From Ramazzottius varieornatus (taxonomy: Eukaryota > Animalia > Tardigrada), in assembly GCA_001949185.1 (NCBI GenBank), contig BDGG01000014.1, positions 1,472,586 to 1,536,585 of the forward strand: a DNA stretch of 64,000 bases, written 5' to 3'. The notes under the pieces were generated by a model. The model was not told the DNA's origin. It was given only the letters and a program-made list of their open reading frames with translations, and did no database searches. The translations under genes and the position numbers were made by a program. Numbering within the stretch: position 1 is the stretch's first letter; each line of letters begins with the position of its first letter. Shown in pieces: positions 1 to 64,000 of the stretch.

Positions 1-731
1 CTGCATGCCTCTTGAATATTCGAAAGTACCTATCCGTTGATGTGTGCCTTGGCAGCTAGCTTTATACAACACTTTTAGCCTTCTTTTCGTCAGATGTTCT
101 TAACGTACTCCTACTCTTTTATCAAGACATTTAAATATGAAGCAACGGATTGTGGCGCAATGAACGTTGGTTGTAGGTAGAAAAAGCAGGTCAGGCGAGC
201 AAGAGCTGCACGTTGATGGTATTAGGCCCGCTAGAATAGGGTAAAGAACGCCGATTGGCCTGTTATGATGATTATATTGATGATGGCTTTGTGATTCCTC
301 CTGGCCTCCACACAACGCGCCAAGCCACAATGCTAACTCAACTTTCCCGCCATAGTTGGCCGGCGTCGTCATGGCGTAAATGATGGCCAGCACAACAATG
401 AAACAAGATGGAAAGTGAGAATGTTATTGGCCCATCAGACAAATTATTCAGTCAGCGTCGAACCTTTCGTGGCGGTCAGAAGATTAGGTGGCAGGTCTGT
501 TGTCATCATTGCACGGCAGGCGCTGACCGTCGGCCATAATACAGTAGCTACATCTCTGTACGCGTAGTTGGGTATATATGGCCTCTCCACCTCTATCCAC
601 CTCTATCTTCATTTTCCATCGAGAAAGAACTGTGTAGCATATCTGTAGCATTTACATTTTGACTTTCGACATCTGCCTTGCTTCAGTCTTTTGGCTGACC
701 AGGGGAGAATAAAGCCTGTGGTGCTGCAGTC

Positions 732-1996
732 ATGAGGGCCGGAAGTGCCGCCTTCATCCTCCTATCTTGTTTGCTTGTTTGCATCTGGACTGGAGGTTCG
801 TCCGCATATCATGGCAAAAACTGGCTGGCCATAACTGTGCGATAACTATCATGTGGTGCTTTTTGTAGTGAGCGATGCCATCCAGTGTTACCACTGTGAG
901 TCCAGTCCGCGCGACGGCAAATTTTGTCGAAGGACGACGGAAGCCCGCCTGATCGACTGTGACTCCACTTTTTGCAGTGCTCTGGTCTGGATGGAAAACG
1001 GTAAGCGCAGTGCCACGAGGTTCCTCGGGAAAGCGTTCCCCTTGTACGCCATCATGATCTGCTGCATGGCTCTTGACAGGTCAAGTCAGGGTCCATCGAG
1101 GCTGCCAAGGACACATTTCCAGTTGGGGCTTTGGGCGGTCAGAATGCGACATTATGCAGTCTGACCGTCTGATGGACACTGGTGTGGCCTTCTATCAATG
1201 CCGAGGCGATGCCTGTAATAACATCGAGCCTACGGAAGAGACATCCAGCAAGGTTGTCTTGATGACGCAGTCAAGCGCTAACAGCCAGCACTCCAGCATG
1301 ATGTCGCAGTCCCAGTCTATGCAAGACAGCAGCGACAAGGAGGAGTCTGTCAGTTCCGTTTCCAGCAGCGGGATAAACTCCCAAGCAGGTGGTAGGGCCT
1401 CTGCCGCCTCAGCTTCCTCCTTCCCTTCTAATAAGGGCAACTCGGCTGCAGGCCAGTCGCATGACATGGATATCATGTCCAAGAACCATCGTAAGCAGAA
1501 GAAAGTTGTGATTGCCGACGATGACGAGGGCGAGGGCGAGGAGGACAGTTCGTACGGCGCCAAACCCAAACCTAAGCCACGACCACCACCACCACCACCT
1601 CCTCCTCCTCCAAAGCCAGCCCAAGTTCGCCAAGAAGAGGAAGCCCCAAGGCCACCCCCGCCTCGCCCTCAACCCAGGCCAACGCCTCCTCCATACAACC
1701 AGCAAGAAGTACTGCCGGAAGAAGTGACAGAACAACGTAAAGTGGTCACACGTAGGCCGCCCCCTCCGCCACACCCGCCCAAGCCCAGGCCAACTCCACC
1801 ACCACCACCGCCGGAAATAGAAGATGAAGTACCGGAAGAACAGACCGAAGCGCCGGCTTATGTTCCCAGAACCACACCGATGACTAAAGCTCGACCAAAG
1901 TATGGAGAGGACATCGACATCAAGGAGGTCACCCAGATGGAGCAGGTGGTGACAAGACCTCCAAGACGGCGCTTTACTGTTTTTGACCGCAAGTAA
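732..1996 (+). CDS. Secreted three-finger/Ly6(LU)-like domain protein with Ser-rich and Pro-rich tail (paralog A, ~370 aa, 3 exons)
   Basis: Exons 732-795, 869-1000, 1080-1996 joined by phase-1 GT-AG introns. Signal peptide MRAGSAAFILLSCLLVCIWTGVSDA. Cys pattern IQCYHC..C..C..C..RGC..C..YQCRGDACN, then Ser/Gln-rich, acidic and poly-Pro segments; ends ...RRRFTVFDRK. TATATA at ~573 and AATAAA at ~2076. Confidence 0.85.
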
Positions 1997-2764
1997 AATA
2001 TCCTTACTTGATCTCTCCTCAAAAGTTTGCTCATAATAGCCTGACGCTCTTGTGCTTTGATACTTTATAATAGAAAATAAACATTGACTGTAAGATGTGG
2101 ATGATCTTTCTTTTGGTTTTTCTACTCAAGAACATTTTTATGCTGCTAGCAGGCTAGCTACTTCTAGAGTATACAGTATGGCGGAGCAAGCTATCAATAA
2201 ATACGAGTTGAATCAAGATATGGAAAAGGAGGCAAGAGCTGCCGACGGGAAGCACGCGTCATTCACTGTATACACATGAGATTAGTAGCGCTCCATCGGG
2301 GCAACTGCTGGCCTGTAAACGAGTGGATACACGTGCCAAAAGTGAGAAGAATTAGAAAGCTATTGGACTTGAGCGGCAGCTTTTTCAAACATACAAGTTG
2401 CAGCTAGGCACTTTCGATCATCAGATCAGAAAAACAAGAAAAACTGCACAGTAGCGTAGTTCCGCTTCCTTCACTCTTACTTTCTGAGCGACAGGCATTC
2501 TTCCGTAACCTTCCCTGCTGCCACTGTCATTGGTAAGGCTACAACAAGGAAAAAGGCTTCCAAGAGAGTCAAACACAAACAGGTGAAAAAGAAGTCAAAC
2601 TTCCGCAATCAAGGATACAGGCAGGCCGTAAAGTCAGCGAGCCACGAAGCAAAGACAAGGCGAACTTCTGCTGGAAAACTTACTCTTCCACTTAGACACT
2701 AATCAAGACTCGATCGGGGATCCAGTGCAAATTTAATTGGTACTTCCGCTTGTAAGCGTAAGGA

Positions 2765-3351
2765 ATGATGGCTATCAATGGAATCACTCTTATCCTTGTC
2801 TTGTCGGTCATTGGTAAGTGGTGAAACGTTGGAAGTAGCTCCATATGATCCGATGGCTGTATGGCTGCGTCAATGCAGGTGCAAGCAGGGGTCTTCGCTG
2901 CTTCGTCTGTCTTCCGGATGCCGCAACAGGAGAAAACTGCCGCCAGATCGCTGGCCAGAGCCTACAAAATTGCACCAGCGATACGCGACATTGTGTGGCC
3001 GTCGTTCTGGGAGATGCCCTTGGTACCATAACCGTCTTCCGCGGCTGTGGAGGTCATGTTCAAAATTTCAACATGGGAAGTGACGAATGCACAATGCTGG
3101 ATAGTCGACAGGACGATCTGCCTGCCGGTCAGTGCTTTCAATCCTTTCTTCCCATGGGTCTGCTGCTGAGACTAATGTCCATCTGTATTTCAGCTTACTA
3201 CAAATGCAAAACTGATGGCTGCAATAACATTGAACCGATCACCACGGAAGTAACGGAAGTTATTCGTGCTTCGCCCATTCTACTCACTGTTAATGGGACC
3301 GTTGCTCCCGCCGCCGTCGCCACCGCCGCCGGCAGTCCGGTTGGGGGTTAG
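2765..3351 (+). CDS. Secreted three-finger/Ly6-like protein (paralog B, ~151 aa, short tail)
   Basis: Exons 2765-2813, 2879-3127, 3194-3351. Signal peptide MMAINGITLILVLSVIGASRG; LRCFVC..C..C..C..FRGC..DEC..YYKCKTDGCNNIEP. AATAAA at ~3535. Confidence 0.82.
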
Positions 3352-3983
3352 CTATTTGCCGAACACTGAGTGCTGAGCCAGAGTTTTTTGGCCTAGTTGA
3401 GGGCCGGGTTCTCTGTACTTTTGCATATACAATTCCGTTGACGCGTGTGCTCGCATCATATCTTGCACCGGCGTGCAAATCGTACAGTCGATATGCTCCT
3501 TACTACCCAAGTATTGTGTTGTTTTCAGGTCAAAAATAAAAATTTGTAACTGCATGTTTCTTTCTTCGCAAGGGGCTATTGTTGGTTACGTCGCAGCTGG
3601 CCTCTGTTTGTGATTTCGCAAGCAAGAAACTTACAGTCTCTGCCCCAAGCATTTAAGAGTTGAAAGACCGTTGTTACGACACTTAATTTTGATGTATGGG
3701 CTGATGGCATAATCACGCAAAAGTCGTGCAGTGGTGACCGAAGGATGTCGAAAAATTCTAACGTTACGTACACATCGATCGATGACCGATAAATGGTTTT
3801 GGAACTCTTCTTGGGGTATTGACAACATCAAGAGCTGGCAAGGCTCGAAGGAAAAAGAGAAGCAATTCAACAGGAGGGAAAAGATCAAGTAGGCTACGAT
3901 AAAAGGGCAGAAAAAGATCCCTCATTGCTTATGGCAGTCCTAGCTACTTGTCTGTAATGACGGGCTTGAAGGTGAACATCACT

Positions 3984-6518
3984 TTACTTTCGGTCGAAGA
4001 CGGTGCGGCCTCTAGGACGGGGTCGCATGGTTACTTCAGGCTGCACATCGGGCAAGATCTCTTCTCCTCCATAAGATGGTGGCTTGGGTTTCTTGGTGGT
4101 GGTAGTAGTAGTTGTCGTGGTGGTAGTGGGCTTGGTGGGTCGAGGACCATAAGCGGCGGCGCTGTCATCGCTATCGCTGTCGTCGCTTCCGGAAGCGGCC
4201 GATTGTTTCACTTGTTTGCTCCTGGAGCTGGAGGACTTGCTGAAAGAGGAGCTAGACTTCTTGGATGAGGAAGAAACCGATCCGGAAGCTTGGGCGCTAC
4301 CAGCGGTCTTGACCTGGCTTTGGTTATCAGCCTCATCTCCGCTGTCATCGGCGCTGTCATCGCTATTGTCACTGTCTTGCAATATCGACGACTTGGCAGC
4401 CTTCCGTTGGATCGAGGCGTTTTCTTCGCTGGCTCCGGCGCTCAATAGCTCGCTGGCTTGGTTGGAGCCAGAAGAGGCTGCACGACTGGAGGATGAAATC
4501 CTGGCGGACTTGGCCTTCAGAGCAGCCATGGTTCGCTTGCTCTGCTGCATGGCAGCGGCGGCCTTCTTGGCCATCTCGGCCTTAGCTTGGTCTTGGGAGT
4601 CGTCGGCAGAGTGGTCAGAGTCAGAGTCAGAGTCCGAGTCCGATCCGGCCGACTGGCCGGAGCTGGACGAAGACTTCTTCATGGAAGAGGAAGCGGACAT
4701 GCCAGAGCTGGCCGACGAAGACTTGGCCGATCCACTGACGGCGGCCTGGGGACCGAAGGACGTAGCGGACGAGACCGATTGCTTACCACGGGCTTGCTGG
4801 TCATCAACACCTTGGTCGTCGGACTGGTCCTCACCTTGGTCCTGGTCTTGGGAGGCCGACTGTTCTTGGCTGGACGAAGACTTTCTAGCCTGCATGCTGG
4901 ACGACGAGGAGGACGATTTGGACTTCATGGCAGCCATTGTTTGTCTGCTCTTCTCCATTGCGGCGGCAGCTGTGGCAGCCATATCAGCCTTAGCTTGAGC
5001 CGCGTCATCGTGTTGGTCATCCGAGTCGGAATCCTGACTAGAGCTGGAAGACTTGGACTTCATAGCAGCCAAAGTTTGCTTGCTCTTGGCCATTGCGGCA
5101 GCAGCTTTGGCGGCCATATCAGCCTTAGCTTGAGCCGCGTCATCGTGTTGGTCATCCGAGTCTGTGTCGTGGCTAGAGCTGGACGACTTGGACTTCATGG
5201 CGGCCAAAGTTTGCTTGCTCTTGGCCATTGCAGCGGCAGCTGCGGCAGCCATCGCCGTCTTGGCATCAGCCTGGCTTTCTTGTTGGTCGGAGTCAGAGTC
5301 CGAATCCGAGGAGTCAGAGTCAGAGGCAGACTGTTGGCTGGAAGACTTCTTGTCCGAGCTGGAAGACATTTGCGATGACCTGGCCTTCAGAGCAGCCATG
5401 GTTTGCTTGCTTTTGGCCATAGCAGCGGCAGCCTTGGCGGCCATTGCAGCCTTAGCTTTGGCCTGGTTGTCTTGCTGGTCCGAGGAAGAATCGTCAGAAT
5501 CCGCACTGTCCTGGTCGGCACTGTCGGAGGAAGCGGACGTGCTCTTGGATGAGCTGGACTTGGAGGTGGAACCTTGGGACTTGGACTGAGCGGAAGCCGA
5601 GCCGGAGACCTTGGCGTTCTTGCTGGCAGCCAGGCTGCTCAATAGCTGGGCCGACGAGGACTTGGAGCTTTGGCTCTGGGCGTCAGAGTCTTGGTCGCCG
5701 CTGTCTTGGTCATCGTTACTGCTGGACGACTTCTTGGCCGACATCGACTTGGCTGACATGGACGATGACTTGGAGGATGAAGACTGCGATTGGGAAGAAC
5801 CCATAGTGAATGAGATACGGCCATTACTGACCGCACCAGCTTCAATGTTGTTACAGCCATCACCGCGGCATTGATAAAAGGCAGCGGCAACGTTGGAGAG
5901 CTTGGAGCTGCTGATGACGCTACATTCATCACCCATCTTCCATGACTGGACATTGCTCGCGCAGGCTCGGTGAACCTTTATCGAACCTACATGATACGAT
6001 AAGGTGAAATCCCCACTGTATCTTTGCTCCCTTCTAGAAGGTCACCATTTAGATTTTCAAATAGAATTTACGTCTCCTTTCATACACATATTCAGCATTA
6101 TGTAACGACCACCACACCAAAGCCACCGAACAACAAAATGTATGTTAAACGTCGTGAATTTGCCGAGGTTCGCCGCATGATATAGCGAAAGGTCATGCGC
6201 GGCTCTATTTCCGCGATATTCCAAAGAGCAAGGCCTACCGTTATCGTCATAGAGGACAGCTGCGCAGTGCTCGTCGGATTCCCCGCAGTCGGTCAGTTTG
6301 TCATCGGTTGCCTTACTGCAGTCCTGGCATTCGTAGCATTGAAGGGCGGAAGCTCCATCTGTAAAAAACACCCAAATGTTAGATTAGGTGCCTGCAGTTT
6401 AAGGCGGAATGTCTGAGGGGACGCGAGAGGGGAATAAATAGATCCAGAGGAATAACAGCGGGGTACCTTGCAGGAGGAACAGAGTGAGTGCCGTAGCACA
6501 AAGGACGAGGGACCTCAT
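3984..6518 (-). CDS. Secreted three-finger/Ly6-like protein with long Ser/Asp-rich and Ala-rich repeat tail (paralog C, ~724 aa)
   Basis: Exons 6518-6467, 6358-6239, 5986-3984 (phase-1 introns). Signal peptide MRSLVLCATALTLFLLQDGASA; LQCYECQDC..C..C..HRAC..DEC..FYQCRGDGCNNIE; ends ...RPRGRTVFDRK. TATATAAA on the minus strand at ~6592-6599. Confidence 0.87.
4500..5465 (-). repeat. Coding tandem repeat in paralog C: five Ala-rich blocks (QAKAxMAAKAAAAMAKSKQTxAAxKxK) alternating with Ser/Asp blocks
   Basis: Near-identical 135-bp units (45 aa) start at 4981 and 5116. More diverged copies at ~4510-4590, ~5190-5275 and ~5380-5465. Confidence 0.9.
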
Positions 6519-8302
6519 GTTGGTACGACAGAATACTGCTGTGTCTGTACAGTTGGAGAACAATGCAATGTTATAACTGAAACCATTTGGCTTTATATAT
6601 TCCGGCCAGCGGAAAGGCAAAATATGTGCGTTTTGCTTGATGTATGATAGCGATATTGTTGCTCAACTTTCGGGCTGGTTAGGTATCGGCATCGGAACGA
6701 CGAGCAGCAGGTCTTGCGGCTACTTGTGCATGTAAGTCTTGTGTAAAGAGAAGAAAGGAAGAACGTACACGCCGTCAACGTCTATGACAAAAGCCGTCAT
6801 TACGCTGTACAAATGACATATAACCAATCGGTTATGTCTTGCATTTGAAGGCGAGAACAATATTCATCGAATATTTAGCAGCTGTTGAGCTTGCTTGATT
6901 GCTGAGTGTAACGTCTGTTGTCATACATTTTGCTGCGGCGAACCCTACTGAACGAGTACGCCGCCATTGTTTTGTCGAACGTCGCGCCATAGTCACTTTC
7001 ACTTGACGGGCGCATGTCCGTTCAGTTAGGCGATGCACTGTTCTAACTAGGTAACGACTGACACCTCGAGAGATGATTAAAGGCTCATTATGGAATCATA
7101 TTTTTTTCACTATCGCAAAATATTTTCTCCGGAGCAGGTTGTGAGCTTGACTGAGGAATGTTACAGTGATACTTATATGTACGTTGTCCAACCGGTAACT
7201 GCTTCCTTGGCACGTTTTGCGCATACAATCACAGCCCCCAGTCGAACGGTCGGGCAACTTCCGCCTCGTAACCTTGGTGTTCAAGAAAATAATTCAGACA
7301 AAAAGAAGTAAATCTTTCGTGACTACCTGCTGAACTACATTTTTTGTAAGTCTTCCTTTCTGTCGGTCTCGCTAATTACAACATTAACTTTCTTACTTAT
7401 CAGACAACCCTGATGGACTGGTTCCGCTGAGTTTTCTTTTCTAGTTGCGCAAGATGGCTTTCAAGATGGTCGTAGGACACGGCAAAAATGTATACATGGA
7501 CCAATTTACAATGATTTACGTTGTCAACAGCCGCACGAACCCGGAAATGAGACGAAAGGGAGTTAGGTGATAAGTTTAATCTGTTCGTTTTTTTGACTTG
7601 GTCAGTGGTCACTTGCGCTTTCAGAAGGTACCTTCCGTGAAACTATGCGACCCTACCATTAATCCATTATAAATTATGATGGGGTTCGTTGTCGTCCATT
7701 TCGACTGTTAATCCAGGACAACCGGGAAGCAGAGCACTAACAAAGAAGAACTTCCAGAATGTCTCACTTTGAGACATCTCAGGCTCGATCGTTGACGAAC
7801 GATGGGGAATACGCTGTCGCGGATGTTATGCTGCGTGCTCACACCTGCACTAGCGGTGCATTTTGGTGCCTTTTTTCCACCTTAGAGCCTCTCTGATTAT
7901 TAGTAGCGTGTTCAAATTTCGCAAAGAGCCGTGTAGTTGAAAGGGGGTCCCTCGATTTTTCGATCGATGTCCAAAGAAAACAGGACGACGATGTTTTCAG
8001 AGAAGAGGCCTGAACCGGCTGGAGCGCTCAGCTCTGTATCTGTCGTTATCGACATGAGATAGCACTTTCGACCCTATATGGCGAGTAGCCTGGTGTCTGT
8101 TGTGGGGAGCAATTCGAAACTTCAATAATTTTCAAATCCAGATTCCAGAAACAGAAGTAAGGCGCCGGAAGTTCCGATTTTGGAACAGTTAAACGTGAGA
8201 ATGCTTTGATCTCTAGCACGAATGTACCTGGTTTGCTTGCAGATGCACACTGCAAGTTGCCGATGTGTTTCGGACGGTCAGTAGATCATTGGTGAAAAAG
8301 CG

Positions 8303-10362
8303 ATGAGGAGCAGATCGCTGCAGCGTTCGGCCATTCTCTACCGATGGACATTGAGCATCATTCGGCTCCTCTGCGTACTGGCCGCTGCCAGCGTCGTCAT
8401 TTTGCTGTTTTTTCTCTTCGACGGGGGGCATTCCACCTCGCGCCTCAAACACCACATCCCCTTCTGGAGGGTCAGTACAGGATGTGTCGTCATTCTTCGT
8501 TACTGTAGCGTGTCTAGCTGTATCGAGCGGAGGTGACTTTTCGATGACGTCATACGCTAGTCGGACGATGTAATGTTTTCTTGTGCATCACTTGGCGCAT
8601 GACGCCATCGCGACTTCTTATTTAAACCGAAAATTAAACGTGACGTTATGAGCGAGTTTGATTGGAAATAATATAGGCTCTCTGCCTATACCCTATCATA
8701 GTACAATCCCTCATATTGCTTCAGAACGGGAGGAGTTGGAGACTGAGTAGGACAGTGGATAGCCTGTTGGAGCAGATGCCGCTGGGAAGTTTCTTGATCG
8801 ACAGGCAGATACTGTCCTGCTTGATTTCAACCGGCGATGTATATCCGGAGGTCTGTCTGGGCCTACTGCTGGAGTACGACGTGCTGGAGTTTGGCTACAT
8901 CCATCAACCCAACACAACGTACGATATCGGTAGCGACAGTTGCCTGCTGCAAACTTCCGAACTGCAACCCTGCCAGCCTTGGAAGAAGGAGTGCGATAAG
9001 GCAGGATCAGCCTTCATCTCGCATATTCTTTTCCATTCCCAAAGCTATGCCAAGCTCCTCCTCGTCACCATCTTTTATCCCGTGTCGCAGTTTCACGCCA
9101 AGAGCAGCGCCTTGACGGTGCCATCCAAGAGCGTTTCGGAAACCACTGCATGTTTAGACAGCGAGATCAGGTTCTGGAATAGGCGGGCGAAAAGACTGAC
9201 AGGGCTTGCTCGCAAGGAGGTTATTCCCAGGTGGGCCTTCCGTTGTACCATGGCCCTTGATGGTCTTGTGTCATGTGCTGTAGCGTAGCGTCGTCAACCT
9301 CTGTTGCAGGAAGCTGAGGCTGAGAGGTTACGTGACAACTTTTGGACTGAGCTCACCGCTGCTGCTACCTGAAAGGCCTGCCACGCTCTTTGTCGATAGC
9401 AGCGATGCGGGACAGTACATCCCATGCGCCGTCAAAGCGCCCCCTAAGGATCTTGGATTTTCCGCCGAGCACCAGCTCTTTCGGTCCAGAGCCAGAGCCA
9501 TCCTTCTGCGAGCTCAAAGGATCCTGGAAAAACATGGCCTGCGATGGTGGCTGAGCAGCGGCACTTGCCTCGGTAAAATTCTAACCATGCAGCCTTGCTT
9601 CAAAGAGTGATATTCCCTTGACCTTGTCATATATCCGTTATAGGTTGGTTTCGGCAATGCGACATTATTCCCTACAGTCAAGACGTCGACATTGGCCTTT
9701 TCATCGAAGATTATCGGCCAGATTTCGCTAGCTGGTTTGAGCAACGAGGTTTCGAAGTGGTTTATCGACTGGGCACCGTAAGCCCATTTACTGGGGTCAC
9801 TTGTCTGACACTTGTCGATGGCTTTAAAGTAATTATGGTTTTGCAGGAGCGGGATAGCTTGCAGTATTCGTTCGTTATGGGCGAGACCAAGTTGGATGTC
9901 TACTTTTTCTATAAGGAAAGCAACTATGTCTGGAACGGCGCTACGGCCTACAAAGCTGGGCAGAAATTCCGGTAAGAGATACGAACACCGAAGCGCTGTC
10001 AGATGGAAGAGTCAATTGCCGGAGGCCGATCGTATTATAGGTACGTTTTCCCCAGCTTCAGCCTGTGCTACACAGATTTTCTGGAGGTGAGGATGGTAGG
10101 GGTACCCTGTGAGACGGAGCAGTACATTGTGGCCAACTATGGCCCAGAGTGGCGCCAGCCGGCAGAGGAGTGGGACTGGCGTCACAGTCCGCCCAACTCC
10201 CGACTAAATGGCTTCTGGACGGCTGAGCAGCGACCTCAGGCCATCTACCTCAACCCCAAGTACTTTGCCGACATCGGTAGCCAAGCAGAACCCCTGGCCG
10301 TCCTCCAGCAAGACGCTGCAAACGCTGACACCGCCCAAGATTTACTGCTTCAGGCTCTTTAG
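8303..10362 (+). CDS. FKTN: Fukutin (LicD-family nucleotidyltransferase-fold phosphoryl-ligand transferase), type II membrane protein
   Basis: Exons ~8303-8470, 8726-9170, 9310-9572, 9644-9777, 9848-9971, 10041-10362. N-terminal TM anchor; [27 protein letters not shown] (DxD motif), KLDVYFFY, VPCETEQYIVANYGPEW..EWDWRHSPPN, all matching the fukutin catalytic domain. Confidence 0.9.
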
Positions 10363-11151
10363 GAGGTCTGGCGGGATGGAAACCGTCAAGGGGAAGGAAA
10401 GTCTTCCCTGAATGCACACTTTTGCATTGTACTACTTCCAAAGGTCAGCACCAGCCTTTCGATCATATTGCTGTATCCTGCCGTCAAGAAACTTTTGCTG
10501 GATGAACAATATTACATCAACATTCAACATATCAATGTCGAAATCGCATCTGGGTTGAGTAAACAAAATCTCCCCGTCAAATGTTGAAGCAGCATTTGTG
10601 GTTTGATTTCAGGATGTTTTGGAGTATTCAACACTGAAGCTGCAGGATTGCTGCAGAACTTGCAGATACGTGGAAAATGGGTCGTTGAGGGCGGATGGTG
10701 ACTGCATGCGCGACGGGGATGGTCAAAGGATACTAGAAGGGATAAGGCAGAGTCGTTCTACTTGTCCGGATTGCTGGCCTTCTTTCGCAGAAAGACAGGC
10801 GGAAACTGCAGTCGTATCAGATGATGGCATTCCTTATCACAGCTCTCTCATCATCTAAGTTAGGCCACATTTCCTCTCATGCAATGTTATCTCTTTCCCA
10901 GTAAGATTGTGATTATGCTCTTTGTGATGAGCAAAATCTCAATTTGGCACTTGGAACTCCCTTACAAGAACCTTAATCACAAAATGGTTTCTTTGTCTAG
11001 TATCATCTTTTTTATTTAAATATTAACCGTTGCCGAACGGTATACAAGCTTCCTAACATGTAAAACGTTTAAAGTTGAGGAAATAGCAGCTGGAAGCTTT
11101 TAGCAGCATGGGAAAACCAGGAATTTCTGGGGGTGATGTTTACGTGTTGTG

Positions 11152-11295
11152 AGGTGTAAGGAAGGCGGCAGTCGGACAGTTGTCAAGTTGTAAAGCGCGA
11201 GCATTTAGCCGAGCAATATGGGTTTTGAGAAAGTGACAGGGCGGTATTGTGGCTAGGGGGAGGGTGTTAATTAATTAGGCTGTGCTGCCTTTGAT
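11152..11295 (+). promoter_or_regulatory. Candidate cis-regulatory cluster upstream of the T-box gene
   Basis: T-box half-site-like AGGTGTAAG (11152) and GGGTGTTAA (11262), a TTAATTAATTA homeodomain-like site, and TCF/LEF consensus CCTTTGAT (11288-11295). Motif matches only. Confidence 0.3.
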
Positions 11296-11698
11296 ACTGA
11301 TGGCGCAGCTATTGTTCGGCCATGTGTACACTGCTAGCAAAACAAGACTGTAACTCTGTGCCGACAAAGCCTCTCCACTGTCCACAGTCCGCAGTCCAGC
11401 TGTCTTTTTTTATCGCGATGCATCCATCATCACAACAAGTCAATTAACCTATCTTCCCCCCTTCATCCTTTGCCTCTTAACAAGGGCCCTCTTTCTTCCC
11501 TTTACTCAAGGTTCCCCCCATCCAGTCTAGCCAATCGTTCGCTCCTCTGCCAGGTACCGCTATCTCCATCATTCCATCTTCCTTCACCAACAGTGCTGTC
11601 CCATATATCAGTTTGAGTTCCTCCTGAAGGTCGATGTATTCCTTCTCTTGGCTTACGGATTTGACGTTAGAAGTTTCCGACAAGCTGTCAAATCGGCC

Positions 11699-14410
11699 AT
11701 GGTTCGTCATCGAGGCTTGTCGCCAGAGTCCGAGCCGTCTTCTTGCTCCTACACGTCGATCTCCGAGGGGTCGCCCTGTGCTTCGACCACTGCCAGCCCT
11801 CACAGTTCCACAAGCCCGCGCGGCCCTGCCCAGGAACCTTCGCCAGCTTCTTCACCCTCCTCCAGCGCCGCCATGCTTCATCGACCATCGCCGCGTCCGC
11901 CAGTCAGCAATCCCGTAACAAGTTCGAAGGATCTCAAGAATATCCACATCGAACTGTGCGATGTCGACTTGTGGAGAACCTTCAACACCAACGTCACCAA
12001 TGAAATGGTACTTATTCAGCTGTTGTTTCTGATTAGTCATTCACTCATTTCCATTAATTTCAAGACTCTTCTATGTAACATGCAGTCCCGATGACCCTTG
12101 GCATCGGCCTGCAGTCAACTTTCTGCATTGTAGGGTATTTCACACTTTTGTTTTTTCTATCTAGATTATCACCAAAAGCGGCCGAAAGATGTTCCCTATT
12201 GTCAAAGTGAAGGTTAGTGGAATGGAAGCGCAAGGAATGTACAGCGTCTCCATGGACTTTGTCCAGCAAGGTTCGCAGCGGTGGAAGTACACCGAAGGTG
12301 GCTGGTCACCAGCTGGCAAGGCCGAAGCTCAACCTCTGCCGGCAACCTACCTCCACAACAAGTCTCCTCACTACGGACATTTCTGGATGAAGGAACCCGT
12401 CGACTTTGCCAAAATCAAAGTCACCAACAAGAAGAGCGACGACAAGGTAACCTTTCATCACCTTTACTGTATCTTCACCCTAGATGCATTTTGTTGTCTT
12501 TACCAGATCTGGCTGAACTCTTTGCATCTTTATGAACCTCGCATTCGCATCTGTGAAATCGATCCCGTCGCCAAGAACGGCGAAATTGTCGTGGCCGAAA
12601 AACTTTTACCGGTAACATCTTCGTCGCATAAGCTGTCGTTAGCTTGGGATATGAAAATTCAGTCTGAAGATATGTATCTTGGAGAAACTTTGAACTCAGC
12701 TTCCACACAACTGTTTTTTTGCAGACGTGCGCTTTCATGGCTGTGACGAGCTACCAAAACGAGAGTATCACCCTCTTAAAGATCAAGCACAATCCTTTCG
12801 CCAAAGGCTTTGCTGAAGCTCGCAATCTCAAAGAGAAAAGGTTATAATTATTGTTCTCAGTACAGATGTGCACACCCGTTGAGAGACTGAAGCGAGATTT
12901 TACATTCGTTCTTCTTGTTTCTTTTAGGATGATGAGTTTCGATGAGATGGAAGATGTCTCTCCTGGGCCCACGCAGCACACCCCTCGCAATATGTACCAC
13001 CCATCCAGCGTCCCTATGCAACAACCCTCCAATGGTCAGTCGCCCTTCATGCACTTCTCGCCATGTAAGTCAGAGCTGCTGAGAGCTTATTCGTTTGATA
13101 TCTGGAATCGATGCAAACAAACTCGGCAAGTTTGTCTTTACAAGTGGCGCATGCTTGCAGCTAGTAGCACTGGCGGTATGCGCCACTTGGATAAAGTATC
13201 CTACCTAGTTTCTCTGCGCAGCTTCCATTCTCCGATGACTGGTCTTTCACGAATTCAATGCTGCGGAGGTTGAAGTATGCACTGTTAATTTCTTTTCCAG
13301 TGTCACCGTGGCAGAATGCAACGTCGGCGTACGATGGAACTTTCTCCATTTCCGACGCGTCACTCTCTCAGCAGTCGTCCGTCCTTCCTGCTCAGTCCAC
13401 TCCTCTATCCGACATCATCCTGCCTTTCCCAGCGGCGCCTCCCGAATACTCATCCCACCAAGACGACCTCGACCTGTCCATATCTTTCTACAATTCTGGC
13501 AGTCGACCCGCATCTTTGGTCCAAAAGACGGAAAAGGGTACGGCACAGTCTCTTGGCGCAATGCTCGCGGCAAGATTTACGAGAAACACATCATAGCCGG
13601 ATAGCCCCATAATTTATATCTTTCTTGCTCCCGGCTTGTGAAGAGCGCTTTAAGCGTGCAGTAGCACCCATATATTACTAATTATTATTAGTAGATGAGA
13701 AGGCGACAGCCGTGCAGTAAAATCAAGCAGGGAAGACCACCTGCGGTCCTTCTGATCTTTGTTACCACACCGTCCCCTCCCTGATTGATCGGTAATTACG
13801 GCCAAATCGCATTCTTTTCCCCCAACTCCATGACATGAAGTTCGAACTGTTCTAAGACACGGCGGTTGCTGCCGCCACTCTGACAGCATAGCCAAATACC
13901 ACGCTATTTAGGACTGCAGCGTAGAATTCCTTCGATAGTGGGCTTGTTCGGAATTTATGCTGACTAATCTTAAATGGGAGCACTGACGTTAAGTCGTTTG
14001 TTGTTGCAGGGTACCGTCATCACATGGCGCCGTACGACATGACTACTTCCGGGTTGTTCCACCGACGAGCGGCCAGCAGGGCTAACGAGGCTTACTGCAG
14101 CACGAGCAGCAGCAGCGGAGCCTACTCCTCCCGTGAGCACAACAGCAACACTGTTACGCCCTCTGCTGCCATGTACAGCACGGCCATGTCGTCTTATCAC
14201 CAATACCAGTACCAGTCAAGCCTGTACAGTGGTCTCCTCCAGGCAGATCCCGGCTGGAATGTTGGTAGATACACTGGCCCTTATTCTCCTCACTGGCAAC
14301 GCATGCCAGAAAGTATGCCGGAAGGACAGCAAATTCTCGCTGCACTCTCCCCGCAAGAGTCTTCGCCGGCTTCGACCGACAGCGGCGCTTCAAACTTCCT
14401 CTACCACTGA
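11699..14410 (+). CDS. bra: T-box transcription factor, Brachyury-like (divergent)
   Basis: Exons 11699-12007, 12165-12446, 12507-12611, 12725-12840, 12928-13065, 13301-13537, 14010-14410, with consistent phases. T-domain [80 protein letters not shown]-box call is certain; the Brachyury subfamily and the start codon are less certain. Confidence 0.75.
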
Positions 14411-14620
14411 AGATCCCACTCCTTTCCTCTGATCCACCATAGTTCCTGTACTTGATACTTCTCAACCAATCATTTTCGGAAAATCAAAGTTAGCTTTCGG
14501 TTTACTTTACTCAGCTTTGTGATACGCGTTCTTTCCCCTGACGTTGCTTTTTGCATACATGGCGTTTTGAGAACTGATCTCACGACCGTCGACCCAACCT
14601 TGAAGCTGCGTTGGTATAAT

Positions 14621-14854
14621 TTCACTTCCGCCGGAAGTTATCGGTATTCTTGGTAATTTCTGTAGTTCGGACTAGTAAAGTCATCACTTCACTTCCGCCG
14701 GAAGTTATCGGTGTTCTTAGATTCTTGCAGCTCGGACTAGTAAAGTTATCACTTCACTTCCGCCGGAAGTTATCGCGAGTTTCGGTGCTCGTGTGGTCGA
14801 AGTTTGCACTGGTACATATAAGCAACGTATTGACTTCAGCTCCGCCGGAAGTTA
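14621..14854. repeat. Minisatellite (~65-83 bp period) built on the quasi-palindrome ACTTCCGCCGGAAGT
   Basis: Core at 14624, 14691 and 14756, with a degenerate copy at ~14839. The first two spacers share CGGACTAGTAAAGT. Confidence 0.85.
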
Positions 14855-15134
14855 CCAAAACGAATGAAAACTTCTGTACCTGGTAAGGTCGTTAAAGCAG
14901 ATGAACTATTGTATGACTTATACAGTAACAACAGAGCCGTCAGAAGCCACAATATTGATAAAGAAAAATATGCGTACGGTACATGCATATGTTGACAGCG
15001 TCCATTCCGGGGATCAGACTAGTCGCCTTCACGTTCAGTCAGAGAATGAGCAAAAAAGCAAACGGAAAGGATTTTGGCTAAAAACAGAAAAGGGAGGAAG
15101 CCACTGGGACTGGAGAGAACCTCACCACACAGGA

Positions 15135-17187
15135 CTATCCGCTAACTATCGGTTCCGGTTGTGTCGCGGGTGGAGGCTGGCTACAACTGTTCTCCTCAAT
15201 GGGCGAGGTCCCATCGGAAGGGAAGACACCGAGAACAGTCAACTGGGCAAAGCCTAACAGGGAAGACTCATCCGGCACTTCGTTGGGCGACACACCGGAA
15301 GTGAGGGGAAAGACAATCGACCGTGACAGCGGTGGATGCTCTATCGTCTTTCGTAAGGCCGCGCCAACGACGGATAAATCCCTCCCGTCCACTAAGGAAA
15401 ACATTCCATCAACAACATGCTTCCATGCTACTTGTTGAACCAACAGATTTTGATGGTGGATGATGGGAACGTACCGAGGCCAGCAGAGATGAGTTCGGCA
15501 GCGATGGCATCGGCAGCGTCCACTCCGATGGTATATTCAAAGCGGATATCATTCAGCTCGCGGTTCTGATTCCGTACGCGCAGCACAAAACCCACCACTT
15601 CTCCATTCGTCCACGCTGCAACGAAGTATGCAACCATCAAGGTCTATTTAGGCAGAAAGGATGACCCGTCGGTGTGCTTACGGGCTGTTTCTTCCAGCAG
15701 GCCATTTGATAGCAGGCCCACATTATCTACAGCGTCGATGGCATCGACCTCGGTAGGTGCTGGTGAGACGTACTCGTCGTCTTCGGTGAAGGTCCAGTCG
15801 CCGCTTTCTGTCCGGAAGAAGCGTCCACTGCCGTGCTTGTCGCTGCTGCTCGTCTCGTCATAAGGCTTGATGTACATGCCTGGACCGTGGTCAAGAAGGG
15901 TCTCTTTGAGATACTTCCGGTCCTTTACTTTCTTGAAGAAGGGATATTTCAACAGTTCAGTGGCCGTTGGCCGCTTGGTTGGGTCTTTCTGCAGACAGTC
16001 CGTAATCAGCTTCCTAAAAAGGACAGGCAACCCTTGATATCGCGCTTTGACAGAGACAGAAAAAAGACAGCAGGCTAACCGGAAGTTCTTGCTGTAATGT
16101 TTGTATTGATCCTTAATTTCCGCTCCGGTTTCCAACGAAGGAGATTCATTTTGTAAGGTCAGCATTAAAACTTTCATGGCGGGAAACTTGTGGTAAGGCG
16201 CCCGTCCGGTGGCCAGTTCGATGGCAGTAATACCGAAACTCCAAATGTCCGCTTTGTAATCGTAGCCCACCACTTGCTCCATAACCTGCAATCACCGCCA
16301 GCATGAATCTCTCATGGAAAAACTATTTCGAGCCCTCAGAACCGAACGGAAGACTAAAGTATGACCATACTTCCGGAGCCATGAAGCACGGAGTTCCTAC
16401 GAACGTATGGCGGCAGTTGTCGCGTAGTCCACCACCGTAGTTGGCGATGAAAGCGCTAACGCCAAAGTCGGCGATTTGTACACTACCATCTTCACCCAAT
16501 AAGATATTTCCCGCTTTGATATCCCGATGAATTTGCCCGTTGTGGTGGAAATATTCCAGGCCTTTTAGGACTTCTTTCAAGACTGTGGCGATGGTCGTTT
16601 CGTCAAAGACACCATGACGGCAATCTTCATTCTCCAGCCGGTATTTGATGATGTCGTGCAGTGATCCACCGGCTAGAAGCTTGATAACCAGCCACAGTTC
16701 CTCATCGACCACGAAGGAGGTGTAGTAGTTGACCACGTTCTCATGATTACACAGCGACATGGCCTGAAATGAAAACGGGAATATGGATCAGGCTAATGCA
16801 GTTTCAAGGCCCCCAGTGCGCAAAAGAAAACCAGACAGGGCGGAGTCATCACGTGTGCGCGAGTGAGCATCCATAGGCACACAATTAGGCAACGTGCGCA
16901 TGATAGCACTCAGTTGTCCAATGGAGCCATACCTGGATTTCTTTGCACAATTCTTCCATGTTAGTGGACACTTTCTCCAGATTGATCCGTTTGATGGCAC
17001 AACGCTGGTTCCGGGGGATACACATGGCGGCGTACACTTGAGCAGTAGCTCCCATACCGATGACATTCTTGATCTCGTAAGATTTGGGTCCAGTTGGCCA
17101 GCCATTGGAAGAGGTCGATGGTCCATTCTTGGGAAGAGTGGAAGCAGCAGGGGAATCACCCGTCGATAAATCAGCTTTCGTTTCCAT
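15135..17187 (-). CDS. gck-3: STE20/GCK-VI kinase SPAK/OSR1 (gck-3/Fray/STK39/OXSR1)
   Basis: [69 protein letters not shown]-motif [15 protein letters not shown], and CCT/PF2 domain [39 protein letters not shown]. Multi-exon. Confidence 0.93.
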
Positions 17188-17355
17188 TATACCTTCTCTT
17201 TCCGCCTGATCGAGCTTGGAGTCACCTGTGAATTACAACAACAGTAACCCACAAAGAAAGAGAGAACGTGACGGGTCTAACAGAAATTTTTCCAGGTAGT
17301 CTTAACGTAAGCTGCTGATCTCTATGTTGACATTTTGCGCAATGTCAAAAGAGTA

Positions 17356-17786
17356 AGGTCTTACAAAAACTAAGCTGGCTTGGTGGTGTAATTACACCAG
17401 CTACTTTGGTGGATACGCCCAAAAACTTTTTTGACCAGTTAGGAAAGCGGTATAACGGCTCGCTTTGAAAGCCCCGCACTGCAAGTAAGTACGCTCGGAG
17501 GATTATGAGATCTTTGATGTCGGAGGAACCACCATACACTCACTAGTAGGATGAGTAGCGAGAAACTTCGTCATGGAAGTGGCATTTGAAAGTTTGAAGG
17601 GGAGCACAGCGCACTCGGGATGTTGGTTAAGCCTGGTGTCATTACGAGTCGTTCCGAAGCGACTCGTAATTACACCGAAAGTGTAATGTCTGGTGGAATG
17701 AAAAAGCCAATCGTATGGGTGTGGGTGGAGCCAATTATACTAGCGCTGTAATTCCACCAGCGGTGTAATCTATCTTTGTAAGCCCT
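17356..17786. mobile_element. Putative MITE (~430 bp) with 12-bp TIRs and TA flanks
   Basis: Left TA|AGGTCTTACAAA, right TTTGTAAGCCCT|TA (11/12 match). Internal palindrome TGGTGTAATTACACCA (17384-17399), hairpin ATTACGAGTCG-8nt-CGACTCGTAAT (17641-17670), and repeated GTAAT/ATTACACC motifs. No coding capacity. Confidence 0.55.
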
Positions 17787-18878
17787 TAATGTGATCAGTG
17801 CTTCCTGTTTGGCGAACATCACCCAGCGTGCCGCAGACGTACTTTATCACAGCACGCTGCAGGCTGCAAGGCTTCGAAGTCAGCTGTACAAGCACCATTG
17901 GGCCATTGCGCTTCTGTTTACTTAACACATGACTGCCCTTGAATCATTGATTTCCATATTGAAAACATCGTACGAGTACTACGGACAGCACGGCGCGAGT
18001 ACACAGGTTGCTGAAGAGGTCACAAGCTCTGCTTACTGGAAGGCCACACCTCCACAGTTTTGATTGGCTGCGAGCGGGATAAGCAGTTTACAGCTGTGCG
18101 AACGGAAGCAGTCGTTATACGCCAAAAGTCGATGTATTGATAGATTGCCCTGTTTCGCAGCTAAAGACGAGGTACCGGCTATACAGCCTTCAATTTGCAG
18201 TGAAGGTTATTCCTTCTCCTTCCGGGATTTCGCGGTTTTAGTAGAAAATCGGTTAAAAACGTTCAATCAGGGCGCAAAATACCGTGAATGTGGCCGCCGC
18301 AGTCAATGTAGGTCGGCTGTTTCGTGCAGTGGTGACTGCTGTAGTATTGTGGCCCACCTTTTGGACCCTCAATCAGACAGGTTAAGTTGGGTGCACCTAA
18401 TTTTATATTACTTTTTGACCCCTCCAGCAACCTCTGCCGCTCTGCGCGGGTACGCACTACGCAGTACTCGTACTTCGTATACCTATGCTATACTCCAAGG
18501 ACCCATGACCGAGTTCCGCTGCTTCAGACTCTCCACCCGAACATGCACGACAGTTTTTAGGTTTGCTCGCGCAAGATACCGTTAACATCAACACCGGATA
18601 AAAATCGTCCACTCCTCGGAATCTCTTGGAAAAAGTACGACGGGCAAACTGAATAATGATGAATATCGGGATCTGGAATAACTTGGTCTAAAAGGTAACA
18701 GAAGACTACAGGAATGCGAGATGTGAACAGCTTTCATAACAGAACAATAAATTTGAGCCAAGGCAGTTTTTGGAAAAGGACAAAACATCTGGAAACATTC
18801 GAAGCGCACGTAGTCGGAAGAACCAGGGGGCAAATATTTCACCCAGCATTCAGAAATAAAAAAGCAAATTCCCTCTGT

Positions 18879-21800
18879 TCATTTCACCTCTGTGATAGTC
18901 TCCACCGTTGTCCCATTGGGCGTGTCGACCACGGTGGTCGAATCGACGACTCTGGCTCGGGGACTAGGCGGCAAGATGTTCTCGTCGATATAGTTGGTCA
19001 CGGGACGGTTGAATGCCGTCTTGGGGACCTTTTCCAGATGGTGGAAGTCTGACTCGTCCATCGGGCCGTGCTTCTTGAGGAGAAGCGCGTCCGTCGCTTC
19101 GTTCTCCTGTATCTTGTCTGAAGGCGAGTACTGGTTCCTTCCTCTCCGCCGTATCCTACACATGTAAATTATGACGGCGATCAGAGCGGCCAGGAGGAAG
19201 ATGCCGCAGATGACGCCAACGATGATGGCTGTATTTCGTTGAAATGCTGGCGTCGCTTCCTACTCACATAGACATAACATTACTTCCGTAAGGTGGGTAT
19301 ATATTGATAGTAAGCGGTCATGTCGTTGTGTGACACGCTGTATACTAATTGATATGACATTACTTGTGTAGGGGCTGCCGGGAAGGCCTGGTACTCTTCA
19401 GCGACCGCAGGCGCCACGTTCCACTGGGGAAACTGAAGTTCGGTTTGCATGTGGGACGAATCGGTGGGTGCGACGAGACCGACAAGGACTGGGGGAAGGA
19501 TGGGGGCGGCACACGCCGACTCTTCAAGGTGGGCGCCGGTGAAACGGGTGGTGGTTCCCGGCGAGGATTCATTGCGGAGAGCTGTCTCCAGCGGTGTTAG
19601 TGGGCCAACCTTGTCGGTGTTGTATACCAAGTCGATTTCTGGGTCTGAAGCAGTCAAGAAGCAAAACTAGCTAGACGACGGGCATCAGCTGGATATTGTA
19701 TGAAACTTACTGGATAGACATCCGGAATAAGGTTTGTAGGCCTCAAGCTCGGGGCTGCGGCGAACTGGAATGTCGATACCACCGATCGTGACGTACTGGA
19801 CGAAGCCTGGATACTGGCTGCTTGTCCAGCCGACTTCTCTTTTTGTTCCATCCACCTATATCATAAACACTGGTACTCACCATCCGGCAGCCTAAGAACG
19901 TATATTACAAATAACTCTTTTGATTTCCGCCGCTGTCTGGAGGCTCAATTTTCAGTCTTGCTCCTCCCGGATATTTGACAAGTTTTCAGCTAAACACAGG
20001 GCTTGTCCTACCGTCCGGCCTGCTCTGATTTCTATGTGTAAGAGTGCTGGCTTTAGTATAAGTTTGCAAACCTGAATGTTCATTTGCGCTGAGCCGATTT
20101 CTACTTGAACGTGGTGTCTCTGGCCGTCAGCAAAGTTGCCGGCTATCACTTCTCGAGAGCGCGAAGCTTCCTCCGTCAGCACGTCGACAATGACCTCTCC
20201 CTTGGTTGTCAACCCAATGACGATTTCTGTCAACTTTCTGCAAGAAGAGAAAAGCAGCCCTGATTATCAGTACGGTTGATGGTGTGCGTCCTTCATTTGT
20301 CGGCTCTTACTGGAAAGTCTGGACAAAGAGCATGGCCACATCTTCTTGCGGTACGACAGCGGTAGAGAAAGTCAGGGCAAGCCTCAGCTTCTTGCTAATG
20401 TCAAAGGCTTGTCCACGGGCATAGCTGTAAGCGACGACCAGGCAGGAGGATGCGTCAAAGTTCGCTCCAATATCTATGGAAGAGGACACTGGTGAAGGTA
20501 AGGGTTGCACTGCAGCGTCGTCAATGTTTCTCACCGTCAGTACAAGTGGCACCTCCGTATGACGTGTTGCGGCAGATGCATTCGGTGGGCACAGTTACAT
20601 TGCCCCAGTTATTGACGCAACGCCCGCCATGACTGCAGGGATTGAGGCGATCACAGGAGGCATGACAGTCGTCCACCACACCTGCACAGACCAAGCATGG
20701 GTACTGTACACTAAGACCTTAGTTGTACAATAGGAAGCGTTTAACGTACCGGACGACCTCTCGGAATCGGCTTCGCCAGCCAGATCGAACAAGTGCTGGC
20801 CTATCTTGACCCCACGGATACAGCCATACCAGCCGGGGAAGTTGGTGGTCAATTGTGGTCTGGCTACCCCACCAACGTACACGTTCTTGAAGTTGGCAAT
20901 GGCATAGTACGGTCTGGAAGGGACGATACTTTCCAAGGCTAGGTCACGCTTGTCGAAGGGCAAATGGGTGTAAGCCGTGATGTACTTGCGGCCTTCGGCT
21001 AGTTCCAGGCTGGCCGAATGGTGGTAGTCGACAGTCAAGACCGTCGTACCATTGTCTTGTCGCTGAACATGGACTTGGTGCCTGAGAGGGACGGCACATC
21101 ATTATCTTGCACAGTCAAAGCCAATGTCATCGGCCAGAAAGTATACTGTACTGTACCATCTGCCGTCGGTGAAGGAGTCGTCAGTGACAGTCAGGCTCTT
21201 GATGCGGTTACCGTTGTTGAAGGTGAAGATGAGTTGGCGGCTGTTCCATAGGTGCAGCTGCATAAAGTTATGAACGTTGTCGTGGGCGTACAAGAGGATG
21301 CCGGAGGGCGAGTGGCTGCGGAAGCTGAGAAGAAGGTCCTCGTTGAACATGTTCTCCACAGGGATGGTCCGGAACTGCATGTAGGACGTATCGGGGCTTT
21401 CAAACGTTATGGCCTTCGTGTTGATATCTAAGGGCCACAACGCATACCATCACGACCATGTATAGACAACCTTTCTTTTGCTGTACCGCATTGTCCAACT
21501 TCCAACAGACATTTCTCGACATTTTGCTACATTTACATTACTGGCTTCCATATGGAATGGAAGACTACTACTAACGTATAGAATTTGACTGTACCGATTT
21601 GGCAGAGCGGTCCCGACTGGGCTAGTGGATTGGCACACAAGCATTCGAAGGAGCCAAACTTGTCGAAACATTCCGCACCGTTTTGGCAAGGGTTGGGCGA
21701 GCAGGAAGACTGGCATCCTCGGCGGATGTCTTGTGAATGAGAGCCTTCCACAGCAGCTTCCACATCAACACTGACGCCACCGCGAAAGAAACCTTTGATG

Positions 21801-24800
21801 CAACCGATCAAACCCGGCTCGGCTTCCGGTACATCCCTTCAAATAAAGACACGAGTACACAGACCATCCACGAAGTGTACAGCGTAGGGAAAGAACTTAC
21901 GCTGGGTATCCTCCCACATGGAGGACACCGACGTACTGGCCAACCCGATCGAACTTGGACCAGGACATGTAGGCCGAATTCAGATCAACCGACAGGCGCA
22001 GTTCGTCACTGCCAAACTCCACCTTGACCAGATGCCATGCCCCATTGTTCAGTCGCTTGCCAGAGGTGGCAACTTGCAAGGCTTGAACGATGCCATTGAA
22101 GGAAATGAACAAGGTCACCGTTGTTTCTATCAGACAGGATAAAAGTCAGTTTTGATATAAGGCCAGGGTGCCGACTGTGGCGAAAGTGTCAATTGTTACC
22201 GTTGGTTTGGGCGATACGGAAAGAGTTGACTTGCCACTTGGTAGTGACACCGGGTTGGTAGATGAGAACAGCCTGCTTGAGGTTGGTCTTGTAGAAGAAG
22301 CTAATGTCTTCCTCGTCCTTTAGCGTGGCCATCTGCAGCGAACCGGTATGGGACATGAAGGAGACTGTTCGCTCGATCCAACTCTTGCCTAGACACTCCA
22401 GCGCACCCAACGACAGCGTACCCGCTCCCCGGATAGGGCGATTGATGAATGTCATATTGGTGATGCCCACAAACTCCTTACTGGTAAAGTATCCTTCATC
22501 GACCTAAAGAGCAAAGACCATGCTCTTTCCACAAATGAAGCAAATGGTTGATCATCGACAGGAATAAGTAGTTACGCGGTTGGTGCCGTCGTCGGCGTCG
22601 CAGTTGCACGGAAGATCGCGTGAGGTGCCCATGGCGCACAAGGTACCACCGGTAGCGCAGCTGCACTTCCCTGGCGTATCCGAACCGAAACTAGTGACGT
22701 TACCCGTCTCGTGGGCTGAGCGGAACCAAGTGTGCGTTCCTAGCCTATACAGCAACGAATATGCTCCAGTTTCACTCGACTTAAAGTCAGGCAAAGACTT
22801 ACTTCAATGGAGCCATGCGACACTTATAAGAGATGAACTGTCGACACTGCTGAGAGATATCCACCAGTTTCTTCAAAGAGTCCTCCTGGTCGAACTGTCT
22901 GTATTGGATGGCGTATCTGATGGCGCCCAACTTGGAAGTCTTGAGCTCGACAGGGTGGAAATTATGCGTTACTACCGTTGTTCCGGGCTCGCTGGTCATG
23001 TTACAGTAGACGAAGGTCGGCTTCATCGGACCACTGCCATCCAGATCGATTCTGCAACATCATCACCAACATACAGTACGGTAATGCAAAGGAATGGAAA
23101 GATAGGCACATTCTGCTCCATACATGTGGACTCCACTGCGGCGTTCTCCAGCCAAGAAGAGGTCGGTGCAAGTCTGCATGTAAGAGGGAATGGCGCAGGT
23201 CTTGCCGCTGTAGCCACTACCGTCGCACTGACATGTCGCGCCCATGATACCATTTCGACACAGCGAGCCATGCTGGCAAGGGTTACTGCTTTCGCAGGTC
23301 GGTCCCGCCGTGCCGCACTTGCCCAGGGCAACGTCGTTGCTCCCTTCAGCGTTAGCCACCGTTCGGCCATCCACCAGTTGATCAGCTTGCCGAATGTGTC
23401 GGACACAACCACTGAAACCGCTGGCTTCGCCACGACGTCCGATGGTCAGTGGACCGCGCAGCAACATTGAATCGGTGGCCGGGCTCAACTCGAATGCTTG
23501 CCCATCCACCTTACAAGACAAAGCAAGGCTGAAAAGGGCCAAATCTAACTTGATATTTTAATGTTGGGTGATATACCAGTAGAGAGACTTTAACTCGTTG
23601 AGCCACTACCGACGCCATCTTGATGGAGTTGGGGTCATCTTCCGGCATCGGTGCAAGTCGGAGACGGTACATTTGGCTGTTGACAAGTTCGCTGCTGTTG
23701 ATGGAAGAATCGGTGGTGGCCGTCACAGCCGGGCCAATGACGAAGCCAATGATTTGCGTCGTCGCTTGGGATTGCTCGGAGACTTGTTGAGTAGCGCTCT
23801 GGCTGGCTGGTTCCGTAGACTGGCCCGTAGGTGAAGGCGACAGATTGACGGCGGCGGGGGAGACAGCTTCTGCCTCAGACTTGCTGCTGGATATGGCCTG
23901 GCTATCGACAGCCATGTTGGCAGCTTCTTCGTCGCTGGCCATCGGAGCCACTCCTCCCGCGCCTTCCTTGTCCGCCGACCCATCGTCTATGGACAATCAG
24001 TCGTAAAGCATAGGTTGTCCCGCAGAAAGGAAGTAATCAGCGTACCTTGACGGCGAACCCGTTGAGCCTGATAACCGACAATAGCTTGAGAGTTTGCCTG
24101 ATCGACCACCTTCAACTGAAGGCTATGCCAGTTTCCGTCAGCCGTCACCCGAGCCAGAGGCTCGGTGTACAACTGCTGCATGTTCCCCGCTTGGTCGGGA
24201 TAGTTTAGTCCCAAGACCAGTCCGTTCGAGCCGACGTCGACCTACTCGCACACTCACACCCTTAAAAGCAAGAAAGAAGGATCAGAAGATAAGGCACCTT
24301 ACCTTGAAGTCACCCGCACCATACTGAGTCTGCAGGTCGGCGCTGATGATGGTGGCTCGTGGAGTTGGCTCGGCGGGAACTATGCGAAAGTCCATGGCAA
24401 TGTCCAGAGGTGAGTGGGCGGGCTCGGCGCTAATCAGCGCGATGACGGCAGCTGCCTCGAGGGAAGCCAGCGTGACAGCTAGGTCTTGGCTGCGAATGTC
24501 CTCGCAACCTTGGTCCACAACGTCAGCTGGACGAAGGCGGATGGCACGGCCTGTCGTGGATTTGAGGAAGGTCGTCAGACTGCGTGGGTTACGCAGAGAC
24601 TCCAAAATGTTGGTGGAACCCAGGTAAACGCGACGCAGACATCCCACGAATGGCTGTGAATCTACAACACAGCCATTAAGCCACACATTGCAAAGGAAAA
24701 TCTGCACAAAAACAACCCCTCGTATAAAAGCCTAAAAGGCATAAAGCTATGACGCAACATTTCAACTGTGTGGAATAAAACAAAACCAGTAAGAAAAGTG

Positions 24801-26828
24801 AAAAACGCGCGCCACCTGAAGAAAATGAATCAGAGAAGTTAGGTGAACCGAGTAAGAGACCTTTTTCTAGCGTGATAAATGGATAATGAAATCATACTTT
24901 GATGATTAGGGCCGAGAGTTGGATGACATAATGGAGCACTTACCGGGATGAAGTGTGTTTTGTCGTTGATCGATGCCGCCAAGGAGGACTTCCGGCAACA
25001 AGAGCAACGAGGTGCCCTTGTGGCCATCCGGTAGTCCAACGTGATTTTCCCCATAACTATCCACCTTCACTGATAGTCCGCCTTGCTTTGCCTCCAGCAC
25101 CAGTGAATGCCATCTACATAACGGAAATCATTGCTCTGCTCATGCGCTCACCTTCTCCCGCCATGCATCGAGAGGTTACGTACCTTCCATCGGAGACTTC
25201 AGTGTCTTCTACGGTTACCTGGGATGGTACCGCACCGTTGTGCAGGCTGATGTGCAAATATTTACCGCTAACGAGAACCGTTAGGCTTATCGGCGATGAT
25301 TCGCCACCATCGCTGGTTCTCACACTACCACTCATCAGAAAGGCTTCGCTGAAGTACGTCTGAAACAGGCAAAGAACAACTACAGGACGGAATGTTGTCT
25401 TCCGCGACCAAAATTAGACTTGTTGAACAAAGCAAGCTTGATGACGCTAACCATACCTACGAAAATTTGTCAAGCACTTCCTACATCTAGCTTAGTAATC
25501 GAGTTTTTGAAATCTGACAATAGAACCGATCGCTTTGCAAATTTTCTGTTACGTAAGATAATATCCTTGATATTCCCGGCACTGCTGTTTTGATATAAAG
25601 CTAAAATGTCAGCTTCGATGTTTGTTCGGTCAACTATCTCATGTCCTAATTTATAAAATACCGTTTCGTTAAACAATCCGAAAATGCGACCGGTACCTTA
25701 AAGTCCCACGCTAAGCGACTGTTAACCGTAGTTTGATCGCCATCTTGCTTGTAATGGACATACTGATCGCCGTTCAAGGTAATAACACTAACATCTGCGA
25801 AGTAAGACAATAGGAAATCATGCAAAATTGAAACTCAAGTGGCACAATTAAGTTATAAGTATGTGGTCCTACCTGGCGATGCGCAAGTCGGTCCTTCGAA
25901 GGTACTTGGAGAGCAATCACACTTGCCACCCTCAAGACAGACGCCGCCATGAAGACAGGGACAAGTCACTTCTTGACATTCCTCATACGCTGCGTCATTG
26001 GTTACAGGGAGCTCCTTCCAGTCCAGTGCCACCATTCCGTCACTGCTGCTTTGCAATTCATATTGCACATCGCTGATGCAGCCTTCCAGCCGGCCCGAGC
26101 TCGAGGCCGTACCGTTACTGGCGCCACCCAGATGGATGTTATACTGAGCTCCTTGTGCATATTCCCCACCACTGCTGCCCAGCTTCAGGGTGAGGGTTGG
26201 GTTCTCCCGCTTGTCCACACGGCTTTGCACAGTGTGGCTCTGCAACGGGTCGTAGATAACGTGTAGCTCGTGCCATTGATTGTCGGCCAGATCTGCAAGC
26301 ACAAAGAACTTACGTGTAGTCCACACAATCACTGCAGAAAATATCCTTCAACTGAATGCGTCCAAACGGCCAGGATAAGGCCTAATAAAACGAACAGCGA
26401 AAATATCTGCCAGGAGCGACGGAACTTTTTGGCCATTGGTTCTAAGTACGGAGACAACCTAAAACTCTTTGATTGATTGTTCGAGAAGACTAACGTGCAA
26501 TTTCTTGAGCTGCCGAGTTTTCGCCCTTGGCGGTGTGGCTCATATCAATCTTGCCATCTTTCAGTTGCAGCAGCAGCTGACTTTCCACAGCGGGATGGGC
26601 TGAATCGGTGGCAATCAGGTGTAAGAGTACTCCATTGGGGTTACTTGTCTTGAAGCGAAAGGAGAGATCCAAGACGGAAGTGGGAAGTTGGCCGTCAATG
26701 GTGAAATAAGGGAGAGGCTGATCGGCTTTGGCCGGTGAGATCCTGAATGATCGCGAGTGGGTGAAGGCGCAAAAGCCCGTGAAGATTAGCCAACAGATCC
26801 ACAGCTGGCCACTAGCTGGTCCCATCAT
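18879..26828 (-). CDS. Neurexin-superfamily receptor, axotactin/Caspr-like (multiple LamG, EGF, fibrinogen-like segment, TM)
   Basis: Signal peptide MMGPASGQLWICWLIFTGFCAFTHS; LamG motifs (LSFRFKTSNPNGVLL, LADNQWH, LNNGAWH, LSFRSHSPSGILLY); EGFs (CLHGGVC, NPCQHGSLC, PNPCQNGAEC, PCSHGGRC); FBG-like CTDLFLAGERRSG..DLDGSGPMKPTFVYCNM; CNCDADDG. TM at ~19160-19230; cytoplasmic tail ends TITEVK. Many exons, not all resolved. Confidence 0.85.
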
Positions 26829-29800
26829 TCCCAACTATTCAATTTCTGCTACAGACCATCGATTCCCTGCAGAGAAAAAGACCCAGAGTAAAAATCCAGA
26901 TTCCAGGTCAAGTCTGATATAGATGTTCCGTTTATCAAGTTTGGAAAGTTTGAAGTTAGCTGGAGCAGACAGATAACGGTACTCTCTAGCTAACGCTCAA
27001 CGATTAACCGGCAGCACTCTGTGGAAAGTGAGTTCGACACCGGCATTTCGATCAATTACCTACACCGGTCTAAACCGCGGCGTACGCTGGTTGTTACAGT
27101 CATAAAACGAGTGCACCGTACAAGCCTGATAACGGAAAAGAACTCAGCGACGAGACAGCCTTTTGTAACGGCAATTATTCAAGTACTTTGCAACACTGAA
27201 CGTCTGATAGAAGACCTTTGATTAACCTTCCTAAATTAACAATAACCATTTAGTAGTGAAAACTGTCATGACTCGCTTTTTCCGTCTTCCTCAAGCTGGT
27301 ACGGGGTGTACCGGCCACCGTGGACGTACAACGTAAGGAAATCCGCCTGTCAGGACTTGTGCACGCCGTTCAGCTTTCAGTGCGGCAGCCCACTGTCCAA
27401 GGTTTCACGACAGAAATTCACCTGTCGACTGGTCGGACCGGAAATTTGGCTAAACGACTACAAATCCATCCGTACCACACAGAGTTCTTGGTAGCGGTTC
27501 TTTCATGCACAAACGGGTATTCTCCAAGAATTAAGATACTTCCCCAACAAATGGCGCTCTTCATCCAGCAGATACAATGTGAATTAGTGCTAACGACCTC
27601 AAGCACAGCATTTTGTCATACCCTACTGTACACGCTGATTCGACGAGAGGCCTTTCGACTGTACAGCTGGTTATCAAAACATCTGAGGGCTGGTGGAGCG
27701 CTACAAGTCCAGGTCGCCGGCAATAAAAGTATCTAGACAGTCGTCATAAACGGGCTCGATATGGTTAGAATAAGACATTGGTGACGCCCAGCTCGTTACA
27801 TTCTGATCATTCAACCATACCTGCACCTGTATATGCTTGTCCTTCCTTATCACCACTCGGCCCATGACACACCGATGCTAACGCGCAACCAGAGATAAAA
27901 AATTGCCACCATATAAAAGATGAGAACGTGCTCATACAATGCTCATCGACTAATCCCTCGCTCATCAATAAAAAAAACTTTCACAGTGACAAGAAAGATA
28001 TCCTACCTATTTGCCTCAAGCTCCCGCCTTCCGAATTTGAAGAGTGCTCAAGAAACGCGTGCCGTTGCGGTCTCTGTTCGGCTGCAATTCGACGTTTCCG
28101 TTGTCGAATGGGCGGTTAACTTTTAGAGTATTGCTTGTCAGTTGCCCATACTCTGAACCAGAAAGGCTGCACGTTGTGGTCACAGCAAATAGACCTTCGG
28201 ACTATACATGTTCTTCAGATACGGCGCAATTTCAGGCTCCGATCAAACATATTTGCTCTGTTTGTCCACACCCATTCTCTTTCACCACTGTGTTGAACGT
28301 GATCCCAGAATATTGCGCGTAGATCAACAAGGGAAAACCTTCAAGTTTATTGGAACTGTTTCTCTATACTATAGCTCCAGTCAACGGGTGAGAAAAATCA
28401 TGATGTTTTTTGATGACGCTGTCAAGTGGCGACGTCGTGCCCATGCCGCACTTTAAGTAGGAGGTCATAGTTGGCCAATTCAAGCAGATATTGTAAATCA
28501 TATCACACTTAGCGAAGCGTACTGTCGTAAAAGTAAAACAGAGACTTGTTCATTATCTGAACAAGGAGGCAGAATTGCACTACCGCACTCGTTGGCGCAT
28601 AAACGACCAAGTACTCAACCTTACATTTACGCTTGAATCAACTAACTTGGAAATTCCTAGTCTCTCAAGCAGTTATCTCATTACCCTACTTTTCATCCAG
28701 TTATCTACCGGACAAAAAGTACGTCACCATAACTTCAAAAATAGAGCGAGCTCATGAGCTTGGTTTGATTTTCGAAAATCTTGGCGGCGCCACTGGGCTG
28801 TGTCGATGCCGCGGCATGGCACGGTTCGTTGATTTCAATCGAAAATAATTAGGTGAAATGTATTCAAATTGCCGTGCTGAAGCATAAAGGCGGGTTAGAA
28901 AGGTCGAGCGAAAGGTAAAGAAAGGCAAAACAGTGTGGCTTGTAATTTGCGATCATACTGTAGCAGCTGTATACATATGTATATGCTAGGGTAGCTATTA
29001 CGACGAAAAGCAAGAGAAATTTTCCAATTCAGGTTTGAAGCATTTCTGTTGGCCATACAGGCCGTCATCGATGATCAGTACGAGATCAAAAACTGTGCAT
29101 TTGAATGCCAGAAGAATTAACGCGTCGCTTAGACTGTTTTGCTCGGCAGTAAAACGTCGGACAGCATTTTCCCAACCGGTATTCTTAGAGCACACTCTTT
29201 GTTTCATCGTGGTGCTGCGCACGTTAAAAATGGCCGCAAGCGTCTAATGACAGCAGGGTACTTGCACTCCATCTTCGCGTTTGCCCGCCATTACCTCAAT
29301 CAGTGCAACCAAGAGGAAGACTCGGTACAATCGAAGGTTACTGACTGGCATGCACCTAGTACCAAAATCGTTAACCACAAAACTATCGTCATCTAACCGT
29401 CTTAAGATACCACCCAAAGCTCTCGAATGGCCCTTCAACTCTAAAATCGTTCTGACAAGATTTCGGAATATTGACACCCTGCAAAACTACACGTGGTACT
29501 TGGTTACGATCGGCATCAGTCTAACCGATCTGCAGTTGATGGTTTAATGGGTACGATTTCCAGAGTTCTTGAGCGCATCGAATATTCACCGGTATCTACC
29601 ACAAAGAAAAGAAGACCACTTTATTATTTTATAACTTGTCTGGAGCGTTGTAAACAGTCAACAAGGCCTCTTCAGACATTTGATATCACGAGGGAGCCTG
29701 CTCCAAAAGGAAATCGATCCCGAGCAAGTTCGTTGGATGGTTTAGGGGGCTTATTAAAATTTCACATAGCAAGACGGAAGAAAGAACGGACGTCTGCCTG

Positions 29801-32800
29801 GCAAAAGACGTCGAAACGACAAATAGCGATCCTGTTATTCGACTGGTAGATAAGCGACTTATGAATATTGTGCTGCAAACGAAAAAACCGGCTGACTGAC
29901 AGCAGACGGCTTTTGCGCCGCCGTATTCGAGATTTAGCCCACCAGGGTACCTCCATCGGCGACTGATGCCCATCTTATGGCCATTTGTAGTGTCATCCAA
30001 CCAACCCAAAAGTTTCAATGCCAAAAGGTTTACTCATCGATATACAGTATAACCGAACTCGTGTCACTCCAAACACACAGTATTGAACGCAAACATCGGG
30101 AACTCGCTTGATAATTGACTGACATACCCAGATCCACGGACCACATCGTGATGGGACCCGATTGCAAGTTGTTCCCCCTAACAAAGACTTACTCACCTCT
30201 GCTTCACGAACAATACCGCTGCATCCAAAATTCCCGCTGGCAGCTTGGTGTTCAGAAAGACAGGTTTCATCGAACGGTTCAACGCCGAAGACTCGTCGCC
30301 GATACAAGACAGAAATAATGCAGTGAAAAATGGATGTTAATGTGGGCTAAATAATGCTACAAAATGGCCGATACAGATCGCCGCGATATTCTGCCGCAAA
30401 AGATTCGACGGAGAATTTGGCTTGAATGTAGCAGATGGCACTTAGCCGCACTATAAAGAATCACTCTGATGGCATTTTTTAGCAGTTTTAGGCCAGCTAT
30501 CGATTGTGATCAAATGTAGCTCGTCAATTCTGCCTACGATCATGCAGGCGCCATTTCGGACATTTGGGGTATTCTGCACTGGCTGCATACCAGTGGTCAC
30601 TCCGTGCCTGCCATCATTAAGTCCTAATACTGATCCAACGTACGTCTCTCTTTTATTTCAAGTTCAAAACTTCTTTCTCATCATGGCGTCGCTCTAAACT
30701 TGTCATCGTTCGACATTCGGTGCGAACCTGCAGGCTACGATACAAGATGACCGGTTCCGGCCAAATTTTTGATGTTTTGTTCATGGTGATTGAAGTTAGA
30801 TGTCGTTTTGAGTGGAGACTACTCTACCGTCAACCATCTAACATGGAAAGGATAGCCTGTTTGAGCCATTGTCATGTCTTATTAAAAAGTCTTTGAGCAA
30901 CTGAGCGCCTTTATTTTCCCCTTGAAGATCAGCCCGATACTCTTCCGCCTTCATTTCCTGGGGCGGCATCATCGGACGGCTCCATCTATATGACGCCTCT
31001 ATCCACTCCCCCTTAGAATGCATTTTGTCAACACAGCATATCCTAACATTTTGCGCGATTGATCGAAACCTGGTTTGATAGCAGCAAATTAAAGCAAACT
31101 TGTAGGTTTGCGCAAATGTGCCGCATGACGTCACTGCGATGGACCAGATAGGCTGGCCGCGACGACGTCACACCTGGTATCAGGTTTTCGCCCATCTGAA
31201 TATGGATTTTGCGGTGCTGGTCAACCTCTTATCTGACTGCCGGTATTTGCCTACTCACTTCTATCACAGTTTATCTCACCTGGGATGGTGTCGCTGATAT
31301 TCCTTTTTTGCGCCGCCGTCGGTTCCCATCTTGCGGGGTACTCGTATCCATCCAAAATCAACCAGAACCAAAGCATTTTTATTTGCTCTTGAACTGGATC
31401 AGCATGTCTTCCACTCTGCCGGCTCGATTTCCTACCAAGAAAAAGAGGTTCGTCAAGGCGAGCAAGTACCTAGCAAAACTTCGGAACACCATGAGCAGTC
31501 GTGTTATAAGTTGTTCGTCATCACTCATCAGAGGTTTGCTAGCGGCATCAATCCACCCTTCGGCCACGCATTTCAGATCAGTTCTTTCCTCCATAAACTT
31601 CACTCCATGATGAAGATCTTGGTCGGGAAACCACCAATCGCATTATAACGAAGGGTAATGGTGACTGATTGGAGTTACAAAGCACTGTCTGTGGTCTCTT
31701 TGATTCACCGGAAGTCAGACAACAGTTCTGTCTTGGGATCACGGTCCAAACATGGTCACCTCCGTTCATCTGTTGCGTCTGCGACGGTGTCTGTCCTTCC
31801 GGTAGGTCCGTCGGTAGAGGCTGCAGCACAAGTGTCTTCGTGGCACAAACAACAAGATCTGTAACCTACGACTACGAGAAGTGGACTTACAGGCAGCTCG
31901 ATTCCGCGTGTTCGCAGCTTCCTAGACCTGGTATCAACAAAGTGAGAAGCTACATATTCGACTTACCAGTATTGCACTGGTCATGCCTCCCAGCAGTTGT
32001 ACCAGGCTTCCCAACAGATACAAGCCTGATGGGGCCATGGGAGAAGATTGAAGAAAGAGAAATCTGGCATGGCTGTCAGAAGACTGTTCCGGAAGTCGGG
32101 CTCTGCTGATGCTAGACACGGGCTCACGGCAGATTTAATCTTCAGGACTGCGGAACGAAAAACCAGAGAAACAACAGGTTTCTCGCGGTGGCCACTCTTT
32201 CAGCTCCATCTTTAGGGATCTGTAGTCTATGAGACGCCTACCGTGACTTCCATAACAATGTCCAAACAGACAGATTAAGTGCAGCGCTCAGATTCCGAAA
32301 CTAAGCTGAACTTCAGCTGAGATGCTGTACGAATGCATCGTGCTGTCATGCTGTAACTGCTGTTAAGTTAGCGGGCATCACCAGAGGGATTGCGATCATA
32401 ACGACAAAGGACGACGTCATGACGGTCAAGCCTTGATTGTCAGAATGGCCGAGAACGCACTCACCCGCCAAAATTCCAGAACTTAAAGTTGCTTCCCAGA
32501 CCTTTTACACTTGGTCGAGATCCCGAGACTCTCGTTTGGACTTTGCAGTACAAGACACCTCAACGGATTGGCGGATACCGCTGGATTGATGCTGGCACTG
32601 CAGAAGCTGGGGTAGCGACAGCACATGGCGAACTGGCGTTTGTCGAAGGCCGAGGGCCGGGGCTTCGTGCCGTCCAGAAGTTTTAATTCTTGTCGTAGTG
32701 CAAGACGACTACTCCAAAACATACGATGCCGTCCTTAGCGCTAAAGACTAGGATCAACGAAAGATCATACCCGAAAAGTATGGAAAAGCTGGCGGATGGG

Positions 32801-33117
32801 AAAACGGAGAATAACCCCCCGCTGACTGACTGTACAGAGGTAAGCTGATCGTAGGAAGTCTTGAAATCGAGTCGTCGACGCGCAAGCTTAAATTGTTGGA
32901 CACGAAAGTTGCGTTATCGAAGCTGACATCAACACACGGATTACAATTTGAAAACTGATTTTTTGTTGGCAGGAGTCGCAGTTTGAGAGACACTTGGTGA
33001 GCAGTGGAATTATGGCTGGGAGAAAGGGTCGAATGACTCCTGAAAATTTTTAGATCGAACAGCAGAGCATTAAACGTGCCTACGATTTTGAAAGGTAAGC
33101 GTTTCGTTTCAGTATAG

Positions 33118-34868
33118 TTATTCATGAAGACTTTTGATCTCAAAGTCGTCGACGTCTTGAGACGCCGGTGAACGAAGGTTTGCAGGGGGATGATTATTGT
33201 GGATTGTAGGTAGTCGTTCCGTATTGGGATGGGCGGAATTCGAATTGGCAGCAAAGATACCTGAACGGCTGCCTGATGAGCTCAAGCGACGTCGGCGGAC
33301 GGGAGGAGCTGCATTCAGAGCGGACATAGGAAACACTTCGGACGGATCTCGCGGGTAATGGTACTGTAGCGTTGAGAAACGAGTTTGAACTAACTTTCAA
33401 ACCAACAAGTAAAACGAGTTGCGATCTTTCTTACCTTGAAGGAGCGATTGAACTGCGCATAGTTTCCGGCGGAATGCTGAAAGTGTCGCTGAAAGTCGCC
33501 AAAGGTATGGAAGGTTCCACCTTTCTTTGCCGGTTCCACGGTAGCATTGGTCTCTGTGCTATTACTCGGTCCAGCAGGCGCGGAGGTAGGTTTGTGAATC
33601 TGTAGGGGTATCTTTCTTGGACGGAGTGAGCCTTCCATGTTCGTATGACACATAATGTCCAGGCTGAATACTGAACCGTCCCTGGCCAGACTCCGTAGTT
33701 CCTCGTACGAGGAGTCTAAATATCCCTCGTGTTCACCATAGGTCTCAACATAACCGTCGGGCTTTTGATGGGAGAAACTACAGACCAAGGTATATCTTGA
33801 ACAGTGGCATCAGTAACGGAATTTGGAGCTCGATGATTTACCCGCAGGTGCACAGTCCCGGCTGACGAGGGGTCAAGCCGTCGACGCTGTCGTTCATGCT
33901 CAGTTCCGAACCGACAGAAGCCAGTCGACGATTGGTCCAGGGAGTCGGCGGTCGGTGGTGGTACGTCCTGGCCATGGAGGCAGTGATGGCGGCAGGCTGC
34001 AGACGGTGGGCCACCCTCATGCTGCTTTCCGCTTCCAACTCATCATCATACTCGTCATCCTCTTCCTCGTCGTCCTCGTCGAAGAACATCGACCTTCGGG
34101 TACGGACTGTATTAGCAGTAGCCTGTCAAAGACCAATTCAACTGAAGTCACACGTACAAACATACGACACCGAACAACTAGGATTAATTTGACGAATAAA
34201 TTTTCATTGGTTCTAACTAACAAAGGCACAAAAGACAGTTTAATTAAATATATAGCAGGGAAGATTTGGGCTATGTTTTTTACCTGGGATGGTTCGATGG
34301 TGAGCTTGGGGGGTGGTGCCAGTGGGCTGTGCGCCGATTCGCGACCTTGGCTCTGACCTAGGCCTCCTTCTTCTTCGGAAGGTTGCAGTGAGTCGTCTCG
34401 GTAGCCCGAATCATCACTGTGAGACTTGTTAGAAAGGCCAGAAGAGGTGCCTGGTCGAGTCATGGCCAGTAAGGGACCACTGAAGGATTTTGTGGATTTG
34501 TCGCTGCCGTTGGAAGCGATCGAAGGCTTGTGGGAGACGGTGTAGTCCACAGGGAGATCTGCCGAAGGTGAGTCAGCATGACGGCTGAGCGGCCTTGAGC
34601 GCGATCGAGGTCGAGAAGGTACGGCCTCTTCCAGCTGTGCTTGCCCCTGTGCGTGCGGGTTCTCTTGATCGATCGATGGACGCTTTGATCCAGCGGCAAC
34701 TGTTACAGGGGCGCTCACCGAGGTTTCGACACGGCTTGGGTTGCCGGTGTTAACGTTGTTGTTGAGGAGATTGTCGACACTGGTGCTCTTCTGACTGCAA
34801 CTCTTTGAGGAAATGTCAGAAACGCGCGCTCGTTGAACGCCACTCAGCTGGCTTAGGCCACAGCCCAT
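33118..34868 (-). CDS. Unknown disordered protein (~460 aa) with N-terminal MGCGLS myristoylation/palmitoylation motif
   Basis: Phase-consistent exons 34868-34284, 34122-33842, 33777-~33672, 33599-33435, 33363-33118. Ser/Pro/Arg-rich with acidic tract DEDDEEEDDEYDDE. No recognised domain. Confidence 0.65.
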
Positions 34869-37800
34869 ATTTCGCCGAAAGTTCTTCCACTTCCAACTTC
34901 CTATGGACGGTATGCCGTGCGTACGGTGTAACACCTCTTATTTAAGTAGGGTCGTGAAGAGCGCCACATGATGGCCAATAACAGTAAACAAAGGTCAAAA
35001 TAAAAATTTTCTGCGAACAATCCGCAACGAGAAACGAAATCAGAACTGAAAACTTGTTACCTAACGTATAAAAATGTAAATTTGGCGAAGTCCTCCGACG
35101 ATTACCATGAGTAACAAACTGTTTTCGTCCAAAATTGCAGTATAGCGGTCTCGTAGATGGTTATTTGAACGGAAAGTTCACTCAGACATCGGGGAATCTG
35201 TTGGTGGAATATCTTCGACATAACCGTGTTCGGCAAAAAACGGATAATTTGAAACTAACCTTGAGCCTTCTTGTTTCCCAGGACTATGTATCGCGCGGAC
35301 GGTCAACGAATGATTCAGCGTTGGCGGTTCCTTGAATGGTGCATGGAGATGAAAGGAAGATGAAGATGAAAGATGAAGACGAAGAGAAAGGCAGAACAAC
35401 GATGCACAGTGGCATGTACAAGACACGCTGCGAGACCTTGTCTAATGAGAAGCACGACTTACTACATACAGGCATCAGCCTCGATCCAGGTGTGCCTTTT
35501 CCATAACAAGAGAGCTAAGGTGACGGTGATTCGCGGAAGAGAGCACTATTCAACGGTAATTACGACTAGCAGTGAGAGGGGAATCACAAGACCCAACGGC
35601 ATGGCAGTCAATATGTTGATAATGATGAAACACTGTTACGAGCACCGATGTTACCGGCTCGATAGATTACTGCAGATACTGTCATACGGGTCTATTGTGT
35701 GCAAAGCAGCTTGAGCCTGTCTTCGACCGCTATCGATCCAGGAAATGGATATAAAAGGGAGGTCCTTATTGCTTCTTGTTTTCGCAGGGGAAGAGACGGC
35801 GAGCGGCCTTGAGGAGCGTTCACCTCGTCCACCTTCCGTGTTCAGCAGAAGCCTCAATGGATTATGGAGCCTCAAGTCTAATCGATACAGCGGTATTCTC
35901 CGTACAAGCTCGACGATGAAAGAACATTCAGGTGAGGTCAGTGTTTTAGTAGGTTGACGAAATTGTGCTCTCCTCTGTAGATGGCGCGTCCAGGGCTGTG
36001 TAGAAGTGGGCGTGGAAGGTCGTCTGCCCAGAAAGTTAATAACGGACCTAACGGATTCGGTGAGACGCCCCATGGACCAGAGCGAAATGGACAAGAGTCT
36101 CATTTCCGGGAACCTTCGAAATGATGAGAATGCCCAACTAAACAGCGCAGGGGTTAAAGAGCCTGTCTAAAGAAACGAACTTTAATTTCGGATTCCGGTG
36201 GAGAGTATTATTTCTGGTTACCGGTCCGCTTTTCCATGTGGTTTCTTCTGTGAGCGTCCGCAGACTCCGCCTGCAAGGTCTTCCCAGCGATGCTTCACAA
36301 CACCGTGGTCTGCTCTTCTTCTTTTCACGGTGCTGTACGGAACGATTACTCAGGAGGGAGGGAAACGTTCACCGCGCTAAAAGGTTAGGTGACCAAAAGG
36401 CAATTTTAGTGTTTCAAAAGGCGAACTGGCCAAAAGGTTTAAAGGTCAGAAGGTTTTGCTAAAGGGTGACTGTGCTAAAAGCCAAAATGCCCAAAAGGCA
36501 TACTGGTATAGTGCCGTTTATCATTTTGTTTGGGACTCCTTCGTGTCTCAACCCGCGCACGATGTCACTATTGAACGCGCGAAACGCAATAGCGCGTTTA
36601 ACAGTGACGCGCGACTGCGTTTCTGATCGCTTCATTTTGCTGAGGATAAACAGGCGCAGAGACAGGCGAGCCACTCCGCCGCAAAAGGGAGGATGCTGGG
36701 TCGCTGGGAAGGTTTCGAGAGGTGGCGTACTGAGGGATATGATTGGGTCTCCGCTTGATTTACGATGGAGAATGGCGTCAAGTGGGTGCGCGCGTTATCG
36801 CCAAAGTCAAACTTCCCATTCTCTAACTGGGGTCGCCGGCGCTCGCCGCGGACCGAAGCTCGATGTGCTTTGGCATTGTTGGGTTGGCTGTCAAAGAGTG
36901 CAGTCAAGCGACAAACAAGTAGCTCAACGTAGCAGCTCTCGAGGTTGGCGTATTGATCTTTCATATCAATTGTTTATAGAACTGTGGGAAGGGCAGCGCT
37001 ACTGCAGATGGTAGGCTCGATGGCCATCGCTGAAGGGATCACGCAACGTGTCCCTCGACCATGTATATGCAAATTGAAAGAGCCAACACCGTATGCTCAA
37101 CCACACTGTTTCACCCCTTATCCCTATCCACCAGGGATTTAATGAAGCAGCCTTTAATATGATGAAAAGGCATGCACCATGCGCCTTGGCCTTGGCTACC
37201 GTTTGGCCTCGGGGGCTTCTGTTAGTCGAAGAGACTTCCCGGAACCTGCTTTTGTGAGAAGCTCGGAGGATCTCACGCCCTCAGTAAACTTCTTCTTATG
37301 TAATCGTCTGTTTACGAAATTGATGTACTCCAAACTTGGGAGAGTCCTTCCTCAAACTAACTGCAGACGTACGACTGGTTCCCACGCGCCACCCACTCGC
37401 GTTTTGTGATCTACAAGGTCGACCCTTGTACTATTCGCTTCGAAAATTGATTTCATGATGGCATTTTTTAGAAAGGACAAAAGATCGTCCATGTAGGAGA
37501 GAGGCCCTTGTTAACCTCAGACGAAAAGCAGTAGGCTGTAGGAGGAAATGCTGCTTTGGTGGGATAGTCTGCAGTCCGTCATTCGTGGTATACAGGATAC
37601 GCCGTATCAACGCAATGATGATTGATGGCTCTTGACTGCGCGTCACATGTAGTCAGTCAGTCAGTCCTAACCACACGGAAAATTGTGTTGCTGTTGTCGA
37701 GCGTCCAGAGTATAATACCTATGTACAAAGCTTTGGCCTCACAGGCAATCGAGCAAGTTTGCAGACAGCCCTGAAGTTGTGCTCGATGGGCAACCCCGTC

Positions 37801-39116
37801 CCGCAGGAACCTCCGTCCTTATTATCCCGCTAAGCAGCCTAAGCTGTCCCGGCCCACAATAATAGGAAATCAGCCACCAAGAGTTGAGGCCTGAAAGGAG
37901 CGGAAGGACCCAGTCAGCCAGGATCTGCAGCCAACAAGTAGTAGCGGCGCATCCCAACTGTCCCTCGTTTTTGTATTGATGCGTGCACGTACGCACCACT
38001 CTAATTCTTTACTCAAGTTCGTTCATCGGGAAGGAACTAGCGGAAACCTCGCGTTCAGGCCGTACAGCACAGTACCCGGCAAGGCACTTTGCAGCTTGTC
38101 ATTCCTCATTTGCCTAGACTAATCGTTTGGCCCCAAATTGCATAGTACCTTGTCCTACACCTCGCTGAGGCTCCTATCTCCCAAGCGTTCCCATCTCCAC
38201 TGCATTGATCAACCGTATTCCAAAGTCATTTGCACTTTCTCATCTTTTCAAACGAACGGAATTCGAAACTGACATCCGTCGATGTTTTGTAGCCCGCATT
38301 TAACTTATCAAAGTACCTTGTTAACCCTGCAGATTACTGCGTCGATCGATATATTATTTATACTGAAGCCTTGGAAGGTCTTGCCTGCTGTTTCCCAGTC
38401 AAAGCCCATCATATCACTGCAGATTACTACTGCGATATCATACGTTCTCCTACACTGTGCTCTTCCGTGTCATTTTGCACACTTTCCTGTGGCATTTCCT
38501 GGCCTCGGCCATATTTGGAGCATAAGACATGGAGAAAGTAATGTCAGTATAGCACGGAAAGGTGAGCTTGCAGGGTTTCGATTCAAAGGGTATGAGGGTA
38601 TGAGTCCTTCGTCACGCACCACCAGCCTGCGTCAAGGTGGGTCGTCTTTGACACAAAAGCCGGCCAAAGTTATATAGTGCGAGAGGAGCCGGAAATGGGA
38701 CGACGCGGATGAGGCTACTGCCAAACGCCTGTGCGGCATTGGGGTGGAGTGTCGACGAGAAGAGGCCGTAAATCACGCCAGATAATGCCTTGTACTGTTT
38801 TAATGGGTGTGTTCCCCCTTTTCTGCTCCTTACACCGATACAATGGCGCTGTGCGTTAAAGTTGGTCGATCGAGCACGCAAAGTGAACAATAATGAAAGA
38901 CCTCGGTAGATGTCGAATGGGAAGACCTCCGTATAACTATACTGTATACGTAACATGACTATTCTTAATTAAGGCCGCGGCCGCGCCGTCAAGAGTGTGT
39001 ATGAGTGCAACACGCAGAGAGTTTCCATTGAGGAGGCCAGCTACTGTACATTAAGTGAAAGGTGTCGATTTTTGTACTTCAACGTGGGTGTCGTTACAGG
39101 GAGCGCTGCATGCAAC

Positions 39117-42100
39117 ATGTTGAGGCCGTCCTCATCATCCTCCAACAACGGGACTCCGTCTAGCTCACGGAAATGCAGCGTGACAAGTGGTGGTGGTGGG
39201 CCCACTGTGGGCGACAACGGCGCTGCTGTACCCACTACGGCACAGCTCCTGTCGAAGACGCTACAACAAACACCTTCGCCACAGATTACGGCACACTTTC
39301 CTTCCAACAGCATGCTGGAGTTCGGCGACCATCTGGGCTATTACGGACCGGAAGGAGCTTGGAAAATCCACGAAGGCCACCGGCGATCCACCAATGAGGT
39401 ACGTGCAATGCCAACTCAAGCTCTTGCTCATGTTACTCTCTCCCACGTTGAGAAGGGGACTTAACGCAAGGCGTCAGGGGGAAATGTCTATATGATTACA
39501 CCGTCGACTGGGTAATTAATTGTTGAAAGAGGATTCCCTGTAATTTAGCTCATCTCCCTTTTCCGCTCTTTGCGACCTCCTTTTCCTTCTGTTTTATTTC
39601 CGGTTTTCTAGTACTCGAATAGTTTGGAAGAGTTGAGACATATGGGTTCAAATATTGTACAAACAATTAACGTTTTCTGGAAACGTCTTGAGAGAATAGA
39701 TATCCATCAGGAAAAGAATCATTTCCGACTGATTGTTTCAACTGGAAGTTCTCAATACTGAATATTCCAGCAGGTCATGTGAGAGGCGCGACAGCTTTGG
39801 CTCTATTTACGAAAAGCGCCAGCAGAGGTTGACGAGTCCAATTTAACACTGTTGGCACATGCATCGATTCATTAGAGCATAAGCTAACTTTCGACACCCT
39901 GCGTTGTCTTTTGACGGGGGAAACGGCGGGATGTTAAAGGATCGTTTACATAGGGGATCACGCTGTGTTATTCTTTGATAGGCTGTGTCCATATTCATCT
40001 TTGAGAAGCGAACCGCCGAAAAGCTCCACAAACCTAAACGAAAGGGCACCATCACCGAGCTGTACAAGAAGGGCTTCCGCCAACTGGAACGTATTCAGCA
40101 TGCCCGCTTCTTCAAAACTCTCTGTCCCCTCGAAGAGACACCGTAAGTCTATATGGTACCACCGAAGAATCTGCTGCCGAGTCTCAGCTCTTAACCTCAT
40201 TCGGCCTTTTCTATCAAAGTTCTACTGTTCTACGGTGTTGACAATGCATCCCTTCCGCTGCAACTTTTTGATCAGCGGTCGTGTCCACCGGACTACCTTA
40301 GCTATGCATAGTTTATAGACCAACCACCCAATCAAAACTTTACAGCGGAAAGGATGCACTTTCAACACTGTATCGCAGAGCCTCGTCTAGGTTGGTGGCC
40401 TGCACCAAGCCGGCCATGTTTTTGTGGAGCTACGATACGTTCGACCATAGATTCGGGTCGCGAGTCGAAACGAGCAGTAACTCGGCAGCCCTGAGCCGCG
40501 GACAATGAGCGGTTACAGTGAGGCAGCAGTGAACGGGATGTTGCTTGATTGTTGCAGGGATGCATTGTTGGTCGTGGGAGAGGCGGTGATTGGGTCTTTG
40601 TCGGATATCATCGGCAACGAGCGCATTTCGTCCTACCGCTCACCGGAACGAATGACGGTAAGAGCCTCAACCCCGCACTCGATGACCAAACACAAAATGT
40701 CCGCCAGTTGGATAGACATCAACGACATCCATGTATGCATGGCATCTTTGAATGCTTTGTCTGTTGGTAGGAATGCCCCTTACTGGATCTGGAAATTAAA
40801 TGCGGACTGTGGCAGGTGAGAAGAAGACACTGACAAACTAAGTAAATTTTTTTCTTCCCTTCAACCACATGTGACCTTGCAATCTCACGGTAAACAGTGC
40901 CGCTGACGCCTCTCGCTGGGAGAAGTGCGTGACCGTGACGGAGAGGAAATCTGTTGTTTGTCCAATTTACTTGAGTAGAAAGCTGGCTATACTGTATCCT
41001 CAAGCTCCCATATGCCTGCCAGTGGTGTCCATCCAACGGCAAAAGGTTTGAGGAGTCTATATCCCGTTGTAGTGTGCCTCAGCGAAATTCATTTCGAACT
41101 AGTTTTGCTTTCGATTGCTTCCGCGAGACTTAAGGGACTGTATACAAGGAACTAAGAATCTTTTCGAGGAGTGAGCGTTCGACCAAAATTTCTGGCTAAG
41201 CTTGTGGCATTGTATTGACTGCCTTTCTAATGCGTACTATGGGATGATTGATTCTGATGGCCAGGTGCACGGTGGTTTTCGCGTTACCTTTGATGACTTT
41301 TTCTTCGGCTGTTGGAGTGTCCACACCTTGGAGTTGCGTGGCAGGTGAGCAACGCTAGCAGTAAGAGTTTCTTGACGTTGCACAGAGGAGAGCAGTCGAT
41401 TGGGAGAGACCGTGAACGATTAGTGCCAGATGCCACTTTACGTCCTTCTCCCTAACTTCCTTGGCGTCCTCTTGTTGTTGGCAGTGCCTTGCAGTCAGGC
41501 CGGAAGTCAGTTTGTGTCGTTAGCGGTTCTTGCTCCATTACCCTTTCCTCATCTCCCCCACACACTCAATCTACGGTTCCTTCAACCAAGCATTACACTT
41601 CCACTCCCGTCGGAAACATTTCGCTTCCCTATCAGGAAGTTGTTAGGAAAGCACGCTCGAAGAAGCTGTCTAATAAGAGGGATGAAGGGTTTTTTATGTA
41701 GAACCAGAGTGGCGGAAGAGCCGATAAGACTTTGTTGTCTTTGCTTCAGTGACCACAACGTGGTCGCTGATTGTCAATTACGATGGTTGAACGACAAAAG
41801 AGTTAGATATGTATGTATAACCGTATGTTCCTTGTCTTCTTGCAGATTACCGAAGGCCTGATACATTTGCATACCAGCGAGCACTGCATGCACGGTAATC
41901 TGTGCCCGGAGAGCATACTGGTTAGCATCAACGGTACATGGAAATTGGCCGGCCTGGAGTTTGCCGAAAAGTCCCACGGGTCCCACGTCGACGCTTTTGA
42001 TAGTATTCGATGGAGCAGCAAGTTCCCCAAGCTGGGCCAGCCCAACCTCAACTTTATAGCTCCTGAAGTGCAACTGCAAGCCACATGTAGTACAACAAGC

Positions 42101-44681
42101 GACCTCTTCTCCCTGGGAATGACCATCTGCGCCATCTATAATCAAGGCAAATCGCTCCTGCAGTGCGACCATAACCCGGCCTTGTACGAAACCCAACTCA
42201 ATGAGGTAACTACAGTATTGAGATAGAAGCCATCATGCTATACTGAAATGCGGGAAGAGAAAACCAATGGTAACGAGTATTTTTCGCACGAGCGGGCGTA
42301 CTTTTTCTAATGGACGATGAAAGCGGGTGCGCCATGAACTGAGAGTTCATTGTACACGGATTATGGTGGAAAAAGCTTTTTTGGTGTTGAAGAACTAGGA
42401 AATCGTCAATAAAGGGTTTACCTTTTTTCTCTATGTGTTTTACAGTTGGTACTTCACAACCAGGAATTTGTAATGCAAATGCCCGTTAGTTTGCAAGAGG
42501 CAGTGGAGCAGCTACTCCAGCGTGATCCTCACGACCGTCCCACTGCCCAGATGTTTTCCATGGTAAGTCAATGCGATTGTGTCAAGACATCTTCCCGTCT
42601 GAGGGGCTCTGGAGAGCCGAGGCTGACATTGACTTGTGTCGTCTCGAGACCTCTCCATCAACTCACTAAAGACCCTGTTTTGCATTTCTTACAAAGCCCC
42701 CAGACGTTAACCTTTGGCCTTCTTCTGTGTAGATGAAGTATTTCACTGATCCGGCCTTAACATGTCTGCGTCGACTGGAATTACTCGATCAAATGTTCCC
42801 TTCACAAAAAGCCGAGTTTTGCCCCATTTTGCGCGACACCATGCATGCCATCCCACGCGTGAGTATCCCACCAGCTCCAGGTCCCTGGACACATTTGCAT
42901 GGTCATCCAATTACCTGCCACTTCACCCCATGTCAACAATACCACACAGAGTAACGGGAAATGAGAGACCGATGATAGACATAGCCGCTCTCCTTAATTC
43001 AAACAAGATAGATGCGAGAGTAATTATCCCTTTGATGGTGAGGAGGATCTAAAAAGGTCTGAATGGCAGTAGACTGGTGAAGATCTATTTGGCTGGTTGT
43101 AGAAACTGTGGCAAAGTCGAGTACTTCCGGCACTGAAGAAGGACCTGGCCAACCGCGATTTCGCCCCCTTCGGCATTTACCCATTGTCGTACATGATCGA
43201 ACATTCAGACAAGCTGGACTATGCCGAAATCTATCGCCCAGCAGTCGAACACATCTTCCAGGAAGCCGACAAGTCTCTGCAGACGCAGGTTATCCTTCTT
43301 CGCAACCTCTCCACCTTTGCCAAGTTCGCTCCGCCTGACGAGATCCAGCAGCTTTTAGTTCCAATCTTAGAAAACGCCTTACAGTCCCACAATCCCGAAA
43401 TACTGGTTAGTCCTCAAAGGAAAGAGTGAATTTCACCAGTCCTACATTTCTACAGTAACATGCTTTTCCTCGGACAGGAAGCCGGTGTGCTGTGTTTCGG
43501 AAAGTTTTACGCAATAATTCGCGATGAAGCAACCAAATTCCACCTCTTCCACAGCCTGAAAAGTCTGCTGGCCAAACGGACCGATTATTCCATCAAAGTA
43601 AGCTACCACTGCACACAGGTGGCTACCGTTTCATGCGCCAACTATTGCCATGTTTTCAGGTTCAAGCAGCCCTCATCGGATCGCTGGAGAAAGTGATGAG
43701 CCATCTGAGCAAGGCTTTCGTGCTAGACGACATTATTCCAACGCTGGCGGAAGAACGACTAAATTATTCCACCGACTGCGTCAATCCTCTCATCGGTGAG
43801 TCCAAACTTGTGACCTTCACTTTGCGACGCAGTAATCCTGCGCCATCTCATGTTTCGCAGATTTTTACCGGCACATTCTGAAGGACGTCCGCTTCGCCGT
43901 CACACCGGAAGCCATTACCCGCTTCATCTTGCCTACTGTCCTGCCTTTGCTGACGCATCCGGATCTGACCAGGGAACAGGCACAGCGATGATCGCTTGGA
44001 ATTCTGACTTCCGAAAGTTAATACAGTATTATAATCGTGTCTGTCCGTTTTAGTTTATCAATCTGGACACGCTGATCAGGGATCTTCTGGCACAAGTGGA
44101 GAAGAAGCAGCGGACCAAGTTCAAGCTAGAAGCGCCACCTATCCTGTCTCCACCTGGAGCCAACACCAGTTCCTCACTGCACAACGGCGGTACGTCCAGC
44201 GCCAGCAGTTCGCGACGAAGCAGCCTCAACGTCAACGGCGGACCACATATCATCTTCACCGCTGGCGATTCGGCCACCTCCTCGCGCTCTTCATCACCCA
44301 CTCGCTCCCGCCGCTCTTCCTACAACCCCCATCCACACATAGCCCCCAAAGCTGCCTCTACCATATTCCTTAACGTTGAAGACCACAGCTCTTCCAGATC
44401 CAAAAGCAGTAAGCTACAAATCACAATTCAACACAACTACTTTCAGAAATATCTCTTTCGGCTTTAGGTCCAGTGAGTCCCGAAAGACGCGGAAGTTTCC
44501 TCAATTTCCCAGGTTTTCCCCCCGGACTGAATGCTTCACAGCGCCGTCATTCAGCAGTGACCATTCAGGCTATAGGCAACCAAATGGTAACAGAAAAGTT
44601 AACCATCATTTCGATCCCCATTGTTTCCCTTTTGACATGCTTTTTTTGTTGCAGGTCTCGCTGTTCGCGGGCAGGTCGTAA
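39117..44681 (+). CDS. SCYL2: SCY1-like pseudokinase 2 (CVAK104) with HEAT repeats
   Basis: GPEGAWKIHEG; AVSIFIFEKRTAEKL; 45-nt exon 40771-40815 (ECPLLDLEIKCGLWQ) joining ITEGLIHLH..HGNLCPESIL..GTWKLAGLEF; QPNLNFIAPE; SDLFSLG; HEAT-like helical exons at 42.7-44.1 kb. The 3' end is approximate. Confidence 0.88.
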
Positions 44682-45144
44682 ATGCCTGCTGTTGAAAAAC
44701 AACATTCGCAATGGCTCGTCGTTCACAGACGCTGTACAGAACTTTATTCTAATTTTGTTAATTTTGTTGTTTACGACTAGTAAAACACTCTGGTATTTTT
44801 GGGACGAAGTATTGTCACGACCTAGACACGCAAAACGTACCGGAGAATGGTTAAAGAACGAGGAAAAACAAGCTTTCAATAAGTTTTCTGACTTAGCTGC
44901 CAAGGTAGACACTGAGGCCAATGATCAAGAGAATGGTGACCGCCACCACAAGAAGAATCACCGTACGCTTTCTTGACTTACCCTGTAAAATCATCCAAAA
45001 AGGATACTTTTAGCGGTAGGTTGCGGGATAAAAGAAGCGCGGACGAAAAGTATCAGCATGACAAGTAAGATGATGCGCAAACTGAACCGAAGAGGAATGA
45101 TAGTCAGAAAACTGAAGGAGTAAAGTAGGTTGGCAAAGGGAACC

Positions 45145-46628
45145 TCAGGTCTTGGGAACAGAAAAGTAAATGATAAGACCGAGGATGACAGCCAACACTG
45201 CCAAGATGGCAATTATGCACACCATCTTGCGACGTGATTTAGCCTATAACACATTCACCCTCAAATGCCTGTTACCGGAAATCAAAAGGGAAAAGCCACC
45301 AAACACCTAACTTTAGCGCAATTTTCAAGTGAGACGACCTGTTTACGTACCTGGTACTTTCTGGCTTCTGAAAGCTGCGAGGTTCCCTGCTCGACATGAA
45401 CTTGAGCTGCTTCCACATTGGCTTCGATACTGTCTGCAAGACACGAAAACCTTTCAAACCTATGGGCTCTCTAGGGGGCAACAGAAAGAATCAGCTGCTG
45501 ACATTTGCCTGGTACTGAACGTACGAAACTCTTACCGATCATTTCGCCTTGTTCATGGACCAGGACGGCCAGATCCTTGAAGATCTGGTTCACGTCTTGA
45601 ATATCTGACTGTTGGGTGAGAATTACAAAATGGGTTTCCGTCACTTGAAAGTTTTCGACCGATAAAAGTAGGAAAGAGGCACCCACCTCAAGCTTTCGTA
45701 TGGAGTCTTCGCGTTCTTGCAGTATCTGCAGGCTCATATCGTCTTCTACCTGCATCTGCGTCCTACCAAGAGAAAAAATAATGGCTATCACTTGAAAAGA
45801 AGGAGAGTGAATCGTAGTATGGTACTGTGTGGACGGGGCAAATGCGCCAGCAGTTCTTGAGCCATCGTCTTCGAACGGATTCTAAATTGAGACACCGTAA
45901 GTAAGGTTTCCAGCAACTGGAAAAAGCTTCTCGGAGCCTACCCAGCCGCTTTGGTTGTTGGCCGCCTGTGACTGGGCGCGGGCTTTGACGACGCTTTCAC
46001 GCTCCTTTTGCGCAGCCTGGCGCTGTGCGCGCTGAAAACGTTCCAAGGCCTCCATGAACTGATTGAACAACTTCTCCTTCAGCAACTTCTGCTGTCGTTG
46101 TTCTATCTGAATAAACGGTGCCGGAAGGTTGCTCATAGTTTTCAGCAGTTCGCGAGTCTCCTTCGCGATATCGTGAACACTGTGTGTCAGCGTGTGCCTG
46201 AAATGATAATAGAACCTCGTTGCAGTACGATAACCTCGATCAACTGGCGCACAAAGCTCTTGTTGATCTCCTTACAGCCGATCTCTGGAGTCAGCGGAGT
46301 CTGCTGGAGTGCCGATCTGCCGTACCATTCGTTCGATGTCACTGACTGGAAGACAAAATATCTCAGAGACATATAGACCCAGAGCTTACGATGGTTTATC
46401 AGGGTTACAGCCAGCAAGATTACTACGTTTACGACACTTACTGTGCGAAGACATCTTCTGGATGTTGGATCCCACATTTTGAGACAAACGAGTAAAATCC
46501 ATATTCCCTGCTCTACCTGGAAAATGGCACAAGTTCTGTTTATGCCGAAGAAAATGACACCAAAAACAGAATTCGTCCCACTGAAGGAAGTCACCTGCTG
46601 AGCTTCCGTAGTCACGAAAGCTTTGCAT
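45145..46628 (-). CDS. STX12: Endosomal Qa-SNARE syntaxin-7/12 family
   Basis: Habc region (FTRLSQNVGSNIQK; KEKLFNQFMEALERFQRAQRQAAQKERE), SNARE motif [42 protein letters not shown], and C-terminal TM MVCIIAILAVLAVILGLIIYF. Confidence 0.9.
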
Positions 46629-47453
46629 TCACAGTCTCCCTGTTAAGTCTGATGAAGCCAGATGCAGCCCGTGAGAGGAAAGTCAATGTGAGCCAGCTAC
46701 TTCCTGTCGAAAAAGGAACAGGATCAATACTCGATAGTTAATCAGCATTCAGCAAGGAGGAGTGATCTCAAGCATCAGATACGAAGCAAACGAGATGGAC
46801 CAGAAATACATCCGTGACGTCGTATAAAAATTGTGCTCTGTCCGAACCAGTGCCCAAACAAATGAGCAAATGTTACGTCAGGCGCCAACCGCAGCAGATA
46901 TCGTAACTTTCCAGTTTATCAACCTCTCAGTGCAACTAACCTGTGGAATTTCCTCGTCTAAGTTAACTTAGACGCGTGCTGTCCTTCAAGAATTAGATCA
47001 CCTTCGGCCTTCGGAAGGCCAAACATACGTCGCTCAAGGCGTAGCTGGAGGAAAAACTGCCAGAAGGAGCCGATGTGCTAACACTTGTCTCGATCACTGC
47101 TCTGACTGTGGAAATTCAATTTTTGACCCAGAAGTAGTCAATTTTGTTTTTGTTCTCATACGGAGCCATGACGTCTATCGCAGACGGAAGACTGCGATCC
47201 TCTGCGTCTTGATAACCCAATCAAAAGCGGCCTCACAGACTGATTAAGTTTTTTATTCGCTTATCGTGAAAATACTCCGCCTACCAAATCAGCCCATCTG
47301 GAGTAAACTGCGGTGTTGCCGATTACCGCAGGATAGGCAAGATGGGATTTTTATTGTTGCTGTTTTTCACTCGTGTAATCGTGCTGCCTCGACTCCTCCT
47401 TTCATCCAGACATCCGGAGTGAAGCCACATTGCTGACTTTTGCCAGCGATAAG

Positions 47454-48248
47454 ATGGTGAAGGAGAAGCCGGAGTCCACACGGTGCTACGACCCAGACGG
47501 ATATCGACGTCGCGCAGCGTGCGTTTGTGCCAGAGGATATGGATCCCACCTGGAGGTAAGTTGGATTACTGCACTATACCCACGTGCTGGGTCAGGCTTA
47601 GGTGGAGTTGTCATGACCACGTGGTACAGTCCGGTTGATAGACTTTGTGAAACTTGGCAATCAGCGTGACGAGAGTTTCTTTCTTCTAGGTCCTACTGGT
47701 GTCGTCGTCGAGAAGTCGGGAGCGATGGGTGATTCCTGGAGGGGGAATAGAACCCAACGAAAGTCCAGCTGAGGCAGCTCGACGCGAAGTGCAGGAAGAA
47801 GCGGGTGTACGGGGCGATGTACAACGATTTCTCGGAGTATTTGAGGTATGTACAGACTGTCCAGTGACACGTCTTCTAGTTTAATTTTGAGCTGTTGCCT
47901 CTGGGGTCTTCTAAAGCTGCGGCTACGTTGTAGAATCCCGAAAGTCGGAATCGAACGACAGTCTTCCTGCTGCTGGTGACGGAAGTGTTGGATTTGTATG
48001 ACGATGTCAAGATTGGTCGTCAACGACGCTGGTTTTCTGCTGACGAAGCTCGACACAACCTCTCCCTTCACAAACCCCGACAAAGTCGCTACCTGGATTT
48101 TATCGAGCACAACCGTGCAAGTGTTTTGGCTCTGGTTAACGGTGCTCCTTGTCAGCATCTTTCCGATCCCCCAGTCGACGCACAAGGCGACCGGAATCAT
48201 CCAAATAACCATTCGCCCTCCACTTCACCTTCACTCAACATCCAGTAG
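47454..48248 (+). CDS. NUDT3: Diphosphoinositol polyphosphate phosphohydrolase (DIPP, Nudix)
   Basis: Three exons. TRCYDPDGYRRRAACVC, VLLVSSSR..RWVIPGGGIEPNESPAEAARREVQEEAGVRG (Nudix box), IGRQRRWF, HKP. Confidence 0.92.
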
Positions 48249-48842
48249 CTTGCCAACTTGTTGTCTTTTTATCCTGTTCGTTAGCGAAGGCGAGGATTTT
48301 ACTTTTGCTCAAAACACATGTTCACCGATACTACAGTAGTTTTTCGCATATGCGGAATTTAAAAATAGTAGGCAGACAAGGCTTGTTTTTCGGTAGCGAT
48401 ATTTTTTCAGCGCTATGATTGTCGAGTGCCACATATTTCTGGCACTTTTGCCCTGTTTCATAGTTGCTGTGCGGTTTTATTGCGGAATCTATTGATCCCC
48501 TGGGGCAGTCGATAAGAGCAGACGGGACTAATCTATATTCAGGGTTATCCTGCCGTTAGATTTTCAGAAACCGAAGACAAATATCAGCAAGCTCCAGTTC
48601 CGTAGCAGTTTTGGTCATTTTTCATTTTTATAGAATTCCAGCAGACCGCCATAAGCGAGAACCAACAGGAAACAGGAAAGCGAGTAAATGCAACAGGAGG
48701 AAAGAAACCAAAGGTTATGGGAGGGTTCGTGCACAAGTCTTACGGGCACAGCAGCATTGCCTGCCAAGTCAGCATGGTTATCGGAATACAAATTGGGATA
48801 CTAGAATAGGATTACAATGGCGGTTACTAGCAAAATCACTGT

Positions 48843-49174
48843 TCATTTCTTTTTCTTGCCGATGAAGGGAAATCCGAGTCCGCCAAAGCCCAGACCGAAG
48901 GGGAATCCCAAGCCTAGTCCACCAAAGCCCAGCCCGAACGGCATGCCGAAACCGAGACCCAGTCCACCCAGACCGCCAAAGAACTGCGCCTCAGTCTCTG
49001 GAACGACCACCACGGCCACCAGGACGAAGAGGAACTGCAGAAAAAGGGAGAAATCAGTGGTATCAACCAATCCAACTCGCTCAAGTACTATTCCAAATTA
49101 ACTCCACACCCCGAAACGAAGTAAACAAGGCTGAATATTCTCGGACTTACCAAAGCCTTGTACAGTTGCTGCAT
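48843..49174 (-). CDS. Small secreted Gly/Phe/Leu-rich peptide precursor (caenacin/NLP-29-like architecture), 71 aa
   Basis: Exons 49174-49151 and 49034-48843 give MQQLYKALFLFVLVAVVVVPETEA|QFFGGLGGLGLGFGMPFGLGFGGLGLGFPFGLGFGGLGFPFI-GKKKK. TATATAA on the minus strand at 49299-49305. Confidence 0.85.
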
Positions 49175-49933
49175 GATGGCGGTTGTGTTGGATTCTCGCC
49201 GGATCAGGGAGAGTAAAGGCGGATGAAAATGAAGAAAATTTCCAGCCAAGGGGAAAGCGAAAATGTGGACTGATGGAACTTCTAGCTCACCTCCTGGCTT
49301 ATATAGTTAAAGCCCTTCGATCTTCGCGGCGTTCTGGCGACGCTTCTGTCACAGCCGCAAAACCACAAGACAAAGCAACTTCGAGGAAGGAGAGTAAGAA
49401 GGAGGGGAAGTATGTAACAATACTTTGTTGATGCAGGTTCTGCCTTTGCTGGAAGGAGGAAGAGAGCACTGATGAACAAAGAGTCTCAATCGCCAGTGGT
49501 CGCTTGCTCTTTCCTCATTACCGTCCTTCCCCTGGGGTTTATCCGTCAATTATCTTCATCCTTTGTGATCGCTGTTCAGACGTTAAGAGGGAGAGGCAAA
49601 AAGAAACGGAGATGTCGAACCAGTAAAAGGAGCATTTTTCTCCAAGCGAAGTACTGAAAATCGTCCTACTTTCATCTTCAACCAGTGAGCGATGGGCTTT
49701 TGTACGAAAACTGTCGCAATGTGGAACGAGCAGAATACCAATATCTTGTTTTTTTGCCTCCTCCAATTTGAAAAGCACACGCAACCAACCCTACACTATT
49801 CAGAAAAGAGGATTCTTCATGTGGAAAACATCAGAAGGATCAGAGCAACCTTTGGCAAAGTTTAGTGCGCATCGGAACGAGGATCTCCTCGTCAAAGCCC
49901 TCCTTTGAAGGACAGAACTTGACATTCCAACAT

Positions 49934-51535
49934 CTAAAAACATACTGTAATTTTTGCATTACCTTCCCCACTAGCAGAGACGCCTTAGCCCCAACCCCAG
50001 AGAGTAATATGCAAAGATTCATCGTAAAATTAAAGGAATCAGATAGTATTTGTGTCGGCAGCAAGGAACAGCTTTTCTCACCTGGAGTATAAGCGTTGTG
50101 TGGAAGCCTGTGCTGCCTTAGAGAACTGTGTAGAAGGCAAGACCAGTGGCGCACTTGGGCCGTTGGCGGCGCTGGCCGAGCTGCTGGTTCTGCGGTTCCC
50201 CGTCACCCCATTACCCACGCCCAACTCGATACTACTTGTCCCAACTTGCTCTGGAAAATATTCTTCGTACCACAGTTTGAACGAGCAGGCTTGCCGATAG
50301 GCTTCCTGCAAGGAGGTGGAGAAGAAGGGGTTGGAAAGTGGCATGTCGGTAGGTGGAAAGCCTTGTGGAAAGGAACGACTAGAGGACACAGCGCTCTGCG
50401 TTCTGAACAGCGTCGGCGGTCTTGGTGGCGGAAGCCCGAATCGTGCAGGTAGAGGCGGAGGCGGAGGATTCGGCCTTCTGCCCTGCTGCAGACGCTCCAG
50501 CCAAGGTTGCCGTTGAGCTTGAGGAGCCGATACCGGTCGAACGTGCTGGTTAGCGTTGGGAGCTGGCACTGGAGACCGCGACTGCCTTCCTTTAGCATTC
50601 GTCGTAGCTTTTAGAGCGGATGCAGCCTCTTTGCCGACGACCTAACAAAGCATCATCCACAAATAAAAGACAAGAAAAAAAGATGGTATGTCGGCATTAT
50701 GATCCACGAAAAGCTAGAAAAAACCCTCCAGGACTCAAACCCAGTCTTCGTGGGCCTAAGGCAAAACCAGGCTCTACAAAGAGGCCACTTGAAGTGCACG
50801 CCGTGAGGAGGAAAACCATACCTGGTAATAGGAGACCGTCGGCGCTTTCTTCTTACTGGGCCTTCCTCCCTCTTCGTCGGAAAGGGAGGTATGCGTGTCT
50901 GCTTCGCTGTCCCACTCTTCTTCGGACGAGGTGGACGAGGACGTGGACGAGAGCACTGAGGAAGGACCACCTCGGTGTGTCGTCTCGGGTTCAGTCGCTG
51001 CTTGTTCACTGTCGGACGAGTCCACTTGTTCGGGCGTCTGTGTGGCCAACGAAGTCACCATCGCCCCGGTCGCCGAATACGACGAGGCAGGTCCTTTAGG
51101 CCATGTTTCCGCAACTTCGTCTTCTTCCGAAGTCGTCAAGGAACCGCGAGTGGCCAGCTGAGCTGAGAAGCGACGCTGCTTGTTGGAAGCAACGTCTTTT
51201 TCGATGGCGCCATTACAATGTGCGATGTTCTGTTTCAGAGCCGCAAGCGAATGCACAGATGCTTCGGACAGCGTGGGCGAGTCCTTCTTTCGGCTTCGAA
51301 ACGCCGGAATGGGCTCAATGATGCGAGTGGAACGCGGAGAAAAGACAGAAGCGATAGACTCTGAGTTGTTGGAAGCCATGGTCGACCTTGAAGGCCGACG
51401 GGCAATAACCTCCGCAATATTGACATTGTCCATCAATTCCTCCAGGTCTTTCGTCATGATCAGAGTGTGGTGGAGTGCATGGCCTGCGGTGTGGCTATCG
51501 AGAACTTCGGCCGGAGGAAGCGCTGGACCTGCCAT
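49934..51535 (-). CDS. Unknown Ser/Pro-rich disordered protein
   Basis: Long ORF exons 51535-50822 and 50641-50082 splice in phase 0. Possible short last exon 49970-49934, otherwise stop at 50078. Both ends uncertain. Confidence 0.55.
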
Positions 51536-52513
51536 TCTTGTCAATGTGAAACTGTCCGTCCAGAAAGCCTGCAATCATCAAGGCAGTCCACACAAACGCT
51601 AGTCAAGGCGCTGCTCATCCACTCAATGTAATCATATTATGCCTGATGTTATCACGCAATGCAAAGATAATCATTATGGCTTACGCGATATAACGATTAG
51701 ACAGTAAGAGGTTCAACCAACAATGTTACGGTGCGCCGGATATCAGAAATCACAACGTTACAAAAGGGTGAACATGACGGCAATTAAGGGCCTGTGGAGA
51801 GGAGGTGGGGGTACTTGTCTGGGAAGAAGCGCTGTGACGAAGAAGGTGGAATAGGTCTAGGAGTGTGGTAAGTCGGAAACAGTAGAAGAGAAATAAAACA
51901 TAATTGTAACAGACACCCAAATGCTGGTTCCTGTCGTGCTCATCTATATCCTTTCCATGGCGAGGGAAAAGTTTATGCAGGGTACAGAGCTCGAGGGAAA
52001 AAGGAACTGGGCACTTGCCTCGATATTGTCTTGGGAAATCGATCAGGATCGAGTTAGATGATAAGTGCCTGACGATGGCACAAGGCGGAATGGGAATGAG
52101 TGAGCGTGACGCACGTCCGCCGATTTGATTCCTTTTCCCTCCTGTGTCCACAGCGGAAACAATTTTCAGTAAACACTGAGCATTTCTATGCGACATTGCA
52201 ATGCACACCAGGCTGGAGAATTTGGGCCGTCACTATGAAGTCTGCAATGATAAAAACGGACACGGAAATTACAGATACTGTATATCATTACGAATACGGT
52301 TTTGAATTGAACGTCATGTAACATAACGTCTCCATTTCAAATGGTTGATTGACAGCCATCTTCAGGCCTGATTGACCACGCTTCACACGTGCGGAAAATA
52401 ATATAAGCAAGTACCTCATAGTGATAGGTTCGTCGGTTCTCATAACAATCTACCCGGTAAATTCGTTTGTCTTTGTTTGCTCGTCACCCACCAGGATCCG
52501 CGTGAGCGTCAGC

Positions 52514-53750
52514 ATGGCAGGAGATAGGGAATCAACGATGAGGATATCGTTGGAAGCCGATGTGTCTGCGGTACTGACTTCTCCCTCAGTAAGTCCTCCT
52601 CCGCCACCTCCCGCTCCTGTCCACTCTATTCCACTAGGAACTTTGACGAAGAGACAAAGCGGGGTAAGGCCTGAAACGGAGGACGACGATCACCGCCAAG
52701 TCTTAGGCTCGATCAGACGGCTGGTCGAATTCTGCTTACCAAAGAGAAATCCTGCCTTGCTTCCTGACCGTTCAGATGGGGATGTGCTTTCTGGCTGGTA
52801 TTGCAGTCTCTCGCTTCTCCATACCAGTGCCGTGATCCAGGAAGGTCCCAGGTATGCTGGGGTTTATGGCTAATGGGAGACAACGGTGAATTAAACGCGG
52901 ACTGACAGTAAACCGGAAACAGAAATCTCACAATTCAAAATTCAAAATTATTTGAAGCTGGACCCTCAGGCTTTAGGCTGTGCTCGTCACCCTTTTGCTA
53001 ACTGAGTGGTTTCGCCACAAACCTTCAACTTTCCCTTGTTTTCAGTTGTGGGTTTGCCGCTTTGTGTGTCAGCGCTCAGGTCTTGGCTCCTCGCACAGAT
53101 CTCGGCACCGACGCACTATCTCCTCAAGGTCCCCAAAATTTGATCGACTGGGCCAAATATCAAGGTTATACTCACTGCGGTGAACTTTTTTCGGGTACGA
53201 ATTGATTTTACTAATCGAGTGATGTGGACAGTCATTGGACAATTGTCTGTTTTTAGTGGACAATGTGGCTGCCATACTGAGCGAGCATTTCGTATGTGCG
53301 CCTGCAGTTCTTCCGTTCTCAGACAATGAGACGATCCTCCGTCGACTCGATGCGGACCAGATCTTTCTAGTTCCGTATGATCATGGACCAAATCACGAAC
53401 CCATCAACAAGAATGGTCACGGTGCCCACTGGTGTATCGTGCTGGGTTATGTTAAACTGACGAATGAAAGATACAATTTTGAAGAAATCCATGTCCTGGC
53501 ACGGCACGGTAGCAGTCGCAGAGTTAGCTTGTGGTCGTTGGAAGAGCTGCGCGTCAGCAACGGCAACTTGCACCAGTTCGACCCGAAGCGTCGCCGGTTG
53601 GGAAGCCACTGGAAAGTGGACGACTTTGATGACTTGTCAGGACTGCGGGGATTGTGTGTTGCCGTTCCGGTACCGTCTGGTATGAAAGGAAAGAGGAGGT
53701 GGAGAGTGGACGGAAGTCTCAAAGACCTTGTTTCGAATAGTTTGAGATAA
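52514..53750 (+). CDS. ACTMAP: Actin maturation protease (C19orf54/UPF0692 family cysteine protease)
   Basis: N-terminal poly-Pro; IQEGP|SCGFAAL (catalytic Cys context); GYTHCGELFS; LVPYDHGPNHEPINKNGHGAHWCIVLG; ARHGSS..LRVSNGNL. Three exons. Confidence 0.85.
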
Positions 53751-53983
53751 GAATACGTTTCTTTCTACACACATTGTTTTTTCGGGTTTTAGGTGCCACT
53801 AGCGATCAGCCACTGGTTCGAATGTATGCATCATTTTGAGTAAACACACCGGAAATAGTTGTGCCTAAGCTGTAGATGTGCATTCATCGTGTTCCACGGC
53901 AGAAAACTCACGTGAAAACTGATTGCATAGAGAAAGGTGTAAAGAAGAGAAAATTCTCAGTCAACTGTGGCAAGGGAAGACTC

Positions 53984-55968
53984 TCAGGTTTTAATGGCGT
54001 GTCTCCGCCAACTTCCGGTGGAGGTCGTCGGTGAAGAAGATGAGACCACAACGTTATTGCCATTCCCATCTTTCTGCTTTTGCTTTTGGCCTGCATTAAA
54101 GGTGATCTGCTGTTGGTCGTTACCAAGTACACCTCGACACTGGCTGATTGTTGTCCGGAGCAAAGCCAGCCTGGATACCGAAGGATCCAAAAATTCGTCG
54201 CCGGCATTAAGAAGGGCTTTGGCATCGCATTCGCATATAATCAGCGCGGCGCAAGTACAGGCAGCATTGTTGTCCTCGGAAGGTTTGGCTGAGGTTTCTC
54301 TCCGAGCATTATCGTTGTGCGACTCCGAACTGGGGTTCTGGTAAAGAGTTCCAAAAGTGTTTTGGAGTGGCTCTTCATTGGGTTTTCTTTCTAAAATGGA
54401 AACTTCTGTATTACTGCTTAACATGCTGTTGGACACATAATTGAAATGTCAGATTTTCTTGTGAGAACGGAATATTAAGTTCATGGATAAAGTCCCAGTC
54501 ATACTTGAGGTAGCGCTAAGCATGTAACTTTTCTCGCCGAATGTTTCATTTTGCCGGGTATGCTGGCCTTGATTTTCGGCTTCTGCTTCACACCACTGAT
54601 GCAGCTGATGAGCAAGACTAAAAAGCGAATCGGTGATTTGATCCTCCTTTCCACGACGGGTCTCTTCCTCCGCGTTCTCCTCGGCTGGCGGTGTCGCTTT
54701 TTCCGACTCATTTGGGGAACCCATGTTCTCTGGACCGTCTTCGTTACGCTCCTTTTCCACAGATAGAAGCTGACTGCGACTCGGTGTCCGGTGCATCTGC
54801 TGGATCATATGAAACAAGCTGGGGTCGGAGGCCGTCAAGAGCGGCAAGGAGAAGCCCGGTAAGTACAGGTCCGTCACTTCACGCCGCGGGATATCGAACA
54901 GTTCCGACTCTTTCAAATCCAACTGTACATTCGGATGTTCTACCCATTACACAAACAGTAAAACGACTGACAGTAATTCCGTTTTGTGTCTCAACCTACT
55001 GCTGAAATACTTGTCAAGATCATGGCTGCTGGCTAATACCGTCATTTCCGGCGCACTAGGTTTCTCACGAATATCCACTTTACTCCTTCGGTTATGGTCC
55101 CTAGTTTTATCCTTCTCTTTTCGTCTGTACTTTGCCAACCTCTCGCTACGGTTGTCCTTCTCTCGATCTCCATTATGCCCCGGCGTCGATGTTCTGTCAA
55201 ACTGGAAACCCATCGTGCTGGTCAGCTTTTCGGCAAGCCTTCTTTGCGACTCGGCCTGCAGCTCGTAGATTAGCTCTTCAGGGAAGTCCGTCGAACGCAG
55301 AGCAGGCGTGGTTACCATACTGCCTGGCCCAGTACCCTGTTCCCCTCCTGTATTGCTGGTACTTGCGAAATTTCCGAAGAGACTGGGGATCTCTGTTAGG
55401 AGAGTATGCACGTTGATCTGGTCATGAATGTCCGGATGGTTTATCCGGCTGATCGAATTCATCTGGCTTTGTGTCAAACTGATAGCGCGGGGTCGGGGGA
55501 TCAACGAGGAAGCTTCGGTGTTAACTAAGTGCGAACGTCGGAACGCCGTGTTTGAGCTCGCGCTTCCTTGTACGTTCTTGAGAGGCAGTGGGTCGATTAG
55601 TCTGAGCTTGCTTGGATTTTCTTTAGCCTGGGGGTTGGCGTCTTCCGCGAAAAGACTTTTGGGTTTCTCCGCAACTCCAAAGACGCTTTCCGAAGAGAAA
55701 TCTGTCCTGGTTGAAAGCTTACTCGATAACGTGTACGAATTGGTCTGTAAAAACGCTCCTATCTTTGGCCTGCACCAGCAGGCAAGAAATACTGTTTGTA
55801 AGAAAGACATAAAAGGGGAACTCACGCGGCGAAGTTGGTTCTGCTTACAGTTTTCAAGCCGCTGAACTTTTGGACTAAACGGCTGGCCTGATGTTCGACC
55901 ATGTTCCGCAAGGACGATCGAGCAGGCAGAAACTCATCGCTTTCGCTAGGATGAATGCACAAGACCAT
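53984..55968 (-). CDS. Unknown low-complexity protein
   Basis: Consecutive long minus-strand ORFs (292, 157 and 150 aa) separated by short intron-like gaps. First two junctions are phase-consistent; the last is unresolved. No recognised domain. Confidence 0.5.
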
Positions 55969-56309
55969 GATGTGATTACGGTTCCGAGGTACTGAAATAT
56001 AAGTCAGTGTGATCAGTTTCAGGAAAGGAGCAATTGGAAGAGGCTGGAGAAATCTAAACTCTTCTGCTTCCGTCTGGGTATGTATCGTCGTCAGGCTCGA
56101 CACAGCAAAGAAGGTCAAACCAAGGTTACCGCAACTAGTCACGCTTTTAACTCGTGTTTTGCCTTTTTCACTCCTTCAGAAGAGAGTATTGTCAGAATCA
56201 GCAGGGGGAAAAAGAATGAAGAAACTGAAAGCATAAAAATAAATCTGCAGGGCTTACGGTATTGCACTTCACATACTGTATCGACAGTTTGCTAACTCAC
56301 TTGCTACCA

Positions 56310-59300
56310 TTAGTACTCTGACGACTCGTTCTTCGGGACGGCAGTGGCCACCGTGTAAACGTAGGTACGTACCAGGTCGTAGCAGTACTTATACTCCATC
56401 TATAAGAAACACAAGCAGAAATCAAGCATAGGGACAACGAGAATTCTGATGTTCCCTTGGGAATATTTGGCAGCGCATTTAAATTTGCCTTTTGACTGCG
56501 AGAAAAATGACCAGAATGACGTGCCCGGCACTAACTTGACCGAGCCTTATCGTAGAAGAGGGCAAAATTCGAAAACCCTGAAAATCATTAGGTAATGGCT
56601 CCGTATACTAATCGCACCACCTAAACACTCTGCATACTCGCTTCCTCAAATTTCCCCACTACCAAAGTGCTCCGCGTACTACCGTGTAACCCACACTACC
56701 ATTTTCTCCGCATACTAATTTAGGTTCGAGTTTTGGCGCGTGAAAAAGTGACCTTTACGAAGTTCAGAAAATTTAGCAGCGCGAAAGTGAAACCTCCCGG
56801 TGAACTGGTGACAGATCGCAATGGATCTAGCAAGGTGCCGCTGTGGCCAGAACACTAATTTCGACCCTGATCGCGGTAAAGAGAGCTTCCACACAAACAC
56901 GACACATGAAGTGTCCCGCGAAGATCCAAACGCCAGCAAGCTTGCTGAAAATCCTCACTGTCAGAGCGGATTTGCTGTCCCACCATGATCACGAGCGTTC
57001 GGAAGGCTTATGGAACAAGCTACGTAAATTCCGCATACCGAACAGACTTCAGAAGAAAGACGCGAAGAAGATGCAGGAGGACAATGTACCTAACCAAGCA
57101 ATCGTCAAGACCATGGGATTGAAAACAGGAAATTAAAAGGTAGTCCGCGGAGTGATTCAATAGTACAGAATTCGAAAAAGGTAGTATGCACAGTATTTTG
57201 GTAGTGTGGGTAGTACGCGAATAAGGTCAAGTGAACACTGTCCCTGAGTCTCGCTCGCATGTCTCTCAATTACCCCAATTGTTTCCGTGTTCGGTAATGT
57301 TAAGAGTTGAGCAGTAAATACCGGATTTTCGACCAGTTGTGGCCGATTTATCTTGCACGTTTTGGTGGCCAGAAAGACGTTAACTTCCTGGTGCATTGTA
57401 ATCTGCTCGCAGGCAATCTTGGCGGCACAGAACACTCCGGCTCGAGTGTAGCCATCCCTGAAGCAACCACAGTTACTGTTGTGGTCATTTGGCCCATACG
57501 GCAAAGTGAAAGGTGCGCTTACGGGGAAATGACCAAGATGGGCTTCATGCCAGTCTTGATTCTCCATCGGTCGACCATGCCAAAGAGTTCGATGACGGCT
57601 GCCGTGCTGGTGGGTACTTTGTTGCTCTCCGGCCAGCATTCCAGAATGAAAAACTGCGTCGTCTTGAGCTCGTTCACCGTTCCCATCATCATTTCTTGCA
57701 GTGACACCGTCTGCCAAAGAAAGAGTCCATCAAGCTGGAAAAGCTAAGCCAAGTTTAACGAAAATACAATCGAATTTTGTTTCGAGAGATTCTAAGTCAC
57801 TGCCGAATTTGATAGGGTTAGGGAGGTTGAGAAGAGAGGATGCATTTCATTTACCGTGATGCCGTTTTTGAGGAGCAGTCTATAGTCAAGCCTGGCGTCT
57901 TCAAGCGGGGTCTGCGGGCAGACAACAAGCACAAGGGTCAGGGATCAGGGTTATGGGATGGAAAAATAAAGGGAAAAGCATACGCTTGGTTCAAGAAGGA
58001 ATAAGAGAAGACGCCAGCAAGGCCAGGACAGCAGCTAGCATGCGAAAACCAACTGATAGGAAAACCGGGACGGTGTGGAACAAACCTTCTTGCGGATCCT
58101 GTACATGGCGGTCCGGATGTTGGGATAGCGTTGTTGGGCGATGAGTTCGGGGGTAAAGCAGCCGTAGGACTTGGTCTTGCCCTTCTCGTGAAAGAAGGAA
58201 GGCTTGTCCAGCGAGATCGGTGGATCGCTGAGAACCACGACCGTATTGCAGTCGTGATCGTAGATCAACGACCATATATCGTTCACTGTGTTCTTCTGCG
58301 GCCATTCGGCAACGACAAAGTCATTTTTCCGCTGGAAGCCCTGTAAAAAAAACTCTTGAGAACAACTCCTGGAAAAATTTAAGCCAACGAATTTTTTCAG
58401 TCTCGTATCGTTTGTACTGGGTGTTATTTTTCATGCACTACTCACATCCACAAAGACTGCATTGACGTAGTCCGAGGCTTCCTGGCCGTGCTGGGATGTC
58501 AGGTATGGACGAGCGTAATCGGCTGTCAAGAAGGAAAAACAGTCAATATCAGAATATAAAGGAGTCGGTCAGTTTAAATAGAAGGCACCAGCTGAAGGTA
58601 CTCACGTGGAACCATAATGACGTCGCGGTTCTTGTAGCGATTGTCGGTACGGTGTCCGCCAGCACAGACTCCGGTGGGAAGAGGACGCGTTAACTTTTGT
58701 ATCAGCTGAAGTAACAAATCCAATTTAAGTAGTCCTTTATCCTGATGTGGAACATCAAAATACCTTAAACTCTTCATGGAAATAGTTCGATTTTTTGTCC
58801 GGTGTCTTGGCCGACAAGGCTTTCATGCGAGCGGCTAGGTCTAGCACAGGAATCACCGTGTCACCAGTGAGTTGGTGTTCTAGGCAAGCTTCGTACAGGA
58901 ACCGATACTGCGCCTGCAAGACAAACTGTTCACTCAAGATGGACCAACATGAAAAGAAAAGTTTGCTTCTTACTTTGTTTTCGACCATGTATGGTCTCAT
59001 TTGTCGCTCCAGCTGGATATAGTTAAAGATGTCCACTTTTTTCTCGCTTTTCAACAGATTCAGGTTGACGTCAAGAGCGAGATAGCAACCAGTTCGACTT
59101 GCGCCATCGCTAAAAACAAACACAGGAATGTCAGAATAATTGCCTGAAACTGTATGCCGGCATTACGTACTCGCAATGGACGACGATGGGTCCGTCGAAG
59201 TCCGAGGTCGGTATGTAGTTGAGGACCTTCCGCCGGAATTCTAGCATGTTGCCAATATCCGGTATACGATGCATGGGCCATTCCAGGAACTGGAAATGCT

Positions 59301-61155
59301 TGATTTCCCGCTCTTCATGACCCTACAATCAATCATCCCACGTTGACTTGACCTTGTTCCCCTCAAATATTATTTCTACGAAGTGGTGTTCGACGTACCT
59401 TGCGTAAGCGAATAGTTCGGACAATATAATTTGCCAGACTTTCCTTGTCAATGACCGTTACATGAATATCACCGTACGGTAGCTCGTCAATCATTTGCCA
59501 ATACTCAATGCACACAACCTATGAATAGAGCAGAACTCGAACAGCTGGAAGGACTCGGGAGGAGTCGCCATGTTTCGGTTGAGTACCTTGATAAAGTCAA
59601 AGACTCGTGTCAACATGACGATGCATCCCGTCCGTTCCTGCCAGATCATTCGCCAGAAGTCCGGTGCGGTCTTCTTCGACGGTCCTTGCGTAGCAATGTA
59701 GGCTCTTGGGGTATCAAAACTCTAAAGGGACAGAAATACGTTAACTGGTTCAATTTACTGTCAGTTTACTAGCAGGATGCCACAGCTACGCATCTGAGTA
59801 TGATACTACATCACCAGTGAAGCGGGTAGGTGAAGCTGCGCATGATTTACTCGCACTCGGTGGAAACCTTCGCCAGCAGATAGCCGCAACACACTACGTT
59901 TCAACATGGCGCAGTGCTAGGCTTGATTTAAGGAAAGAGTGCGTCGCTAATTCTGACACGAAGCATGAGCGGAAAATGATTCTGCGGCAGCCGTCTTGTC
60001 TACCTTTAACGCTTTGGCTAGTTCTTCGGCCCTTGAAGAAGGCAGTCTATTGAGCCAAATCGAACTAGTTTGAAACGCTGGACTCCGCTACGGGGACCGG
60101 AGTATTGTATCGTTTGTTGCAGTTTGCAAAGTGTGAAAGAGCGGCGAACTTGCGTAGCCAAGCTTTTTTTAACTTCTGTCTGTGAATATTGTCTAATAGG
60201 CATCTGATCAGCTTCGTCCAAGCAGTCGGCTCGGCGGGAGACAGCAAGTGACAGTGAGCGAGCGTGGCGGAAATAGCCAGAGTTATTTTGGGAGAAGAGT
60301 CAAAGAGCCACCTACGTCAATGTAGGAAGCGTTGATATAGTCGGAAAATGGATCGTTTGGCAGCTGCTGCAGAAGAACCCGCGTACCATCGTCTGCAAAA
60401 ACACAGAAACGAGCAACGCGTTAGAAAAGGGCCTCGCTTTGGAAATGCCATCACGACGAAGAGAAGAAGGGAAAAAACAAACTTGTCAAGTGCTCTTCTT
60501 CCTTCGTTGAATCCATTAAGATGACAGAATCATCAACTATTTCACACACCACACTGCCGTCCCCGAAACTGTTTCTTAAGGCTACACCGCGCGTAGAACG
60601 CAAACGGTAGGCTCGGCAAAGTTTCAAAAACAAACAAACTGTTTTGTCGTTGGGCAAATCTGTCTTCTTCCTTGCATACTTACATGGCAGTACTTTAGGG
60701 AAATTGTTCTTGGTCGAATTCACCGGCATCCTGGCACGTGTTTGGGGCAGCGCAGGATTTTTGGCCAGTAACTGACGATGAAAGGACCAATAAGTCGTAC
60801 AACTGGAAGTGGGCCATTTATCTGGGAAGAGATATTTGGCTTACCATGAACTCGGCTTTGAGTTGGGCTTTGTGGCTCCGCATTCTGGCCACTTCCCGAG
60901 GAAGATTCTTGAGATCAATAGGGTGGGCATGCCGCGCTGCTTCTTCCTCGGGAGTGAGATGACGGCGGCCACAGAGACGAAAGGGAGAGCAGGAGGAAGG
61001 CTTGGAGGAGCGGTGAGGAAGAGGCGACGGAGATGGCGAGTGAGATCCAGAACGAAAATGACCACTGGGCTCACTCAGCTGACTCAGGCTGAGCGCCCCA
61101 TTGGCCTTGGACGGCTCAGGAGGTATCATGCCGGTATCATCCCTCTCGTAATCCT
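56310..61155 (-). CDS. Tandem-domain protein tyrosine phosphatase, Ptp36E-like, degenerate active sites (5' end possibly further upstream)
   Basis: D1: DYINASYID, YIATQGP, DFWRMIWQE, MLTRVFDFIK, PIVVHCDDGASRTG, QYRFLY. D2: NRYKNRD, DYVNAVFVD, DIWSLIYDHDC, ISPDGYTRAG, final exon MEYKYCYDLV (56399-56310). Acceptor at 61156 precedes an open frame, so an upstream exon is possible. Confidence 0.85.
56599..57227. mobile_element. Degenerate foldback/MITE-like element in the last PTP intron
   Basis: Left arm has repeated CGCGTACTACC / CCCACACTACCA / GCATACT motifs (56600-56716). Right arm has their reverse complements GGTAGTACGCG / TGGTAGTGTGGG / AGTATGC (57139-57219). Ends and TSD not resolved. Confidence 0.45.
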
Positions 61156-62382
61156 CTGTGATACATCTTTACAAGAACGTTCTTTCGAGCTAAGTTCAAG
61201 AAAAATTTCGCGAGAAGATGAGCAGACTGAATTCACCGAAGTGAGTTCAGAACATCTGCGTCGTCATAATTGAGTTGATTGTTGATCGATCGCATGTGTG
61301 AAGCAGGGAGGTGGACTTCCAAATCGTTCAATGTCGATTGGCCTGCAACTACGTCACCAATGACTTCATGGCGAGCTGCCGGAGCAAGCATGAGGAGTCT
61401 AAGGACCCGCTCGGCCTTGACCGACAAGTAGCCCCAAGTACATGCCTGTCTAGGTCGGGTCCCCAGGGCTGGAGGTCGGCTAGACAAGTAACAACTGACA
61501 ACGGACCGCCGTATCGGACAGTGGACGACAAAATCAACCGTTAATAATGGGCTCGGCACTACAGCTGGAGCTTATTTACGAATCAACCGATGAGAATTAT
61601 ATAGCTTGCTCTATGCGCAAATTTCATTAGCTCTATCCATCTGGCTCCAGTCAATACCGATTTCAACGGTTAATTTTGTCGTACATTGTACTGTATGTCT
61701 GAAAAATCCCGAGTTCGCATTTATAATGTTCCAGAAAGTCTGCAATTGGAGAACATGGACCGTCTCACCAAAGGTCGCAGTACCGTATATCACAGCCCGG
61801 CTTCACTGTCACGACAATTGAGAGCCGTTAAACGGTTGATTTACACTCGTGTTAAATCGAGGTTCTTACGTGTTCCTCTTTATCGATAATTAGTCATGGG
61901 AGAGATGGGACAGAAAAGATTTAGAGGTGACATTGTGCTGAAAAGATTACCATGAACCGCACACTTGTCATCGCACAGCAGCAAAGTAGGTCCAATTACA
62001 ATATCATCGCGCTGAGGATTTACCTGCCAGCAGACTTGGCTAATCCTGTAGCCAAATAAATTACTCAGAGTGCAAGTATGTCATGAATGGTTATTTACTC
62101 TATTAGAATAAATTGTGACTCTCAATGCCCATTACGCTCCATCACCTCTTTGTAAGCTCTTCACGTCAAGCAACGGGTTCTACGGAAGTTCAATGGCAAT
62201 CTGAGCCGTCAACAGGCTTCCGTCGGTAGAGGTCCATCGCCGCCATCGCTCATTTGTTCCCATCGGATGTTTGTCGGTTACACTACGTTACTACGTGTCT
62301 AAAAGAGCTAATTACCCATACGACCAATCTTCACTTGCTATTTAGCCAGTGCGCCATCTCGGCTCAATCCCATGTAGTCAGA

Positions 62383-63170
62383 ATGCGAGCTTCTCAACTT
62401 TACGACATACTTTTGTTATGGATATCAGTTTTTCTGATCCAAAAAAGTCACGGATGGCAATGGTCGCACTCGAATCCCGAGACCCGTGCTGCCCAGTACG
62501 GAATTTCCCGACCGGAGTTATCCCATCAGGGAGCAGCGTCTTACTTTACCCCCCGGCGCATCTACAGACAACAATACACCATGAACTATGCCAGGTTCAA
62601 CAGTAAGTGTGACTTCAGAGACATTTGTTCTACATTGTTAGAACTGCACGAACTGTCGGGTTACAAAACCAGACATGTCCAGTTTTTTATTGTGCAAGTT
62701 CCCGTTTCAGTGTTTGTTCAGACATTAATCTATGGAAAAATTTTCACGTTCAATGCAGAACTACTCCTCTTGTGTGTAAAGGGTTTTCCGTTCCCGAAAC
62801 TCAGTTCGCATACCGCTCCGACCAAGGGCTGGTACAGGCAGAGATCAGGTTTTGATTCCACGTACTTACTCGGTCTGTCAGTAAGTGCTCGTTGCGGTCG
62901 CGATAATCAAGCGATCGTGAGGATTAAATTACTATCGGGCATGATATCAAGAGTTAATAATAAGGTTTAAGTTGGAAGGTGAATAAAAATGTTTTTTATT
63001 GCACAGGTTATGGTTACGACTACGCCGGAGCCCCAATACCCATCATAATTTTGCCTGTATACATTATCCTACCGCCAGTTTCCGGGTTAGCTCCTACTGC
63101 CCCGCCAACCACAACGACCACAAGTCCTTCCACAACTACAGCCCCAGACGTGCCCTTACCAGACTTCTAA
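62383..63170 (+). CDS. Small putative secreted protein with Tyr-rich middle and Pro/Thr-rich tail (~127 aa)
   Basis: Exons 62383-62602 and 63007-63170 (phase 1). Signal peptide MRASQLYDILLLWISVFLIQKSHG; ends YGYDYAGAPIPIIILPVYIILPP..PPTTTTTSPSTTTAPDVPLPDF. Confidence 0.6.
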
Positions 63171-64000
63171 ATCAGTGTTTACTCGACAATGTGAGCGTCC
63201 TTCGTCACGCCTACAGAAAATGCCTTGGAATGGGTTTTGCATAAATTACTGTACCGCCTGACTGTGATACATCCTTCTGTGGTTGTTACTTACTGCGTGC
63301 ATATCTATACGGTTAACTGGAAATATGTGAAAATAACGTACCGAAATTTTGACGACCAATCCAGTCTTTGATTACCCGGTTCGAACATGGAAAGTTCGCA
63401 GCTTCTGCGGTGGGCATCATCCATTTACCACGGACCACTTCTAGCACCATCTCTTTCACACCCCCGTCGCATCCTTCCACCGGCACACCGGAAGAGAACT
63501 CTCTATAGTTATTACAAGTTCAGCCTGCAAAGTAGCTTTTCAGGATGCCCAAAGGCGCATTAGTATAGATTTTCACTCCTAACAAAACCCAAGTGTGCGT
63601 AGGTCTTTCGTTCTTAATTGATACTGTCGCTCCAGCCTTAGTCCCGTATCAGGGCAACCAGTAAGCATGATTGCTCACAAACACCTTACTCTGTAACCTT
63701 TACCCTATCTCTCACGAGTTTCGTCGAAGACGACGCTCTGGATATTCCTCCTCATCTTAGTTCTATTCTCTCTGAGAACGTATCGACCTATCGTGTCCGC
63801 GACTCAATTTGACGTTGCTGACCTTTGTCATGTCGCGAAAGCCGAGGGCAATTTCGACCAGCCAGAGGAATGACCTTTGTTGACCTATTTTGGCAGAAGA
63901 CAAATGATGTACCATGGCATTTTATTGAAACTTGCCATATGATGTCGTAGAAAATGCCTTACAGATTTAGCGGTGTAATACTGAGCATTCAGAAACGCGG

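Follow-up and report, generated by a model that had tools for sequence, protein, structure and literature searches.

The LU (Ly6/uPAR) domain is characterized by ten plesiotypic cysteines bonded 1-5, 2-3, 4-6, 7-8 and 9-10, and LU genes follow a common plan, in which a signal-peptide exon is followed by two LU exons, with phase-1 introns and an arrangement in small gene clusters (PMC6600238). The 7-8 disulfide is regarded as essential for single-LU proteins to fold, and its natural loss within the family is rare but recorded; in GPIHBP1 mutants, an unpaired LU cysteine most likely leads to multimerisation (PMC6600238).

The window analysed here, 64 kb of the genome of the tardigrade Ramazzottius varieornatus, contains at positions 732-6518 three adjacent spliced paralogues, A and B on the plus strand and C on the minus strand, with the following features:

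573..580, plus strand: TATA-like box of gene A (pattern scan), 152 nt upstream of the A ATG
732-1996, plus strand: gene A, RvY_17106, three exons, 370 aa
732..795, plus strand: A exon 1, signal peptide, with a phase-1 GT donor at its end
869..1000, plus strand: A exon 2, first half of the LU domain (Cys1-Cys5), followed by a phase-1 intron
1080..1996, plus strand: A exon 3, second half of the LU domain (to 1228), tail, C-terminal module and stop codon
1145-1147, plus strand: codon of the unpaired Cys7 of A, within exon 3
1229-1993, plus strand: A tail, 255 aa, Ser/acidic then Pro-rich, disordered
1859-1993, plus strand: conserved C-terminal module of A, ending in TVFDRK
2076..2081, plus strand: AATAAA signal downstream of gene A
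2765-3351, plus strand: gene B, RvY_17107, three exons, 151 aa
2765..2813, plus strand: B exon 1, signal peptide, phase-1 donor
2879..3127, plus strand: B exon 2, LU domain from Cys1 to Cys7 (Cys7 codon at 3088-3090)
3128..3193, plus strand: B intron 2, 66 nt, in frame, no stops
3194..3351, plus strand: B exon 3, Cys9-Cys10-N-N-I-E-P, 38-aa tail and stop codon
3535..3540, plus strand: AATAAA signal downstream of gene B
6518-3984, minus strand: gene C, three exons, 724 aa
6592..6599, minus strand: TATA box TATATAAA of gene C (pattern scan), 74 nt upstream of the C ATG
6467..6518, minus strand: C exon 1, signal peptide
6239..6358, minus strand: C exon 2, first half of the LU domain (Cys1-Cys5), phase-1 introns on both sides
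3984..5986, minus strand: C exon 3, second half of the LU domain, tail, C-terminal module and stop codon
5922-5924, minus strand: Cys7 codon of C, within exon 3
3987-5840, minus strand: C tail, 618 aa, Ser/Ala/Asp-rich, with five Ala/Met/Lys blocks and a poly-Thr run
4911..5252, minus strand: recent tandem duplication in the C tail, 135-nt unit, 2.5 copies, 87% matches
3987-4121, minus strand: conserved C-terminal module of C, ending in TVFDRK

The spliced products of A and B are identical, letter for letter, to the database proteins P0004 (RvY_17106) and P0001 (RvY_17107), respectively, and all of the sequence features that an earlier, sequence-only reading had claimed for the three genes were located. 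A, C and a further paralogue, D, follow the usual LU plan, having three exons and both introns in phase 1; B departs from it, its second intron having moved towards Cys9. Since this intron is in frame and free of stops, a read-through ORF exists. Over the splice junction the Paramacrobiotus orthologue of B, P0003, has the same residues, and on the genomic contig of a near relative the region appears as two separate ORFs, P0002 and P0011. The TATA boxes attributed to A and C are both present as octamers, and represent two of the 11 matches that the pattern scan returned in the 64-kb window, where 7.2 are expected by chance. A promoter motif common to the paralogues was looked for and none was found.

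Each of the three proteins carries a signal peptide and one LU domain that ends in C-x4-C-N-N-I-E (CRGDACNNIE in A, CKTDGCNNIE in B and CRGDGCNNIE in C); the Asn directly after Cys10 occurs in all members, as C-N-N or C-N-D. Spliced A and B score 29.3 and 30.8 bits, respectively, against Pfam QVR (PF17064), above its gathering cut-off of 27.3 bits, as do the orthologues P0006, P0009 and P0010 (27.5-28.0 bits). Exon 2 of A by itself matches QVR with an E-value of 0.023, and C, scored exon by exon only, matches UPAR_LY6 on exon 2 (E 0.0077). Confidence in the AF2 models is low to moderate (pLDDT 63-83 for the A head, about 50 for B). The proteins that Foldseek matches to them best are, with few exceptions, of the three-finger type, but with E >= 0.2, and the VIA-align neighbours, again almost all three-finger, have Z-scores of at most 4.0; the fold search proposed earlier points weakly to the three-finger fold, with which the make-up of the neighbours is consistent, although each match is individually insignificant. 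The Atlas model of B gives TM values of 0.52-0.56 to QVR, uPAR and PLA2-inhibitor clusters. With QVR above cut-off for spliced A and B and structural neighbours that are nearly all LU proteins, the proposal of three paralogous, secreted-type LU genes holds. Membrane attachment by a GPI signal or transmembrane helix, which is typical of LU proteins without defining them, is absent from the tardigrade members: A, C, D and the paralogue RvY_06664 lack a hydrophobic C-terminus and end in a charged ...FDR(K/R), and the B tail is only weakly hydrophobic and without a convincing GPI signal, the tail of its orthologue ending in polar or charged residues. A, B and C are putatively secreted single-LU proteins without a membrane anchor.

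RvY_06664 and D, the latter unannotated and 672 aa long, are tailed paralogues located together on another contig, unlinked to the present locus. The "three-gene cluster" is therefore accurate for the three adjacent genes, but the family comprises five genes over two contigs. Four orthogroups can be distinguished (A-type, RvY_06664-type, tail-less B-type and C/D-type), and orthologues are present on environmental contigs and in Paramacrobiotus. Searched with phmmer, 1.84 billion representative proteins yielded just 11 relatives at E <= 1e-3; those that are named are tardigrade proteins, with no arthropod name among them. The nearest outsider, P0014 (E 2e-4), provides a very weak link to the wider QVR family. 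Close orthology to Retroactive, Boudin, Coiled or Crooked was considered and rejected on the same search. As far as can be seen from sequence, the subfamily appears to be a tardigrade-restricted LU-mucin, known to date from tardigrade or tardigrade-like sequences alone. The nematode setting of the sequence-only reading (a polar plug, and tBLASTn across nematodes) is abandoned, since the host is a tardigrade. Its description of the subfamily as undescribed stands: our literature searches found no paper naming these locus tags or accessions, and a 2026 survey of invertebrate LU proteins gives tardigrades only as "LU, RK" architectures.

The LU domains of A, B, C, RvY_06664 and their orthologues contain nine cysteines each; D has eight, both Cys7 and Cys8 being gone, and L016 has eleven. 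Aligned with CD59 and with a 10-Cys QVR protein, the domains show the loss to be at Cys8, and Cys7 is consequently left without a partner. Because natural loss of the 7-8 bond has precedent in the LU family, the nine-Cys state represents erosion of the pattern and not exclusion from the family. No tail contains a cysteine.

As had been noted, the tails that follow the CNNIE motif differ greatly in length (38 aa in B, 255 aa in A and 618 aa in C), and both translations bear out the claim that those of A and C are built in one order, from a Ser-rich segment through acidic, Y-G, Pro/Thr-rich and Y-G-(G)-E segments to the conserved ...TVFDRK. The tails are very hydrophilic, with 20-28% Ser, Thr or Pro, and that of A is modelled as disordered (pLDDT below 50). 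In the tailed members the middle is a fast-evolving, low-complexity region rich in Ser/Asp, Pro or Thr: the head is 46-77% identical between members, the middle only 22-44%, and for the final 45 aa the figure is 43-80%. The C-terminal module consists of an acidic-Tyr segment, poly-Thr, a basic patch, a Tyr-Gly/Pro-acidic segment and an Arg-rich ...T-V-F-D-R-K/R end, and each of the nine full-length tailed members, those of Paramacrobiotus among them, retains the FDR(K/R) terminus. Ala-rich blocks occur in C alone, five in number and with 2.5 recent copies, the duplicated unit encoding an Ala/Met/Lys block and a Ser/Asp run. Being C-specific, recently duplicated and absent from D, these blocks are not the conserved feature. 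New in this analysis are RvY_06664 and D, the Paramacrobiotus and environmental orthologues, the loss of Cys8 and the pattern of conservation at the head and C-terminus.

Our preferred reading, to which we assign a probability of roughly 40%, is that A, B, C and their relatives act outside the cell, as mucin-type glycoproteins in an apical extracellular matrix such as the cuticle, the egg envelope or a surface coat. What the sequences show is the gene structure, the domain family, the lost cysteine, the pattern of conservation and the restricted distribution; we infer the matrix location, glycosylation, Cys7 pairing and any joint action of A, B and C. The LU head would serve as the binding unit, possibly as a disulfide-linked dimer through Cys7, the middle of the tail would form a hydrated and probably O-glycosylated spacer, the C-terminal module may provide a second docking or processing site, and B would be a head-only partner of the tailed proteins. 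The secretome that builds the C. elegans cuticle is enriched in secreted low-complexity or disordered proteins (PMC9629831), a general analogy from an ecdysozoan cuticle. A matrix role is plausible. The lack of chitin-binding, vWD, cystine-knot or other matrix domains by Pfam counts against it, as do the low to moderate confidence of the structure models, the individual insignificance of the fold matches, the failure to find a promoter motif common to the paralogues, and the single free cysteine per chain, since disulfides alone would then yield dimers and no polymers. LU proteins, moreover, are mostly receptor or channel modulators, a role that the head fits equally well.

That A, B and C are co-secreted subunits of one material, with B as a linker or cap, is speculation. 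In an extended form, which we consider unlikely, all five paralogues would be subunits of a tardigrade-specific material or coat, in which the freed Cys7 pairs covalently, the TVFDRK module supplies a second valence and B ends the chains. Such a coat might lie at the cuticle surface, in the egg envelope or in a desiccation-related layer, and would be the first case of the three-finger fold serving a structural role as a polymer former.

The proteins could alternatively be secreted receptor or ion-channel modulators similar to SLURP, Lynx or Quiver/Sleepless, in which the LU head performs the function and the disordered tail and C-terminal motif do no more than tune range, tethering or half-life. 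Receptor and channel roles are the best-known LU functions (PMC6600238), the best Pfam family is QVR, i.e., Quiver/Sleepless, the Atlas and PDB neighbours include Lynx1, Lynx2, SLURP-1/2, Lypd6 and neurotoxins, and B, small and secreted, is a plain LU protein. We nevertheless find this reading somewhat doubtful: a conserved unpaired cysteine and a lost 7-8 bond are unusual in single-LU ligands (PMC6600238), and no known LU modulator has tails of such length (255-618 aa) with a C-terminal module that is conserved between tardigrade superfamilies. In addition, none of the characterised arthropod QVR proteins came up as a close orthologue in the phmmer search.

Lineage-specific protective proteins are a well-known trait of tardigrades, and the apparent restriction of the family to this group, its very hydrophilic, Cys-free tails and the five Ala-rich blocks of C, set between Ser/Asp runs, would all suit extracellular anhydrobiosis protectants, whose tails act as disordered shields or vitrifying agents in drying, and whose LU heads target cell surfaces. 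This role is improbable, however, as homology to CAHS, SAHS, MAHS or LEA proteins is lacking, together with any FABP or other such Pfam match; the Ala/Met/Lys blocks are confined to C and have a low hydrophobic moment (0.30 or less), and the literature searched yielded no heat-solubility or desiccation-response data. Membership in the same domain family as the insect Ly6 proteins raises a further prospect, that of epithelial barrier or junction organisers similar to Boudin, Coiled, Crooked and Crimpled, or of a Retroactive-like helper in the assembly of the chitin matrix. Septate junctions require insect single-LU proteins (PMC6600238, PMC3058042) and cuticle integrity requires the Ly6 protein Retroactive (PMC3561106). 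All Drosophila LU proteins have a predicted GPI anchor, and over half of them are of the single-LU kind with 10 cysteines (PMC6600238), whereas the tardigrade proteins have nine and no anchor; since the named phmmer relatives also include no arthropod protein, we regard such a role as very improbable.

The subfamily offers a clean and conserved case of neo-functionalisation, in which a single LU domain without the 7-8 disulfide, and with a free thiol, is joined to a mucin-like disordered tail bearing a conserved motif at its C-terminus. If its members reside in the cuticle, egg envelope or surface coat, they would provide a molecular handle on the almost unexplored tardigrade extracellular matrices, as well as a natural test of how well the three-finger scaffold copes without a core disulfide; should they be ordinary secreted modulators, the gain in annotation would be modest.

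Like gel-forming mucins, lubricin (PRG4) and spidroins, the tailed proteins have folded or conserved ends around a repetitive, fast-evolving middle rich in Ser/Thr/Pro or Ala. The silk/mucin-like architecture suggested earlier is upheld as a folded head, fast-evolving middle and conserved C-terminus, but the domains that define silks and gel-forming mucins are absent. As judged by Pfam, A and its relatives contain neither the vWD assemblies nor the C-terminal cystine knot that surround the Pro/Thr/Ser domains of gel-forming mucins, and with Cys-free tails they resemble gel-forming mucins in composition alone; likewise, the SMB and hemopexin domains of lubricin are missing, leaving a purely compositional likeness, and there is no match to the conserved helical N- or C-terminal domains that accompany Gly/Ala-rich repeats in spidroins, the N-terminal domain being LU. 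The Paramacrobiotus orthologue of A is named "proteoglycan 4-like" by the NCBI pipeline. GPIHBP1 similarly combines an LU domain with an acidic disordered region and Tyr in an acidic context, but its acidic region is short and N-terminal, with sulfated Tyr, and the protein is GPI-anchored and found in vertebrates only; the acidic-Tyr motifs of the tardigrade proteins may also be sulfated. C4.4A/LYPD3 possesses a Ser/Thr/Pro-rich, O-glycosylated stalk after its LU domains. The tardigrade proteins share with it the order of LU head and mucin-like region and an LU domain without the 7-8 disulfide (PMC6600238). C4.4A, however, has two LU domains, the first without Cys7 and Cys8, and a GPI anchor, whereas the tardigrade proteins have one LU domain, retain Cys7, lack an anchor and bear a far longer tail; outside the domain family the comparison turned up no homology. 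Like the Quiver/Sleepless-type QVR proteins of arthropods and nematodes, they consist of a signal peptide and one LU domain, with HMM scores just above cut-off, and share three exons, phase-1 introns, small gene clusters and Asn after Cys10. Unlike the QVR proteins, they have no GPI signal and nine cysteines (Cys8 lost, Cys7 unpaired), and all but one of the five paralogues have a long disordered tail that includes a conserved C-terminal module.

The three neighbouring genes A, B and C lie in the window, which spans positions 1472586-1536585 of contig C14 in the R. varieornatus assembly G000 (55.8 Mb, 200 contigs), and are each composed of three exons:

732-795, 869-1000 and 1080-1996, + strand: gene A, 370 aa
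2765-2813, 2879-3127 and 3194-3351, + strand: gene B, 151 aa
6518-6467, 6358-6239 and 5986-3984, - strand: gene C, 724 aa

All of the introns (65-252 nt) are of the GT...AG type. Each product carries a short hydrophobic leader at its N-terminus and a single cysteine-rich domain that closes with C-x4-C-N-N-I-E, after which 255 residues follow in A, 38 in B and 618 in C. TATA-like boxes are found 152 nt 5' of the ATG of A and 74 nt 5' of that of C. The description of the three genes in the sequence-only reading is confirmed as far as the sequence goes. Once spliced, A and B are identical, letter for letter, to the deposited R. varieornatus proteins RvY_17106 and RvY_17107; the genome is that of a tardigrade, and the earlier suggestions of a nematode genome, a polar plug and a tBLASTn search of nematodes consequently fall away. 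No mention of the RvY locus tags or accessions of these genes was found in the literature searched.

The second intron of B (3128-3193, + strand) is 66 nt long, in frame and free of stops, such that an unspliced ORF call (2845-3351) acquires 22 surplus residues and two surplus cysteines. Where the exons of spliced B join, the B-type orthologue of Paramacrobiotus (P0003) has an identical sequence, and the same stretch on the genomic contig of a near relative is represented by two ORFs (P0002 and P0011). For C, the splice model is supported by comparison of sequences: its exon plan is matched exactly by that of its paralogue D, the C-type head (LU domain) of an environmental contig, L016, runs in one unbroken frame spanning both junctions, and exon 3 of C stays open for more than 650 codons. 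A search with this exon, saturated by 8000 low-complexity candidates, recovered no database protein. The searches with C used its single exons, and D was read as ORFs; the joined versions of both were used for translation, alignment and tree construction. The + strand antisense to the C tail also contains open frames at 4216-4998, 4587-5378 and 5164-5589 (141-263 aa), which were rejected as genes and regarded as by-products of the biased composition of the tail. Rfam and tRNA scans of the 64-kb window yielded no matches, and the promoters of the five R. varieornatus paralogues share no 9-10-mers beyond chance expectation.

Single exons produced only weak matches to the QVR and UPAR_LY6 families. 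The spliced proteins A and B scored 29.3 and 30.8 bits, respectively, against the Pfam QVR family (Quiver-family u-PAR/Ly-6-like), the curated cut-off being 27.3, with lesser matches to UPAR_LY6, CD59 and Toxin_TOLIP. AlphaFold2, supplied with an alignment of 9-10 sequences, modelled the head of A as beta-rich with moderate confidence (pLDDT 63-83, residues 50-115), its tail as disordered, and B with low confidence. In a Foldseek search with the A model, nearly every top row was a three-finger protein (ectodomains of activin and BMP receptors, CD59 and snake toxins), all of them with E >= 0.2. VIA-align against 48,161 chains gave Z <= 4.0, led by toxins, Lypd6b, GPIHBP1, PSCA, SLURP-2, Lynx1 and CD59, and in the ESM Atlas both A and B have LU families as their neighbours in structure and in features (TM 0.52-0.56 for B). 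Profile and single-sequence searches of the PDB returned CD59 alone (E 0.6-8), which served for the cysteine register only. The gene plan agrees with the textbook LU plan, i.e., a signal exon and two domain exons, phase-1 introns and a small cluster (PMC6600238). We accept A, B and C as LU proteins, the fold matches on their own not being decisive.

The LU signature consists of ten cysteines, bonded 1-5, 2-3, 4-6, 7-8 and 9-10, with an Asn following Cys10 (PMC6600238). The domains of A, B, C, the paralogue RvY_06664 and the orthologues contain nine cysteines. Alignment to CD59 and to the ten-cysteine QVR protein P0014 identifies the missing residue as Cys8; the lone cysteine lies 17 residues from Cys9, like Cys45 from Cys63/64 in the CD59 alignment. 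The loss of Cys8 leaves Cys7 without a partner, the tails being devoid of cysteine and the signal peptides containing no conserved one. D contains eight cysteines, with both Cys7 and Cys8 gone, and its loss of Cys7 fits the designation of Cys7 as the odd cysteine. The head of L016 contains eleven, the two additional ones adjoining Cys7. LU proteins that have naturally lost the 7-8 bond are very rare, and the bond has been termed indispensable if single-LU proteins are to fold (PMC6600238). What is most unusual here is that a natural and conserved group of single-LU proteins lacks this bond and leaves Cys7 unpaired. In GPIHBP1 mutants, unpaired LU cysteines most likely lead to multimerisation (PMC6600238), and chains of the present family may pair with one another through Cys7.

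The family has five members in R. varieornatus: A, B and C in the window, and D and RvY_06664 on contig C3. The members outside the window for which loci were read are as follows:

L014:2680-4873 (G000:C3:934179-936372), + strand: D, unlinked and unannotated 672-aa paralogue of C
L015:2250-2849 and 4615-4968 (G000:C3, ~670-673 kb), - strand: RvY_06664 (P0008, 257 aa), the fourth tailed member
L016:110-1589, + strand: environmental C-type relative on JGI contig Ga0184642_1293323

D follows the three-exon, phase-1 plan of C (exons at 2680-2731, 2836-2955 and 3027-4873 of its locus), with a TATAAAG box ~75 nt upstream and a protein that closes ...RGRTVFDRK; no database protein was recovered for it. 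RvY_06664 ends in ...TIFDRR, and the intron between its LU exons (~1.8 kb) is far longer than those in A to D. Paramacrobiotus metropolitanus possesses A-type (P0006, "proteoglycan 4-like"), B-type (P0003) and 06664-type (P0010) orthologues, the first two on one 414.5-kb scaffold, and further members (P0005, P0007, P0009, P0013 and L016) occur in other assemblies. The tail of L016 shifts frame near base 1120 and then runs off the contig end in Ala/Thr/Lys repeats; the break could reflect a frameshift, an intron or an assembly error. Some full-length orthologues are unbroken frames on contigs of ~1.0-1.3 kb, which may be transcripts and, if so, would point indirectly to expression.

A tree of the heads comprises four groups, namely A-type, 06664-type, B-type (100/100 support) and C/D-type; together with the Paramacrobiotus orthologues, this places the origin of at least three groups before Ramazzottius and Paramacrobiotus diverged. 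With B as the query, an exhaustive phmmer search of 1.84 billion representatives retrieved no more than 11 proteins at E <= 1e-3; the closest one outside the family is a two-domain, ten-cysteine, hydrophobic-tailed protein (2e-4). The subfamily is narrow and, as far as the named sources go, restricted to tardigrades. A 2026 survey of invertebrate LU proteins reported the highest LU gene counts in tardigrades, and gave LU and receptor kinase as their only architectures.

The tails vary greatly in composition from one member to another. That of A is rich in Pro (20%) and Ser (11%), that of C in Ser (28%), Ala (17%) and Asp (11%), and those of the Paramacrobiotus and environmental members in Thr (19-23%). 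Five Ala/Met/Lys blocks are set between Ser/Asp runs in the C tail, part of the array being a 135-nt tandem duplication (2.5 copies, 87% identity). Their absence from D indicates that the blocks are recent and do not represent the conserved feature of the tail. Two elements are conserved: a series of acidic residues leading into (S/T/A)-Y-G, and a C-terminal module composed of an acidic-Tyr segment, 7-11 consecutive Thr, a basic patch, Tyr-Gly/Pro-acidic and an Arg-rich stretch, ending ...T-V-F-D-R-K/R. Compared in pairs, the members are 46-77% identical over the head and 43-80% over the last 45 residues, against 22-44% for the middle. Judged from these sequences, the pattern suggests that bulk properties (hydration and probable O-glycosylation) count in the middle of the tail, and that both ends would make specific contacts. 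In the full-length AlphaFold2 model of A, the C-terminus is not docked on the head, with confidence below 50 in that region; a complex prediction for the head (residues 22-120) and the last 40 residues of A scored 0.00, which is uninformative by the rule of the tool.

When the whole genome was searched for ...TVFDR[KR]-stop by means of a degenerate DNA pattern, the matches included A, C and D. The further matches were rejected as an unrelated repeated 21-mer, ACTGTTTTCGACAGCARGTGA, which codes for Ser instead of Arg. Its copies, identical save for one A/G position, occur at five sites in the genome (L019-L021, L023 and L025), and the 21-mer probably belongs to a dispersed repeat:

C1:5511355
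C1:6576835
C2:851031
C4:3149818
C10:183028

The proteins described here are LU proteins of the secretion type that lack an anchor and have disordered, mucin-like tails; a GPI anchor on B was judged unlikely from the sequences of its orthologues. Regarding their role, we favour, with a probability of roughly 0.4, glycoproteins of an extracellular apical matrix or coat. Binding would be the task of the LU head, which could pair through Cys7; the middle of the tail would act as a hydrated spacer, and a second site for docking or processing would be provided by the C-terminal module. The proposal that B acts as a cap is speculative, and is compatible with a head-only protein of one valence.

The same proteins might instead be secreted modulators of receptors or channels, a possible though distinctly less favoured role. 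It is rather doubtful that they act as extracellular protectants against desiccation, and quite improbable that they are junction or chitin-assembly helpers resembling insect Ly6 proteins. Membership in the silks, the gel-forming mucins, the SAHS/CAHS proteins or the orthologues of insect Ly6 proteins was weighed in each case and rejected. Of the sequence-only reading, which proposed a secreted structural or adhesive material, the observation stands and the interpretation is supported only in part. The value of the locus lies in the conserved single-LU head, with its nine cysteines and no 7-8 bond, and in the architecture of LU domain, tail and C-terminal motif, rather than in any demonstrated "secretion system".

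Among known systems, the apical matrix or coat glycoproteins proposed here resemble C4.4A, which combines LU with a Ser/Thr/Pro stalk, and GPIHBP1, which combines LU with an acidic disordered region. A further analogy is the C. elegans secretome that builds the cuticle, in which secreted disordered proteins are enriched (PMC9629831).
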